From: Planctomycetota bacterium
Lineage (GTDB): Bacteria > Planctomycetota > B15-G4 > SIAN01
Reading direction: 5' to 3'
Assembly (NCBI GenBank): GCA_031409275.1
Contig: JANNXA010000051.1
Coordinates: forward strand, 1-64,000
Length of the DNA stretch: 64,000 nt
The translations under genes and the position numbers were made by a program. Positions 1-64,000 of this stretch are shown piece by piece. Numbering within the stretch: position 1 is the stretch's first letter; every line of letters starts with the position of its first letter. Below the pieces are notes generated by a model, which was not told where the DNA came from, did no database searches, and worked only from the letters and a program-made list of their open reading frames with translations.

Positions 1-138
1 CATCCCCGGAGAAGCCCCGGCGGCCTCGATCCACGCCACGTCGGCCGGCCACAACGCTGCTCCAGCGATCTCCATCCCTCAGGATCTACCGATCGCCGGG
101 CGCCGTGTCCAGCGGGGGGACTTGTGGACGGTGGTCAG
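1..138 (-). mobile_element. End of an IS4-family (IS50/Tn5-like) insertion sequence running off the left edge
   Basis: Minus strand 138->120 reads CTGACCACCGTCCACAAGT, 13/19 identical to the Tn5 outside end CTGACTCTTATACACAAGT. An inward ORF starts at ATG 75 (MEIAGAALWPADVAWIEA...) after GAGGG. The flanking methyltransferase is cut at this point. Confidence 0.6.
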
Positions 139-611
139 GTGCCCCCGACGCCATGGTCGTCGCCACCGACCTCGCCGACTCGATGCTGGCGCTCGCGCGC
201 AAGAACGTCGATGGCGCCGGATTCGCCAGCCGCATCGAAGTCGTCAAAGGCGATGGCAAGCGGCTGCCGTGGCCGGACGACCGATTCGGCGCGGTGATGT
301 CGAACAGCATCGTCCACCACATTCCGGAGCCGGCGCACGTCCTCGCCGAGGCGCTGCGGGTCACTCGGCGCGGCGGATTGCTCTTCTTCCGCGATCTGCT
401 GCGACCTGACGACGACGCGACGGTGAACCACCTCGTCGACACCTACGCGGCCGGCGCCAACGAACACCAACGCGCCCTCTTCGACGCGAGCCTGCGCGCG
501 GCGCTCACCCTCGACGAAGTGCGAGAGCGCGTCGATGCGCTCGGCCTGTGCCGCAACTGCGTCCAGGCGACCAGCGACCGCCACTGGACCTTCGCCGCGC
601 GCGTGCTCTGA
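139..611 (+). pseudogene. 5'-truncated class I SAM-dependent methyltransferase
   Basis: Keeps VVATDLADSML, VKGDGKRLPWPDDRFGAVMSNSIVHH and RGGLLFFRD, but motif I (DxGxGxG) and the N-terminus are missing, replaced by the IS-like end. Confidence 0.65.
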
Positions 612-645
612 GACGGGCAGCGGGTCGAGCGGCTCGCCGCAGCGC

Positions 646-2646
646 TCAGTGAAAGTGGACGCTCGCCACGCCCGACCAGCCGACCCGCGCATTCCACGCC
701 TCGAAGCCGACCGACTGGAAGTCGACGTCGAAACCGGCCAGGCAGTCGGGCACGTCGACGACGAGCGAGCGCGTGCCCGTCCCATCGAAGCTGCCGACAT
801 CGACCGTGAGGAAGAGCGGCACGCCATCGACCGCGACCGCGGCCAGCATCATCAGCATCCCGGGCGCGCCGCCGCTGGTGGCGAAGGTCAGCGTCTCGCC
901 CGGTCCGACGTCGTTCGGATCGGCCGAGAGCGCGAGGTGGGTCACGACCTGCTCCTCGAGCACGAGGAACTGATCGACCGCGACGTTCCGCCAGGTGTTC
1001 ACCGCGCCGCTCGGCCACTCGATCGTCAGCTCGTCGACCTGCGTCGCCGCACCGAGACCGAAGTGGACTGCGAGCTGGTCCTGCCCGTGCGCACCGGCCC
1101 CGCCGACCACCTGCCGCAGGTAGCGCTGCTTCCCGACGCGCGCCGTCACGCGCGACCCGATTGCGCTGCGATTGCTGGCGACGCCGAGCAGCTTGACCTG
1201 CAGCCAGTGCCCTTGGTTGGGCGAATCGTTGCGCAGGAGCTTGATCCCGCCGGGCTGGCTCGGATCGAGGTATTCGTCGACCCAGGCGAGGTCGAGGTCG
1301 CCGTCGCGGTCGTAGTCGGCCGCCGCCCCGCCGAACGTGTGGCCGGGAAAACTCACACCCGAGGCAGCGCTGACGTCGGCGAACGTGGTGTCGCCGCGGT
1401 TGTGGTAGAGGAAGTTGGTGTGCGCCGCCTTGATCGTGGTGCCGACGAAGAGGTCGACGAAGCCGTCCTGATCGAGGTCGGCAAAGATCACCGCCCACGA
1501 GTCGTCCGCTTCGACGCCCGACGCGGCGGCCACGTCATCGGTGAAGGTGCCGTCGCCATTGTTGAGGTAGAGCGGGTTGCAGGCGGGATCGAACGGGAAG
1601 ATCAGGTCGGACATGTAGAGGTCGAAGTCCCCGTCGTTCTCGATGTCGGCCGCGATCACCCCCATGTTGGCCGTCGCGTCGTCGCCGAACCCCGCCGGGG
1701 AGGCGGCGTTCCCGTCGATGTAGGCACCGACGCCATCGTGGAAGTAGACGCGATCGATCGCCTCGGCGCGCACCACCCCGGTGTGGCCCACGTAGAGGTC
1801 GGGCCAGAGGTCGTCGTCGAGATGGGCGGCGATGAAGCCGAGCGTCGGGCGCAGCCGCTTCTGCGGATCGCCCACCACCGGCAATCCGAACGACGCGGTG
1901 GCGTCGACGAAGCGGCCGTCGCCTCGATTGCGGAACAGCCGATCTTGGTTGGCGTCGCTCGTCCCCTTGGGCGCAGGCATCGCCCATTGGCCGACGTACA
2001 GGTCGAGCCAACCGTCGCGGTCGGCGTCGAGGAAGCCGCCGATCGCGCTGCGATAACCCGGATAGTCGTTGCCGAGCGGCGGGACCGCCGGAAGATCGAC
2101 GCCCGCCTGCACCGCCCGATCGACGAAGTTGGGGCTGCGCAACGTGCGACCGTTCTCGACGAACTGATTGGCGAGCAGGAGGTTCAACGGGCCATCGAGC
2201 GGCCCCCTGTTGAAGTGGTGGTCCTCGTGGCTGGCGAAGACGTAGAGATCAGGGTCACCGTCGTTGTCGTAGTCGCCGGCCACGGCCCCCATCAACTCGA
2301 CGTCGGGAAGCGTCGGCAGCAGGTCGCTGCGCAGCTCGAAGGTCGCGTCGCCGCGGTTGCGGTAGAGCTCCTTGGAGTGGCCCTTGCCGTTGACGATGAA
2401 GAGGTCCTCGAAGCCATCGTCGTCGAAGTCGAACCAGGTGATGCCGAGGGCGTGGAGGCTCTCCGTGACCAGCGGCGCCCCGCTGAAGCCCGAAGTCGCC
2501 GAGACGTCGGTGAAGAGGAGCTGCGCTCGCGCCGCCGATGGAATCAGCGCGAGCGCCGTCGGCAGCGCGAGCCAGCCGACCGCACGGCCGACGATTGCTC
2601 CCGCGCGATCGAGCCGACCCGTCGACGCCCACTTCCCAGTTGGCAT
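646..2646 (-). CDS. CRTAC1-like FG-GAP repeat / ASPIC-UnbV domain protein, secreted
   Basis: Signal-peptide-like N-terminus, many DxDxDGxxDL repeats, SNRSAIGSRV...HFGLG...IEWPSG ASPIC/UnbV motif, plus an extra C-terminal ~100 aa domain. Confidence 0.9.
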   Translation of the reverse strand: MPTGKWASTGRLDRAGAIVGRAVGWLALPTALALIPSAARAQLLFTDVSATSGFSGAPLVTESLHALGITWFDFDDDGFEDLFIVNGKGHSKELYRNRGDATFELRSDLLPTLPDVELMGAVAGDYDNDGDPDLYVFASHEDHHFNRGPLDGPLNLLLANQFVENGRTLRSPNFVDRAVQAGVDLPAVPPLGNDYPGYRSAIGGFLDADRDGWLDLYVGQWAMPAPKGTSDANQDRLFRNRGDGRFVDATASFGLPVVGDPQKRLRPTLGFIAAHLDDDLWPDLYVGHTGVVRAEAIDRVYFHDGVGAYIDGNAASPAGFGDDATANMGVIAADIENDGDFDLYMSDLIFPFDPACNPLYLNNGDGTFTDDVAAASGVEADDSWAVIFADLDQDGFVDLFVGTTIKAAHTNFLYHNRGDTTFADVSAASGVSFPGHTFGGAAADYDRDGDLDLAWVDEYLDPSQPGGIKLLRNDSPNQGHWLQVKLLGVASNRSAIGSRVTARVGKQRYLRQVVGGAGAHGQDQLAVHFGLGAATQVDELTIEWPSGAVNTWRNVAVDQFLVLEEQVVTHLALSADPNDVGPGETLTFATSGGAPGMLMMLAAVAVDGVPLFLTVDVGSFDGTGTRSLVVDVPDCLAGFDVDFQSVGFEAWNARVGWSGVASVHFH

Positions 2647-2791
2647 GTCTCGTCACTCCTGCCGTCCGGCCGAACGGCCACCGAATCCGTCCCCGCACGG
2701 CGCTGCGGGAATCGGCGATCGGGACGGAAGATAGCCGTGGCACGCGATCGCGAAAGGGATGCGCAAAAGCGTCCCGCCGCACTTGCCACTC

Positions 2792-4975
2792 TCAGAAGCG
2801 CAGCGTCCAGCCGACCTTGAGAGCAAGTTCCGTGTCGAGCGGGACCATGCTCCCGGGCTCGCGCAACCATCCCTGGTTCACCACCAGGAACGCCTCCTGG
2901 CCGGGATCGAAGATCCACCAGAGGCGGCTGTTCAGGCTGATCGAGTCGCTCAGGTTGTCGTGCTGCACGAAGCTCGACCACACCACATCCTGGCTGAACT
3001 GGATCGCGAGACGCAGTCGGGTGACGCGAGTGATGAAGCTGCCGCCCTCGAGGTTGGCGTCGGTGCGTTCCCAATCGAGCGACGCGTTCCACCAGCGGTT
3101 GGGCCGGACCGTCGCCGACGCCGCGACGTCGTAGCTGTGGCCGTCGTAGAAGCCTCCGCTCGAGCCATCGAGCCGCAGCGCGAGCAGCCGGCCGTCCGAA
3201 CTCTCGACCTCGCCACTCACGCGCGCGAAGCGATGACCGTCGGCAGCGATCACCACGCCATCGACGATCTCGAACGGCTCGTCGAGATGCTCGTAGACGC
3301 TCGACACCTTGAGCGCGGCCTCGTCGCCCTCCTGCAGCTCGACGCCAAGTGCAGTGAAATCGAGCTGCGACGTCTCCGTGCGATTCCCGAGGTCGGTGTA
3401 GAGCAACGGCCGCGCGCCGAAGGTGAACTGCCGCACGACGCCGTTGGCGCGCGGCTGCCAGAAGAGGCGGCCTTCGTACCGCTTCACGCCGACACGCCGC
3501 ACGAAGCCGAGCTTCGGGTCGAACTCGTCGTCGAGCAGCGTGAGGTTGGCGGCGGCGTCGTACTCATCGTTGGGCAGCGCGACGCCGAAATGGCCGGCCA
3601 ACCCCTCGCCGCCGACTCCTTTCGCATCCGTCGCGAGGAGCCAGGTGGTGAGTCGCAGGCTCTGGTCGCTGAGGAAGTCGTCGCGGCGGAAGTTGAAGTC
3701 GGCGCCGTAGGTTCCGGCGCGGCCGCCGCCGAGCGGATCGCCCTGCGTGACGATGACGCCGGCATCCGACTGCTCGAAGAGGTTCTTCGAGAAGCGGCCG
3801 GCGAAGAGGTTCTGTGCGTCGAGCTCGTGGCGATCGCCCGTCTGCACGTCGAGCAGCCCGAACGCGAAGCCATCCGTACGGCCCGACAGCTTCAACGCCG
3901 CGTCGAGCGGTACGGGTTGCCCGTCACCGTCGATGCCGATGCGCCGCGAGAAGAAGGGCAGCACCTCCGGCGAGCCGCCAAAGCGGCCGCTGCTGCCGAA
4001 GGTGAAGTTGCCGGCATCCTCGAGGAAGAAGTCGCGCTTCTCCGGGAAGAAGAGCGCGAAGCGCGTGAGGTTGACGCGCCGATCGTCGACCTCGGTCTCG
4101 GCGAAGTCGGTGTTGGCCGAGGCCGCGAGCTTCACGTTCGGGGTCAGCCGCCAGAAGAGATCGAAGCCGACGTCGCCCGTGGTGAATTCGCGCTCGGTCG
4201 CGCGGCGTCGCGAGTGGCGCACGACCGAGAAGGGGACGAGGTCGATGCCCAGCGACTGCTCGAGGTCGTGGATGCCCGTCAACGTGCCGCCGTTGCTCAT
4301 CCCGAAGAACGAGAGGCGCGGGTCGGGGCTCGCCCAGACCGCCGATTCGTTGCGCCGTCGCAGTCGCCGCACCACGTTGAAGCCGAAGCGAGTCGTGGCC
4401 GGGTCGAACGAGATCGACTGCAGCGGGATCTCGCACTCCGCTTCCCAGCCCGCCGGCGTCAGTCGCGAGTGGCCATGCCAGATCGCATCCCAGCGTTTGT
4501 TGAAATCGGAACCGTTGCGGGTGATCAGCGCATCGCCCTTCCCACCCGCCGGCCCGATCTGGAACCAGTAGGCGTTGCGACGATCGCAGAAGGGATCGAA
4601 CCAGAACTCGACGCGGTCATCGGGGTCAAGGTCGGCGTCGCGCTTGCTCTGCGTCGCGCGGATCGACTCGGGCTGCCGATCGAAACAGCGCATGCCCACC
4701 CAGATCGACCCGGCGTCATAGGCGAGCAGGATCTCGGTTGCCTCGCTGCCCGGCGCGCCGACGTCCGGCTCGCTCTGGCGCAGGTCGGTGAGGCGGGTCG
4801 CCCGCGACCAGAATTCGTCGTCGAGATTCCCGTCGATCGTGGGCCGCGCCAGCGCATCGGGGCGTCGGAACAGCTCGACCGAAGGCGTGCCCTCACCCGC
4901 AGCCGTCGTTGCGACCGGCGACGAAACACACGTGGCGGCGAGGCCACCGATCCAGAGGACGAAGGCGAAGCACAC
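2792..4975 (-). CDS. CBM9-like sugar-binding domain plus DUF5916-type outer-membrane beta-barrel protein
   Basis: PTIDGNLDDEFW and GWEAECEIP N-domain, NTDFAETEVD...FFPEKRDFFLE motif, C-terminal ...VGWTLRF. Confidence 0.8.
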   Translation of the reverse strand: MCFAFVLWIGGLAATCVSSPVATTAAGEGTPSVELFRRPDALARPTIDGNLDDEFWSRATRLTDLRQSEPDVGAPGSEATEILLAYDAGSIWVGMRCFDRQPESIRATQSKRDADLDPDDRVEFWFDPFCDRRNAYWFQIGPAGGKGDALITRNGSDFNKRWDAIWHGHSRLTPAGWEAECEIPLQSISFDPATTRFGFNVVRRLRRRNESAVWASPDPRLSFFGMSNGGTLTGIHDLEQSLGIDLVPFSVVRHSRRRATEREFTTGDVGFDLFWRLTPNVKLAASANTDFAETEVDDRRVNLTRFALFFPEKRDFFLEDAGNFTFGSSGRFGGSPEVLPFFSRRIGIDGDGQPVPLDAALKLSGRTDGFAFGLLDVQTGDRHELDAQNLFAGRFSKNLFEQSDAGVIVTQGDPLGGGRAGTYGADFNFRRDDFLSDQSLRLTTWLLATDAKGVGGEGLAGHFGVALPNDEYDAAANLTLLDDEFDPKLGFVRRVGVKRYEGRLFWQPRANGVVRQFTFGARPLLYTDLGNRTETSQLDFTALGVELQEGDEAALKVSSVYEHLDEPFEIVDGVVIAADGHRFARVSGEVESSDGRLLALRLDGSSGGFYDGHSYDVAASATVRPNRWWNASLDWERTDANLEGGSFITRVTRLRLAIQFSQDVVWSSFVQHDNLSDSISLNSRLWWIFDPGQEAFLVVNQGWLREPGSMVPLDTELALKVGWTLRF

Positions 4976-5046
4976 GCAGCGCGCTCACTCCGGGACGCAA
5001 GAAGATGGCGCACTCTACGCCGCGCGCCCTTCGCCGTTCCCGACAC

Positions 5047-5763
5047 TCAGCGGCGCGTGCTCTTCAGCAACGCCTCGCCGAGGCTGCAAGCGAACCACGC
5101 GTCCGCTTCCGGTTCCGTGCGACCGAACTCCGCCGCGCGCCGCCACCCGATCGCCAGCGCGAAGAGCGCGTGGATCACCTTCATCACGGAGAGCTCGAAC
5201 GCGAGGCGACGCAGCGGATCCTGCTTCGCCGCCGCGGCCTCGAGCAGCAACGCCCAGCGCTTGCGGAAGGCGAGCGGGAAGAAGGTCATGCGCAGGACCT
5301 CCTGCGACTGCAGCTGCTGCAGCGCCCGGTAGTCGCGCACGAGGTCATCGATGGCGACCGCCGGATCGCCGTAGGCACCGCCATCCGCCGATTCGGTCAG
5401 CGAACCGGCCAGCACCAGCAGGACCTCGAGTTCGTCGCCGGAAGGGTCATCTCGAGAATCGCGACGCAGACCCGATTGGCGCGCCAAGGCGACGGCCGCC
5501 AGCAGCTCGTCGCCGCTCGCTTCGCCGCCCGCCTCGCTCGCGCCATCGAGCGATCGCACCGGCGCGCCCATCGCCATCCCGCCTTCGTGGTGCTCGAGAT
5601 GGCCGAGCGCCCGCTGCACCAGGAAGACGAACGCGCGCGCGAGCGGAGTCTCCTGCGGCTCGATTCGATCGAGCACGCGCACCAGCTGCTGGAAGATGCG
5701 CAGCCATTTGCGCGCTCGCGCGCGCGCGACGCCAAGGGCGCCGCGTTCGGTGGTGACCTGCAT
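5047..5763 (-). CDS. Hypothetical protein
   Basis: ATG 5763 is preceded by GGAGG; the ORF fills the gap between two minus-strand genes; no motif recognised. Confidence 0.65.
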   Translation of the reverse strand: MQVTTERGALGVARARARKWLRIFQQLVRVLDRIEPQETPLARAFVFLVQRALGHLEHHEGGMAMGAPVRSLDGASEAGGEASGDELLAAVALARQSGLRRDSRDDPSGDELEVLLVLAGSLTESADGGAYGDPAVAIDDLVRDYRALQQLQSQEVLRMTFFPLAFRKRWALLLEAAAAKQDPLRRLAFELSVMKVIHALFALAIGWRRAAEFGRTEPEADAWFACSLGEALLKSTRR

Positions 5764-5802
5764 CGCCGTCCTCCGCACGCGCGGCCTGGTCGGACGTCTC
5801 CG

Positions 5803-6306
5803 TCAGGCGGACGCGCTGCTGCCCTCGTCGGCAGCCCGCTGGCGCGACTTGAGGACCGCTTCGACCAATCCGGCGCAGGCGTCGTCGAGCAGCGCGAAGA
5901 CCTCGGCAAAACGGCCATCGAGGTAGGGATCGGGCACGTCTTCGGCACCGCTCGCGCCGCAGGGCAAGAGCAGTTCGAGCGAGGCGCGCCCCGGTGGATG
6001 CCGCGCGAGGCGGCGCAGCACCGCGCGATCGACGGCGAGGATGCGGTCGAACTGCGTGAAGTCGGCCGCCTCCACGCCGCGGCAGGTCAGGCCACTGGCG
6101 TCGACCCCATGGCGCTCGAGCACGGCCAGGGTGTCGGGATGGGCCGGCCCGCCGGGATGAAACGGCTGGGTGCCGGCGGAGGTAACGCCGATCTGCGCGC
6201 CGGCGCCGCGCCGCGCGGCGTGATGGCGCACCAGCGCCTCCGCCATCGGCGAGCGGCAGAGGTTGCCGTGGCAGACGATCAGCAGCGTGGTGGGCGGCGA
6301 ATCCAT
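5803..6306 (-). CDS. Low molecular weight protein-tyrosine phosphatase
   Basis: P-loop VCHGNLCRSPMAE, SAGT and DVPDPY motifs. Confidence 0.92.
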   Translation of the reverse strand: MDSPPTTLLIVCHGNLCRSPMAEALVRHHAARRGAGAQIGVTSAGTQPFHPGGPAHPDTLAVLERHGVDASGLTCRGVEAADFTQFDRILAVDRAVLRRLARHPPGRASLELLLPCGASGAEDVPDPYLDGRFAEVFALLDDACAGLVEAVLKSRQRAADEGSSASA

Positions 6307-6385
6307 GAGCGGCAGCATGCCGCGGCGCGCGCGGGCTACAATCCGAGGCCGTTCGCGCCCCACTCCCTCGTCGAGAACCCCCGCC

Positions 6386-6745
6386 GTGCCGATCACCAAG
6401 GAACAAGTCGTCGAGGTGATCAAGACCGTCTACGACCCCGAGATCCCGGTCAACATCCACGACCTCGGGCTGATCTACGACGTCGACGTCGACGGCCAGG
6501 AGGTGAACGTCGTGATGACGCTCACCTCGCCGAGCTGCCCGTCCGCGCGCGAGATCCCCGCTTCGATCGAGTCGCGCGTGATGAAGACGCTCGGCGCCGC
6601 CAAGTGCCTCGTGCACATCGTCTGGAGCCCGCCGTGGGGCCCGCACCTCATCTCGCCGACCGGGAAGAAGATCCTCGGCATCGGTGACGAGGCGCCGCAG
6701 AGCGCGGAAGGCGAGGACGGCGACTTCAATCCCAGCGAGCGCTGA
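6386..6745 (+). CDS. DUF59/SufT-like metal-sulfur cluster assembly factor
   Basis: VYDPEIPVNIHDLGLIY, MTLTSPSCP and VWSPPW signature; GTG start inferred. Confidence 0.9.
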   Translation: MPITKEQVVEVIKTVYDPEIPVNIHDLGLIYDVDVDGQEVNVVMTLTSPSCPSAREIPASIESRVMKTLGAAKCLVHIVWSPPWGPHLISPTGKKILGIGDEAPQSAEGEDGDFNPSER

Positions 6746-6786
6746 ACGCCACCCGAACTCCGCCCCGCCGCCAGGAACTGCGCTCC

Positions 6787-7587
6787 ATGTCCGATGCTGC
6801 CTTCGACCTCTATCGCGCCGGTCTCAAGCTGCACCGTGCGAAGGACTACGCCGGCGCCATCCGTTCGCTCGAGCAGGCAGTCGCGCTCGACCCGACGCTG
6901 GCCGACGCCTGGGAGGCGCTCGGCGTCCTCTATGACAAGAGCGGTCGCACCGATGACGCCATCGTCGCGACGCAGCGCCTCGTCGCGCTCAAGCCCGACG
7001 AGATCATGGCGCACACGAACCTCTCGCGCTTCTTCATGAAGAAGGGGCTGAAAGAGAAGGCGGAGGAAGAGCAGGGCAAGGCGCGCCTGCTGGGCTGGAA
7101 GCAGGAGCTCGCGAGCGGCGGAGACCACGGCAGCGAGCTGCAGCAGGCCGCCGCGCCGGCCGCGGAACCGGCGGCACCGATGCTCGTCTCGTTCCTGGAC
7201 GGTTCGACGCCGCCCGCCGCGCCGCCGCCACCGATCGCGCCCGCCGTCGCCGCCGCCGCGCTCGCCCGCAAGATCGCGCAGTTCGAGACGCTGATCGCGC
7301 ACGACTCGAACGACGTGCTGTCGCGCTTCACGCTCGGCCGCGCCTACCTGGAAGCGGGGCGCGCCGCCGACGCCGCCGCGATGCTGGAGCAGGTGCTGGC
7401 GCTCCAACCCGACTACACCGCGGTCTACGTCACGCTCGGCGAGGCGTACGAGAAAGCGGGCAAGCTCGCGCGCGCGCTGAAGAGCTGGGCGCGCGGGATC
7501 GAGCTCGCGCAGCAGAAGGGCGACCTCCACCCGCGCAACCAGATGCAGGAGCACCTCGCGCGACTGCAGAACGCGCCGCCGAGCTGA
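6787..7587 (+). CDS. Tetratricopeptide repeat protein with two TPR modules
   Basis: TPR patterns (ALDPTLADAWEALG; LQPDYTAVYVTLGEAY) on either side of a Pro/Ala linker. Confidence 0.85.
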   Translation: MSDAAFDLYRAGLKLHRAKDYAGAIRSLEQAVALDPTLADAWEALGVLYDKSGRTDDAIVATQRLVALKPDEIMAHTNLSRFFMKKGLKEKAEEEQGKARLLGWKQELASGGDHGSELQQAAAPAAEPAAPMLVSFLDGSTPPAAPPPPIAPAVAAAALARKIAQFETLIAHDSNDVLSRFTLGRAYLEAGRAADAAAMLEQVLALQPDYTAVYVTLGEAYEKAGKLARALKSWARGIELAQQKGDLHPRNQMQEHLARLQNAPPS

Positions 7588-7602
7588 ATCGCGCCCCCGC
7601 GC

Positions 7603-8187
7603 TCACTCGCGGCATTCGACCGGGAAGCGCTGAGCGACCGAAGCGGCGAACTCGCGGATCGCGCCGCCGGTGCAGAAGACGCTGAGCCGTCGATCGGAGC
7701 GCGACAGGAACTTGCCGACGCGCAGCAGCGGCTGCTGCCAACCGGGCTGCGTCGCGATCCACGCTTCGCGGTCGCGCATCCACAGGCCAAGCCCGGTGTG
7801 CTTGCCGGCGCGCACGTAGCCGATGGCGGCGAGATCGCTCCATGCGAACGACTCGCCCTTGCCAAGCCGCGGCAGGTAGTGCAGCCCGCGCGCATCCGCG
7901 ACGACGACCGGCCGCGGCGACAGCAGCATCGGCAAGACGATCAGCTCGAGCGCGCCGCCCATGACCAGGACGACCACCATCGCGACCAGCGAATCGCCGG
8001 TCTCGCGGCCGATCGAAATGGCGATGAGCCCCGCCGCGCCGAGCAGCGTCAGCAGCCCGCCCATCGCGAGCATCGCGACGATCAGCCCCTTCGACGGCAT
8101 CAACTCGACCCGCGCGTCCCGGCCGGCGCCCGCCGCTTCAACGGCCGCTGGCATCGTGCCTGCTCCATCCGCGACGTCGCGTCCCAT
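7603..8187 (-). CDS. Hypothetical membrane protein (two TM helices plus PH-like domain)
   Basis: Two hydrophobic helices followed by PVVVADARGL...FAWSDL; start codon uncertain. Confidence 0.6.
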   Translation of the reverse strand: MGRDVADGAGTMPAAVEAAGAGRDARVELMPSKGLIVAMLAMGGLLTLLGAAGLIAISIGRETGDSLVAMVVVLVMGGALELIVLPMLLSPRPVVVADARGLHYLPRLGKGESFAWSDLAAIGYVRAGKHTGLGLWMRDREAWIATQPGWQQPLLRVGKFLSRSDRRLSVFCTGGAIREFAASVAQRFPVECRE

Positions 8188-8198
8188 CGAGGTGTTGC

Positions 8199-9584
<1,386 letters not shown>

Positions 9585-9595
9585 GCGTCGCGCTC

Positions 9596-11815
9596 CTAAT
9601 CCCGCGGAAGTTGGCGCAGTGTAGCCGGGCGAGCCAACCGCAACGCGTTCAACACCACTGCCAGCGACGACGCCGCCATCGCCAGACCCGCCGCGGCCGG
9701 TTCGGGGGCGGTGACACCGAACTGCGCGAGCAGCCCCATCGCCCACGGCAGCGCGACGACGTTGTAGGCGACTGCGAGGACGACGTTCCCGCGCAGCACG
9801 CGGCGCGTCGCGCGCGCCAGATCGATCGCCGCGACCACGTCGAGCGGATCGTCGCGCAGCAGCACGAGGCCGCCGGCCGCGCGTGCGAGGTCGGTCGCTT
9901 GCGCCCCACCCATCGCCGCACCGACCGCGGCGATCGCGAGCGCCGCCGCATCGTTGAAGCCATCGCCGACGAAGAGCAGCGGCCCGTGCCGCTGCTGCTC
10001 TGCAGTGACCCGCGCGGCCTTGTCGGTCGGCGTGCAATCGGCATGCACCTGCGCCTCGGTCAGACCCAGCGCGCGCGCGACCTCGAGCGCGGCACTGCGC
10101 CGATCGCCCGTCACCATCGCGACGTGCAAGCCACGCGCCTGCAGCGCCGCGATGGCGGCCGCGGCTCCGGGCCGCACTCGATCCAGCAGCGGCCACGCCG
10201 CGAGCCGCCGGCCATCGACGCTCGCCACCACGACGCCGGCGCCTTGCGCGAGATCGGCGGGCGGCGCGTCTTCGCCCTGAAGCGCGAACGAGGCGCGCCC
10301 GAGCCGCCACTCCTTCCCGGCCTGCCGCATTCGCACGCCGAGTCCGGCACGCTCCTCGATCCCGAGCAGGTTGGTCGCGGTGGCTTCCGGCGGCGCGCTC
10401 GCCGCTGGCGGCCCACCGTCGGAGAGCTGGGCCGCGACCGCCTGTGCGGCCGCGTGGCGGCTGTTCGCCGCGAGTTGCCGCAACGTCGCGCGCTCCGCGT
10501 CGCTCATCGTGGAATGGAGCGGCGCGCCCGCGACGAGGCGCCCCTCGGTCAGCGTCCCGGTTTTGTCGAAAAGGACGGCACCGACCGCCGCCAACCGCTC
10601 GAAGAGCGCCGTCTCCTTGACCAGCAATCCGCGCCGCAACGCGCCGTTCATCGCCGCCACCAGCGCCGTCGGCGTCGCCAGCGCGAGCGCGCACGGACAC
10701 GAGATCACAACCGTCGCCAGCGCACGACCGACGACCGTGACGACATCGCTGCCGAGCCACGCGTGGCCGAGCGCGGTCAGCAGCGCCAGCCCGATCACCG
10801 CCGGCACGAACCACGCCGCGGCCCGCTCGGCCAACGTGACGATCGGCGCGCGCGTCGAGAGCGCGTCGCGCACCAACCGCCCGATCTGCCCGACTTGCGA
10901 CGCCGCGCCGGCGGCGGTCACTTCGATCAGGAGCGGCGCCTGCAAGTTGACGCAGCCGCCGGCAACGCGACTGCCGGGCGCGACATCGATCGGCAGCGGC
11001 TCGCCACGCAGCGACGCCGCGTCGACGCTCGACTGCCCCTCGCGGACGATGCCATCGGCGGGCAGCCGCTCGCCCGGCGCCACCACGACCTGCTCGCCCG
11101 GCACGAGATCCGCCGCAGCGACCTCTTCGATGCGACCGTCGCCGCCGCGTCGACGCGCCGTCGCTGGCAGCAGTTCGAGCAGCTCATGCATGCGCGACGT
11201 CGCGTGCGATCGCACCCGCGCTTCGAGCCACTTGCCGATCCGCAGGAACGCCACCAACCAGACCGCCGCGTGGCCGTGGTCGAGCGCGGGCGGGACGAGT
11301 TGCGCCGCCGCGAGCACCGCGAGCACCGTCGCCGCACCGGCTCCAAGCGCCACCAGCAGATCCATCGTTCCACGACGGGAGCGCAGCGCCGTCCAGGCGC
11401 CGCGCAGGAAGGAGCGGCCCGGCCAGGCCAGCGCCGCCAGCGCCAGCAGCGCCTGCAGCCAGGGCCCCAGTGCCCGCGGCTGATGCTCCGCGAGGTGGCT
11501 TTCGTGGCCTGGCAGCAACAGCGAGAGGAGCGCGAGCGCGGACGCTGCGAGCGCGAGGTGCCGCTCGGACCGCTCGGCCAGCCGCTGCGCGGTCGCGCCG
11601 CTCGCCGCCGCGTGGTAGCCGGCGGCCTCGACCGCCGCGATCAGCTTGGCGAGTTCGAGCCCGGAGCCGTCGATGCGAGCGAGACCGGCGGCGTAGTGAA
11701 CCTCCACCGCAGTCACGCCAGCCACCGCTCGCAGCGCCGACGCGATGGTGTCGGCGCAACCGGCGCAGCGCAGACCGGAAAGTTCGAGCAGCAGCGGTTC
11801 GGGTCGGGCGGCCAT
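9596..11815 (-). CDS. Heavy-metal (Cu+-type) P1B ATPase
   Basis: HMA CAGC, TM CPC, DKTGT, GDGFND, YN and MxxSS motifs. Confidence 0.9.
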   Translation of the reverse strand: MAARPEPLLLELSGLRCAGCADTIASALRAVAGVTAVEVHYAAGLARIDGSGLELAKLIAAVEAAGYHAAASGATAQRLAERSERHLALAASALALLSLLLPGHESHLAEHQPRALGPWLQALLALAALAWPGRSFLRGAWTALRSRRGTMDLLVALGAGAATVLAVLAAAQLVPPALDHGHAAVWLVAFLRIGKWLEARVRSHATSRMHELLELLPATARRRGGDGRIEEVAAADLVPGEQVVVAPGERLPADGIVREGQSSVDAASLRGEPLPIDVAPGSRVAGGCVNLQAPLLIEVTAAGAASQVGQIGRLVRDALSTRAPIVTLAERAAAWFVPAVIGLALLTALGHAWLGSDVVTVVGRALATVVISCPCALALATPTALVAAMNGALRRGLLVKETALFERLAAVGAVLFDKTGTLTEGRLVAGAPLHSTMSDAERATLRQLAANSRHAAAQAVAAQLSDGGPPAASAPPEATATNLLGIEERAGLGVRMRQAGKEWRLGRASFALQGEDAPPADLAQGAGVVVASVDGRRLAAWPLLDRVRPGAAAAIAALQARGLHVAMVTGDRRSAALEVARALGLTEAQVHADCTPTDKAARVTAEQQRHGPLLFVGDGFNDAAALAIAAVGAAMGGAQATDLARAAGGLVLLRDDPLDVVAAIDLARATRRVLRGNVVLAVAYNVVALPWAMGLLAQFGVTAPEPAAAGLAMAASSLAVVLNALRLARPATLRQLPRD

Positions 11816-11893
11816 GCGTCGCAGCTTAAGGTTCCTCCCGAACGGGAGCGGTTCACGGAACCCGCGATGGAACCGCCGAGGACGGACGCCACA

Positions 11894-13867
11894 ATGCGGC
11901 GCGTGCGATTCACCTCCGATGCCCGCCTCGCCTTCGGACTGCTGCTGCTGAGCGTGCTCGCGCTCGGGGCGTTCCTCTTCGTCGGTTTCCAGCCGCTCCG
12001 CTCGCGCGCGTTGCGCTCGCCCGCCGCCGAGCCGCCATCCGTCGCGCCGCTCGCCGGAACCGAGTTCGTCGATGCGACGGACGCAATCGGCCTGTCGGGA
12101 TTCGGCCACCAGCTCGAGTCGGGCGTGCGCTCGATCGCTGACGCGGTCGCCCCGGGACTCGGCCTGCTCGATCTCGACCAAGATGGCGACCTCGACCTCG
12201 TGCTCTTGACGGGCACCAGCGGCGCGACCGGCGTCGCCATCCTTCGCAACGAGCTCGTGCCCAGCGGCGCCGCGCACTTCGTCGACGTCACCGCCGCCGT
12301 CGGCATCAGCTGGCGCGGAGCCGCGCAGGGAATCTGCGCCGGCGACGTCGATGCGGATGGCGACGTCGATCTCTTCGTGACGGCGTACGGTCCCAATCTG
12401 CTGCTGCGCAACGAGCTGAACCAGGAAGGCGAGTTGCTCTTCAGCGACGTCACCAGCGATGCCGGCGTCGCCGGCGGCCGCTGGCACTGGTTGCAGACCG
12501 ACACGCTCCATCCGCCGACGGCGCGACCGGGTCCGCCGCCAGCGCTGCCAGGCAACGACACGACTCTGCGCGAGGTGCCCGAATTCTCGACCGGATGCAC
12601 GTTCGGCGACTACGACGCCGACGGCGACCTCGACCTCTACGTGGCGAACTACCTCTCCTACTTCGAGGCGCGCTGGGCGCTGCGCGGCGCCGACGAGTCG
12701 CAGCGCGAGGACCGTCTGGAACCGGCGCGCTACAAGCCGCAGGTGTTCGAGTCGCAAGACGATCGCCTCTACCTGAACGACGGCGAGGCGGACGACGTGC
12801 TGTTCCGCGACATCAGCCGTTCGGCAGGAGTCGATGACGATGAAGGGCGCGGGCTGGGCGCCGTGTTCGTGCGCGTCGATGGCGACGACTACCCCGACCT
12901 CTACGTCGCCAACGACGCGTCCGACAACGTCTTCTTCCACAACGTCGACGTCGGTCGCGACGATCCGCAGCGGATCCGCCGCCGCTTCGCCGACACCACC
13001 GTCGAGTTCGGATTGAACGACCCGAACTCGGGAATGGGCATCGCGCGCGGCGATGCCGACGGCGACGCCGATCTCGATCTGCTCACGACGAACTGGCGGT
13101 TCCAGTCCGCCTCGCTCTTCCTGTTCCGCCGCGAGGAGCGCGCCCGCGACGACGGCAGCCGCTCGCTCGAACCGTTCTTCGACGAACGCGGCGACGCGGC
13201 CGGGCTCGGCGGGGCGACCTCTCCGTTCGTCGGCTGGGGCTGCGTCTTCCTCGACTTCGACAACGACGGCGACGAGGACATCTTCGTCGGGAACGGTTTC
13301 ACGAGTCCGCGGCAGGATGCGTTGGCCTGCTCGCCCGAGAAGGCGCTGCTGTTCCTGAACCTCGGCGCCGGCCGCTTCGCCGACGTGACCGCTTCCGCGG
13401 GCAGCGCGCTGATGCGGACCTTCTCGGCGCGCGGCGTCGTGTGCGGCGACGTCGATCAGGACGGAGACCTCGACCTGTTGATCGCGCAGAACCAGGGACC
13501 GGTCGTCTACCTCGAGAACCATCTGCCGGCGAACGGCAACCAGTCGCTCGCCGTGTCGGTTCGCATCGGCGCGCTGCGGCCGCCGGAAGTCGCGCCCGCG
13601 ACGGAACCGCCGCCGCCACTCGTGCGCGGCGACGCCGTGAACGTGCAGGTGATCGTCGACGTCGGTGGCCGCAAGCTGGTGCGCGAGCTGGTATCGGGCG
13701 GCTCCTACTTGTCGCAGGGGCCCTTCGAGGCGCACTTCGGGCTCGGTCGTCTCCCACGCGCCGACGAGCTGCGCCTGCAGTGGCCGACGCCACGCGCGCG
13801 CAAGGTGGCCCCCTACCTGAACGTGCCGGCCGGGCGCATCCAGGTCGAGACGCCGCAGGAACGCTGA
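11894..13867 (+). CDS. CRTAC1-like FG-GAP / ASPIC-UnbV protein with N-terminal membrane anchor
   Basis: N-terminal TM helix, DxDxDGDxDL repeats, GSYLSQ...HFGLG...QWP; alternative start at 11867. Confidence 0.88.
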   Translation: MRRVRFTSDARLAFGLLLLSVLALGAFLFVGFQPLRSRALRSPAAEPPSVAPLAGTEFVDATDAIGLSGFGHQLESGVRSIADAVAPGLGLLDLDQDGDLDLVLLTGTSGATGVAILRNELVPSGAAHFVDVTAAVGISWRGAAQGICAGDVDADGDVDLFVTAYGPNLLLRNELNQEGELLFSDVTSDAGVAGGRWHWLQTDTLHPPTARPGPPPALPGNDTTLREVPEFSTGCTFGDYDADGDLDLYVANYLSYFEARWALRGADESQREDRLEPARYKPQVFESQDDRLYLNDGEADDVLFRDISRSAGVDDDEGRGLGAVFVRVDGDDYPDLYVANDASDNVFFHNVDVGRDDPQRIRRRFADTTVEFGLNDPNSGMGIARGDADGDADLDLLTTNWRFQSASLFLFRREERARDDGSRSLEPFFDERGDAAGLGGATSPFVGWGCVFLDFDNDGDEDIFVGNGFTSPRQDALACSPEKALLFLNLGAGRFADVTASAGSALMRTFSARGVVCGDVDQDGDLDLLIAQNQGPVVYLENHLPANGNQSLAVSVRIGALRPPEVAPATEPPPPLVRGDAVNVQVIVDVGGRKLVRELVSGGSYLSQGPFEAHFGLGRLPRADELRLQWPTPRARKVAPYLNVPAGRIQVETPQER

Positions 13868-13868
13868 A

Positions 13869-16391
13869 ATGAGCGACTCCATCCGCGGCCGCGGACTCCA
13901 TCGCATCCGCAACAAGGTGCTCGCCGTGCTGGTGGCGATGGCGGTGCTGCCGGCGGTCGCCGTCTCGATCTACGCGCTTCGCAAGACTTCCGACGCCCTC
14001 TCCGAGCAGGCGTTGACGCTCATCTCCGAGTCGTGCGTCACCGATGCGCGTCGCGCCGGCGATCTGCTGGCGGGCGTCGAGCAGCAACTCGTCGCGCTGG
14101 TGAAGGGGAACAACGATGCGACGCAGTTGCTGCGGCAGTTCGTCCCCGACGAGGACTCCCAGCAGAGCGGCGAGCGCGAGACGATCGAGGATTCCAAGTG
14201 GAAGGCGGTCCAGCGCGACTTGAACGCGGTCGACCAGAAACTGCGCCGACTGCTCGAGGAGCAGCCGAGCTGCCTGCTCGCGCTGGTCAGCTCGCCCGGG
14301 TTCGGGGCACCGGAAGGAACGCCGATCCTGTGGGTCGCGCGTGACGACGGCAAGCGTCCGTTGCAGAGCCTCGTCGAGCGCGACCGCTCCGGCTACCTGC
14401 GCCCGTTGCCGCCCCCCGCCGATCCGCTGCTGCCGCGGCTGGCCGAGAAGTTCAGCGAAGTCCGTGACCAGCATCCCGAGCGTGATCTGCTGCGCGCGAC
14501 GGTGATCCGCCCGGCACCCGACGAGGATGACGCCGTCGAGCTGTTCGCCGCGCGCGTGCAGGGCAGCCAAGGGACCGAGTTCGGCTGGATCTTCTTGGTC
14601 CATTCGTGGCGGCTGCTGCTGCGGGAACTGCACGAGCACGAGGCGATCGCCGAGGATCGGACGCTCCTGTCGATCTTCGATGCGCGCAAGCTCGCGCCGC
14701 TCGCGACCTCGCAGCCGGGCCGCTTCGTCAGGCTGCCCGAGGAGTTCGGGTTGCGCGACCACGCGCGCTCGCTGCATGCCAACGCCGCGCTGTTCGAAAG
14801 CGGCGAGGTGGTCGCGTTCGCGCCGCTGCTGCCACGCGGCAACGACGCGAGCCTCGCGTACGTCCTCGCCAGCGAACGACCGGCGAGCGGGCTCCTGGCC
14901 AGCGTGCGCCGCTTCCAGATCGTCTTCACCGCCGTGCTCGCGGGCGCGCTCCTGCTGGCAACCCTGGTCGGGTTGTGGTTCGCGCGCCGCCTCACGCGCC
15001 CGCTCGAGGTGCTGCGCGACGGTGCCATCCGCATCGGCCGCGGCGAGCTCACCCAGACGATCGAGGTGGCGACCGGCGACGAGGCGGAGGAGCTCGCGCA
15101 CGAGTTCAACGCGATGGCGGGCGAGCTGCGCTCGCTCTACGCCGGCATGGAGCAGACGATCCGCGAGCGCACCGAGCAGCTGCAGACGGCGCTCGACGGG
15201 CTGCGCGTCGCCCATGACCGCATCGTCGATTCGGAGAAGCGCTATTCCGACATCGTCGAGAACGCCTCCGACCTGATCCAGGTGACCGATGCGGAAGGGC
15301 GCATCGTCTCGGCCAACCGTCGCCAGGCGGAGCGCCTGTGCGCGCCGGGCGAAGAGCTGCGCGGCCGCTCCTTCTTCGACCTCGTCGCCCCGGAAGCGAG
15401 GACGGCCACGCAGCGCGCCTTCGCGCAGGTGCTGGCCGGCGGCTCGTTGCGCGCGTTCGACTCCGAGCTGATGGGCAACGGCAACGCGCCTCGTTTTCCG
15501 GTCGAGATCTCCGCCACGCCGATCATCGAAGCCGGTCGCGCCGTCGGCGTGCGGGCGATCCTGCGCGACGTCAGCGAGCGCAAGGCATTCGAGGCGCGGC
15601 TGATCAAGGCGGAGCGCCTCTCCTCGGTCGGCGCGCTCGCCGCCGGCGTGGCCCACGAGATCAACAACCCGATGGGCATCATCACGATGTTCGCGCAGCG
15701 GACGCTCGAGCGGGCGAAGAAGGGCGAGCTCGACATCGCCAAGCTCGAGAAGATCGTCGAGCAGGGCAAGCGCGTCGCGGCGATCACGCGCAACCTGCTC
15801 GACTTCGCGCGCGCGGCGCCGACTCGCTTCGCCCCGTTCGCGATCGGCGACGTGGTCCAGAGCACGTGCGCGCTGGTCGCCGATCGTGTGCAGATGGCCT
15901 CGATCACGCTCGCCGTCGACATCGCTCCGGGCCTGCCGCCGGTGATGGGCAACGGCCAGCAGATCGGCCAGGTGGTGCTGAACCTCCTGCTGAACTCGAT
16001 CCAGGCGCTCGGCAAGGAGGGGCGCATCACCGTGCGCGCCGAGTCGATCGAGAGCGGACGGCTGCCTACCGGCGGTCGCGCGCTGCGCGTCACCGTCGAG
16101 GATGACGGGCCCGGCATCGCGGCGGAGGCGCTGCCTCACCTGTTCGAGCCGTTCTTCACCACCAAGGCGCCCGGCGAGGGCACCGGACTTGGACTCTCGG
16201 TCTCTTGGGGCATCGTGAAGGATCACCACGGCGCGATCTTTGCCCGCAACCGCCCGGAGGGGGGCGCCTGCTTCGAGCTGGAACTACCCTTGGAAGCGGC
16301 GCTCGCCATGAGCGACGAGTCGAAGCGTCCCAACCTGCCGTCGGCGTCCCCGACGGCTCCTGCACCCGCAAAGAATGAAAGCGAGAGCTGA
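13869..16391 (+). CDS. Membrane sensor histidine kinase (periplasmic domain, HAMP, PAS, HisKA, HATPase)
   Basis: Two TMs, HAMP, PAS, AHEINNP H-box, N/D/F/G boxes (FFTTK...GTGLGL). Confidence 0.95.
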   Translation: MSDSIRGRGLHRIRNKVLAVLVAMAVLPAVAVSIYALRKTSDALSEQALTLISESCVTDARRAGDLLAGVEQQLVALVKGNNDATQLLRQFVPDEDSQQSGERETIEDSKWKAVQRDLNAVDQKLRRLLEEQPSCLLALVSSPGFGAPEGTPILWVARDDGKRPLQSLVERDRSGYLRPLPPPADPLLPRLAEKFSEVRDQHPERDLLRATVIRPAPDEDDAVELFAARVQGSQGTEFGWIFLVHSWRLLLRELHEHEAIAEDRTLLSIFDARKLAPLATSQPGRFVRLPEEFGLRDHARSLHANAALFESGEVVAFAPLLPRGNDASLAYVLASERPASGLLASVRRFQIVFTAVLAGALLLATLVGLWFARRLTRPLEVLRDGAIRIGRGELTQTIEVATGDEAEELAHEFNAMAGELRSLYAGMEQTIRERTEQLQTALDGLRVAHDRIVDSEKRYSDIVENASDLIQVTDAEGRIVSANRRQAERLCAPGEELRGRSFFDLVAPEARTATQRAFAQVLAGGSLRAFDSELMGNGNAPRFPVEISATPIIEAGRAVGVRAILRDVSERKAFEARLIKAERLSSVGALAAGVAHEINNPMGIITMFAQRTLERAKKGELDIAKLEKIVEQGKRVAAITRNLLDFARAAPTRFAPFAIGDVVQSTCALVADRVQMASITLAVDIAPGLPPVMGNGQQIGQVVLNLLLNSIQALGKEGRITVRAESIESGRLPTGGRALRVTVEDDGPGIAAEALPHLFEPFFTTKAPGEGTGLGLSVSWGIVKDHHGAIFARNRPEGGACFELELPLEAALAMSDESKRPNLPSASPTAPAPAKNESES

Positions 16392-17788
16392 TGGCGCGGA
16401 TCCTGGTGGTCGACGACGAAGAGGCGATCCGCAGCGGCCTCGCTGAGATCCTCACCGAGGAGGGCTACGACGTCGAGCAGGCCGGCGACGGCCAGTCGGC
16501 GCTGGCGCGCGTTCGCGAAGCGGTCTTCGATCTCGTCTGCACCGACGTCCGCATGCCGCGCATGGACGGCCTCGAACTCGTCGAACGGGTGAAGCAGGAG
16601 AGCCCCGAGACCGAGCTCATCGTCATCACGGGGTTCGCGAGCCTGCAGTCGGCGGTCGACGCGGTGAAGCGCGGCGCCGAGGACTATCTCAGCAAGCCGT
16701 TCGACCTCGACGAGGTGCGCCTCACCGTGAAGCGCGCGCTCGAGAAGAAGTCGCTTCGCGACAAGCAGGGGCGTCTCGAACGGCGCGTGGCCCATCTGTC
16801 GCCGGGCAAGGCGCTGCTGGGCAAGAGCGCCGCCTTCCTGCGCTCGCTGCAGCTGCTCGAGCGCGTGGCGCCGACGCAGTCGACCGTGTTGATCCTCGGC
16901 GAGACGGGCACCGGCAAGGAGCTCGTCGCTCGCGAGATCCATCGCCAGAGCCCGCGCGCCGCCGAGCCGTTCATCCCGATCAACTGCGGCGCGCTGCCCG
17001 ACACGCTGCTCGAAAGCGAGCTCTTCGGCTACGCGAAGGGCGCCTTCACCGGCGCCGACAAGAACACCCACGGTCTCTTCGAGGCGGCCGACCGCGGCAC
17101 CCTCTTCCTCGATGAGATCGGCAACATCTCGCTCAGCATGCAGCAACGACTGCTGCGCGTGCTCGAGTCGGGCGAGCTGCTGCGCCTCGGTGAGCGCAAG
17201 GTTCGCAAGGTCGACGTGCGCATCGTGGCCGCCACCAACTCCGACCTGAAGCGCGACGTCGAGAAGGGGCTGTTCCGCCAGGATTTCTACTACCGCCTGC
17301 GTGTCCTGAGCCTCGAGCTGCCGCCGCTGCGGGACCGCATGGACGACTTGCCGCTGCTGGCCAACCACTTCCTGGAAGGGTGCGCCGCGCGCTTCCACAA
17401 GAAGATCGACGGCTTCTCGAAGCCCGCGCTCGCGGCCCTTTCGGGCCATCGCTGGCCCGGCAACATCCGCGAGCTCGAGAACTCCGTGGAGCATGCGGCG
17501 ATCCTGTGCGTGACGCCGTCGATCGAGCTCGAAGACCTGCCGGGAGAGCTGCGCGAGAAGGCGGTGACGGATGGCGGCGCGGCCGCCGCGCCGGTCACCC
17601 TCGACGCGCTCGAACGCCAGCACATCCTGCGAGTGCTGCGCGAATCCGGCGGCCATCGCGGCCGGACCGCCGAGATCCTCGGCATCAACCGCCGGACGCT
17701 CTACCGCAAGCTGATCGAGTACGGCGTCGCCCGGGACGAGGGGGACGACGAGGACGGGGACGATTCGCCCCAGCCCGCGACGACGTGA
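16391..17788 (+). CDS. Sigma-54-dependent response regulator (NtrC/AtoC family)
   Basis: REC domain (VDDE, DVRMP), [23 protein letters not shown]-terminal HTH. Confidence 0.95.
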   Translation: MARILVVDDEEAIRSGLAEILTEEGYDVEQAGDGQSALARVREAVFDLVCTDVRMPRMDGLELVERVKQESPETELIVITGFASLQSAVDAVKRGAEDYLSKPFDLDEVRLTVKRALEKKSLRDKQGRLERRVAHLSPGKALLGKSAAFLRSLQLLERVAPTQSTVLILGETGTGKELVAREIHRQSPRAAEPFIPINCGALPDTLLESELFGYAKGAFTGADKNTHGLFEAADRGTLFLDEIGNISLSMQQRLLRVLESGELLRLGERKVRKVDVRIVAATNSDLKRDVEKGLFRQDFYYRLRVLSLELPPLRDRMDDLPLLANHFLEGCAARFHKKIDGFSKPALAALSGHRWPGNIRELENSVEHAAILCVTPSIELEDLPGELREKAVTDGGAAAAPVTLDALERQHILRVLRESGGHRGRTAEILGINRRTLYRKLIEYGVARDEGDDEDGDDSPQPATT

Positions 17789-17799
17789 TTGGGGCGAAT

Positions 17800-17825
17800 C
17801 GTCTCAGCCACAGGTCGGTGAGACG
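17800..17825. promoter_or_regulatory. Candidate bEBP enhancer: inverted repeat CGTCTCA-N12-TGAGACG
   Basis: Perfect 7-bp dyad centred about 170 bp upstream of the predicted sigma-54 start site. Confidence 0.4.
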
Positions 17826-17954
17826 TTTCGACCACGCTCGCGCCGATCGCCCGCCCTCCGTTCCACGGCACCGTGAGCCTCAAGTTGCTGCAGGAGCTTG
17901 ACTTGCGCACGGTCGAAAAAAGTTGGGACAGTGCGGGAGCAGGTTGGGACCTGT

Positions 17955-17969
17955 TGGCACACCCGTTGC
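17955..17969 (+). promoter_or_regulatory. Sigma-54 (-24/-12) promoter
   Basis: TGGCAC-ACCCG-TTGC matches the TGGCAC-N5-TTGC consensus exactly. Confidence 0.75.
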
Positions 17970-17978
17970 CATGAAATG

Positions 17979-18133
17979 AGCGGAGGCGCAAGCGCGTTCT
18001 CCGCTGATCGCACCTGGGTACCGGCAAGTCTTCGGGACGAACAGCGCACCTGAGTCGAATGGAAACGGGACCTTTCGAGCGAGAGGTCCCCTTCGCGAAG
18101 GCCGCCTCGGCAAGGGTGGCCTTCGTTCGTTTT
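17979..18133 (+). ncRNA. Candidate sigma-54-dependent small RNA
   Basis: Begins at the predicted +1. Has a 5' hairpin AGCGGAG/CTCCGCT, a cUUCGg loop, a 10-bp hairpin at 18067-18090 and a terminator hairpin with T tract. No credible ORF. Confidence 0.55.
18096..18133 (+). terminator. Intrinsic terminator
   Basis: CGAAGGCCGCC...GGTGGCCTTCG stem followed by TTCGTTTT. Confidence 0.65.
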
Positions 18134-18160
18134 ACGGCGTTCGTTTTACGGCGTTCGTTT
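18125..18160. repeat. 14-bp tandem repeat GTTCGTTTTACGGC, about 2.6 copies
   Basis: Copies at 18125-18138 and 18139-18152, partial copy at 18153-18160. Confidence 0.85.
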
Positions 18161-18187
18161 CCCGCCGCTTCGTGACCGCCGCTTCGT

Positions 18188-19429
18188 TCAGGCGGTGAAA
18201 TCGAATCGCATCGGAACGACGACCACGCCGCCGCTCGAAACGGTGAAGCGACGGCGGTCGCGCTCGAGGTCATGGCCGATCGTCTCGCCCGCCGGCACCT
18301 CGGTCCACTTGTCGATGATGGCGCGGCGCACCTTGGCGCCCGGCTTCACCACGACGCCAGCGTGCAGGATCGAGTCCTCCACCACCGCGTGCTCCTCCAC
18401 CCGCACCTGGTAGCTCAGGACCGAGCGCTCGACGCGACCGCCCGAGACGATGACGCCGGGGCAAACGATCGAGTCGAGCACCTCGGCGCGCTTGCCGGTG
18501 CCGACCGGATCGGCGAAGACCGTCTTCGCGGGCGGCTCGTTGTGCTGCATGGTGAAGATCGGCCAATGGCGGTCGTAGAGGTTGAACTGCGGCGTCACCG
18601 AGATGAGATCGAGGTTCGCCTCGTAGAACGAGTCGATCGTCCCGATGTCGCGCCAGTACGGCTCGTCCTTCTGGTTCTCGTCGACGAAGCGATGGACGAC
18701 GACCTTCTTGTCGCGGATCGCGCGCGGGATCACGTCCTTGCCGAAATCGTGGCTCGAGTCGGCGCGCGCGGCGTCCTCGACCAGCAGTTCCTTCAGCGCC
18801 GACGTCTCGAACAGGTAGATCCCCATCGAGCCGAGCGCGTGGCTCGGGCGATCGGCCATCGGCGTCGGATCGCGCGGCTTCTCCGCGAAGCTCTTCACGC
18901 GGCCGTCGGGATGGACCTCGAAGACGCCGAAGCGACTCGCCTCGCCGATCGGGACCGGCACCGCGCCGATCGTGATCGCGGCGCCCTGCTTCACGTGGTC
19001 CTGCAGCATGCGACCGTAGTCCATTTTGTAGATGTGGTCGCCCGACAGGATCAGCACGCGCTGCTTGCCCTCGGCCTCGATCGTCTCGAGGTTCTGCTGC
19101 ACGGCATCGGCGGTGCCGCCGTACCACGTCTCGCGCGTGGCGCGCTGCGGCGGCAGCGGCGCGATGAACTGCGCGAGGCGCCGCGGCAGGAAGTTCCACC
19201 CGAGCCGCAGATGGTCCTCGAGCGAGCGCGAGCGGTACTGCGTCAGCACGTAGATGTGACGCAGACCCGAGTTGATGCAGTTGCTGAGCGTGAAGTCGAT
19301 GATCCGGTACATGCCGCCGAACGACACGGCCGGCTTCGCGCGCTCCGCCGTCAACGGCATCAGACGCTCGCCCTGGCCGCCGGCGAGGATCAGCGTGAGG
19401 GTCTGCTGCAGTGAATCAGTGAGCGGCAT
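18188..19429 (-). CDS. glgC: Glucose-1-phosphate adenylyltransferase
   Basis: LAGGQGERL, RAKPAVSFGG, WYGGTADAV, SMGIY, DFGKDVIP, YWRDIGT. Confidence 0.97.
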   Translation of the reverse strand: MPLTDSLQQTLTLILAGGQGERLMPLTAERAKPAVSFGGMYRIIDFTLSNCINSGLRHIYVLTQYRSRSLEDHLRLGWNFLPRRLAQFIAPLPPQRATRETWYGGTADAVQQNLETIEAEGKQRVLILSGDHIYKMDYGRMLQDHVKQGAAITIGAVPVPIGEASRFGVFEVHPDGRVKSFAEKPRDPTPMADRPSHALGSMGIYLFETSALKELLVEDAARADSSHDFGKDVIPRAIRDKKVVVHRFVDENQKDEPYWRDIGTIDSFYEANLDLISVTPQFNLYDRHWPIFTMQHNEPPAKTVFADPVGTGKRAEVLDSIVCPGVIVSGGRVERSVLSYQVRVEEHAVVEDSILHAGVVVKPGAKVRRAIIDKWTEVPAGETIGHDLERDRRRFTVSSGGVVVVPMRFDFTA

Positions 19430-20516
19430 GTCCCGTCTCCTTGCCTTGGCGCGCGGCGCGCCACGCAGCCACCGCTGCGTCGCTGACGTCCACGCCCCGC
19501 AAGTGGCGCGCGGCCTCCTCGGGCGGCGTCGAGTTGATGTAGAAGCCGGTCCCCCACTCGAAGCCCGCCACGGCCGTCAGCCGCGGGTAGATGATCAGCT
19601 GCCAATGGAAGTCGTAGCGCAGCGTGTCCCAGAAGCCGCTGCGGCGCGGCACGGCATGCAGGTTGGGCTCGGCGTGCAGCACGAAGTTGAACGGCGGATC
19701 TCCGAGCCCCATCCGCACGCGCAGCAACGCGTCCTTCACCGCGCGCGCCATGGCGTCGGCCTCGTGGCGGGTGAGTTCGGCGAAGCTCCAGCGATGCTCC
19801 TTCGGCGCCACCATCAGCTCGAAGGGGAAGCGCGACGCGTAAGGCGCGAAGGTGAGGAATCCCCCTTCGTCGCGCACGACGCGGCTGCCGTCATGGCGCT
19901 CGTGCTGCAGCAGATCGCAGAAGAGGCAGCGCTCCTTGCGCTTGAAATGCTCGCGATAGGCGTCGAGCTTGCGACTGATGCGGATCGGATTCACCGGCGT
20001 CGCGATGAGCTGGCTGTGCGCGTGGTCGAGCGTCGCGCCGGCCGGGGCGCCGCGGTTCTTGAACAGCAGCACGTACTTCATGCGCGTGTCGCGGTAGAGG
20101 TCGATCAGGCGGTCGCGCCAGCACAGCAGCACGTCGCGAACCTGCGCCGCATCGAGGTCGGAGAGGTCCTGGTCGTGCGACGGCGTCTCGACGATCACCT
20201 CGTGCGCCCCGACGCCGCGCATCGCGTCGTACGGTCCGTCGGCGTGCTGCCCGTGCGGCCCCTCGACGTTCAGCGACGGGAACTGGTTGGCGAAGACGCG
20301 CACTCGCCACCCCGGTCCGTTGGCGTGGCCGCCCGGATCGCGCACCGCGAGGATCTCCGGCGGCGTCAACGCCTCGTGGCCGGGGCAGAAGGGGCAGGGA
20401 TCGACCGCTTCGAGCGTCTCGTGCGCCAGTCCGAGCGCGCCGCGCGGACGGCGCGAGCGTTCGGGCGCGATGATCACCCAGCGTTGGTCGAGCGGATCGC
20501 GGCGCAGCTCCGACAC
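19416..20516 (-). CDS. galT: GalT-family (HIT superfamily) nucleotidyltransferase
   Basis: ELRRDP...WVIIAPERSRRP, CPFCPG, GATLDHAHSQ (HxHxQ), CLFC, AGFEWGTG. Confidence 0.88.
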   Translation of the reverse strand: MSELRRDPLDQRWVIIAPERSRRPRGALGLAHETLEAVDPCPFCPGHEALTPPEILAVRDPGGHANGPGWRVRVFANQFPSLNVEGPHGQHADGPYDAMRGVGAHEVIVETPSHDQDLSDLDAAQVRDVLLCWRDRLIDLYRDTRMKYVLLFKNRGAPAGATLDHAHSQLIATPVNPIRISRKLDAYREHFKRKERCLFCDLLQHERHDGSRVVRDEGGFLTFAPYASRFPFELMVAPKEHRWSFAELTRHEADAMARAVKDALLRVRMGLGDPPFNFVLHAEPNLHAVPRRSGFWDTLRYDFHWQLIIYPRLTAVAGFEWGTGFYINSTPPEEAARHLRGVDVSDAAVAAWRAARQGKETGHAAH

Positions 20517-20540
20517 GGGGATCTCCTCCAGCGAACGGAC

Positions 20541-22682
20541 TCAGGAAACCGGCGGCGATGGCGCGATCGCGCGCAGCCGCACCAGCAACCGCCACGGCTC
20601 GCCGAGCGTCGCCGCGGCGTCGTACGCCAGCAGCAGCGCGGTGCCCTGCAGGCAGGTGTCGACGCCGGACTCCGAACGTGACACGGTGCGAATCGGCGCG
20701 AGTCGGCCGCGGAACGGCCGCGACGACTCGATCCGGAAGCGACCGCGCTCGTCGACGAGTTCGAGCCACTCGCCCTCGAAGGCCGTCTCGCTGCCCGCCT
20801 CCAACGCGCGCCCATCGGCGAGATGGAAGCGCCGCTCGACGAGTCCGGCGCCAGGCACCGACAAGTCGAAGCGCAGCGTGGCGATGCAGGGCGCGAGCGC
20901 GCGCCCGCCCGCCGTCAAGACAACGCTCGCCTCGAGCGTTCCGTCGTCGTGCAGCTCGAAGCTGCGCGTGAGGTCGAGGCGGGCGCCGCGCCCCGCCGGC
21001 AGCGTCGCCGCGAGGTCGACCCGCGCGCGATCGGCAATCAGCGGTCGCGAGAGCCGCAAGCGTGCCAACGCGACGCCGTGCAGGTCGGGGCCGCGCGTCT
21101 CGATCAGCTCGGTGAGGTCGGTGCGCGGCGGCGCCAGCTCGAAGGCGAAGAGGCCGCGCGGCCGCTCGTCGTAACGCAGCATCTGGTCGGCGTCCGCCAG
21201 CGCGAGCTTCTGGTCGTGGATGCTCCTCGGCGCCCCATCGGCCTGCGCGGCATCTCCCGCGTGGCGCAGCTCTTCGTGGTACGCCTCGGGTCGCCGGCCC
21301 AGCACGTTGGTCAGGTTGCGCCGCGTCGGCCAATGGTCGAGCAGTTCGAGCAGGCCGCCGCGCGCCGGCGCGATCCACGCCGACCAGCCGTGCCCATCGA
21401 GCACGACCTCGTCCTCGCCGTCGCAGTCGACATCGACCTGCGCCGAGGAGTTCGCCCCCTCATGGTCACCGCGCAACGCCTCGAGCCGCGCGCGCGCTTC
21501 GAGCAGCTCGTCGACCAGCGCGTCCCGCAGGAACGGCAGGTAGAGGCCGCCGAAGACGCCGTGCCAGTAGGCGCAGTTGCATTGCCCGCGAAACAGCGCG
21601 CGCACCGCGGGATGGAGCTGCGCCAGCGAACTCATCCCTTCGGGCGGCCGCAATCCGAAGGCGCGCGTCTGTTCGGAGAGGCGGACCATGCGCTGTTCGA
21701 GGCGGTTGGCCTCGGGATAGCGCGCGAGGAAGTTGCGCCACGTGGCGCCCCGCACGAACGGCTTCGCTTCCTGCTCGAGACCGAGCGACGCCAGCTTCTT
21801 CACCAGCGCATCGAGCGCGATCTGCGCCGGAGGCGGCAGCGACCAGTGGCCCATCTCGAAGTACGAGGAGGTCGGCAAGTAGACGCGACCGCTCGTCGGC
21901 AGCGCGCGCTCCGCTTCGGCCAGCGTCGTCGGCTGCAGCCAGTCGCGATTCTCTTCGAGCGCGGTGAGGAGCTGCTCGAGCCAACCGGCGCCGAAGACCC
22001 ACTCCGCCGTGCCCGGCCAGAGGCCGAACTTCTCGCCATCGTCGCCGAAGACCAGCAGCCGCTGACCGGCCGCGTGGCGTGCCTTCAGGAACTCGAGGAT
22101 CTCGGGCACCGGCTTGAACGGGATCAGGTAGCGCAGCGCCTGGCTGATCGGGAAGAGCTTCACGACCTGGCCCTGATCCTCGGTCGCGTAGGCGCCATCG
22201 AGCGACTCGATCGCGAGGCCCGCCCCCTCGAAGTGGGTGTCGTCGACGAGCACCGACCGGATCCCGGCCGGCACGAGGTCGGAGGGCAGCGTCGGCTCCC
22301 AGACGCGCTCGGTGAGCCAGAGGCTGTTCACCTCGGCACCGAAGCTGCTCTTCAGCCATTCGCGATGGAGACGCACCTGGTCGATGCGATCGCGGCGCGG
22401 GATCGCCGGCAGGATCGGCTCGTAGAGCCCCGAGGCCATGAGTTCGACCTGTCCGCGCTTCACGGCGGCGGCGACCAGCGCGACGAGGTCGCGCGCGTGC
22501 ACCTCCCACCACTCGAGCAGCGGGCCCGAGACGTGGAGGACGAAGGGGACCTTCGGGTGGCGCGCGAGCGCCTCCAGCAGCGGCCGATAGGAACCGGCCG
22601 TCGCCTTCTCGATCACCCAGCCGAAGTTGCCGATCGGCTGGTGGCAATGAAGCGCCAGGACGAGGCGCATCGCCTCCGCCAT
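20541..22682 (-). CDS. GH57 4-alpha-glucanotransferase / alpha-amylase
   Basis: HCHQP, WLTERVWEP, GDDGEKFG, QCNCAYWHG motifs. Confidence 0.9.
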   Translation of the reverse strand: MAEAMRLVLALHCHQPIGNFGWVIEKATAGSYRPLLEALARHPKVPFVLHVSGPLLEWWEVHARDLVALVAAAVKRGQVELMASGLYEPILPAIPRRDRIDQVRLHREWLKSSFGAEVNSLWLTERVWEPTLPSDLVPAGIRSVLVDDTHFEGAGLAIESLDGAYATEDQGQVVKLFPISQALRYLIPFKPVPEILEFLKARHAAGQRLLVFGDDGEKFGLWPGTAEWVFGAGWLEQLLTALEENRDWLQPTTLAEAERALPTSGRVYLPTSSYFEMGHWSLPPPAQIALDALVKKLASLGLEQEAKPFVRGATWRNFLARYPEANRLEQRMVRLSEQTRAFGLRPPEGMSSLAQLHPAVRALFRGQCNCAYWHGVFGGLYLPFLRDALVDELLEARARLEALRGDHEGANSSAQVDVDCDGEDEVVLDGHGWSAWIAPARGGLLELLDHWPTRRNLTNVLGRRPEAYHEELRHAGDAAQADGAPRSIHDQKLALADADQMLRYDERPRGLFAFELAPPRTDLTELIETRGPDLHGVALARLRLSRPLIADRARVDLAATLPAGRGARLDLTRSFELHDDGTLEASVVLTAGGRALAPCIATLRFDLSVPGAGLVERRFHLADGRALEAGSETAFEGEWLELVDERGRFRIESSRPFRGRLAPIRTVSRSESGVDTCLQGTALLLAYDAAATLGEPWRLLVRLRAIAPSPPVS

Positions 22683-22713
22683 CACCCGCTCCCCTGTCGA
22701 CCCGAACGCACGG

Positions 22714-24777
22714 TCAAACGTACCAACGCGCCGCCTCGAATTCGCGGTCGGCGACGCGCAGCCGCGCCAGACGCCCGCCCGGCCAGTGCAGCACCTCGCC
22801 ATCCTCGGTCTCGAACTCGACGCGGAAACGCAGCGTGGAACCTTCGGTCGCGCCGAGGTCCTGCAGCGCGATCTCGAAGCGCAGCCACGGCAACTGCCAG
22901 CTCGGCGAGTCGAGCACGCTGTCGAAGCCGCGGGTCTGCGGCTCGACGAAGAAGATGCGCCCCTTCGCCAGCGGCGCCTCGCGTTCGACCGCGATGTGAA
23001 TCACGCCTTTCTCGAAGCCGAACAGGAGTCGGCGCGCCACTCGCCGCGCGCGCGTCATCGAGCCGCCCGACGCCTGCAGCTCGAACCAACCGGCCGACTG
23101 CCACTCGAAGAGGTCCTCGGGCCCGCCACGCGGCCGCACCGTCTCCAACGGATCGCGCGCCGGTCGCAGGTCCTCGCGCCGCGCGTCGGGCGGCGGCAGC
23201 GGCGGCGCCTCGCGTCCGGCGGCACGGAAGACGACCCGCAAGTGCGCGTGGAACAGCCCTTCGAAGAGGTCGCGCTGCGCCGTGAAGTGGTCGTCGCCGA
23301 ACCACCAGTACCAGTCGCTGCCTTCGAGCGCACGCAGCGACGCCGCGACCGGCGCCGGCAGGGACGCGAGCGGCTGGCCGGCGTAGAGCTCGCGCGCCTG
23401 CGCCAGCAGGCGCCAGCCATCGAGCTTCTCGCGCTGACCGGCCCAGGTGTCGAGGTTGCCGCCGATCCACGATCCCTTCGCGACCCGCGTCAGGCGACCG
23501 ACGCCGCGCACCGCGTCGGCACGCGCCAACGCCTCGCTCATCGTGACCATGCGCAGACGCGGATGGCGCGAGAGCTCGCGGTAGAGCGCGGTCAGGAATG
23601 GCTCGCCCGCGCCCGGGTAGCTCTCCCACGGATTTTCGCCGTCGAGGATCAGCGCGGCGACCGGCTCCTCGTGAGCGACGCTGCCGCGGACCTCGTCGAG
23701 GCGACGCGTCAGATCGTTCGCCGCGGAGTCGGCCGGCCAGCTCTGGTACTGGAAGCCGATGCGGTCGGAAAGCTCGTGGTCGCGGAAGAAGAGCGCGAGG
23801 TCCCCTTCCGGCGTTGCGAAGCGGTGCGGGCGGTAGAGCTCGTCGCGTCCCGCCGACGCGCCCGTCAACGAACCGAAGAGGAGCGCTTCGTCGGACGCCG
23901 CCCACGCCAACTTCGCGCGCGCCAGCTCGCGCAACGCCGCTTCCGAGATCGCCCCTTCGGCCGGCCACATGCCGCGTGGCGGCGCGCCGAATCGCGCTTC
24001 GAAGCTCGCGACGGCGCGCCCGACGTGGTCCGCCGCGTCGAGCGGCTGCTCGAAGGTGAACGGGGCGTCGAGGCCGCCCGACTGCGGAAACTCATGCGAA
24101 TCGAGCCGACACAGCAGCGGCAGGATCGGGTGCTGGTCGGGCGTCGTCGACAGCTCGACCTGCCCGCTCTTCGCCAGCAGGCGCAGCCGCGGCAGCAGCG
24201 ACGCGATCTCCTCGCGATGCAACGCCAGGAGCGTTTCGAGGTCGGCGTGATCGAAGCCGCGGCCCTTCTGCATCAGCGCGACGATCTCGGGACGGCGGCG
24301 CAGCCGAAAGCCGCTCCACGCCAGGTGGAACAGCACCGCAAGGTCCAGCAGGTCGGTGTCGGAGAGGAGCAGTCGCCCCTCGCCCTTCAGCGCCGGCTCG
24401 CAGCGCTGCAGCAGTTCGAGGTAGCGCGGCAGCGGCGTGACCATGTGCTGGCGGTTCGCGCTGAAGAGCAGCGCCGCGAGCCCCACCCGCTCGCCGTCGT
24501 GCAGCGCCGTCGGCAGGCGCCGGCACAGCGACAGCAGCCGATCCTCGCCCGGCCCGCCCCACGTCGCCACGCAGCGTTCGAGCTGCGCCAGCAGGACCGG
24601 CGTGACGTTCAGCGTCACGCGCGCCGCCGGCTCCGCTTCCAGCGCCGCCAGCATGTCGGAGTAGCCGCGCACGCCATGCATGCGCACCCACGGCAGCACC
24701 GCGGCTCCCTCGTCGGGGTGCACGTAGTCCGGCTGATGGAAGTGCCACAGGAGCGCGACGTTCAGGTGTTCGGCCAT
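22714..24777 (-). CDS. GH57 amylopullulanase-like glycoside hydrolase
   Basis: WHFHQP, HPILPLL, WPAEG, LSDRIGF, LDGENPWE, EGSDWYWW. Confidence 0.9.
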   Translation of the reverse strand: MAEHLNVALLWHFHQPDYVHPDEGAAVLPWVRMHGVRGYSDMLAALEAEPAARVTLNVTPVLLAQLERCVATWGGPGEDRLLSLCRRLPTALHDGERVGLAALLFSANRQHMVTPLPRYLELLQRCEPALKGEGRLLLSDTDLLDLAVLFHLAWSGFRLRRRPEIVALMQKGRGFDHADLETLLALHREEIASLLPRLRLLAKSGQVELSTTPDQHPILPLLCRLDSHEFPQSGGLDAPFTFEQPLDAADHVGRAVASFEARFGAPPRGMWPAEGAISEAALRELARAKLAWAASDEALLFGSLTGASAGRDELYRPHRFATPEGDLALFFRDHELSDRIGFQYQSWPADSAANDLTRRLDEVRGSVAHEEPVAALILDGENPWESYPGAGEPFLTALYRELSRHPRLRMVTMSEALARADAVRGVGRLTRVAKGSWIGGNLDTWAGQREKLDGWRLLAQARELYAGQPLASLPAPVAASLRALEGSDWYWWFGDDHFTAQRDLFEGLFHAHLRVVFRAAGREAPPLPPPDARREDLRPARDPLETVRPRGGPEDLFEWQSAGWFELQASGGSMTRARRVARRLLFGFEKGVIHIAVEREAPLAKGRIFFVEPQTRGFDSVLDSPSWQLPWLRFEIALQDLGATEGSTLRFRVEFETEDGEVLHWPGGRLARLRVADREFEAARWYV

Positions 24778-24823
24778 GCGTCAGCGCTCTCCATTCGCCA
24801 TCCGGTCCGCTCGTCTTCGCGAC

Positions 24824-26227
<1,404 letters not shown>

Positions 26228-26301
26228 GCAGAGGTTCCGGGAGCGGGAGCGCGCAGCCTATCCTCTGGCGTCGTCCTTCCGCCGCTCTTCGGGATCACGG
26301 G

Positions 26302-27411
26302 ATGGCTGCCCCCGACCACCTCCACCGTCCGCGCCGCACCGACCCGCTCGATCAGCTCGGGCGCGAGCTGCTCGTGCAGATCATGCAGGAGATCACGCGC
26401 GACGCGGTGCTGACCATCGACCGCGACGGCTGCATCACGAGCTGGAACCAGGGGGCCGAGCTGCTGCTCGGCTTCACCGCCGACGAAGTGATCGGTCGCC
26501 ACTTCGAGTTCCTGCTGCCCGAGGAGCTGAAGCGCGCCGGCGAAGTCGCGCGCCTGCAGGAGGCGACCGAACCGGACGGTTTCCTGCGCGATTGGGAGAC
26601 GCGCCGCCTGACCAAGGATGGCCGCGAGATCCACGTCGCACTCACCCGCATGCACCAGCTCGATCTGCAGGGGCGGCCGCTCGGCGCCACCGCGATCCTG
26701 CGCGACATCACCGCGCGCAAGGAGCTGGAGGACGAGCTGGTGCGCGCGCGCACCCTGGCGGCGATCGGCGAGGCGGCGGCGCGCATCGCGCATGAGATCC
26801 GCAACCCGCTGACCGGCATCCACAACGCCATCACGCTGCTGGCCGGCGACTTCGAGAGCGGCCATCCGCGCCAGGCGCTCTGCACCGAGGTGCAGCACGA
26901 GATCCGCCGCGTCGACGTCGTGCTCGACGACCTGCTCACCTTCGCGCGCCATCGCCCGCTGTCGCGCCAGCGCATCGACCTCGTGCGCATGCTGGAGAAG
27001 GTGCTCGCGAACCTGATCGCGGCCAGCGAGCTCGATGGCGTGGTGGTGCGCCGCTACTTCCCCGACGAGCTCGTCGTCGCCGCCGACCCGAGCATGATCG
27101 AGGACTCCCTGTTCAACCTGGTGCAGAACGCCGCGCACGCGCTCCACGGCCGCGTCGACGCCACGCTGACGGTCGCGCTCAAGTCGGGCCCCAAAGGGGT
27201 CGCCATCACCGTCACCGACAACGGCCCCGGGATCGCCCGCGACGTGCGCCGCAAGATCTTCGACCCCTTCTTCACCACGAAGTCGCACGGCACCGGACTA
27301 GGCCTCCCCATCACCAAGAAGCACATCGAGGCGCATGGCGGGCGGCTGCGCGTCCGCTCGGCGCCCGACCGCCGCACGACGTTCGAGATCCTGCTTCCAC
27401 CGGCGAGCTGA
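26302..27411 (+). CDS. Cytoplasmic PAS histidine kinase
   Basis: PAS (SWNQGAELLLGF), AHEIRNP, DNGPG, FFTTK, GTGLGL; no TM. Confidence 0.93.
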   Translation: MAAPDHLHRPRRTDPLDQLGRELLVQIMQEITRDAVLTIDRDGCITSWNQGAELLLGFTADEVIGRHFEFLLPEELKRAGEVARLQEATEPDGFLRDWETRRLTKDGREIHVALTRMHQLDLQGRPLGATAILRDITARKELEDELVRARTLAAIGEAAARIAHEIRNPLTGIHNAITLLAGDFESGHPRQALCTEVQHEIRRVDVVLDDLLTFARHRPLSRQRIDLVRMLEKVLANLIAASELDGVVVRRYFPDELVVAADPSMIEDSLFNLVQNAAHALHGRVDATLTVALKSGPKGVAITVTDNGPGIARDVRRKIFDPFFTTKSHGTGLGLPITKKHIEAHGGRLRVRSAPDRRTTFEILLPPAS

Positions 27412-27413
27412 CC

Positions 27414-28862
27414 ATGGACCGACCGTCGCGCTTCGAACTCTGGATCGGCGGGCGCTTCGTGCCGGCCAGCCGCCACGTCGAAGTGGTGACCCCCTACGAC
27501 GGCGTCCCCTTCGCGACCGTCGCGCGCGCCACGCTCGCCGAGCTCGAACTCGCCATCGCGGCCGCCGTCGCCGCGCGGCCGCTCGCCGCCGCGTTGACCG
27601 CATGGGAGCGCAGCAAGATCCTGCGCGGTGCCGCGGCGCGCATCGAGGCGAACCAGCCTCTGTTCGCGCAGACCATCGCGCTCGAGAGCGGCAAGCCGCT
27701 GCGCGAGGCGCAAGGCGAAGTCGAGCGGGCGGTGCAGACGCTCGAGTTCTCCGCCGAGGAGGCGCGACGGCTGCACGGCGAGACACTCCCGCTCGACGCC
27801 CATCCGGGAGGCAAAGGGCGCAGCGGCTTCACGTTGCGCGTCCCGCGTGGCGTGATCGGCTGCATCACGCCGTTCAACTTCCCGCTGAACCTCGTCGCGC
27901 ACAAAGTCGGCCCCGCGCTCGCCGCCGGCAACACGGTGGTGGTGAAGCCCGCCGAAGAGACCCCCTGCTCCGCCTTCCTGTTGGCGCAAGCGCTGCAGGA
28001 CGCGGGCTGCCCACCCGGCGTCGTGAACGTGGTGCCCGGCGACGGGGCCGAGATCGGCGAGCCGCTCGCGCAGCATCGCGACGTGGCGATGCTCTCCTTC
28101 ACCGGTTCGCGCGCGGTCGGCTTGCGCCTGCGCGCCATCGCGGGCCTGAAGCCGGTCACGCTCGAACTCGGCGGGAATGCGCCGGTGATCATCGACGACG
28201 GCGCCGATTGGCAGGAAGCGCTCGATCGCCTGGTAGTTGGCGGCTTCGCTCACTCGGGCCAGGCGTGCATCCACTTGCAACGCATCTACGCAACGACGCC
28301 CGCCGTCGCCGCGCAGATCACCGAGGCGCTTGCCGCGCGCGCTCAGGCGCTCAAGATCGGGCCGCCCCTCGATCTTCGCAGCGAAGTGACCAGCCTCATC
28401 CGCGAGCGCGACGTCGTGCGGGTCGGCGGCCTCGTCGAGCAGGCGCGCGCGCGCGGCGCTCGCATCGCGACCGGCGGTTCGCGCCAAGGTCGCGCGACCT
28501 GGCTGCCCACCGTCTTCGACGCGCTCGACGATTCGATGGAGTTCGCGCGCGAGGAGGCGTTCGGGCCGGTCGTCGGCATCGCCGCCGTCGGCAGCTTCGA
28601 GGCGGCGATCGCCGCGGCGAACCGCACGCGCTACGGCCTGCAAGCGGCGTTCTTCACCCGCGACCTCGACCGCGCGCTAGCGGCCGCGGAGCGCCTCGAA
28701 GCGGGCGGCGTCATCATCAACGATGTGCCGAGCTTCCGCGTCGATCAGATGCCCTACGGCGGCATGAAGGAGAGCGGCATGGGCCGCGAAGGACCGCGCT
28801 ACGCCTGCGAAGCAATGAGCGAGTGGAAGACGGTCGTGATCCGTCGGCAGTCGCCGCGATGA
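27414..28862 (+). CDS. Aldehyde dehydrogenase family protein
   Basis: ITPFNFP, FTGS, LELGGN, GQACI, EEAFGP, PYGGMKESG. Confidence 0.95.
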   Translation: MDRPSRFELWIGGRFVPASRHVEVVTPYDGVPFATVARATLAELELAIAAAVAARPLAAALTAWERSKILRGAAARIEANQPLFAQTIALESGKPLREAQGEVERAVQTLEFSAEEARRLHGETLPLDAHPGGKGRSGFTLRVPRGVIGCITPFNFPLNLVAHKVGPALAAGNTVVVKPAEETPCSAFLLAQALQDAGCPPGVVNVVPGDGAEIGEPLAQHRDVAMLSFTGSRAVGLRLRAIAGLKPVTLELGGNAPVIIDDGADWQEALDRLVVGGFAHSGQACIHLQRIYATTPAVAAQITEALAARAQALKIGPPLDLRSEVTSLIRERDVVRVGGLVEQARARGARIATGGSRQGRATWLPTVFDALDDSMEFAREEAFGPVVGIAAVGSFEAAIAAANRTRYGLQAAFFTRDLDRALAAAERLEAGGVIINDVPSFRVDQMPYGGMKESGMGREGPRYACEAMSEWKTVVIRRQSPR

Positions 28863-30841
28863 GGCGGGCCGCTGCGATGAGGTCAAGCGCAGCGCTGCTG
28901 CCACCGCTGGCACTGCTGGTGAGCGTCGCTGTCTTCGGCGCGCGCTCGCAGCAGGAGGCGCCGCCGCAGTACCCCGAAGGCGCGATGGTCGAGCAGCACC
29001 TGCAGATGCTCGCCGACAAGAACGGTCGCTACGGCGCGGCCGATGGCGGCGGCCACGCGCGCGTCGTCGAAGGCAGCGCGGCGGTGGCGGGGCAGAAGGG
29101 GCGCTACCTGCTCGAGTACACCGCCGGCGAACTCGGCGTCGCGGTCGGCGGCGCGCTCTTCCTGCAGATCTCGCCCTTCTGGGGCTGGACGACGCCACAG
29201 ATCGAAAGCCCGCTCGCCGCCGGCTTCACGCGTCTGTCCTGCTCCGATCCGATGGTGAAGCTGGTGGCCGAGACGGTGGCGCCGCAATGCCTGCGCGTGC
29301 GGATCGCCGATGCAGCGCTGACGGCGGGCGCAACGCTCACGATCGACTACGGCGCCGGACCGGAGCAAGCCAACGTCGATCGCTTCGCCGAGTCGGAGGA
29401 GGCGTTCTACTTCTGGGTCGATGGCGATGGCGATGGCACGCGCAAGCTGATCGACCGCGACCCGACCGTCTCCATCGCTGCCGGCCCGCCAACCGATCTG
29501 CTGGTGACGGTGCCCTCCGAAGTCGCGGTGGGCGCCGAATTCGACGTGACGCTCGCTTTCCTCGATGCGGTGGCCAACGCCGCGCCCGACTTCATCGGCG
29601 AAGTGACGCTGACCGGCGCCGGCCTCGAACTGCCCGCCAAGGTCGCCTTCGGTTCGGCGCAGCGCGGCCGCGCTCGTGTGCGCGCCAAGGCGCTCGAAGC
29701 TGGCATCCGCTTCGTCGTCGCCACCGTCGAAGGGCTCGAGAAGGCGAGCAACCCGCTGCTGGTCGGCAAGACGGCGCGCACGCTTCTGTGGGCCGACCTG
29801 CACGGCCACTCGCAGCTCTCCGACGGCACCGCGACGCCCGAGGAGTACTACGACTACGCGCGCCACGTCGCCGCGCTCGACGTCGCCGTGTTGACCGATC
29901 ACGACCATTGGGGCATGCGCAAGCTCGACCAGGAGCCGTCGCTCTTCGCGCGCATCCAGGCGGCGACGCGCGCCGCCGACGATCCGGGCCGCTTCACCAC
30001 GCTGCATGGCCTCGAGTGGACCCACTGGCTCTACGGCCACCGTCACGTGCTGTGGTTCGACGACGCGCCGCAGATGATCTCGAGCCTCGAAGCGGGCAGC
30101 GACACGCCGCAGGGTCTGTGGCAGACGTTGCGCGAGCGAAACGCCAAAGCGATCACCGTCCCCCACCATTCGGGCGGTGGCCCGGTCCCCACCGATTGGA
30201 CGATCGCTCCCGATCCCGACTTTGAGCCGCTCGTGGAGATCGTCTCGGTCCACGGCAGCAGCGAGGAGCCGCGCGGCCCCCGGTCCATCTACGCGCCGCG
30301 CCGCGGCCACTTCGTGCGCGATGCGCTGGCGCGCGGCTACACGCTCGGATTCCTCGGCTCCGGCGATTCGCACAACGGCCACCCCGGCCTCGCTCACCTC
30401 GGGCAACCGTGCGGCGGGCTGACCGCGATCCTCGCCACCGCCAACACGCGCGACGCGATCGCCGTCGCGCTGCACGAGCGCACCTGCTACGCCACCAGCG
30501 GCCCGCGCATCCTGCTCTGGTTTCGCCTCGGCAGCGCGCGCATGGGCGCCGTCCTGCCCGCTCCGAGCGCCAGCGACGCCGCGCGCACCAGCGCCGACGG
30601 CGCCAGCGCGACCACCACCAGCGCGCCGCCCTACCTCGGCCTCGTGATCGCCACAGCGCCCATCAAGAGCTTGGAGATCGTCAAGAACGGCGCGACCGTC
30701 GCGTCCATCGCCGGCGAAGGCGCCTTCGAGAAGAGCCTCGACTGGCGCGACCCCGACCGCCGCGCCGGCGACGCCGTCTACCTGCGCCTGATCCAGGAGG
30801 ACGGCCACGCCGCGTGGTCGAGCCCGATCTTCACGCGGTGA
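28859..30841 (+). CDS. Secreted PHP-like metallohydrolase (DUF3604 / CehA-McbA type)
   Basis: Signal peptide; WADLHGHS..SDG, TDHD, EW, PHH, GDSH, YATSG, AWSSPI; ATGA overlap with the ALDH gene. Confidence 0.8.
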   Translation: MRRAAAMRSSAALLPPLALLVSVAVFGARSQQEAPPQYPEGAMVEQHLQMLADKNGRYGAADGGGHARVVEGSAAVAGQKGRYLLEYTAGELGVAVGGALFLQISPFWGWTTPQIESPLAAGFTRLSCSDPMVKLVAETVAPQCLRVRIADAALTAGATLTIDYGAGPEQANVDRFAESEEAFYFWVDGDGDGTRKLIDRDPTVSIAAGPPTDLLVTVPSEVAVGAEFDVTLAFLDAVANAAPDFIGEVTLTGAGLELPAKVAFGSAQRGRARVRAKALEAGIRFVVATVEGLEKASNPLLVGKTARTLLWADLHGHSQLSDGTATPEEYYDYARHVAALDVAVLTDHDHWGMRKLDQEPSLFARIQAATRAADDPGRFTTLHGLEWTHWLYGHRHVLWFDDAPQMISSLEAGSDTPQGLWQTLRERNAKAITVPHHSGGGPVPTDWTIAPDPDFEPLVEIVSVHGSSEEPRGPRSIYAPRRGHFVRDALARGYTLGFLGSGDSHNGHPGLAHLGQPCGGLTAILATANTRDAIAVALHERTCYATSGPRILLWFRLGSARMGAVLPAPSASDAARTSADGASATTTSAPPYLGLVIATAPIKSLEIVKNGATVASIAGEGAFEKSLDWRDPDRRAGDAVYLRLIQEDGHAAWSSPIFTR

Positions 30842-30853
30842 CGCGCCCCGCCC

Positions 30854-31786
30854 TCACATCCCGAAATGCATCGCCACGCCGCACGCGGCGATCATCGAGC
30901 CGGCGAGCGCGTGTTGGAACCTCGCGAGTCGAGCGCTCCAGGCGGTCGGGAGCAGTTCGGTGGAACGCAGCGCGACGAGGACGACGGCCGTCATCGCGGT
31001 GAGCGTGGCGAGGGTGAAGGAGAGGACCACCAGCAGCCACAGACCGCGCTGACCGGCGACTTGCGGCGCCAACACCAGCGGCAGCAGCGGCTCGCAGGGG
31101 CCGAAGACGAAGATCGTGAAGAGGATCCACGGCGTGAAGCTGGGAGCGCGTCCGAGGATTCGGGCCAGGCCCGAGCCCGAGCGAGCTGGCCGAGCGCGAG
31201 GAGGAGCGACGACATCGACTTCGAGGGAAGTCGATGAGGAGCTCCGACGCTGCGATCGGTCGGCGCAGCCGGGCGAAGCCGGCTCGAAATACTCGGACGC
31301 GCTCCTAGGTCTCGCGGCGGCGGGCGCAACGTGCGGGTGCAGATGGGCCCCGTCGTGGCCGTGGCCGTGGCCGTGCACGGTGCCGTCGGCGTGGGCGTGG
31401 ACGTGTGTGTGGGTCGAGCCACGGAACGCGCGCTTCAGTCCCCACACGGCGTAGAGCGTCCCGAAGACGATCAGCGCCCACGTCGCCACCTTCGCCCGCA
31501 CGTCGGCGAACGCATCGACGGCGCCGGCCGCTCGCTCGAACGAGGTGAAGAGCAGCGCGCCCAACGCGGCCAGGAGGAGCGAACTCGTCACGTGACCGAG
31601 CCCGCACAGCAACGTCACCACCATCGTCTTCTTGCGCGACCAGTGCCCCGCCTTCGCCATCGCGATGAAGGGGAGGTAGTGATCGGGTCCGGCCAACGTG
31701 TGGACGAAGCCGACTCCAGTCGCGGCCGCGATGAACGAAAGGGAAGTGGCATCGAGAGCGAAGGGGAGGCCAAAAGGGAGACTCAT
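30854..31786 (-). CDS. His-rich Ni/Co transporter-like membrane protein (RcnA/UreH type) with in-frame insertion
   Basis: HTLAGPDHYLP, GLGHV, HxHxH tract, FGPCEP; about 55 extra aa come from a palindromic element. Confidence 0.8.
   Translation of the reverse strand: MSLPFGLPFALDATSLSFIAAATGVGFVHTLAGPDHYLPFIAMAKAGHWSRKKTMVVTLLCGLGHVTSSLLLAALGALLFTSFERAAGAVDAFADVRAKVATWALIVFGTLYAVWGLKRAFRGSTHTHVHAHADGTVHGHGHGHDGAHLHPHVAPAAARPRSASEYFEPASPGCADRSQRRSSSSTSLEVDVVAPPRARPARSGSGLARILGRAPSFTPWILFTIFVFGPCEPLLPLVLAPQVAGQRGLWLLVVLSFTLATLTAMTAVVLVALRSTELLPTAWSARLARFQHALAGSMIAACGVAMHFGM
31143..31305. mobile_element. MITE-like palindromic element inserted in frame
   Basis: 14-bp terminal inverted repeats GGAGCGCGTCCGAG (31143-31156) and CTCGGACGCGCTCC (31292-31305); central hairpin CATCGACTTC-GAGG-GAAGTCGATG; CTGG/CTAG at the junctions. 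Confidence 0.75.
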
Positions 31787-34700
31787 TCGCGGTCGCTTCC
31801 CGCTTCCATGCGGCGTGCGATCTTCGGCGTCCACGGTTGCCGCGCCGCCTTGGCCAACCACTCCTGCGCTTCGTCGGGCTTGCCGGTGAGGAAGGCGAAG
31901 ATCGCCTCCGCGCTCGGCGGCAGTCCGTGGCGATCGGGCCGGTCGGGCGCCACGATCGACTCGCGCGCCAGGCCGAGCACGGCACGTGCTTCGTCCCAAC
32001 CGGCCTTCGAGCCGGAGAGGAACAGCGCGATCCCGAGGTTCACCTGCGCCTCGACCAGCTTGGGATCGAGCTCGAGCGCGCGGCGCAACTCGATGGCGGC
32101 GTAGTTCAGCGCCTGCGACTCCTGCTCGGGCTTCACATGCCCCTCGTCGCAGACGCCGAGCAGGAAGGCCATGCCGCGCAGGTTCGAGAAGCGGGCGCGC
32201 GGGCCGATCGCCGCCTCGCTCTCGAGCGCCTTGGTGCCCTGCGCGACGCGGTCGTAGTGCCCCAGGCGCATCTGCGCCAGCAGCAACTGCACCAGCGTCT
32301 CCTGCGCCGGCACGTAGTCGGGCCGCTCGCGCAGCACCGCACCGGCGAGTTGGAACGCGTTCACCTCGAGGGCGTCGGGATCGTTGCCTTGCTGGCTCTT
32401 CGGCAGCGCTCGATTCGCCTGCGCCAGCAGGAGGTTCGTCTCCGCTTCGTAGAGCTGCCACATGCTGCGCGACGCGCCGGCGAGCTCGCGCTTCAACTCG
32501 ACCAGGCGCTTCTTGTCGACCGCGCTCTGCGTCATGCGGCTGACGATGTCTTCCTTCAGATCGAAGAGGCGCAGGCGGTTGTGGAGCGCGACCACGGCAT
32601 CGGACTCGACACGACGCGAGGCGTCGAACTCGACGCGCGGCGCGTCGGCGGTGACGATCCCGGTCGCGTCGAACTTCTCGCGGAAGAACCACTCGTCGGC
32701 GACGTAGAGCGCGAGGAAGTCACGCACGTCGGCGATCCCGAGCTTGGTGAGCTCCGGCAACAGCCGATGGCCTGCCAACCGCGCCTCGAGCTTGACGACG
32801 TCGATCTCGAGCCGCTCGCGCCCGGCCACGAGGCCGAGCACCGGCAGGCCGAACTCGGGCCGCGCGAGCCACAGCGTCGCGCCATCGAAGACCTCGCAGA
32901 AGGTGCGGCCGATCGCGCCGATCTCCTCCCAACGCAGCTGATGGGCCGGCAGCCACTGGCAGAAGAGCCCGCCTTCGGCGAGCAGTCCCTTCACCCGCTC
33001 GAAGTGCTCGCGCGAGTAGAGCTCGCCTGTGCCCGTCTCCCACGGGAAGAAGAGGTCGCCGACCACCAGGTCGTAGCTGCCCGGCGCCGCAGCGCGCACG
33101 AAGCTGCGGCCGTCGCCGGCATGCAGGTGCACGCGCGGATCACGCTGGATCTGGCCATTCTCTGCCGCGAAGAAGGGCAACGCCGTGAGGACCGACGGCA
33201 GCAGTTCGACCGCGTCGATCTCCTGGCAGCCGACGTCGCGCAAGGCAGCGACGGTCACTCCCGCCCCGACCCCGATCGCCAGCGCGCGCTTGGGATCGGG
33301 ATGGAGCAGCGCCGGCAGGTAGCCCTGCATCGACTCGACGCGCGACTCGCCGCTGCCACCGAGCGCGAGCTGATCGTTCACCGCCAGCACCTTCTCGCCG
33401 TCAGGATGGACGATCACGGCGACGTTGGCCGCGCTGTCCTCGACGTAGTGGACGACGAAGCCGCCGCGCTCGCCCACCACGCGCTGCACGAAGAGCAGCG
33501 GCTCGGAGAACGAGGAGCGACCGAGCAACGGCGCGAAGGCGAGCAGCGCCGCCACCGCGACCGTCGCCATCAGCCAGCGCGCACGGCCGATCAGCAGCGC
33601 GCGGCCGTTTCGCACGCACGCGAGCAGCAGCACCACCGACAGCGGCAGGAGCGCGAGCGCAAAGAGCAGTGCTTTCATCCCGAAGGTCGGCAGCAACACG
33701 CTGGGCACGAACGCGCCCGCGATCCCAGCGCCCGCCGCCCACGCGCCGGAAAGCAGCGCGACGGAGCGACCGAAACGGGAAGCCGCGCGTGGCAGCAGCT
33801 CGCACGCGCACGGGAAAGCGATCGCCGTGGCGAACGCGGCCGGCCCCGCGATCAGCAGCGCACCGAGGCACTCGTGCAGCAGGCGGCCATTCCACGTCAC
33901 CGCGCTCTCGCCGAAACGCCAGAAGGAGAGCAGGTCGGAATGGGCCATCACGCGCAGCAGCAGCAACGCCAGCAGCGGTGCGATGACGGCGGCCGCATGG
34001 CCGATCAGGTAACCGCCGGCGGCACGTCGTCGCGACAGCGCGGTGCCAAGCGCGGTGCCGAGCGCGCTCGCGCCAAGCCACGCCGCGAGCAACACGCCCA
34101 GCGAATCCTGGCTGCCGCGCGCGGTCTGGGCCAGGCCGCGAAACAGCAGCAGCTCGAGCGCCAACACGCCAAAGCCATTCAGCAGCGCCGCGCCCACCAG
34201 GAACGGCAGCGGAAGCGCCGGGGTCGAGTCACCCGTAGCAGCCGCGCTTTCGTTGACGCTGGCGCGCGGCTCTTCCGGCAGCTCTTCCGGCAGTTCTTCC
34301 GGCGGCGTCTCCTGTCGCGCGAGCCAGAAGGCGACCAGTGCCACCAGCAGGTTGAGGCTCGACCCCAGCAACCAGGTCGCCTGGATGCCGAGCGTGCGCA
34401 GCGTCACCAGCGTGGCGAGCAGGGCGCCCGCCATGGCGCCGAGCGTGCTGGCGACTTGCAATCCACCCGCCGCGAGGCCGCGCGCCCGCGTCGCCGCGCG
34501 CAACCGAGCGAGGAAGGGCAGCGTCGCGCCGAGCGCGCCGACAGGCACCACCAGCAAGACAACGCACAGGAGGAGTCGCAGGCCGGGACGCGCGTCGCCG
34601 GCCACTTCGGCGCGCGCGAAGCCGTCGGCGACGCCGTCAAGTCGATGCAACACCCAGGAGGCAGCGAAACCACCGAGCGCCGCGACCGCTTCGAGCCAGG

Positions 34701-34980
34701 CGTAGGCGCGCAGCGGCGACTTCACGCGATCGGCGCGAGCGCCCACCAGCCAGGCGCCGAGCGCGAGGCAGACGAGGAAGGCGCCGCCCACCGCGCCAAG
34801 CGATGCCGCGGCCGACCCGAACAACTCGAGGAAGGCGCGCACCGCGGCGATCTCGAGCAGCAGGCTGGCGGCGCCCGACGCGAAGAAGAGCAGCGCAACG
34901 ATGCTGGCCGGATCGATGCTGGCCGAATCGAAGCTGGCCCGATCGGGCGCCGACGGAACCGGACGAGCGCGTTCATTCAT
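31783..34980 (-). CDS. Fused multi-TM / spermidine synthase-like methyltransferase-fold protein with C-terminal TPR
   Basis: About 13 TM helices (FFASGAASLLLEI), IGVGAG, VEL, DGRSFV, DLVVGDLF, LYSREHF, QWLP, TPR tail. Confidence 0.85.
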   Translation of the reverse strand: MNERARPVPSAPDRASFDSASIDPASIVALLFFASGAASLLLEIAAVRAFLELFGSAAASLGAVGGAFLVCLALGAWLVGARADRVKSPLRAYAWLEAVAALGGFAASWVLHRLDGVADGFARAEVAGDARPGLRLLLCVVLLVVPVGALGATLPFLARLRAATRARGLAAGGLQVASTLGAMAGALLATLVTLRTLGIQATWLLGSSLNLLVALVAFWLARQETPPEELPEELPEEPRASVNESAAATGDSTPALPLPFLVGAALLNGFGVLALELLLFRGLAQTARGSQDSLGVLLAAWLGASALGTALGTALSRRRAAGGYLIGHAAAVIAPLLALLLLRVMAHSDLLSFWRFGESAVTWNGRLLHECLGALLIAGPAAFATAIAFPCACELLPRAASRFGRSVALLSGAWAAGAGIAGAFVPSVLLPTFGMKALLFALALLPLSVVLLLACVRNGRALLIGRARWLMATVAVAALLAFAPLLGRSSFSEPLLFVQRVVGERGGFVVHYVEDSAANVAVIVHPDGEKVLAVNDQLALGGSGESRVESMQGYLPALLHPDPKRALAIGVGAGVTVAALRDVGCQEIDAVELLPSVLTALPFFAAENGQIQRDPRVHLHAGDGRSFVRAAAPGSYDLVVGDLFFPWETGTGELYSREHFERVKGLLAEGGLFCQWLPAHQLRWEEIGAIGRTFCEVFDGATLWLARPEFGLPVLGLVAGRERLEIDVVKLEARLAGHRLLPELTKLGIADVRDFLALYVADEWFFREKFDATGIVTADAPRVEFDASRRVESDAVVALHNRLRLFDLKEDIVSRMTQSAVDKKRLVELKRELAGASRSMWQLYEAETNLLLAQANRALPKSQQGNDPDALEVNAFQLAGAVLRERPDYVPAQETLVQLLLAQMRLGHYDRVAQGTKALESEAAIGPRARFSNLRGMAFLLGVCDEGHVKPEQESQALNYAAIELRRALELDPKLVEAQVNLGIALFLSGSKAGWDEARAVLGLARESIVAPDRPDRHGLPPSAEAIFAFLTGKPDEAQEWLAKAARQPWTPKIARRMEAGSDRE

Positions 34981-35479
34981 ATTCGAAGTAACCGTGCAAC
35001 TGGCTGCGTTGGACGATGGCGTAGGGCAGGTTCTTGAACGCTTCGAGCTCGCTCTTCTGCTCTTCGGCGATGCCTCGCAGCAGCGGCTCGACGACGACGA
35101 AGAACTCGTCGCTGCCGGCCGGGTCGAGCGATTCGCGACGCACGCGCCCCACCATCTCGAGCCGCGACGGCGGCCGGAAATAGGCGCTCACCATGCGGAA
35201 GTCGGGCGTCTGTCCCTGCGCCAGCCGCTTGCGAATCGGATCGCCCGCGAGGTCGAGGAACTCGTGGGCGAAGAGGACATCGGAGAGGCGCACCATCGCG
35301 CGCCGAGCGGCGATCTTCTCGCCGGTGTGCAGGTCGCCGAAGGTGACGTTGTCGATGGGCAACCATGGCCGCCGGGCGGCGTTCAGGAAACTCGAGAGGC
35401 GCAGATCGCCAGTGCGCGCGTTGCCTTTCACGACGAAGCGCGCCGTGACGAACAGGTGGTTGACGATCGAAAGGTCCAT
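34973..35479 (-). CDS. Hypothetical protein (DUF6812-like, two similar halves)
   Basis: RLSSFLN...WLPIDNV...DVLFAHE, with a second half EFFVVVEP...AIVQR; AGGA RBS; overlaps the next gene. Confidence 0.7.
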   Translation of the reverse strand: MDLSIVNHLFVTARFVVKGNARTGDLRLSSFLNAARRPWLPIDNVTFGDLHTGEKIAARRAMVRLSDVLFAHEFLDLAGDPIRKRLAQGQTPDFRMVSAYFRPPSRLEMVGRVRRESLDPAGSDEFFVVVEPLLRGIAEEQKSELEAFKNLPYAIVQRSQLHGYFEYE

Positions 35480-35489
35480 GGCGTCCTGC

Positions 35490-36863
35490 TCAGGTCGCCC
35501 CGCGCGGCCGCGGCGGCATCGCCCCCGCCAGCCAGTACGAACCGGTGACGAGCAGGGCGCCATGCTTCCCGGCGCAGCGCCGCGCCAACGCCCACCCCGC
35601 CGCCGGGGAGCGCACGGGGCGCGCCATGATCCCAAGCGAGCGAGCGACTGCCACGATTTCTTTCGGGTCGAAGCCGGTGCCATCGGGAACGACGGTCGCA
35701 ACGACCGGGCCGCACGCGGCGGCCAGCGCGCGCAGGCAGGCGGCGAGCGGTTTGTCGCGCTTCAAGGCGAACAGCACCACGGGACGGCGGCCCGACAATG
35801 CCGCGACGTCGAGGACGACCGCGCGCAGCGACTTTGGCGTGTGCGCCCCGTCGCGCCAGGTGCGCGGCCGCTCGGCAACCACCTCGAGCCGGCCGGGGAG
35901 GTGGACGGTTTCGAAGGCTGCGGCAATGCGCTCCTCGTCGACGACGAGTTCGAGTTCCGGACGGCGGCGGCCAAGCTCCACCACTGCCGCCAGCGCCAGA
36001 GCGGCATTGCGCGCGGCGTAGCGGCCGCCGGACGGCGCGGGCAGATCGGTGAAGGTACGTCGCCCGATTCGGATCGTCATGCGGCCGGCACGGCAGCGCA
36101 GCGCCAGCGCGCGCCCCCATTCGAGCAGCGGCGACGCCTGAGCGCGCGCGACCCGCCGGATCACGGCCGCCTCCCCTCGATGCGCCGACACGCCCGACAG
36201 CGCGCTCGCCCCGCGCTTGAAGATGCCCGCCTTCTGCGCCGCGATCGCCGCGAGCGTCTTGCCGAGGATCGCCACGTGCTCGCGCTCGATCGAGGTGACG
36301 ACGGCGACGGCGCTCGCCACGACGTTGGTGGCGTCGCGCAGCCCGCCGATGCCGACCTCCACCACGGCGACGTCGACGCGCGCGCGGCGAAACGCGACGA
36401 AGGCGGCCACCGTGAGCGCTTCGAAGAGCGTGGGCGCGCCGAGGCGGGCGCGGCGCGCGGCACGCAGCACCGCTTCGAGGCAGCGTCCCAGCCCCGCGGT
36501 CGCGAGCGGGCGGCCGTCGACGGCGATCCGCTCGTTCCAGCGCTCGACGTGCGGCGAGGTGTAGGTGCCGACGCTCACGCCATGGGCTCGCAGCAGCGCT
36601 GTCGCCAGCAGGCAGACCGACCCTTTGCCTTTCGAACCGGCCACATGGATCACCGGCACGCCACGCAGCGGATCGTCGAGCGCCGTCACCAGTGCCGCCG
36701 TCCGCTCCAGCGACAAGAGCACCTCGCCGCGGCGAAAACGGGGATCGCGTTCGAGATTGGGGAGCGTACGTGCCAGCTGCTCGATCGACGCCGCATCGCG
36801 CAGCGGCAGGCGCAAGGCCTTCCACCAGCTCGGAGCGGTCACGATCCTGGGTCCGGGAGCCAT
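35490..36863 (-). CDS. folC: Folylpolyglutamate synthase / dihydrofolate synthase
   Basis: HVAGSKGKGS, YTSPH, EVGIGGLRDATN, PGRLE, DGAH, VTGS. Confidence 0.93.
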   Translation of the reverse strand: MAPGPRIVTAPSWWKALRLPLRDAASIEQLARTLPNLERDPRFRRGEVLLSLERTAALVTALDDPLRGVPVIHVAGSKGKGSVCLLATALLRAHGVSVGTYTSPHVERWNERIAVDGRPLATAGLGRCLEAVLRAARRARLGAPTLFEALTVAAFVAFRRARVDVAVVEVGIGGLRDATNVVASAVAVVTSIEREHVAILGKTLAAIAAQKAGIFKRGASALSGVSAHRGEAAVIRRVARAQASPLLEWGRALALRCRAGRMTIRIGRRTFTDLPAPSGGRYAARNAALALAAVVELGRRRPELELVVDEERIAAAFETVHLPGRLEVVAERPRTWRDGAHTPKSLRAVVLDVAALSGRRPVVLFALKRDKPLAACLRALAAACGPVVATVVPDGTGFDPKEIVAVARSLGIMARPVRSPAAGWALARRCAGKHGALLVTGSYWLAGAMPPRPRGAT

Positions 36864-36989
36864 CGGCGGCAGCCTAACGCTCGTCAGCACCCTTCCCCTC
36901 AGGGGGGTGCCGTCCCAGAATCGCGAACCAGCGCGCCGGCTCCTCCGTTTCGCACGCTGCTTCCACCGGCTCGACTGGATGAGAACCCC

Positions 36990-38411
36990 GTGGCACTGAT
37001 TCCACCGTCGCTTCCCTTCTCCCGACGTGGCCCTCCGCGTTCGCCGAAGTCGCAACTCGTCGTCATGACGTTCCTCTTCGCCGTGGTGCTCGGCCTGTTC
37101 ACCTACCTTCGCGTCACCGACAAGCCGCCCGCGCAAAGCACGCCCATCGACACCAGCGTCGCGCCGCTCGAATCGGAGAACGCGCCGCCAGCGACGCGAA
37201 TCGACTTCGACCTGCTGAAGGAGGTCACCGACTCGACCGAGGCGCAACGCATCGTTCGCGAGCCCGAGCCCTTCCTCCACGTGCTGCTCGAAGCAGGCAA
37301 GCTCGTCGCCGGCGACTTCCGCCGGATGAAGGCGCCCTACGCCGACGACGCGCTCTATCAGCAGATCCTCGATCAGCCGGACGCCTGGCGCGGCAAACCG
37401 GTGATCGCGAAGGCGCGCTTCAACTTCGCCACCGAGGAGAAGGTGCCGCTGCGCGACGACACCGGCGCCGGGACCGAATCAACCTTCCGCTACTGGCGCG
37501 GCGTCGCCACCGACGATCTCGGTCGCGCCTGGTCGTTCTCCCTGCTCGAGCCGCCCGACGCGATCGCGCCCGGCGAGGTGATCAAGATCGAGGGCTTCTT
37601 CTTCAAGAAGCTGGCGCTCTTCGATCCGGCGGACCCGGCGCAGCTGATCGACCCGACGCTGCACCTGATCGGCAAGCGCGTGGTGAAGTCGTTCCTGCGC
37701 ATGCCGCCCGTCCACGAACTCTCGCGCTCGATCCTGCAGACCGTGCGCGACTACTCGATCGAGGATCGCCTCGAGATCCCCGAAGAGCCGCTCTGGCACG
37801 TCCTCTCCTACGTGCAGCAGATCGACGCGGACGCGCTGGCGGCCGCCGCCGAAGAGGACACCATCAGCGACGTCGACGCTCGCTACCTCACCAATCAGGC
37901 GCTGCAGCAGGATCCCGAGCAGTACCGCGGATCGCCGGTGCGGCTGCTCGGCAGCGTCAGCGCCGAACAACGCCCGTGGTTCAAGGACGACGAGAACCCG
38001 CTCGACCTGCCGATGGTCTGGCACAGCCTGCTGGTGCACAACGGGCCGAAGTTCACCTACCTGATCTCGACCGAGCGCCCGCCCGAATGGGTCAGCGGCC
38101 AGGCGACCGTCATCGTCGAAGGCGTCTTCCTCAAGCTCTACACCTACCAGGCGATGAACCGGCAGACCGTCACCTGCCCGCTGGTGGTGGTGAAGCGCTT
38201 CGTGCCGTTTCGCATCGGCACCGATGAACTGAAGTCGACCTTCTCCTGGGGACTGGTCGCCCTCTCCGCGCCGATCCTGCTCGGGCTGCTGTGGATGGCG
38301 ATGCGCGATCGCAACGCCGCCGCGGAGTTGCGGGTCGCCCAGGAACAGCGGCGCACCCGTCGTCGCGCGGGAACGGCGGCGGGCAGCGCCGAGCGCTCGA
38401 CGAGCGGGTAA
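36990..38411 (+). CDS. Hypothetical membrane protein with duplicated extracytoplasmic domain
   Basis: N- and C-terminal TM helices; two repeats PDAWRGKPV...IEGFFFK and PEQYRGSPV...VEGVFLK; start codon uncertain. Confidence 0.75.
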   Translation: MALIPPSLPFSRRGPPRSPKSQLVVMTFLFAVVLGLFTYLRVTDKPPAQSTPIDTSVAPLESENAPPATRIDFDLLKEVTDSTEAQRIVREPEPFLHVLLEAGKLVAGDFRRMKAPYADDALYQQILDQPDAWRGKPVIAKARFNFATEEKVPLRDDTGAGTESTFRYWRGVATDDLGRAWSFSLLEPPDAIAPGEVIKIEGFFFKKLALFDPADPAQLIDPTLHLIGKRVVKSFLRMPPVHELSRSILQTVRDYSIEDRLEIPEEPLWHVLSYVQQIDADALAAAAEEDTISDVDARYLTNQALQQDPEQYRGSPVRLLGSVSAEQRPWFKDDENPLDLPMVWHSLLVHNGPKFTYLISTERPPEWVSGQATVIVEGVFLKLYTYQAMNRQTVTCPLVVVKRFVPFRIGTDELKSTFSWGLVALSAPILLGLLWMAMRDRNAAAELRVAQEQRRTRRRAGTAAGSAERSTSG

Positions 38412-38421
38412 CCTCCCGCCG

Positions 38422-39561
38422 ATGCTCGACCGCTCGCTGAAGACGACTCACGCCGCTGCCTGCCGCCTCCGTGGCGAGCGCGGCGCGCTGGCCCACCTCG
38501 GCCGCTGGCTCGCCGAACTGCTGCCGTCGCCGCGAAAAGTCGCGATCGTCTCGGACCGCAACGTCGCCCCGTTCTGGCTGAAGTCGGCGGAGGCGGCGCT
38601 GAAGCAGGCGGGCTTCGTGACCCACGCGGTCCTGCTCCCACCCGGCGAGGAGAGCAAGTCGCTCAAGATCCTCGGCAACCTGTGGGATCGACTGCTGACC
38701 TTCGGCATCGAGCGCGACAGCGTGATCGTCGCGCTCGGTGGCGGCGTGGTCGGCGACCTCGCCGGCTTCGCGGCGGCGACGCTGCTGCGCGGACTGCCGA
38801 TCGTGCAGGTGCCGACTTCCCTGGTGGGCCAGGTCGACGCGGCGATCGGCGGCAAGACCGGCATCAACCGGCCGCTCGGCAAGAACCTGGTCGGCGCCTT
38901 CCATCAGCCGGCGCTCGTCGTGATCGACCCCGACCTGCTCGCCACGTTGCCCGATCGCGAGTACCGCTCCGGCCTCGCCGAGGTGATCAAGTACGGCTAC
39001 CTGCGCGCGCCCGACCTGCTGGCGAAGCTGCGCGAGGCGGGCGACCTCGAGACGCTGCGCGCGCGCCCGGAACTGGTCGACGCGCTGGTGCAACGCTGCG
39101 CCGAACTGAAGATCGATCTGGTCGAGAAGGACGAGCGCGAAGCGGGCGAGCGCGCGCTGCTCAATTTCGGACACACCACCGGCCACGCGCTCGAAGCAGC
39201 GGACGGCTACCGCAACCTGCTCCACGGCGAGGCGGTCGCCATCGGCATGGTCGCGGCCACCTTCCTCGCCGTCGACCTCGGGGTCGCCGCGCCGACCTTG
39301 CCGGCCGAAGTGAGCGAACTGCTCGAACGCTACGGCCTGCCCATCGCGACGCCATTCGCCTCGGCCGACTTGCTGCCCTACCTGCGCACGGACAAGAAGC
39401 GCGCGGCCGGCAAGAGCCGCTGGATCCTCGTCGAGCGCGAGGGATCGGCCTGCATCGTCGAGGATCCGCCCGCCGCCAGCGTCGAGCGCGCGTTGACCGC
39501 GGTCCACCGCGAACCCGCTTCCGACGAGCTCCCGCACGAGTCGGCGCGCGAAGACGGCTGA
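38422..39561 (+). CDS. aroB: 3-dehydroquinate synthase
   Basis: GEESK, LGGGVVGDLAGF, DAAIGGKTG, KNLVGAFHQP, LNFGHT, HGEAV. Confidence 0.97.
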   Translation: MLDRSLKTTHAAACRLRGERGALAHLGRWLAELLPSPRKVAIVSDRNVAPFWLKSAEAALKQAGFVTHAVLLPPGEESKSLKILGNLWDRLLTFGIERDSVIVALGGGVVGDLAGFAAATLLRGLPIVQVPTSLVGQVDAAIGGKTGINRPLGKNLVGAFHQPALVVIDPDLLATLPDREYRSGLAEVIKYGYLRAPDLLAKLREAGDLETLRARPELVDALVQRCAELKIDLVEKDEREAGERALLNFGHTTGHALEAADGYRNLLHGEAVAIGMVAATFLAVDLGVAAPTLPAEVSELLERYGLPIATPFASADLLPYLRTDKKRAAGKSRWILVEREGSACIVEDPPAASVERALTAVHREPASDELPHESAREDG

Positions 39562-39577
39562 TCGCTTCGGAGAGCCG

Positions 39578-42280
39578 ATGGAGCCGCCTGCCCCACCGAC
39601 GCCGCTGCGCGAGCTCGTCGCGCAGGTGATCGAGCGCTTCGAGGAGGAAGGCTTGAACGCGCTCGAGCAGGTGTGCGCGGCTCATCCCGAACTCGCCGCC
39701 AGCTTGCGCCAGCGCATCGAAACGCTCGATCGCCACGGATTGCTGCACGCCAAGTCGCGCACGCCGCGCGCCATCCCGAACCAGCTCGGCGACTTCGACC
39801 TGCTCGATCGGCTCGGCGCGGGCGGCATGGGCGTGGTCTACCTCGCGCGGCAGCGCTCGTTGCAGCGACTCGTCGCGCTCAAGCTGATCCGCCCCGAGCT
39901 GCTGCTGTTCGACGGACCGGGGTCGACGCGCGCCCGTTTCGACCGCGAAGTGGCGGCGATCGCCAAGCTGCGCCACCCCGGCATCGTTCCGATCTACTTC
40001 GTCGGCGAGGAGGGCGATCTCCCCTACTTCGCGATGGAGTGGATCGAGGGGGCGAGCCTCAGTGCGCTGCTCGAGAAGCTGCCCGCCCGCGATCCGCGTC
40101 GGCTCGACGGATCGGCGTGGGCGCCGGCACTGACCGCCGCCATGGCACGACCGAGCGAAGCGGTCGCTCGCGAAGCGGCGGCTCCGGTGCGCCTCGACGA
40201 GCTCGCGACGCTCTCGTGGATCGATGGCTGCGCCCGCCTGCTGCTCGCCGCCGCCGAGTCGGTCGCGCACGCCCATTCGCGCGGAGTGCTGCACCGCGAC
40301 TTGAAGCCGTCGAACCTCATGCTCGCGGCCGACGGGCGGCTCCTGCTGGTCGACTTCGGCCTCGCGTCGACGAGCGGCACGAGCCGCATCACGCGCGACG
40401 GCTCGGAACTCGGCTCGCTGCCCTACCTCTCGCCGGAGCAGATCTCCCACGGCATGGAGGCCGTCGGCGAGGCGAGCGACGTCTACGCGCTGGGCGTGAC
40501 CTTCTACGAGCTGCTGACGCTGCGCAAGGCGTTCTTCGAACGCGACGCGGGACTCACGCGCGCGCGCATCCTGGCCGGCGAATTCGCGCCGCCGCGCGCG
40601 CTCCATCCCGGCCTCCCAACCGACGTCGAGACGGTCTGCCTGACGGCGATGGAACGTGATCGGGAGCGCCGTTACCGCAGCGCGGAGGCGTTCGCCGCCG
40701 ACCTGCGCCACCTGCTCGCACGGCAGCCGATCGCCGCACGGCCGCCGGGAATCGCCCTGCGCTCGCGCCGCTTCGCGCAGCGCCATCCGGCGGCGACGGT
40801 GGGAGCGCTGCTCGGCGCCTGCATCGCGTTGGGCGCGCCCTCCCTGTGGGGCTTCCTCGAACATCGCCGCAGCCGCGACCTCGCCGAAGCCGGCGCTCGC
40901 CTCACGACGGAACTCGCGGCGACCAAAGCGGCCAACGCCCGCGCCCAGCGGGCGGCGCAGAACGCTCGCACCGCGGTGACCGAGTTCCTCGGCCGGGTCG
41001 GCGCCGATCTGCTGAAGCAGGTGCCGCGTTCCGAGCAGGTGCGCCGCGATCTGCTCGAGCGCGCCTCTTCGATCTACGAAGGACTCCTGGCCGATTCGCC
41101 GGACGAGCTGCCCCTGCGGCTCGAGGTGGCGCAGCACTTCCGGTTGCTCGCGATGCGCTGCCAGGAACAAGGCGACCTCGAGGCGAGCGAACGTGCCTAC
41201 GGTCGCGCCGAAGCGCTTCTCGACGAAGTGCAGGCCACGAGCAGCGACGACGCCGATTGGCAGCGCACGCTCGCGATGGTGGTCGGCGACCGCGGCTCGT
41301 CGCGGATGAGCGCCGCTCGCATCGACGCCGAGGTCGAGCGCGACCTCGCACGCGCCGCCGATCTGCTCGAGTCGTTGGCGCGTCGCTTTCCCCGCCGCGA
41401 TCCGCAGCTCGATGCCAATGCCGTCACCATGCTGCTCTTGAGTGGTGACCTTCAATCGCTGAACGACCGCTTTGTCGAGGCGCTCGTCGCCTACGACCGC
41501 GCGCTGGCGCTCGCCCACGAACTTGGCGTCGACACGCGCCGCGACGACGCCTCGCGCAAGCCCGTCTACAGCCTGCGCAGCCATCGCGCGGCGGCGCTGC
41601 GGAATCTCGGTCGGATCGGCGACGCGATCGTCGAATACGAAGCGCTTGCGGCGACGCTCGCCGAGGAACTCAGCGCGGCGCCACGCCATCGCGAGCTGCG
41701 CCAATTCCGCGGCGAGGCGCTGACCAACCTCGGCTCGCTGCTCGTCGACGAAGCGCGCCAGGAGGACGCGATCGACGTGCTGCGCGAAGCAGCCGAGCTC
41801 TTCGACGGACTCGCGGCCGATTTCCCGGCGACGCCGGTGCTCCGCTACGCGCTGCTGATCGCACTCGACTCGTTGGCGATGGCCGAGCAGGAAGTCGACG
41901 ATGAGCGGTGGGGCACGACCGTCATGCGCGGTCAGAAGCTCGCCGACGATCTCGCGCAGGCGGGCTACCGCGGGCCGAGCTTCCTCGAACTGCGCATCGA
42001 TGCGGCGCTGCGGACCGCGATCCGCCTCGATCGAGCCGACGAGCGCGCGGCTGCCACTCGCGCCTTGCAGGGCGCGCTCGAAGTCGCGCTGACCGAGCCG
42101 GAGGAGACCGGCCTGCAACGACGGCGCGCCGCGGCGCTGAACGTGTTCGCGGCGCTCGCGGAGCGCGCGACGGAGAGCGCGCAAGAGCGCCTCGCGGTGA
42201 AACAGGCCGCCGCGCAACTGCGCGCTGAGTTTCCTGACGACGAGGCGGTCCTGAATGCGACGGAGAAAGAACGCGCCTGA
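39578..42280 (+). CDS. Serine/threonine protein kinase with TM and TPR-like C-terminus
   Basis: LGAGGMGVVY, VALK, HRDLKPSN, DFGL, YLSPEQ, SDVYALG. Confidence 0.95.
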   Translation: MEPPAPPTPLRELVAQVIERFEEEGLNALEQVCAAHPELAASLRQRIETLDRHGLLHAKSRTPRAIPNQLGDFDLLDRLGAGGMGVVYLARQRSLQRLVALKLIRPELLLFDGPGSTRARFDREVAAIAKLRHPGIVPIYFVGEEGDLPYFAMEWIEGASLSALLEKLPARDPRRLDGSAWAPALTAAMARPSEAVAREAAAPVRLDELATLSWIDGCARLLLAAAESVAHAHSRGVLHRDLKPSNLMLAADGRLLLVDFGLASTSGTSRITRDGSELGSLPYLSPEQISHGMEAVGEASDVYALGVTFYELLTLRKAFFERDAGLTRARILAGEFAPPRALHPGLPTDVETVCLTAMERDRERRYRSAEAFAADLRHLLARQPIAARPPGIALRSRRFAQRHPAATVGALLGACIALGAPSLWGFLEHRRSRDLAEAGARLTTELAATKAANARAQRAAQNARTAVTEFLGRVGADLLKQVPRSEQVRRDLLERASSIYEGLLADSPDELPLRLEVAQHFRLLAMRCQEQGDLEASERAYGRAEALLDEVQATSSDDADWQRTLAMVVGDRGSSRMSAARIDAEVERDLARAADLLESLARRFPRRDPQLDANAVTMLLLSGDLQSLNDRFVEALVAYDRALALAHELGVDTRRDDASRKPVYSLRSHRAAALRNLGRIGDAIVEYEALAATLAEELSAAPRHRELRQFRGEALTNLGSLLVDEARQEDAIDVLREAAELFDGLAADFPATPVLRYALLIALDSLAMAEQEVDDERWGTTVMRGQKLADDLAQAGYRGPSFLELRIDAALRTAIRLDRADERAAATRALQGALEVALTEPEETGLQRRRAAALNVFAALAERATESAQERLAVKQAAAQLRAEFPDDEAVLNATEKERA

Positions 42281-42517
42281 CTCGATGTCGCGGTGGCGAT
42301 CGGGAATGGCGACGGCGTCGGCACGTTCGGCACGCCGGTCGGTGTCGAGGATGCGTCGATCGTCACCCACCAGGGTCGCACCCTGCTGATGACTCCTTTG
42401 CGGTCGAGCCCGCTCTTCGCGTCGGTGCTGCGCGCGAGCGCCGGTGGCGACCTCCCGAATGACCCGTCGCTCGCGGACGGTCACCACCGCTCGCGAGCGA
42501 CGTCTTCCTGGCGATGA
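42281..42517 (+). pseudogene. Possible FG-GAP/VCBS repeat remnant
   Basis: LDVAVAIGNGDGVGTFGTPV resembles one FG-GAP blade; the rest is degenerate. Confidence 0.3.
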
Positions 42518-43596
42518 ACTCGCCCGCGCCTGACCCTCCACCCGACGCTGTACCGCGGACGCCGCTGCCGCCGCCGCTGCACGCCGCGCTGCTGATCGCG
42601 CTGGCGCTCCCGAACGAACGGGAGCTCGGTCTGCTGCGCGCGCAACAGCTCGCTCAACCGGGCGCGCCTCCGTCACGTGCGGACGGAGTGAGCGCTCGCT
42701 TGCTCGGAAGGCTGGCGCAGCTCGCCGCGGCCGGAGCCGCCATCGCGGAAGCGCAACGCGCGCGCTCTCTCGGACTCGCCCTCATCGATTGGAACGACCC
42801 GCTCTATCCACGCGGGCTGCTCGATCTGGCGGGCCCACCGCCGCTGCTCTACGTGCGTGGCGCCGGCACGCTGCCGACGGAGCGCACCATCGCGATCGTC
42901 GGCGCGCGCGCCTCCACCGCGCGCGGTCGCGCCTTCGCCCACGCGCTGGGCCAGGGGGTCGCCGAGCGCGGCGGCACCGTCGTCTCTGGACTCGCCATCG
43001 GCATCGACCAGGCTGCGCACGAAGGCGCGCTGGCCGCCGAGGGGTGCTGCTGCGCGGTGCTCGCCTGCGGCCTCGACCAGATCTATCCGCCCGGAGCGCG
43101 TCCGCTGGCGGAGCGCATCGCCGCCACCGGCACCATCTTGAGCGAGATGCCCATCGGCGAGCCGCCCTACAAGAATCACTTCCCGCGCCGGAACCGCCTG
43201 CTCGCCGCCCTCGCGCGCGCGACACTCGTGGTCGAAGCGGACCTGCACAGCGGGTCGTTGGTCACCGCGCATCGCGCACTCGATCTGGGTCGAAGCGTAC
43301 ACGCCGTGCCCGGCGCCATCGACGCGACGGTGAGCCGAGGCACCAACCGCTTGATCCGAGACGGTGCCCACCCGCTGCTCGAGATCGACGACCTCGACCT
43401 GCTGCTGCCCGGCGGCGCCCGGCGCGTACCCGAAGGCGAGACGCTGCTGCGCGAGCTCGCTTCGCCGTGCGCCGCCGAGGAGCTGGCGCACCGCTGCGGA
43501 CGGCCGGTCGATCGGGTGCTGCTGGCGCTGGTCGAACTCGAAGCGGCCGGTCGCATCGAACGACTCGGCGGCGGGCTCTATGTGCGCAGCCGCTGA
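42514..43596 (+). CDS. dprA: DNA-processing protein DprA
   Basis: YPRGL..PPPLLYVRG, AIVGAR, VSGLAIGID, FPRRNR, SGSLVTA, GTNRLI, C-terminal winged helix. Confidence 0.95.
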   Translation: MNSPAPDPPPDAVPRTPLPPPLHAALLIALALPNERELGLLRAQQLAQPGAPPSRADGVSARLLGRLAQLAAAGAAIAEAQRARSLGLALIDWNDPLYPRGLLDLAGPPPLLYVRGAGTLPTERTIAIVGARASTARGRAFAHALGQGVAERGGTVVSGLAIGIDQAAHEGALAAEGCCCAVLACGLDQIYPPGARPLAERIAATGTILSEMPIGEPPYKNHFPRRNRLLAALARATLVVEADLHSGSLVTAHRALDLGRSVHAVPGAIDATVSRGTNRLIRDGAHPLLEIDDLDLLLPGGARRVPEGETLLRELASPCAAEELAHRCGRPVDRVLLALVELEAAGRIERLGGGLYVRSR

Positions 43597-43618
43597 TCGA
43601 GCGCGCGGCCGATTCGGG

Positions 43619-43822
43619 CTAGAGCCACGCAGCGAGCAGGTAGCCGCCCACGCCGAACAATGCGATCGAGATCGACGCGAAGAGGAGACCGCGGCGCACG
43701 CCGACGCGAATGATCTCGCCGACGTCGTCGCGACGCAGCCCGTTGTAGACCACCGACACCAGCAGCACGAGGAGGACGAACCAGCCGAGGTGCTCGAGGA
43801 GCTCGCCGTAGCGGATGTTCAC
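43619..43822 (-). CDS. Small two-TM membrane protein
   Basis: Two hydrophobic segments; GTGA overlap with the upstream gene. Confidence 0.65.
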   Translation of the reverse strand: MNIRYGELLEHLGWFVLLVLLVSVVYNGLRRDDVGEIIRVGVRRGLLFASISIALFGVGGYLLAAWL

Positions 43823-44259
43823 GCCGATCGCTCCGCCGCGGCCAAAGCGCCAGCGCTGGTCACGCCGTCATTGGCCGAGAGTTCCTTCGGTCGCGGGTAG
43901 GCCGTCTCGTAGACGTCGACCATCACGCAGAGGTTCATCAGCCCGGCAACCGTCGCGAAGAGCCGCCCCACCTCGAGGCGCGGATGCTCGGCGACCAGTT
44001 GCAGGCCGTGGGTCAGCCACAGCGTGGGGAACGTGAGCCCGGCGTAGAGCCCTTCCCCGAGCAGATAGAGGAAGAAGTCGTCGTCGGAACGCACCGCGCG
44101 GAACTCGGCCAGCACCAGGCCGATGACGAACATCGCCGTCAGCACGATGGCGTAGAGCAGCGCCTTCTTCCGTCGACCGAGCAGCCAATGGCCGGCGCCT
44201 GGGATGATCCACGTGGCGACGATGCAGATGAAGACGGTGGCCGGACTGTACCGGCGCAT
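43819..44259 (-). CDS. DUF6677-like membrane protein
   Basis: WIIPGAGHWLLG...VAGLMNL motif. Confidence 0.75.
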   Translation of the reverse strand: MRRYSPATVFICIVATWIIPGAGHWLLGRRKKALLYAIVLTAMFVIGLVLAEFRAVRSDDDFFLYLLGEGLYAGLTFPTLWLTHGLQLVAEHPRLEVGRLFATVAGLMNLCVMVDVYETAYPRPKELSANDGVTSAGALAAAERSA

Positions 44260-44341
44260 CGGCGGGGCTTCTTCGCTCGGTGTGGGCAAGGCTCGCTCGC
44301 AGCTCTTCTTTGGAAGGGCGCCTCTATACATCATCACGCCC

Positions 44342-44803
44342 ATGAACCCAGCGACCGCCACCGTCCACCGCACCCGCACCGCCGTCCGCTACCACGAAAC
44401 GGACCAGATGGGCGTCGTCCACCACTCGAACTACATCCGTTGGTTCGAGCTCGGCCGCACCGAGATGATGAAGGCGCACGGCTTCGACTACGCCGCGCTC
44501 GAACGCGAGGGCTGTCTGCTGGCCGTGGTCGACGTCGGCCTGCGCTACCTCGCTCCCGCCCGCTTCGGCGAGGAGGTCGTGATCGACAGCTGGATCGCGG
44601 AGGTGGAACGCGTGCGCGTGCGCTTCGAATACGTGGTGCGCCGCGCCGATGGCGCCGAGGCGCCGCTTTGTCGCGGCCACACGCTGCTGGCCAGCGTCGA
44701 TCGCACCCTGGTGCCGCGCCGGATCCCCGAAGCCGTTCGCGCGCGCATGGTCGCCCTGCATGGAAGCGGGCCGGACGCCAAAGCGAACGCCCGCCCCACC
44801 TGA
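44342..44803 (+). CDS. YbgC/4HBT-family acyl-CoA thioesterase
   Basis: VRYHETDQMGVVHHSNYIRWFELGR. Confidence 0.92.
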   Translation: MNPATATVHRTRTAVRYHETDQMGVVHHSNYIRWFELGRTEMMKAHGFDYAALEREGCLLAVVDVGLRYLAPARFGEEVVIDSWIAEVERVRVRFEYVVRRADGAEAPLCRGHTLLASVDRTLVPRRIPEAVRARMVALHGSGPDAKANARPT

Positions 44804-44851
44804 CGCCTCCGTTGCCGTCGACGCTCGGGGCGACGCTGACGTGCGCTCGCG

Positions 44852-45895
44852 TCAGCGGCGCGCGGTGCGCGCGGACTCGAGGAGTCGCTGCGCCCGCGCG
44901 AGCGCGATGCGATGCGGCCCGACCTGGGTGTTGATCGACTCGACGAGAACGTCGCGCAGTCGCCGACCGATGCCGGAAAGCTCCTTCGGCGGCTCGAAAC
45001 CGTGGAGCGCCGGACCGCAACCGCGAATGACCGCCCCCGCGTTCACCAGCAGGTCGGGGGCGTAGAGGATGCCGCGCGCGGCGAGCCGATCGCCCGCGGC
45101 GAGCGTCGCGAGCTGATCGTTGGCGGCGCCGCAGACGATCCGACAGCGCAGCCGCTCGACACTCGCGTCGTCGAGGATGCCGCCGCCTGCGCACGGCGCG
45201 AACAGGTCGCATTCGGTGTCGAGGATCCGATCGGGTTCGACGAGCTGTAGAGGCAGCGTGTCCGCGGCACGCCCGGCGCGCTCCGCGTCGTAGTCGGTGG
45301 CGACGACGCGAGCACCGGCGCGCCGCGCCCGCATCGCGAGCTTCATCCCGATGGCGCCGAGCCCCTGGATGGCGATCGTCAAGCCGCTCCATTCCGCGAC
45401 ACCGAGCACGTCGAGCGCGGTGCCCGCCGCGAGGAAGACGCCCTCGGCCGTCGCCTCGGCAAGGTCGACCTCGACCCCATGTTCGGGAGTGGCGACAAAG
45501 CGAGTGGTGGTGGCCATCGCGGCGAGATCGCGGGCGTTGGTGCCGAGATCACCGGCCGTGCAGAAGCGCCCCCCCATCCGTTCGATCTGCCGGCCAAGCG
45601 CCGCATAGGCGGCGCGGCGATCGAGACCGCCGTGGTCGAGGATGACCGCCTTGCCACCGCCCGCCGGCAGTTCCGCGAGCAGCACCTTCCTCGTCATCCC
45701 TTCGGCGAGGCGGCAGGCATCGGCGAGCGCCGCCGCCTCGTCGGCGTAGCGCTGGCAGCGGACCCCGCCAAGCGCCGGCCCCGCCGAGGTGTCGTGGAGG
45801 ACGACGATCGCTCGCAGCCCGCTGGCGCGATCGGAGAAGTAGTGCACCTCCTCGAATGCGCCGGACAGATGATGGTGGGCGGGCGCGGCGGACAC
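44852..45895 (-). CDS. Glu/Leu/Phe/Val dehydrogenase (leucine dehydrogenase-like)
   Basis: GPALGGVR, GMTRK, GGGKAV, IQGLGAIG, GAAN; GTG start after GGAGG. Confidence 0.9.
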   Translation of the reverse strand: MSAAPAHHHLSGAFEEVHYFSDRASGLRAIVVLHDTSAGPALGGVRCQRYADEAAALADACRLAEGMTRKVLLAELPAGGGKAVILDHGGLDRRAAYAALGRQIERMGGRFCTAGDLGTNARDLAAMATTTRFVATPEHGVEVDLAEATAEGVFLAAGTALDVLGVAEWSGLTIAIQGLGAIGMKLAMRARRAGARVVATDYDAERAGRAADTLPLQLVEPDRILDTECDLFAPCAGGGILDDASVERLRCRIVCGAANDQLATLAAGDRLAARGILYAPDLLVNAGAVIRGCGPALHGFEPPKELSGIGRRLRDVLVESINTQVGPHRIALARAQRLLESARTARR

Positions 45896-46065
45896 GGCAA
45901 TCACCTCCGTGGCAGCGGGTCGGAATCGCGGACGAAGGATAGCGGTCGCTGCGCGCGGCGGCAGCGGCCGGTACGCTCGGGCGCAGCGACCCACGACTGC
46001 CGCGGGAAGAGTGGCGCCCGGTCGCGGTCTGAGCGGAACCACGCATTCCTTCGCGGAGCTCGTCG

Positions 46066-47055
46066 ATGATCCGTCTGTCGCGGTCGTTCGCCCTCGTGTT
46101 GCCGCTCGCGCTCTTCGCCTGCAAGAGCGCCGACCCGAAGATCGAACCGCTGCAGCCCCGCGAGATGGAAGCGCTCGAAGCGTTGCGTCGGTACGACCCG
46201 AAGACGGGACAGGTGAAGGACAAGGGAACGCTCTTCGTTTCGCTCGACCAGAACCTGCGCAAGTGGCGCGAACTCGGGACGAGGACCGAGATCGCCGACA
46301 TCGACCAGCGCACCAGCCTCGAAGTCGTGCTGACGCGGCAGGTCTACTACAACTTCGACACGATCCTCGGCGAGCTCGAACACGGCACCGACCCCGAGCA
46401 TCGAGTCACAGCGGCCGCCGCCGTCGGATTCAGCCGCATCCCCGCTCCCGATCAGCCTGGCGGCGACCCGGCCTTCCCCCTGATCCATCCGCGCGCGGTC
46501 GCGCCGTTGATCACCGTCATCGAATCGGGGCAGGACGAGCTCGTGATCAACGCGCTCCTCTCGCTCGGGCGCATCGCGGCGCCGGAGACACCGCGCGACC
46601 TGCTGATCGAGCTGATGGTCAAGCACCACAACGCCGACGTGCGCGCGAATGCGGCGCTGGCGCTCGCGCAGGTCGCGACGCCGGCCGACGCTCCGCTGCT
46701 GATGGCGCCGCTCTTCTCGTCGCTTGGCGATCCCAATCCGATGGTCCGCCTCCACGCCGTGAAGGCGCTCGGCAAGATCGGCGACCGGACAGCGCACGGT
46801 CCGTTGATCGACCGCCTGCGCCGCGATGACACGCCGCTCGTGCAGGCGTGCGCCGCGCTCGAGCTCGGCAAGATCGGCGATTGGGGCACCGTCAACTACC
46901 TGATCGACGGCCTCGAATCGTCTGCTCCGCTGGTCGCGTTCCAATGCCATCAGGCGCTGGTGCGAATCACGAAGCGCACCGATCTGAAGGGCTACCGCGC
47001 GTGGCGCGAGTGGTGGATGGAAGCGGCGCAGAACAACGACCGGCCGCACACCTGA
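46066..47055 (+). CDS. HEAT-repeat lipoprotein
   Basis: Lipobox LFAC, HEAT repeats (VRANAALALA, VRLHAVKALG), C-terminal WREWW. Confidence 0.85.
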   Translation: MIRLSRSFALVLPLALFACKSADPKIEPLQPREMEALEALRRYDPKTGQVKDKGTLFVSLDQNLRKWRELGTRTEIADIDQRTSLEVVLTRQVYYNFDTILGELEHGTDPEHRVTAAAAVGFSRIPAPDQPGGDPAFPLIHPRAVAPLITVIESGQDELVINALLSLGRIAAPETPRDLLIELMVKHHNADVRANAALALAQVATPADAPLLMAPLFSSLGDPNPMVRLHAVKALGKIGDRTAHGPLIDRLRRDDTPLVQACAALELGKIGDWGTVNYLIDGLESSAPLVAFQCHQALVRITKRTDLKGYRAWREWWMEAAQNNDRPHT

Positions 47056-47086
47056 CGCGCGCCGCGAAGGCGTGGCCGGGTCGTGA

Positions 47087-47959
47087 CTAGCGGCCGCGCC
47101 CGAACACGCGCCAGCCGAGCCGATGCCAGAAGATCGACCTCGCGCGGCATGCCGCGACGGCCCGCCACAACGCGTGGCGACGCCACACGGTCGGCGGCGC
47201 CTCGCGGCGAGCGGCGATCGCGTAGGCGCGGACGAAACCCGCGAGTTCGCGCGCCTTTAGCGACCTCCCGAGCAGGCCGAGCTTCTCGACGGAACGCAGC
47301 AGTCGAGCGAGGTTGCCGACGGCCGCCTTGAACGCCACCCCTTCGCTCGCGCAGCGCGACTTGTCGAAATCGAGCAGCCATGCGCGCGGCGGAGAGCGTT
47401 CGAGCAGGACGTTCTTCGCGTTCAGATCGGCGTGAACGCAGCCGGCGGCGTGGAGCGCCCGCACCACGCCCGCCGCGGCCGCCACCAGCGCGCAGCGCTC
47501 GACCGCCGTCGCAACGGTCGGCAACAAGGTCGCAGCGTCGCGCGCGTCGCGCAGCTCGAACGTCGCAAAATCGAGGATGACTCCGCCGTCGACGCGACGT
47601 GCGCGCGCGAAAGCGAACGGGGCGACCGAAACGCGTGCCGCCTCCAGCTGAAGCTGCGCCGCCAGCAACGCTTCGAGACGAGTCGAGTCGCTGAACCGCG
47701 CGCCGCGAAAGCGACCCGCAAGGCCGCCGCGGCGCAGCTCTTTCGCCACGACGAAGCGGCCGTCGAGGATCAGGCGCGAGGGCGCACCGCGGCCGCGAAA
47801 CGCGGTCGCCTGAGCGCCCGCCAGCCGATCGAGCGGGAGTTCTTCCAGCAATCCGGCCGCAAGCGCCGCCGGCAGCAGCGAGGGAAGAGCCCACAAGGTG
47901 ACCCTGCCATCGGCCGACTTGCGTCGCTCCAATCCGTGCTTGTCGATCCCCTCGTTCAT
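47087..47959 (-). CDS. Lipopolysaccharide kinase (Kdo kinase / KdkA-like)
   Basis: RGRG, RRGG, HADLNAKNVL, LLDFDK, NLARLLRS. Confidence 0.8.
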   Translation of the reverse strand: MNEGIDKHGLERRKSADGRVTLWALPSLLPAALAAGLLEELPLDRLAGAQATAFRGRGAPSRLILDGRFVVAKELRRGGLAGRFRGARFSDSTRLEALLAAQLQLEAARVSVAPFAFARARRVDGGVILDFATFELRDARDAATLLPTVATAVERCALVAAAAGVVRALHAAGCVHADLNAKNVLLERSPPRAWLLDFDKSRCASEGVAFKAAVGNLARLLRSVEKLGLLGRSLKARELAGFVRAYAIAARREAPPTVWRRHALWRAVAACRARSIFWHRLGWRVFGRGR

Positions 47960-47976
47960 CGGGTATCCCGCGCACC

Positions 47977-49053
47977 ATGATGGCCGACGGCAAACTCCTC
48001 GTCATCCGGCTGAGCGCGCTCGGCGACGTTCTTTTCACGCTGCCGGCCGTCCATGCCCTGCTCACGGCGCGACCGCAGCTGGCCATCGATTGGGTCATCG
48101 AGGAGCGCGCCGCGTCGCTGCTCGACCTCTATCCAGGAATCCGCCAGCGCCTCATCTGGCGGCGCTCCGCCATGGTGCGAGAGGCGAAGAACCCGCTGCG
48201 TTGGCCGGCCGCCGCCGCTGCCCTGGTGCGCCACGCCTCGGCGCTGCGACGCGAACGGTACGACGCCGTCCTCGACTTCCAGGGCAACCTGAAGAGCGGC
48301 GCGCACGCGCTGCTTGCCCGCGGCGCGCGCAAGCTCGGCTTCGACCGCTCGCACAGCAAGGAGGCCAGCTGGTTGGCGAGCCGCGAACGCGTCGCGCCGC
48401 CACCGGGACCGCTCCACCGCATCGACCTCGCGCTGGCGCTCGCGCGCGCCTTCGCGCCGGAGCTGCCGCTGCTCGCGCCCGCGCCGCCGCTGCTGGTGCC
48501 GGCGGCCGCCAGCGCGTTCGCCGAGCAGGAGCTCGACGCGCTCGGGCTGGCGAAGCGCCCCTTCGCGATCCTCCACCCTGGCACGTCGGCCTTCGGCGCG
48601 TTCAAGCGCTGGCGGCCCGACCGCTTCGCCAACGTGGCCGACCTGTTGGCCAAGCGACTCGACCTGCCGACGCTCGTCACCTACGGCCCCGGCGAAGAGA
48701 CGCTTGCGGCGAAGGTCGTCGCGAACAGCAAGCACGGCGCGACCCGCATGGGGCCGCGCACCCGTTCGCTGCCGGAGCTGGCGGCACTGCTGCAGCGTGC
48801 GAGCGTCGTCGTCGCAAGCGATTCGGCGGCGCTGCACCTCGCCGCGTTCCTCGGCACCCCCGTGGTGGCGCTGTTCGGGCCGAAGGACCCGCGCCTCTAC
48901 GGACCGCGCTTCGCACCGCTCGAAGTGGTGCACACGTGGCTCCCGTGCAGCCCGTGCACGCGCCGCACCTGCCCCGATGTACTGTGCATGGAGGAGATCA
49001 CCGTGCAACAGGTCTTCGAGGCGGCGCAGCGCCTCGTGCAACGCGCGGCGTAG
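47977..49053 (+). CDS. GT9 lipopolysaccharide heptosyltransferase
   Basis: IRLSALGDV, DFQGNLKS, DSAALHLA, LFGP, CSPC..RTC motifs. Confidence 0.92.
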   Translation: MMADGKLLVIRLSALGDVLFTLPAVHALLTARPQLAIDWVIEERAASLLDLYPGIRQRLIWRRSAMVREAKNPLRWPAAAAALVRHASALRRERYDAVLDFQGNLKSGAHALLARGARKLGFDRSHSKEASWLASRERVAPPPGPLHRIDLALALARAFAPELPLLAPAPPLLVPAAASAFAEQELDALGLAKRPFAILHPGTSAFGAFKRWRPDRFANVADLLAKRLDLPTLVTYGPGEETLAAKVVANSKHGATRMGPRTRSLPELAALLQRASVVVASDSAALHLAAFLGTPVVALFGPKDPRLYGPRFAPLEVVHTWLPCSPCTRRTCPDVLCMEEITVQQVFEAAQRLVQRAA

Positions 49054-49072
49054 CTCTCGAAGGGGTGACCCC

Positions 49073-49315
49073 ATGCGCAAGAGCTTCTTCCCGAAGGGCG
49101 TGGGCCGCTTCCCGACGGCGAGCGTCGGCCGCGGCCCTCTGGCGACGAACACGCCGGACACTCCACCGAGCTTCCGCGGTCGCCTGTTGCGGCAACGAAC
49201 GCCGCCGGCCGAGCGCCCTCTGCTGAGGGCGGTGATCTGGGTGTTGCTGCTGCTCGGCGCGTTCGCGCTGGTGACGGCGTTCAAGTTCTTCGCGAGTCGC
49301 GTCACGGCTGAGTGA
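49073..49315 (+). CDS. Small protein with C-terminal TM helix
   Basis: ATG after AGGGG; 80 aa with a basic N-terminus and one hydrophobic helix. Confidence 0.5.
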   Translation: MRKSFFPKGVGRFPTASVGRGPLATNTPDTPPSFRGRLLRQRTPPAERPLLRAVIWVLLLLGAFALVTAFKFFASRVTAE

Positions 49316-51023
49316 TGCGGTGGTAGCGGCCCGGCTCGACGCCGGCGAGTTCCTGCGTGGCGCCATCGGGCCAGCGGATCGTGAGGTCGACCGCGCCCGC
49401 GTGCGCGCCGAGCCCGAAGACGATTCGAGTGTCGTTCCATGCCGCGAACGAGGCGGCGCCGCGCACTTCATCGACCTGCCGCAGCGCGCCCGCGCGACAC
49501 TCGACGCGCGCACCGATCGCGCGCGTGTTGCCCCCTGAACCGCGCAAGTCGACGCCGATCCAGTGACGGGTGGAGCCCGGTCCGATCGCCGTGTTCTCGA
49601 GGATCTCGGGCCGCTCCTGCCAATGGGCGACGACGAGGTCGATGTCTCCGTCGCCGTCGAGGTCGCCGGCCGCGAGGCCGCGCCCGACGTGCTTCTCCTC
49701 GAAGTAGGGGCCGCCTTCGCTGCTGGCGAGCCGGAACTTGCCGCGCCCCGCGCCGAGGTAGAGCTGCGCCTTCTGCCGGAAACTCTGGTGCGGGTCGAAC
49801 TGCTCGACGCGATCGAGCACATGGCCGTTGGCCAGCGCAAGGTCGACCTCGCCGTCGAGGTCCTGGTCGAAGAACTTCGCACCGAAGCCGACCCACAGGT
49901 AGCTGTCGCGGCCGAGGCCGGCGAGGTTGGTGTCGTCGGTGAAGACGCCGCCGTCGTTCACCCACAGCGTGTTGGTCTCCATCGCCATGTTGGCGCTGAA
50001 GAGGTCGAAGTCGCCGTCATGGTCGATGTCGGCGGCGTCGCTGCCCATGCACGACTCGTTCTTGCCTTCGCCGTCCTGCGCGACCCCCGCCTCGAAGCCG
50101 ACCTCGACCAGCACGATCGCGCCGCCGCGCACGCTGTCGTTACGCCACAGGAAGTTCGGGACGTGGTCGTTCGCCACGAAGAGGTCGACGTCGCCGTCGC
50201 CGTCGTAGTCGGTCGGCACCACGGCGAGCGCCTTGCCGGTCGACGCCTGGGCGCCCGACGCGACGGTCACGTCGGTGAAGCGCACCTGGGCATCGCGACC
50301 GCCGTCATTGCGCAGCACGTCGTCGCGAGCCCCCGCGAAGTTGTCGGGATGGCAGTAGTCGTGCTCCTGCGCACCGACCGTCCGGTCACCGCAAGGGCGC
50401 GCGGTCTGGACGTCGTAGACCACGTAGTTGCCGACGTAGCAGTCGAGGTCGCCGTCGCGATCGAGATCGACGAATGCCGCGGCGCTCGACCAGGCGTTGC
50501 CGCCAAGGCCCGAGCTCTCCGTGACATCGGTGAAGCGGCCGTGCCCGTCGTTGACCAGCAACGTGTTGCGGCCGTAGTTGCAGCAGTAGAGGTCGAGGTC
50601 GCCGTCGCCGTCGATGTCGGGACAGGAGACGCTGAAGGTGTAGCCCGTCTCGCCGGCCCCCGCCTCCGCCGTCACCTCAGTGAAGTGGAAGGCGCCGTCA
50701 TTGCGGTAGAGACGGTCGACGAGCGGCGGATCGATGGTGCGACCCGGCAACGCCGCCGCCTGCGCGCAGTGGAGGTCGAGGTCGCCATCGCCGTCGTAGT
50801 CGAACAGCGAGACGCCGCCCACCACGATTTCGGTGAACTGCTTGCTGCCGTTGCCGCCGTGGTCGTGGACGAAATCAACGCCGCTCGCCGCGCCACGCTG
50901 CGCGAAACGAAACGGCGGCGGCGGCGGCGCCTTCTCCCCGCAACTCGCGCCGGCCAGCGCGAAGCCAAGCAGCGCGAGGCCGCGAAGCGGCACGCCGCGT
51001 CGATGGCGCTCAGCGCGCCGCAT
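49302..51023 (-). CDS. CRTAC1-like FG-GAP / ASPIC-UnbV protein (probable lipoprotein)
   Basis: GASC lipobox-like site, FG-GAP repeats, NTRAIGARV...FGLG...IRWPDG. Confidence 0.9.
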   Translation of the reverse strand: MRRAERHRRGVPLRGLALLGFALAGASCGEKAPPPPPFRFAQRGAASGVDFVHDHGGNGSKQFTEIVVGGVSLFDYDGDGDLDLHCAQAAALPGRTIDPPLVDRLYRNDGAFHFTEVTAEAGAGETGYTFSVSCPDIDGDGDLDLYCCNYGRNTLLVNDGHGRFTDVTESSGLGGNAWSSAAAFVDLDRDGDLDCYVGNYVVYDVQTARPCGDRTVGAQEHDYCHPDNFAGARDDVLRNDGGRDAQVRFTDVTVASGAQASTGKALAVVPTDYDGDGDVDLFVANDHVPNFLWRNDSVRGGAIVLVEVGFEAGVAQDGEGKNESCMGSDAADIDHDGDFDLFSANMAMETNTLWVNDGGVFTDDTNLAGLGRDSYLWVGFGAKFFDQDLDGEVDLALANGHVLDRVEQFDPHQSFRQKAQLYLGAGRGKFRLASSEGGPYFEEKHVGRGLAAGDLDGDGDIDLVVAHWQERPEILENTAIGPGSTRHWIGVDLRGSGGNTRAIGARVECRAGALRQVDEVRGAASFAAWNDTRIVFGLGAHAGAVDLTIRWPDGATQELAGVEPGRYHRITQP

Positions 51024-52182
51024 CGCGACTCTTCGCGAGCTCGCGCAGCAGGTCGTCATAGACCGGCTGCCCGACCTTGCCGGTCGCCAGCATGCGATCG
51101 GCGGCAGCCCGCGCACCGGCGCTGTCTCCCTGCGCCTGCAGGATCTGCGCCTGCAGGAACCACGCTTCCGGATCGTCCGGAGTAGCGGCGATCAGCGCCT
51201 CGAGCTCCGCCTGCGCCGCGCTCCACTGCTTGCCCGCCTGCAACTCGCGGATCAGCAGGTGGCGCGCGCGGCGGTGCTCGGGCCAGGCGGCGAGGAACTC
51301 GCGGCGCAACGCGATGCGGCGCGCGCTGTCGTTCTTGAACGCGGTCGACGCGTCCTCCTCGAACGGCAGCAGCGCTTGATAGGCGCGCAGATGGCGATCG
51401 GCCTCCTTCGCATCGCCGAGCTTGCGTTGCACGCGGGCGGCGGCGAAGTGCAGCGATGACTCGTCGCCCTTCTGCGCCAACGCCAGCATCAGGTCCGCGA
51501 GCGCGTCGGCCGGACGCCCCATGCGCTCGAAGATCTCGGCGCGCAGCGCCAACGTGTTGCGATCGGGCCTCAGCTTGAGCGACCGCTCGGCGTCGAGCAG
51601 CGCTGCGTCGAAGCGGCCCGCCCGCAACGCCGCCTGTGCCAGGCCGCGCCGCACGACCGCGCGCTGATCGTCCGACAGCGCCACGCGACCCGACGCATCT
51701 TCCTCGGCCAACGCAGTGAAGAGCGCCTCCGCGCCGCGATCGTCCTCGAGCGCGAGCCGGGCGTTCGCCTCGCCGACGCGCGCCGCGAGCGATTGCGGAT
51801 CGACGAGGCGCGCGGTGCGGAAGGCCGCCAGCGCCTGCAGCGGCTCGTAGGCGAACTTCTTCTGCAACCCGACCGTTCCGCGCAGCAACAGCGCGTCGAG
51901 ATGGGCGGGATCGAGTTCGAGCGCTTCCCGCAGTCGCGCGATGGTCTCCTGCGGGTGGCCCAGTCCGATTTCGACCTGCGCCTGAGCGACCTTCGCCGCG
52001 GCGGCGCTCGCATCGCCGCTGCGCGGCAGATCGATCGGGAAATCGAGGCGAGTCGGATCGACCGGCGCATCGACGGACGCCTCGCCCGGAACCGGAGGCG
52101 CGGCCGGGTCGTCGCAGGCCGATGCGGCGAAGAGCGCCAGCGTCACCCCCCATCGGCTCGGACCACGCATGCGATGGGTCAC
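51010..52182 (-). CDS. TPR-repeat lipoprotein
   Basis: ASAC lipobox-like site and multiple TPR motifs. Confidence 0.8.
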   Translation of the reverse strand: MTHRMRGPSRWGVTLALFAASACDDPAAPPVPGEASVDAPVDPTRLDFPIDLPRSGDASAAAAKVAQAQVEIGLGHPQETIARLREALELDPAHLDALLLRGTVGLQKKFAYEPLQALAAFRTARLVDPQSLAARVGEANARLALEDDRGAEALFTALAEEDASGRVALSDDQRAVVRRGLAQAALRAGRFDAALLDAERSLKLRPDRNTLALRAEIFERMGRPADALADLMLALAQKGDESSLHFAAARVQRKLGDAKEADRHLRAYQALLPFEEDASTAFKNDSARRIALRREFLAAWPEHRRARHLLIRELQAGKQWSAAQAELEALIAATPDDPEAWFLQAQILQAQGDSAGARAAADRMLATGKVGQPVYDDLLRELAKSRDAAR

Positions 52183-53366
52183 TGCGGCGCGGGGGCGGCG
52201 GCCAGCAGCGTCGGCAACACTCGGTCGTCGGTCAGCACCAGGTCGTCGCGATCAACGAGCACGCGCATGCGGCCGCTGAAATCGATGTTCCAGCGCACTT
52301 GCCAGCCGATCGTGGCCACCAGCTCGCCGGTGTCGTCGCGGCGCAGCGCCGTGCGGTACTCGGCGACGAGCACGTGGTCCCAGACATCGCGAAACGACGG
52401 GTCACGCTTGTCGACCGAAGGGATGCACAGCGCGCTGGCGAGATGGCTGTCGGCCACCACCTCTTCACAGCGCGGGATCGCGCCGTGGCCGTCGGTGGCG
52501 GCAGGGTCGAGCTGCCAGGCCGTCGTCTTGACCATCATTCCGCCGCGCTCGATTCCGTGGCGGACCGCTTGCACGAAGCTGATCTTGGCGGGCAGCGTCG
52601 GGCGCACCGGCGCGGGCTTCCCGGCCAGCGCCGCGCCCACCACCGATGCGTCGAGCAGATCATCCTTCGCGCGCGAGAAGACGACCGCGGTCGCGACCCC
52701 TTCATCGTCCTTGCCGAACAGCCCCTCCGTGGGCGGCGACTTGAAGAGCGAGAGGATGCCGATGCCGGGCAGTTCGTGGCGGATCGCCCGCTCGAGCGCG
52801 AGGTGGTCGTTGATGGCTGCCTCCGCCGCCTGGGCGACGCCGTCGACGTCGACTTCGCGCGAGAGCTGCAGCAACGCGGCATCGATCTTCTGATCGAGTT
52901 CAAGGTAGCCACTGCGCGCGCCGAGCGCGTCGCCGCCGCCGATGCGGCCGCCTTCCGCGGCGATCGCCCAGAGCGCCGACTCGTAGTGTTCGAGGAGCAG
53001 CTTGAGCTGTTCCTGGGTGCGATTGGAGGCCGCTTCGAGCCGCGTCGCGCGCTCCTTGCGACGCGTCTCGCCATAGCTCGCGAGCGCCGGATCGGGACTC
53101 GCCAGCAGGTAGCAGGGCGGCGCAACGGCGACGTCACGATCGAACTCGGCGAGCACTCGCGCGAGGTCGACACGAGCATCCTCGAAGATGACGTGGATCG
53201 CGCGGTCGGCCGCCGCGAACAGCATCCGCTTCTGCTCGCTCGGCGTCGGCGGCGGCGGCGTGTCGTCGCCACCGCTCGCGCACCCCGAGAGGCCGATCAG
53301 CAGCGAGGCGAGACCGCCCGCCCACTGGATCGACGCCGCGCGGCGCAAAAGCTCGCTCGATCTCAT
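52179..53366 (-). CDS. Hypothetical lipoprotein
   Basis: LSGC lipobox; ATGA-coupled to lon and to the TPR gene. Confidence 0.7.
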   Translation of the reverse strand: MRSSELLRRAASIQWAGGLASLLIGLSGCASGGDDTPPPPTPSEQKRMLFAAADRAIHVIFEDARVDLARVLAEFDRDVAVAPPCYLLASPDPALASYGETRRKERATRLEAASNRTQEQLKLLLEHYESALWAIAAEGGRIGGGDALGARSGYLELDQKIDAALLQLSREVDVDGVAQAAEAAINDHLALERAIRHELPGIGILSLFKSPPTEGLFGKDDEGVATAVVFSRAKDDLLDASVVGAALAGKPAPVRPTLPAKISFVQAVRHGIERGGMMVKTTAWQLDPAATDGHGAIPRCEEVVADSHLASALCIPSVDKRDPSFRDVWDHVLVAEYRTALRRDDTGELVATIGWQVRWNIDFSGRMRVLVDRDDLVLTDDRVLPTLLAAAPAPQ

Positions 53367-55942
53367 CGGACGCTCCGCTTGGTCCGGCCCTTCGAGCGCC
53401 GGGTCTTCCCGCTGCCCCCGCGTTCGAACGCGAGCGGCACGATCTCACCATAGGTGCGGACGAAGTGGAATCGCAGCCCTCGCTTGAGGTCCGCTCTCAC
53501 CTCGGCGACATCCTTCTCGTTATCGGCCGGCAGGATCAGCTCGCGCAGCCCGGCACGGCGCGCCGCCAGCAGCTTGTCGCGGATGCCACCGACCGCCAGG
53601 ACCTGGCCGGTCAGCGTGATCTCCCCGGTCATCGCGAGGTCGGCGCGCACTGGCATGCCGCGGAGCAACGACACGAGCGCCGTCGTCATCGTCACGCCCG
53701 CCGACGGCCCATCCTTGCGAACGGCGCCCGCGGGCACGTGGAGATGGAGCCCGTCGTCCTTGCGCAGCGTGGTCTTCACCCCGAGTTCCTGCGCATGGGC
53801 GAGGACGTAGGAGATGGCGATCCGCGCCGACTCCTGCATCACGTCGCCAAGCATGCCGGTGAGTTCGAGTCCTTTGCGAGCCTCGGGAATCGCCATCGCC
53901 TGGATCTCGAGCACTTCACCGCCGACCGGCGTCCACGCCAGTCCCATGGCGACGCCTGCCGGCCGCGCCTGCTGCAGTCGTTCGTGCAGGTAGCGCGGCG
54001 GCCCGAGGTAGCGCGGCAGGTCGGCGACAGTGAGGGTCACGCCCTTCTGCGACGTCGCCTGCGCCCGCTTCTTCCCCGCCTTCGCGGGCGGGCGCTCCTG
54101 AAGTTCGCGGACGACCTTGCGGGAGATGCGAGCGAGGCGCGCGTCGAGGGCGCGCACGCCCGCCTCACGGGTGAAGCCGAGGACGATCGCCGTGAGGACC
54201 GGCTTCCCGAGCTTGAGCTCGCTCGGCGCGAGGCCATGGGCGAGGCGCTGCTTCTTCAGCAGGAAGCGGCTCGCGATCGCCACCTTCTCCTCGGTCACGT
54301 AGCCGGGCAGCTCGATCACGTCGAGTCGATCGCGGAGCGCCGCCGGCACCGGGTCGAGATCGTTGGCGGTGGCGATGAAGAACACCCGCGACAGGTCGAG
54401 CGGCACTTCGAGGTAGTGGTCGGAGAAGTTGCCGTTCTGCTCGGGATCGAGCGCTTCGAGCAGCGCCGAGCCGGGATCGCCGCGGAAGTCGGCGCCGATC
54501 TTGTCGAGCTCGTCGAGCATGAAGACGGGATTCATGGTCGCCGCCGTCCGCATCGCTCGCACGATGCGGCCCGGCTGCGCGCCGACATAGGTGCGACGAT
54601 GGCCGCGGATCTCCGCTTCATCGCGCACGCCCCCGAGCGAGATGCGGACGAACTTGCGTCCGAGCGCGGCGGCGATCGAGCGACCGAGCGAGGTCTTGCC
54701 GACACCCGGCGGCCCGAGCAGGCAGAGGATCTGCCCCTTGTGGTCGGGAACGCGCGCGCGCACGGCGAGGAACTCGAGGATGCGGTCCTTCACTTCGTCG
54801 AGGCCGAAGTGATCGCGATCGAGGACGCGGCGCGCCAACGCGAGGTCCTGCGTGTCTTGCGTCTGCTGGCCAAACGGCAGGGCCAGCAACCAATCGAGGT
54901 AGCCGCGCGCGACCGCCGCTTCGGGGCTTTCGGTCCCGAGGCTCGAGAGGCGGCGCAACTCCTCCTCCGCGCGCTCCTTCACCGCGGTGGGCAGCGCACG
55001 CCCTTCCATCCGCTTGCGGAAGTCGTCGACCTCGACGCCGCGCCCATCGCGCTCCTCGCCGAGTTCCTTGCGGATCGCCTTCAACTGCTCGCGAAGGAAG
55101 AACTCCTCCTGGCGCTTCTCGATCTTCTTGCGGATCTCATCCTGGATGCGATTGCCGAGCGTCAGGAGCTGCAGCTCGCGCGTGAGCTCCTCGGCGACCC
55201 GATGCAGCCGCTTCTCGACGTCCAGCGTCGCGAGCAGCTCCGCGCGGACGTCATGCGCCTTCAGGACGTAGGTCGCCGCGAAGTCCGCGAGCGCGCCATG
55301 TCGCTCGATGTTGAGCACCGCGACGCCCATCTCTTGCGCGCTGTCGCCGCCATTGGCGCTGGCTGCCACCAGCTCGCGCAGTTGCTTGCGGACGTTGCGC
55401 GCGAGCGCTTCCGCGGTGTCGCCGTGCGCCGGCGTCTCCTCGGGATAGGCGACCTTGGCGATGAGGTAGGGGTCGGTGCGCAGGAAGCGCTCGATCTGGA
55501 AACGACGCAGCCCCTGGACGAGCAACGTGCGCGTGCCGTCGGGCATCTGCAGCGATCGCAGGATGCGGACGAGGCAGCCCACTCCCTGGAGCTGCTCTGG
55601 CGTGGGCGCCTGCTCGCTCCCTTCGGCCTCGCGAAACACCCCGAGTCCGAGGAAGTCCGACTGGCTCGCCGCCTGCAGCACGGTGCGCTCGGCCCACGGC
55701 GCGCGCAGAACCACGGGCACGGTGAGGTCGGGGTAGACCACGACGCCGGGCACCGCCACGACGAAGAGGTTCGGCGGGAAACGGTCGCCGCGGCGCAGCA
55801 GCGCCGACTCGCCTTCGTTGGACGCGACCGCGTCGTCAACGATCTCGGCCACCGGCTCGACCGCCGCGGTCGACGGCGGCGGGCTGATCGGATTCGCGGC
55901 GTCCGGTGATTCCGGCGGCGGGTCGGCAGGACGATCGTTCAC
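53363..55942 (-). CDS. lon: ATP-dependent protease La
   Basis: LON N-domain, GPPGVGKT, RGHRRTY, LDELDK, KDGPSAG Ser and catalytic Lys. Confidence 0.97.
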   Translation of the reverse strand: MNDRPADPPPESPDAANPISPPPSTAAVEPVAEIVDDAVASNEGESALLRRGDRFPPNLFVVAVPGVVVYPDLTVPVVLRAPWAERTVLQAASQSDFLGLGVFREAEGSEQAPTPEQLQGVGCLVRILRSLQMPDGTRTLLVQGLRRFQIERFLRTDPYLIAKVAYPEETPAHGDTAEALARNVRKQLRELVAASANGGDSAQEMGVAVLNIERHGALADFAATYVLKAHDVRAELLATLDVEKRLHRVAEELTRELQLLTLGNRIQDEIRKKIEKRQEEFFLREQLKAIRKELGEERDGRGVEVDDFRKRMEGRALPTAVKERAEEELRRLSSLGTESPEAAVARGYLDWLLALPFGQQTQDTQDLALARRVLDRDHFGLDEVKDRILEFLAVRARVPDHKGQILCLLGPPGVGKTSLGRSIAAALGRKFVRISLGGVRDEAEIRGHRRTYVGAQPGRIVRAMRTAATMNPVFMLDELDKIGADFRGDPGSALLEALDPEQNGNFSDHYLEVPLDLSRVFFIATANDLDPVPAALRDRLDVIELPGYVTEEKVAIASRFLLKKQRLAHGLAPSELKLGKPVLTAIVLGFTREAGVRALDARLARISRKVVRELQERPPAKAGKKRAQATSQKGVTLTVADLPRYLGPPRYLHERLQQARPAGVAMGLAWTPVGGEVLEIQAMAIPEARKGLELTGMLGDVMQESARIAISYVLAHAQELGVKTTLRKDDGLHLHVPAGAVRKDGPSAGVTMTTALVSLLRGMPVRADLAMTGEITLTGQVLAVGGIRDKLLAARRAGLRELILPADNEKDVAEVRADLKRGLRFHFVRTYGEIVPLAFERGGSGKTRRSKGRTKRSVR

Positions 55943-56129
55943 GAGCGCACCTCTCCCAAGCGGCGACGCATGATATGCCGACCGCACGGAAACCACGTCT
56001 GGCGCTCAGGTTGCGGCACTCGCCGGGAGCCGCTACGTTCGGCCCGTCGATTGATGACACTGGGTGCGCGACGCCGCCTGGCCGCGCACGCCGGCCGCGC
56101 AAGCGGCCCTTCTCGATTGGATCGATGCC

Positions 56130-57281
56130 GTGAATCAGCCCGTGTCCGAGCGCTCCCGCTCAGGTTCCACCTCACCGGCAGTGCTCCTCATCCTGCTCGC
56201 GACTCTCGCCATCGGCGGCGGGCTCGCGTGGTGGTTCATCGGCGGCGGTCGCCCGTCGCCGCAGCAGACGGCAGTGACGCCGCGTGCGCCCGCCCGTCCG
56301 GAACTCGAGCCACCGACGCCGGTCGACGCCAACGCGGTCATCACGGCCGACATCCGCAGCGACCGCGGCGTCCGCAACGGGCTGAACGAGGCCGCCGCCA
56401 TCCGGGTCCGCAATCGCGAAACCGGCAAGATCGAGACCAAGCCGATCTACACGATCGACGCCAAGGTGGTGAACGATCGCGACGGCGCACCCGTCTACTA
56501 CTTCCAGGTCTGGGTCATTCCCGAGGCGATGGGCGACCCCGCCGTCGCCAAGGCGACGCTTTCCCCCAACCACATGCGCAGCGGCCGGCTGCACCTCGAT
56601 CAGCAGCTCGCCGGCACCTACAACCTCGTCGTCGAAAGTCGCGAGCATGAGCCGGTCACCAAGCTGATCGAGCTCCCCTACGAAGGCCCCGAGCTCGAGA
56701 TCCGGCTGCGCTACGGCACCTGCGTGCGCGGCGTCGTCCGTGACAGTTTCCAGACGCCGTTGAAGGAGATCGAGGTCCAGCTCGGAGTCGACCTTGCTCG
56801 CATCGATCCGGGGTTCAAGCCGCCGATGCAGCGCATGGTCAAGACGGACGAGAGTGGTCGCTACGCGTTCTGGAAGCTGCCGCCGGGAACCTACTCGCTC
56901 AAGGTGCAGCTTGGCGGCGACGAGCTCGCCAGCGAGCCGGAGTTCCGGCTCGACGCCGGCTCCGAGACGATGCGCGACTTCATGCTCGAACGGTTGGGTT
57001 CGCTGCGCATCGTCGTGAGCAACCCGATCGACCAGCCGATCGCACGGGCACGCGCCGCCTTGTTCACGAACCTCGACGACGGCCGGGAGCGCATGGTTCG
57101 CAACGTCACTTCCGACCTCAAAGGCCTCGCGCGGCTCGAATTCGTCCGCGAGGGCAGCTACAAGTTGAAGATCACTTCGCCTGGTTTCGAACCGCACGAA
57201 GAGACCGTCGTCGTCCGCGCCGGCGAAGCGCAGCGGGACATCCCGGTGCGCCTCGACATCGCCGACCGACCCGGGAACTGA
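56130..57281 (+). CDS. Membrane-anchored protein with carboxypeptidase-regulatory-like (transthyretin-like) domains
   Basis: N-terminal TM; repeats VRGVVRD...TDESGRY...LPPGTY and TSDLKG...GSYKL; start codon uncertain. Confidence 0.8.
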   Translation: MNQPVSERSRSGSTSPAVLLILLATLAIGGGLAWWFIGGGRPSPQQTAVTPRAPARPELEPPTPVDANAVITADIRSDRGVRNGLNEAAAIRVRNRETGKIETKPIYTIDAKVVNDRDGAPVYYFQVWVIPEAMGDPAVAKATLSPNHMRSGRLHLDQQLAGTYNLVVESREHEPVTKLIELPYEGPELEIRLRYGTCVRGVVRDSFQTPLKEIEVQLGVDLARIDPGFKPPMQRMVKTDESGRYAFWKLPPGTYSLKVQLGGDELASEPEFRLDAGSETMRDFMLERLGSLRIVVSNPIDQPIARARAALFTNLDDGRERMVRNVTSDLKGLARLEFVREGSYKLKITSPGFEPHEETVVVRAGEAQRDIPVRLDIADRPGN

Positions 57282-57322
57282 CCGCCGCCGCCCGCCCTTC
57301 GCTCTCCGAGAAGATCGAACCC

Positions 57323-57808
57323 ATGCCCGTCGCCGCACCGATCCTCGCCCCCGAGACCTTCCATCCCGAGCGGATCCTGGTCGGCAAAGAGGGCATCCGC
57401 GAATGGGTGCCGCAGCGCTACGAGTTCGAGATGCTCGACGCGATCCTCCACTTCGATGAAGTGGCGCACGTCGCCGTCGGCGTGAAGCAACTCGGGCACG
57501 ACGAGTTCTGGGTGCGCGGCCATATCCCCGGCCTGCCGCTCTTCCCTGGCGTCCTCATGATCGAGAGCGCCGCGCAGCTCTGCTGCTACCTCTTTTCGCG
57601 CAGCAACCGCGAGAAGCGCTTCTTCGCCTTCGGCGGAGTCGACGCCGTCCGTTTTCGCGGCACCGTCAAGCCCGGCGATCGCATCCACTTGATGGCGCGC
57701 GCGCGCAAGCTGCGCACCAACCTCGGCATCTTCGAGACGCAGGGCTACGTCGCGAACCGGATCGTCTTCGAAGCGGTGATCACCGGAATGGTGCTGAACG
57801 AGCGTTGA
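57323..57808 (+). CDS. fabZ: FabA/FabZ-family 3-hydroxyacyl-ACP dehydratase
   Basis: PQRYEFEMLD, GHIPGLPLFPGVLMIESAAQ, FRGTVKPGD. Confidence 0.85.
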   Translation: MPVAAPILAPETFHPERILVGKEGIREWVPQRYEFEMLDAILHFDEVAHVAVGVKQLGHDEFWVRGHIPGLPLFPGVLMIESAAQLCCYLFSRSNREKRFFAFGGVDAVRFRGTVKPGDRIHLMARARKLRTNLGIFETQGYVANRIVFEAVITGMVLNER

Positions 57809-57850
57809 GCTCGCGCACGCGCGACGCGATTTTCGCTGGGCCGCGCAACG

Positions 57851-57878
57851 AAAACGGGGCGAGCACATGCTCGCCCCG
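57851..57878 (-). terminator. Intrinsic terminator
   Basis: Perfect 11-bp inverted repeat CGGGGCGAGCA/TGCTCGCCCCG followed by TTTT on the minus strand. Confidence 0.7.
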
Positions 57879-58105
57879 CATTGTCCCGGGATCATGATCC
57901 GGCTTGGGGTGGGCACCCTGCTCCGAGAGCCGCCGGTCCCGATTTCGATGGACGAGCCATCGATGACAAAGAGCGTGCCGTCTTGCGCGTCGATGCGCGT
58001 CGGGCATTCTCTCGGCGCTTCCGCGGCGGCACGAGCGCGTCCGAGCGAAGCTCGCGTGCCGCCTGCGCCGAATCGGCGCAGGAACGTCACCCGAGCGTCG
58101 CGCCA

Positions 58106-58489
58106 TCAACGGTTGCGCGCGGCAGTGGAGCGACGCTCGCGGAGACGGCGAATCGTGCGAAAGAAGTCGACCGGTTCGATGGGCAGCCCGAGGAGCGCGA
58201 AGATGCGACCGCGCACCTTGTCTTCCCGCAACTTGGCCAGAGCCGCGTCGTGGCCGATCACGATCACGTCGAGCTGCGGCATGTCGACCCGCACCTGCTC
58301 GACGAGCGTGTCCTGTTCCGGCGCGGCCGGGTCGAGCGCGACGATCAGCCCGTCGATCTCGGTGCGACGAATCTTCTCGAGGGCGAGCACGCCCTGCTCC
58401 TGGTCGACTTCGATGTCGCCGAACGCGGCGAGGCCGACGCGGAGCTGGTCCGCAAGCGCGGGGGTCGAAACGGCAAGGAAGAGGCGCAT
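58106..58489 (-). CDS. Atypical single-domain receiver-like protein
   Basis: 127 aa with a CheY-like beta/alpha pattern, but the acidic pocket and Lys are not conserved. Confidence 0.6.
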   Translation of the reverse strand: MRLFLAVSTPALADQLRVGLAAFGDIEVDQEQGVLALEKIRRTEIDGLIVALDPAAPEQDTLVEQVRVDMPQLDVIVIGHDAALAKLREDKVRGRIFALLGLPIEPVDFFRTIRRLRERRSTAARNR

Positions 58490-58519
58490 GCTGTCCCTAT
58501 CGGCCGGCGGAGCCTCGCG

Positions 58520-59458
58520 ATGAAAGCGGTCGGCGGGATCGACGAGGCGGGCCTTGGCCCCACCCTCGGGCCCCTCCTGTTCGGGGCGACGCTCTTCCGC
58601 GGCCCGGAGGCGGCGGTCCGCGACCTGCGGGCCGCCCTCGCGGGGGTCGTGACCGATCGCTTCGACGCGACCGGCCAACAGCTGGCCATCGACGACAGCA
58701 AACGCCTCTTCGCCGGGCGACGCACCCTGGCTCCGCTCGAACTGCCGGCACTTGCCGTCCTCGGCCCCGGGCAACCGCGCCCGACGTCGCTCGAGGCAGC
58801 GGTGGCGGCGCCGGAGAGCGGCGAACCGTGGCCCCCTTGGTACCGCCACGGTGCCAGCCTGCCGCGCGCGGTCACCGACAGACAGGTCGACGGTTGGCGC
58901 GTCCGCTTCGCCGCCGAGCTCGCGCAGCGCGGGATCGAGCTCGTCGTCGCGGTCGCGCGACCGTGCTTCGAGGCGGAGCTGAACGGCTGTTTCGCGCGCG
59001 GCCTCAACAAGGGGGACGCCGTCCTCGCCTGCGTGGCGCCGCTGCTGCAGCGGCTGACGACGGCAGCGCCGGGGATCGACCTCGAGATCGTCGTCGATCG
59101 ACTCGGGGGTCGGCGCTACTACGGCGATTTCCTGCGCCACCTCTTCCCGTTGCGACCGCTGTCGGTGATCGAAGAGGAACCGGAGCGCTCGCGCTACCGA
59201 TTGCGCGACGGTTCGCGCACGCTCGAGATCGCCTTCGAAGTCGACGGCGATCGCCGCCACCTGCCCGTCGCCCTCGCGAGCCTCTGCGCCAAGTACGTGC
59301 GCGAGCTCTTCGTCGAGCGACTGAACGACCACTTCTCAGCACGGCTGCCTGGGCTCGTGCCGACCGCCGGCTATCCGCAAGACGCGCAGCGCTGGCTCGA
59401 CGCCATCGCGCCTCACCTCCTCGGGGACGAGCGCGAACGCCTGGTGCGACAGCGATGA
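58520..59458 (+). CDS. Ribonuclease HII-like protein
   Basis: GIDEAGLGP, DDSK, VDRLGGR, VALASLCAK, TAGYP. Confidence 0.8.
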   Translation: MKAVGGIDEAGLGPTLGPLLFGATLFRGPEAAVRDLRAALAGVVTDRFDATGQQLAIDDSKRLFAGRRTLAPLELPALAVLGPGQPRPTSLEAAVAAPESGEPWPPWYRHGASLPRAVTDRQVDGWRVRFAAELAQRGIELVVAVARPCFEAELNGCFARGLNKGDAVLACVAPLLQRLTTAAPGIDLEIVVDRLGGRRYYGDFLRHLFPLRPLSVIEEEPERSRYRLRDGSRTLEIAFEVDGDRRHLPVALASLCAKYVRELFVERLNDHFSARLPGLVPTAGYPQDAQRWLDAIAPHLLGDERERLVRQR

Positions 59459-59904
59459 GCCACGCCGACGACGATTCCCTGCCCGCGGAGCTCACGACAC
59501 GCTTCGTGCGTGGGCTCGCCTGCTTCGAACGCGGCGACTACTACGACGCGCACGAGGAGCTCGAAGAGGTGTGGTCGGGCGAAGTCGGCGCGAAGCGCCA
59601 CGTGCTGCAGGCGCTGATCCAGCTGGCCGTCGCGCTCCACCATCGCGCCAACGGCAACTTCGGGGGCGCCCTGTCGTTGTGCGAGCGCGCGCAGGAGCAC
59701 CTCGCGGCAGTCGCCGAAGTGACCTGTTTCATCGAACCCGCGCCGCTGGCGGCACGCATCGGGGCGATCGAGCGCGAAGCCAGAACGCAGCGAAACGCCG
59801 CGAATCCTCGCTTCGAAAGCACTCTGGTGCCGTCGTTCGCCGACGCGCTCGCCTCGGCGCATGCGGCACGGCAGGCGCGCGGCTTGCCGCCGATCTCGCC
59901 CTGA
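59455..59904 (+). CDS. DUF309 domain protein
   Basis: FERGDYYDAHEELEEVW...QALIQLAVALHH...GN. Confidence 0.9.
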   Translation: MSHADDDSLPAELTTRFVRGLACFERGDYYDAHEELEEVWSGEVGAKRHVLQALIQLAVALHHRANGNFGGALSLCERAQEHLAAVAEVTCFIEPAPLAARIGAIEREARTQRNAANPRFESTLVPSFADALASAHAARQARGLPPISP

Positions 59905-59912
59905 CGCGGAGG

Positions 59913-60950
59913 TCAGCGCGAGCGGGTCGCCTTGGGGCTCTTGGTCGCCAACGGCTCGACGGGCGTGTCGCCGCGCAACTGCACTCCGCGCCCATCGGGC
60001 GAGAGCTGCGCCGAGGCGAGATCGGCATCGGCCGCCGCCACGAGTTCCTCCGCACCCGACTTGGCTCCGCCCGATTGGACCGCGACTCCGATCCGCAGCG
60101 TGATCGGAACCTCGCGCTCCCCGGCCATCACGGTGCGACCGGCAAGGCTGTCGAGAATGCGCTGCGCCACCACGCGCACGCCCTCGAGCGGCGTGTTCGG
60201 CAGCAGCAGATGGAAGCGCGAAGGAGTCGCGCGACCCGCGACGTCGACGTCGCGCGACTCGCACAAGAAGACGCCTGCCACCTCCAGCAACGCCTCGTCA
60301 CCGGTCGCACGACCGTGCTTCTCGACGAGCTGGTCGTAGCCCGCCACCTCCGCGGACAGCAACGCGAGCGGCTGGCCGTAACGGCCGGCCCGCTTGCACT
60401 CCTCCTCGATCTTGAGCGCGAGGTAATCGCGCAGGACGAGGCCGGTCAGCCGATCGGTCACCTTGGAGATCAGCGATTCGTCGGCGTCGCCTTGCGGCTC
60501 GCCGATCAGGTCGCGGAAGAGGCGATCGTTGCGCGCCGAAGTCGGGTCGCGCGAAGAGAGCTCGAGCGGATCGACCGCACCCCAATCGGCACCGAGGAGA
60601 GCGTTCAACTTCGCGCTCGGCGGCGTCCCGAACAGGACGCGCTTCGCACCGACGTGACGTGCGCGCGCACGCACGTACGGATCCTCCGCGTCGGCGATGA
60701 GGACGGTCGGGATCGCGGCGCGCGTCGTCGTAGCGACTGCAAGCTCGCGACAAAGCTCGAAGCCCGAAACCGTGGCGAGCATGCAGGAGGCGATCAGCAG
60801 GTCGACAGGAGCCTTCGCGGCCGCATCGCGCACCGCCAAGCCGTCGGCCGCTTCGGAAACCTCCGCCCCGGACGCCCGCAACACCGCGACGATGCGCGCG
60901 CGCTCGGACGGATCGAAGTGAGCTACCAGGAGACGCTGTCGCTTCGCCAC
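59913..60950 (-). CDS. Pseudo-receiver plus degenerate GGDEF domain protein
   Basis: TDRLTGL, HGRATGDEAL, RDVD I-site; the GGEEF position reads TPSRF. Confidence 0.8.
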   Translation of the reverse strand: MAKRQRLLVAHFDPSERARIVAVLRASGAEVSEAADGLAVRDAAAKAPVDLLIASCMLATVSGFELCRELAVATTTRAAIPTVLIADAEDPYVRARARHVGAKRVLFGTPPSAKLNALLGADWGAVDPLELSSRDPTSARNDRLFRDLIGEPQGDADESLISKVTDRLTGLVLRDYLALKIEEECKRAGRYGQPLALLSAEVAGYDQLVEKHGRATGDEALLEVAGVFLCESRDVDVAGRATPSRFHLLLPNTPLEGVRVVAQRILDSLAGRTVMAGEREVPITLRIGVAVQSGGAKSGAEELVAAADADLASAQLSPDGRGVQLRGDTPVEPLATKSPKATRSR

Positions 60951-61061
60951 TTGCGGGCTCCATCGGCCGTCCCGCGAGAGCGCGGGCGCGACCGCCTCGG
61001 CTCATCGGCGTTGCTGGCCTTGCGACCTTAGAAAAAAATTCCGTTCCTCGCGGACACCGCC

Positions 61062-63533
61062 TCAATCGTCGAGGTAGCCCAGCTCGCGCAGCGCCGCGCG
61101 CTCCTCTTCGCTGAGCGCCCCGCCGGAGCGCGACTCCTGGCTCGGCAAGCGTTGCGCGGCCTCGCGCAGCGCGGCGATCTCGGCGGCGAGACGCCGCGCG
61201 AGGCCAGTGCGGCGGGCGGGCTGCACCCCGCTCAGGTCTTCCTTTTCGGCGAAGTCGCGGTCGAGTTCGAACAGCGCGAGCTGCGGCTCGCCGCCGTCGA
61301 ACTGACGCGACATCAGCTTCCAGGCGCCGAGGTGCAGTGCCGCCTGGCGCGTCGGCGCGTCCGGCTTGCCCAGCACGAGCAGCGGCGGCGAGGGGTCGTC
61401 GGAGGCGGGAGCGAAGACGTCGCGCGCCAACACGCGCGGGTCGCCCGTCAGCGAGAGCCGGGCCGCGAGGGTCGGCGCAACGTCGGCCAGCTCGACGTCC
61501 TCCATGCGGAGACCCGGCTCCACGTTCGGCCCGGCAAGGAGCCACGGCACACGTGTCGATTCGACGTAGAGCGCGTGTCCGTGGCCGGTCTGGCCGTGCT
61601 CGCCGAACTCCTCGCCATGGTCCGCCACGACGCAGACCAGCGTGCGATCGAGCAGGTGGAGCGCGGCGAGTTTTCGAAGCACGGCGCCGACGAGCTCAGC
61701 GTCGACCTGCGCGACCGTCGCCGCGTAGAGAGCGCGAAGTCGCCGCAGCGCCGCCGCGTCACCGCGCAGCAAGGCCGCGCGCAGCGCGATCGGGTCGTCG
61801 CCCGCGACCACTTGCGATGGATCATCGAACCGCTGCAGCCAGGCCGGTGCAGGCGTGTAGTTGTGCACGAAGAAGGTGTGGAGGAAGAGGAAGAACGGCG
61901 CGCCGGCGTGATGGTCGAGCCAGTCCAGCGCCGGTTCGAGGGGAGGCTGATCGACCGCGCGAAGCGAAGGTGCCGGCCGCGGGCGATCGCGACGCAACTG
62001 CGTGCGGCCCATCGGATCGTCGACCGAGTAGAGATCGAAGCCTGCTCCGAAGCCGTAGCTCGGCGCGACGAATCCGCCGCCAGTGAAGGCCGCCGTGGCG
62101 TAGCCCTCCGCGCGCAGCCGCTGCGCGAGCATCAGCGTTCGTTGCGGATCGAGTCGGTCGCCGAGGTCGAGCAGGCCATGCACGTAGGGATGCTGACCGC
62201 TGAAGAGCGACGCATGGGTGGGCAGCGTGTACGACGAGGGTGACCAGACGCGCTCGAAGCGAGCGCCCCGTGCAGCCAGCGCATCGAGCTGCGGCGTGTT
62301 CGCTGCGGCGGTTCCGTAGCAGCCGAGCGCATCGGCGCGCAACGTGTCGATCGAGAGGACCACGAGGTTGAACGCGGGCACCGCATCTGCCGCCGGCACG
62401 GCGCGTTCGCGTGCGACGATGCGCGGTGAAACGACGAATCCGACGGCATCCGGCGCACCCCGCGTCGAGATCTTCAGCTGCGCCGTGCGCCCCGCCCCGC
62501 CCGCGAGATCGGCGCGATGCAACCGCAGCGGTTGGCCCGCTCGCAGCGGCGCGGCCCGCACCGTGTCCAGCGCGATCGGGACGCCATCGAGGGTGATCTC
62601 GAAGCGGAGCTCCGGGCCGGACAACGCCGCGAGCGCTCCGCAGGCGTAGACGAGATCGGCGGGTTCGGGCGGCAGCGCGACCGCGAACGTCGCGTCGGTG
62701 CCGTTGGGGAGCAGCAGTGCGTCGACCGTCGACTGCGCGAGTTCGAGCGTCCGGCGCCGTGGATCGCGTCCGGCGTCGAAGGTCGGTCGCGAGGCTGCGG
62801 CGACCGCGGCGGGAAACGCGACCTCGCGCAGCTCGATGAAGTCGCAGTCGAGCCCCTCCTCGGACGGGATCAGGGAAACGCTCACGCTTCGGCGACCGGG
62901 ACGGGGAGCGAGCGTGAGCGAGACATCGACCCACTCGCCGCCCAGCCGTGGCTCCATCAAGACCGCTTGAGCGGCGTCGATCGCCTCTTCCGAACGGGCG
63001 CGAAGCGCCACCGCGAGGTCCGCGCCTTCCGGCGCCGCGCACCCGTGCGGCAGCACGAAGAGCGCCGCACCGCCCGCCCCGGGAGGGGCGCGCAATCGCG
63101 CACGCACCACGAGCGAAGCTGCCGCCGGAGCCGCGAAGAAGCGATGCAGCCCCTCGTCGCGCGGCTCGAGTCGGAGGAACCGCAGCCCCTCTTCGTGCGC
63201 CGATTCGCCGGTCGCGCGCCGTTCAGGGCTTTCGCCTGCGAGGAGCTCATCGCGCCAGGCGCCGTCGAACCAGGGCGCGTTCGGGGCCGTGTCGAACTCT
63301 TCGCGATCGCAACTGCGGGTGACCCCCGCCGCGTCGAGTTCACCGTCGAGTCCCTGCAACGGCCCGTCGAAGCGCGCGCGATCGAGTTGATCGAGCAGCG
63401 GCTGCGAGCGCCCCGCCACGGCGCCAGCAAGGGGCGCGGCACGAGGAGCGGCGGCGGCGGGATGCGAGTCGGATCGCGCCGCGCCGGAGCAACCGACGCA
63501 GCCGACCGCCACGAGCAGCCACGAGTGCTTCAC
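61062..63533 (-). CDS. Sulfatase-family protein (probable lipoprotein) with N-terminal beta domains
   Basis: SIDTLRAD, TPQLD, YTLPTHASLFSG, ADHGEEF, C-terminal LRELGY. Confidence 0.85.
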   Translation of the reverse strand: MKHSWLLVAVGCVGCSGAARSDSHPAAAAPRAAPLAGAVAGRSQPLLDQLDRARFDGPLQGLDGELDAAGVTRSCDREEFDTAPNAPWFDGAWRDELLAGESPERRATGESAHEEGLRFLRLEPRDEGLHRFFAAPAAASLVVRARLRAPPGAGGAALFVLPHGCAAPEGADLAVALRARSEEAIDAAQAVLMEPRLGGEWVDVSLTLAPRPGRRSVSVSLIPSEEGLDCDFIELREVAFPAAVAAASRPTFDAGRDPRRRTLELAQSTVDALLLPNGTDATFAVALPPEPADLVYACGALAALSGPELRFEITLDGVPIALDTVRAAPLRAGQPLRLHRADLAGGAGRTAQLKISTRGAPDAVGFVVSPRIVARERAVPAADAVPAFNLVVLSIDTLRADALGCYGTAAANTPQLDALAARGARFERVWSPSSYTLPTHASLFSGQHPYVHGLLDLGDRLDPQRTLMLAQRLRAEGYATAAFTGGGFVAPSYGFGAGFDLYSVDDPMGRTQLRRDRPRPAPSLRAVDQPPLEPALDWLDHHAGAPFFLFLHTFFVHNYTPAPAWLQRFDDPSQVVAGDDPIALRAALLRGDAAALRRLRALYAATVAQVDAELVGAVLRKLAALHLLDRTLVCVVADHGEEFGEHGQTGHGHALYVESTRVPWLLAGPNVEPGLRMEDVELADVAPTLAARLSLTGDPRVLARDVFAPASDDPSPPLLVLGKPDAPTRQAALHLGAWKLMSRQFDGGEPQLALFELDRDFAEKEDLSGVQPARRTGLARRLAAEIAALREAAQRLPSQESRSGGALSEEERAALRELGYLDD

Positions 63534-63658
63534 GCTGCGACCCGCCGCGCAACGAGGCGACGCAGGGCATTCGCGACGACGCCGCCCCGCTCGCGCGTTT
63601 GCTGCGAATCGTGGCGGCGACCGTCCAACGAACCGACTCCCGCGGAGCGGGCTGGCGC

Positions 63659-64000
63659 TCAGCGCTTCGAGAACTGGAAGCGACGACGGGCGCCGCGCTG
63701 ACCGTACTTCTTGCGTTCCTTCATGCGACTGTCGCGAGTGAGGAAGCCGGTGGCTCGCAGGACGGGCTCGAGCGTCTCATCCGCGTTGCACAGCGCGCGC
63801 GACAGGCCCATGCGCACGGCGCCAGCCTGACCCACCGGACCGCCACCGCGCACGTTCACGAAGACGTCCCACTTGTTCTCGGCCGCGATGGTCACGAGCG
63901 GCGCGCGCGAGTCGCCGATCTCCTGCATCGTCGGGAAGAAGATCTTCGCGTCCTTGTCGTTCACCATGAAAATGCCGGTGCCTTCACGCACGCGCACCCG
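63659..64000 (-). CDS. rpsI: 30S ribosomal protein S9 (5' end outside the window)
   Basis: VRGGG..GQAGA, LTRDSRMKERKKYG...FQFSKR. Confidence 0.97.
   Translation of the reverse strand, partial: RVRVREGTGIFMVNDKDAKIFFPTMQEIGDSRAPLVTIAAENKWDVFVNVRGGGPVGQAGAVRMGLSRALCNADETLEPVLRATGFLTRDSRMKERKKYGQRGARRRFQFSKR

Follow-up and report, generated by a model that had tools for sequence, protein, structure and literature searches.

Our analysis points to a small RNA of a new family on the plus strand of the window (that is, the whole 64,000-nt stretch of DNA that was analyzed). The reading we favor, with a probability of roughly 0.6, is that of a family-specific RNA of ~155 nt that is transcribed from a sigma-54 promoter, is likely controlled by the regulator encoded upstream and base-pairs with the mRNA leader of an envelope protein containing CarboxypepD_reg repeats. 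At this locus a histidine kinase gene is followed by an NtrC-type regulator gene, a 190-nt spacer with TGGGAC repeats, a TGGCAC-N5-TTGC promoter and the predicted RNA with its four hairpins (17981–18133, plus strand, ~153 nt, or about 155; covariance models R1–R3 match 17977–18136, and both ends are predicted). The genome measures 5.59 Mb, has a G+C content of 69.4% and is 92.9% complete. An earlier note, made from the sequence without database searches, had proposed an undescribed sigma-54-type small RNA of ~155 nt at this position, and that prediction is supported by the Rfam null result, the conserved promoter and hairpins, the presence of rpoN and the adjacent regulator.

Distribution and structure of the predicted RNA

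We searched the window against Rfam 15 (4227 models) and obtained no match at the gathering score. Over 17700–18300, with E-values allowed up to 10, Rfam returned six chance matches only (eukaryotic miRNA, snoRNA and frameshift models; best E = 0.9), and even at this threshold Pxr, for which Rfam holds a model, Qrr, CrcZ and GlmY gave no sequence or structure match to the predicted RNA. The earlier note had named a covariance search of this kind as a check of novelty, and no family was matched.

Based on BLAST, the region is present in all four other genomes of the genus. A first covariance model, built from six sequences, found exactly one copy in each of the seven other genomes of the family and none in 34 genomes from the four other families of the order. 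A later model, built from ten sequences, gave the same distribution when applied to the class (those 42 genomes), plus two weak matches of 29–30 bits, and found no copy in 150 other genomes sampled across the phylum. The weak matches, on contig C14 of the same genome (30 bits) and in genome G025 (29 bits), are terminators that follow coding genes and lack the box of the second hairpin described below. Half of the metagenome collection was also scanned for this box together with the terminator loop, yielding 120 loci, three of which are true homologs according to the covariance model (one of them being the sequence of genome G001); among the 117 others, Walker-A (G-T-G-K) codons predominate. 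As judged from these searches, the predicted RNA is restricted to one family of uncultured Phycisphaerales.

The first hairpin, P1 (17981–18003, plus strand), is wholly different in sequence between genera and folds in every case; across the family, both sides have changed in 5 of its 9 pairs, and 97% of cells are paired. It is the 5' hairpin of the earlier note, whose arms we located at 17976–17985 and 17999–18008. P2 (18004–18044, plus strand) forms a three-tier hairpin in local folds (GCUG/CAGC, UCG/CGA, CC/GG and GGGU/GUCU) that is closed by the loop ACCGGCAA. Its architecture is identical in local folds of all ten sequences, where the loop reads ACCGGCAA(G/A), and its outer stem covaries (GCUG/CAGC, GCG/CGC, ACG/CGU and AGCU/AGCU). 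Within P2 lies the box CUGGGUACCGGCAAG (18014–18028, plus strand), our predicted seed, whose core GGGUACCGGCAA (18016–18027) is invariant in 10 of 10 sequences and is located in the P2 loop in each of the ten folds. P3 (18067–18090, plus strand) coincides with a 10-bp hairpin that had been noticed before and has a variable stem and a loop sequence, CGAGCGAG (18076–18083), that is conserved in the genus, where CGAGCGA is kept. Support for P3 comes from single folds, in which the stems differ between sequences yet are self-complementary; in G000 and G004 its 'loop' can close to 4 nt. P4 (18095–18133, plus strand) is an intrinsic terminator with a 13-bp stem, a U-run and an invariant GGCAAGGG in the loop; 4 of its 13 pairs show changes on both sides. 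This terminator, too, had been described, and we confirmed it as 18095–18126 followed by TCGTTTT.

Two further details of the earlier description held in part. A repeated motif, suggested as a possible seed, is present in this genome as CGCACCTGGGT at 18009 and CGCACCTGAGT at 18045, but the second copy is not a repeat in relatives (GCTCCTGAG); the first copy overlaps the invariant GGGUACCGGCAA, whereas the second is outside the core and is not conserved. Similarly, the cUUCGg loop exists here but is genome-specific, and the stretch that contains it is the 3' strand of the conserved hairpin P2. Based on conservation, the putative functional core is the invariant GGGUACCGGCAA and not the repeat.

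Using a model-based alignment of the ten sequences, which is fitted to the model's own structure and represents about four independent lineages, we found 92.1% of cells to be paired compared with 83.4 ± 1.1% in shuffles, and the observed value was reached by 0 of 500 shuffles. In the same alignment, changes on both sides were seen for 10 of 34 pairs (reached by 3 of 500 shuffles), and slid controls had 30–47% of cells paired. P3 was excluded from the covariance model because MAFFT columns were inconsistent there. The fold of 17979–18135 had a z-score of −2.59, which by itself does not go beyond chance. The predicted RNA structure is conserved with compensatory changes, and conservation of the promoter and hairpins in relatives, on which the earlier note had staked its proposal, was found in the homologs together with covariation.

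Spurious ORFs occur across the region, as might be expected if it contained a short protein-coding gene, or if it were the leader or attenuator of a plus-strand gene farther downstream. However, the alignment contains indels of 13–15 columns and stems that vary across relatives, which exclude a conserved ORF; indel lengths are not divisible by three, and relatives either lack the stretch containing the ATG at 18060 or have another sequence there. Downstream there is no plus-strand gene to be led, since the next gene, glgC (ADP-glucose pyrophosphorylase), is convergent, as had been recognized earlier, and is placed by Pfam at 18188–19429 on the minus strand. We therefore regard a coding or leader function as extremely improbable.

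GGCAAG is present both in the P2 loop (ACCGGCAAG) and in the loop of the terminator (yCGGCAAGG), and is invariant in both in all ten sequences. Such a pattern might be produced by an RNA that is real but, like CsrB or 6S, acts as a decoy that binds protein at its two CGGCAAG loops. No match to Hfq was found in the genome (PF17209; controls positive), which would make some other partner protein plausible. There are only two such loops, however, and a similar GCAAG-type loop occurs in unrelated terminators, so that the terminator loop may be generic. A decoy would also not be expected to have a conserved 12–14 nt complement in orthologous mRNA leaders (described below), and we consider it distinctly unlikely. 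The specific case of CsrA titration by GGA motifs, the weaker alternative of the earlier note, lost ground: csrA was not found in this 92.9%-complete genome (no PF02599 match; controls positive), and the GGA triplets belong to the stems of P1, P2 and P3 or to a non-conserved linker, while the conserved loops are ACCGGCAA, GAGCGA and CGGCAAG.

Promoter, upstream repeats and gene neighborhood

The predicted promoter, TGGCACACCCGTTGC (17955–17969, plus strand), is an exact TGGCAC-N5-TTGC, as stated in the earlier note, with GG at −24, GC at −12, canonical spacing and a predicted +1 near 17981. Nine of the 10 homologous loci have GGCAC-N5-TTGC and the remaining one, G006, has GGAAC-N5-TTGC, and a search of 17600–18400 for a sigma-70-like promoter found none. 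The genome encodes rpoN (contig C49, 196 bits) and 19 strong sigma-54 activator genes.

Upstream of the promoter we confirmed two direct repeats of GTTGGGAC at 17922 and 17943 (17922–17950, plus strand), 21 bp apart, the proximal copy of which stops 5 nt short of the −24 element. A distal inverted repeat (CGAAtCGTCTCA, 12 nt, TGAGACGtTTCG; 17792–17833) is located directly past the stop codon of the regulator gene and is a candidate enhancer site. It contains the previously noticed dyad of CGTCTCA (17800–17806) and TGAGACG (17819–17825), again separated by 12 nt, which widens to 20-nt arms (17792–17811 and 17814–17833) with 80% complementarity and is kept within the genus as GTCyCA...TGrGAC. 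Separately, a 39-nt BLAST match in genome G018 spans the dyad only. The direct repeats and the distal dyad carry one common hexamer, which is inverted in the dyad. Nine of the 10 loci keep TGGGAC-N15-TGGGAC-N5-GGCAC; the exception, G006, is without the proximal repeats and has a close inverted pair, TGGGAC-N5-GTCTCA, further upstream. We infer that TGGGAC is a half-site of the adjacent regulator. Enhancer sites are usually farther out, and the proximal repeats, at about −37 and −58, are unusually close for this role, so that another protein or a repressing role is possible.

Taken singly, these motifs do not go beyond chance, with two occurrences of the promoter pattern in the window at up to one mismatch compared with 2.97 expected, and one terminator-like site compared with 0.7 expected; their significance derives from position and from conservation in relatives. 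Across both strands of the 5.59-Mb genome there are only two exact copies of the promoter motif. Among the 48 sites in the genome that match GG[CA]AC-N5-TTGC, only the promoter of this locus has at least two TGrGAC motifs in the 220 nt upstream (four, compared with 0 or 1 at each of the other 47), and nowhere else in the genome do direct repeats adjoin a promoter in this arrangement.

The two genes upstream encode a two-component pair: a sensor histidine kinase (HAMP-PAS-HisKA-HATPase_c by Pfam; 13869–16391, plus strand) followed by an NtrC-type response regulator, or sigma-54 enhancer-binding protein (REC, Sigma54_activat at 2e-69 and HTH_8 by Pfam; 16391–17788, plus strand). Both proteins are AtoS/AtoC- and NtrC-like and fall under every NCBIfam equivalog cut-off; the best match of the kinase is AtoS-like (246 bits against a cut-off of 646), and the models that the regulator resembles include GlrR (338 bits, under the cut-off of 763). 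A gene for a 1418-aa FG-GAP/ASPIC protein stops 2 nt ahead of the kinase start codon, and a GalT-like gene and two GH57 genes are found past glgC. The regulator gene precedes the RNA in all nine loci that have upstream sequence, and in G002 and G007 a kinase is likewise upstream of the regulator. In the genome collection, the two nearest relatives of the regulator have 83% and 80% identity and the next no more than 46%, which shows that the regulator shares the restricted distribution of the predicted RNA. We predict that this adjacent NtrC-type regulator is the activator of the RNA gene.

Convergent glgC is found in eight loci, ending 10–67 nt past the 3' end of the RNA in seven of them and ~840 nt past it in G003, and is absent within 1.5 kb of the RNA in G006. 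Its proximity in the seven loci, and the fact that the terminator stem scores on the opposite strand too, would be compatible with a conserved block that functions at the level of DNA or of convergent transcription (a glgC terminator or antisense module, or regulatory DNA of the two-component operon) and makes no trans-acting RNA. This explanation is highly unlikely, as the RNA and its invariant box are kept in both G006, with no glgC within 1.5 kb, and G003, where glgC is distant, the compensatory changes in P1, P2 and P4 argue for selection on plus-strand RNA structure, and the plus strand has a promoter and U-run of its own.

A candidate target leader

We scanned both strands of the genome for exact complements to the box, with crude gene calls. 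The longest non-self Watson–Crick complement in the 5.59 Mb was a 14-nt site (CUUGCCGGUACCCA) at C51:381016, situated 212 nt upstream of the start codon for a 1013-aa protein, in an intergenic region of ~700 nt. This candidate target carries a membrane anchor at its N-terminus and five or more CarboxypepD_reg repeats, and its gene is followed by one with an FGE-sulfatase domain. We rejected the next complements (13, 12 and 11 nt, nominally 'intergenic'), which look coding or antisense, one of them being antisense to an L35-like gene. Zero-mismatch sites that tolerated G–U pairs were rejected as well: the box reads like G-T-G-K codons, so that these sites are antisense to P-loop genes and not in mRNA.

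Next, we compared orthologous leaders from four genomes of one genus (G000, G004, G003 and G001) and one genome of a second genus (G006); G002, G005 and G007, with assemblies 70–86% complete and the gene at a contig edge or not found, were left out. All five leaders keep a 12–14 nt complement to the RNA of their own genome, always involving the box and always 205–213 nt before the ATG. The longest complement was 14 nt in G000 (reached by 0 of 300 shuffled leaders), 13 nt in G004 (1 of 300), 12 nt in G003 (3 of 300), 13 nt in G001 (1 of 300) and 13 nt in G006 (0 of 300). Cofolding, which charges for unfolding, gave gains of −31 (G000), −15 (G004), −24 (G003), −27 (G001) and −16 kcal/mol (G006), compared with about −8 kcal/mol for shuffled targets; the observed gain was reached by 0 of 40 shuffled targets for four pairs and by 2 of 40 for G006.

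The leaders of G004, G003 and G001 have poor overall alignability. Those of the RNA's own genus keep a GGAAC-N20-CTAA stretch whose spacer is not conserved and which we take to resemble the ECF-sigma promoter consensus, and a hairpin (GCCyGC-UCGCUC-GCrGGC) with a compensatory stem change that is directly followed by UUGCCGGUACC. The G006 ortholog, with 37% identity, has a different hairpin in its leader, followed by CCUGCCGGUACCCAG. In all four own-genus leaders, the P3 loop of the RNA is complementary over 7–12 nt to the loop of the leader's 5' hairpin (UCGCUC). An anti-Shine-Dalgarno hairpin (CUUCCCUC/GAGGGAAG; CAGCCC/GGGCUG in G003) that is conserved and covaries closes the region of the target start codon. 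To look for a cis partner that would indicate activation or repression, we compared MFE folds of all five leaders; these folds disagree, show no consistent partner for the leader site and gave no consistent link between the anti-Shine-Dalgarno hairpin and the far-upstream site.

Could the RNA be real and regulator-dependent but have its true targets elsewhere than in the CarboxypepD_reg leader, with a complementarity that is coincidental or serves another purpose? Gene calls were crude and exact complementarity alone was scanned, mononucleotide shuffles occasionally yield blocks of 12–14 nt in GC-rich sequence, and G006 has a second site, of 11 nt, located 55 nt before a lipoprotein gene. Nonetheless, two genera with target proteins of 37% identity share both the RNA segment and the distance to the ATG, in a leader that can otherwise barely be aligned, making another target fairly unlikely. 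We predict instead that GGGUACCGGCAA is the seed for pairing with the CarboxypepD_reg mRNA leader.

Proposed circuit and relation to known systems

If the favored reading is correct, the kinase would sense a signal and phosphorylate the regulator, which would in turn bind the TGGGAC repeats and activate the sigma-54 promoter of the RNA gene. The P2 loop would then nucleate pairing with the leader just behind the leader's 5' hairpin, and pairing would spread into the GGGU strand of the P2 stem to give a duplex of 12–14 bp. Within the RNA's own genus, the P3 loop (GAGCGA) may provide a second contact, to the leader hairpin's UCGCUC loop, although this kissing contact would be weaker in G000 and G004, in which the P3 loop can close to 4 nt. 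Because the leader site is 205–213 nt before the start codon and near the predicted mRNA 5' end, pairing is more likely to act on mRNA stability or leader folding than by direct block of the ribosome site. The lack of a detected hfq suggests action without Hfq. More tentatively, and at slightly less than even odds, the locus may constitute a self-contained circuit, in which a dedicated kinase and a sigma-54 regulator have the small RNA as their only promoter target and this Hfq-independent RNA, by means of its invariant hairpin loop and a second contact between loops, controls an mRNA at its far-upstream 5' end, the mRNA encoding a giant envelope protein together with an FGE-sulfatase partner.

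The predicted RNA represents a new family with a known design, that of a small RNA paired with a sigma-54 activator. Pxr of Myxococcus xanthus and relatives is described as lying directly downstream of nla19, a sigma-54-dependent regulator gene, with a sigma-54 promoter of its own within the intergenic spacer, several stem-loops and a distribution limited to one clade (PMC5568312). Our predicted RNA is similar in each of these respects; it differs in phylum, in having four hairpins compared with three in Pxr and in having a conserved candidate target site. One account of Pxr describes its direct targets as unknown and then proposes pxrA (PMC11928866).

In Vibrio, the NtrC-family response regulator LuxO is reported to activate the sigma-54 promoters of the mRNA-pairing Qrr small RNAs (PMC4878744). 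The combination of an NtrC-family regulator with a sigma-54 small RNA, and here with predicted mRNA pairing, is shared. Qrr RNAs act with Hfq, whereas no hfq was found here, where each genome has one copy of the RNA.

For CrcZ and CrcY of Pseudomonas, sites of the regulator of the CbrAB system are described in the small RNA promoter (PMC8871633). The order of kinase, sigma-54 regulator and small RNA is the same as at our locus. In Pseudomonas, crcZ is downstream of cbrB, and CrcZ is a protein sponge with A-rich motifs; in contrast, the RNA predicted here is GC-rich and has one invariant loop and an mRNA complement. A further parallel is GlmY of enterobacteria, a sigma-54 small RNA gene that adjoins its dedicated two-component system, GlrK/GlrR; GlmY is encoded upstream of glrK and is a decoy for RapZ. 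Here, too, a sigma-54 small RNA gene appears to be located by a two-component system, and the regulator resembles GlrR at 338 bits.

We found nothing relevant in the literature on small RNA, non-coding RNA, sigma-54 or transcription start sites in Planctomycetes, and regulatory RNAs thus appear to be essentially uncharted in Planctomycetota. The organisms are uncultured, the predicted RNA is confined to one family and its support is comparative. Even so, the locus offers a defined entry point, since it combines a sensor pair with a promoter that has candidate enhancer sites, a structured RNA whose 12-nt loop is invariant and a specific, conserved candidate target. It would be an independent further example, after Pxr, Qrr, CrcZ and GlmY, of a sigma-54 activator gene adjoining a small RNA, in a genome without detected Hfq or CsrA. 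If true, it would represent a complete signaling circuit of a type new to Planctomycetota.

Sequence around the predicted target leader

Upstream of the target leader, the 5' leader of a CarboxypepD_reg gene predicted to pair with the invariant P2 loop (the box) of the small RNA, the motif GGAAC-N20-CTAA is kept in the source genome (about 1955-1990 of locus L218) and in the orthologous loci, while the spacer itself is non-conserved. This motif resembles an ECF-sigma promoter; if it acted as one, the mRNA would start right at the small RNA site. Further upstream, 240-390 nt 5' of the leader, are two copies of TTGGGAC, one on the plus strand at about 1631 of L218 and the other as its reverse complement at about 1775, containing the same hexamer as the small RNA promoter repeats. 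The copy at about 1631 falls within a 63-nt segment that is 83% conserved in the congener G004.

In the CarboxypepD_reg gene the ribosome site is masked by pairing with a conserved anti-SD strand that lies upstream of it (L218 2160-2232, corresponding to about 381160-381231 of G000:C51; orthologues in L219, L220 and L221). The pairing, CUUCCCUC/GAGGGAAG, has CAGCCC/GGGCUG as its counterpart in G003, and compensatory changes are found among the orthologues. This hairpin could act as a translational switch in its own right.

G006, from another genus of the family, also has an 11-nt stretch complementary to the box, 55 nt 5' of a lipoprotein-like gene (about 1501 of L233; G006:C23:481286). A pattern scan of this 8.4-Mb genome returned 6 matches compared to 10 for the reversed control, and the site is therefore not above chance.

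Variation at the small RNA locus

In the window, a 14-nt unit is present in three tandem copies at 18124-18165 (CGTTCGTTTTACGG twice, with a third copy at 79%). The first copy starts within the U-run of the terminator, indicating that the terminator tail was duplicated locally, in the source genome only. In G004 the locus is divided between two contig ends (L008, end of G004:C21; L002, start of G004:C42) that overlap over the enhancer and promoter with a few differences; the assembly probably mixes heterogeneous strains here, and a second copy is less likely. Only in G003 are the RNA and glgC separated by a spacer of ~840 nt (L090 1665-2506), which carries repeated TTGCAGCAGACGAAGC units and may be an inserted repeat element.

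Neighboring genes

The kinase start codon lies 2 nt after the end of a gene for a 1,418-aa FG-GAP/ASPIC-UnbV repeat protein (window 9611-13867). This gene may share a transcript with those of the two-component pair, and its product could contribute to sensing as a component of that apparatus. A second sigma-54 activator gene is found 7 kb downstream within the same window (25283-25786, minus strand).
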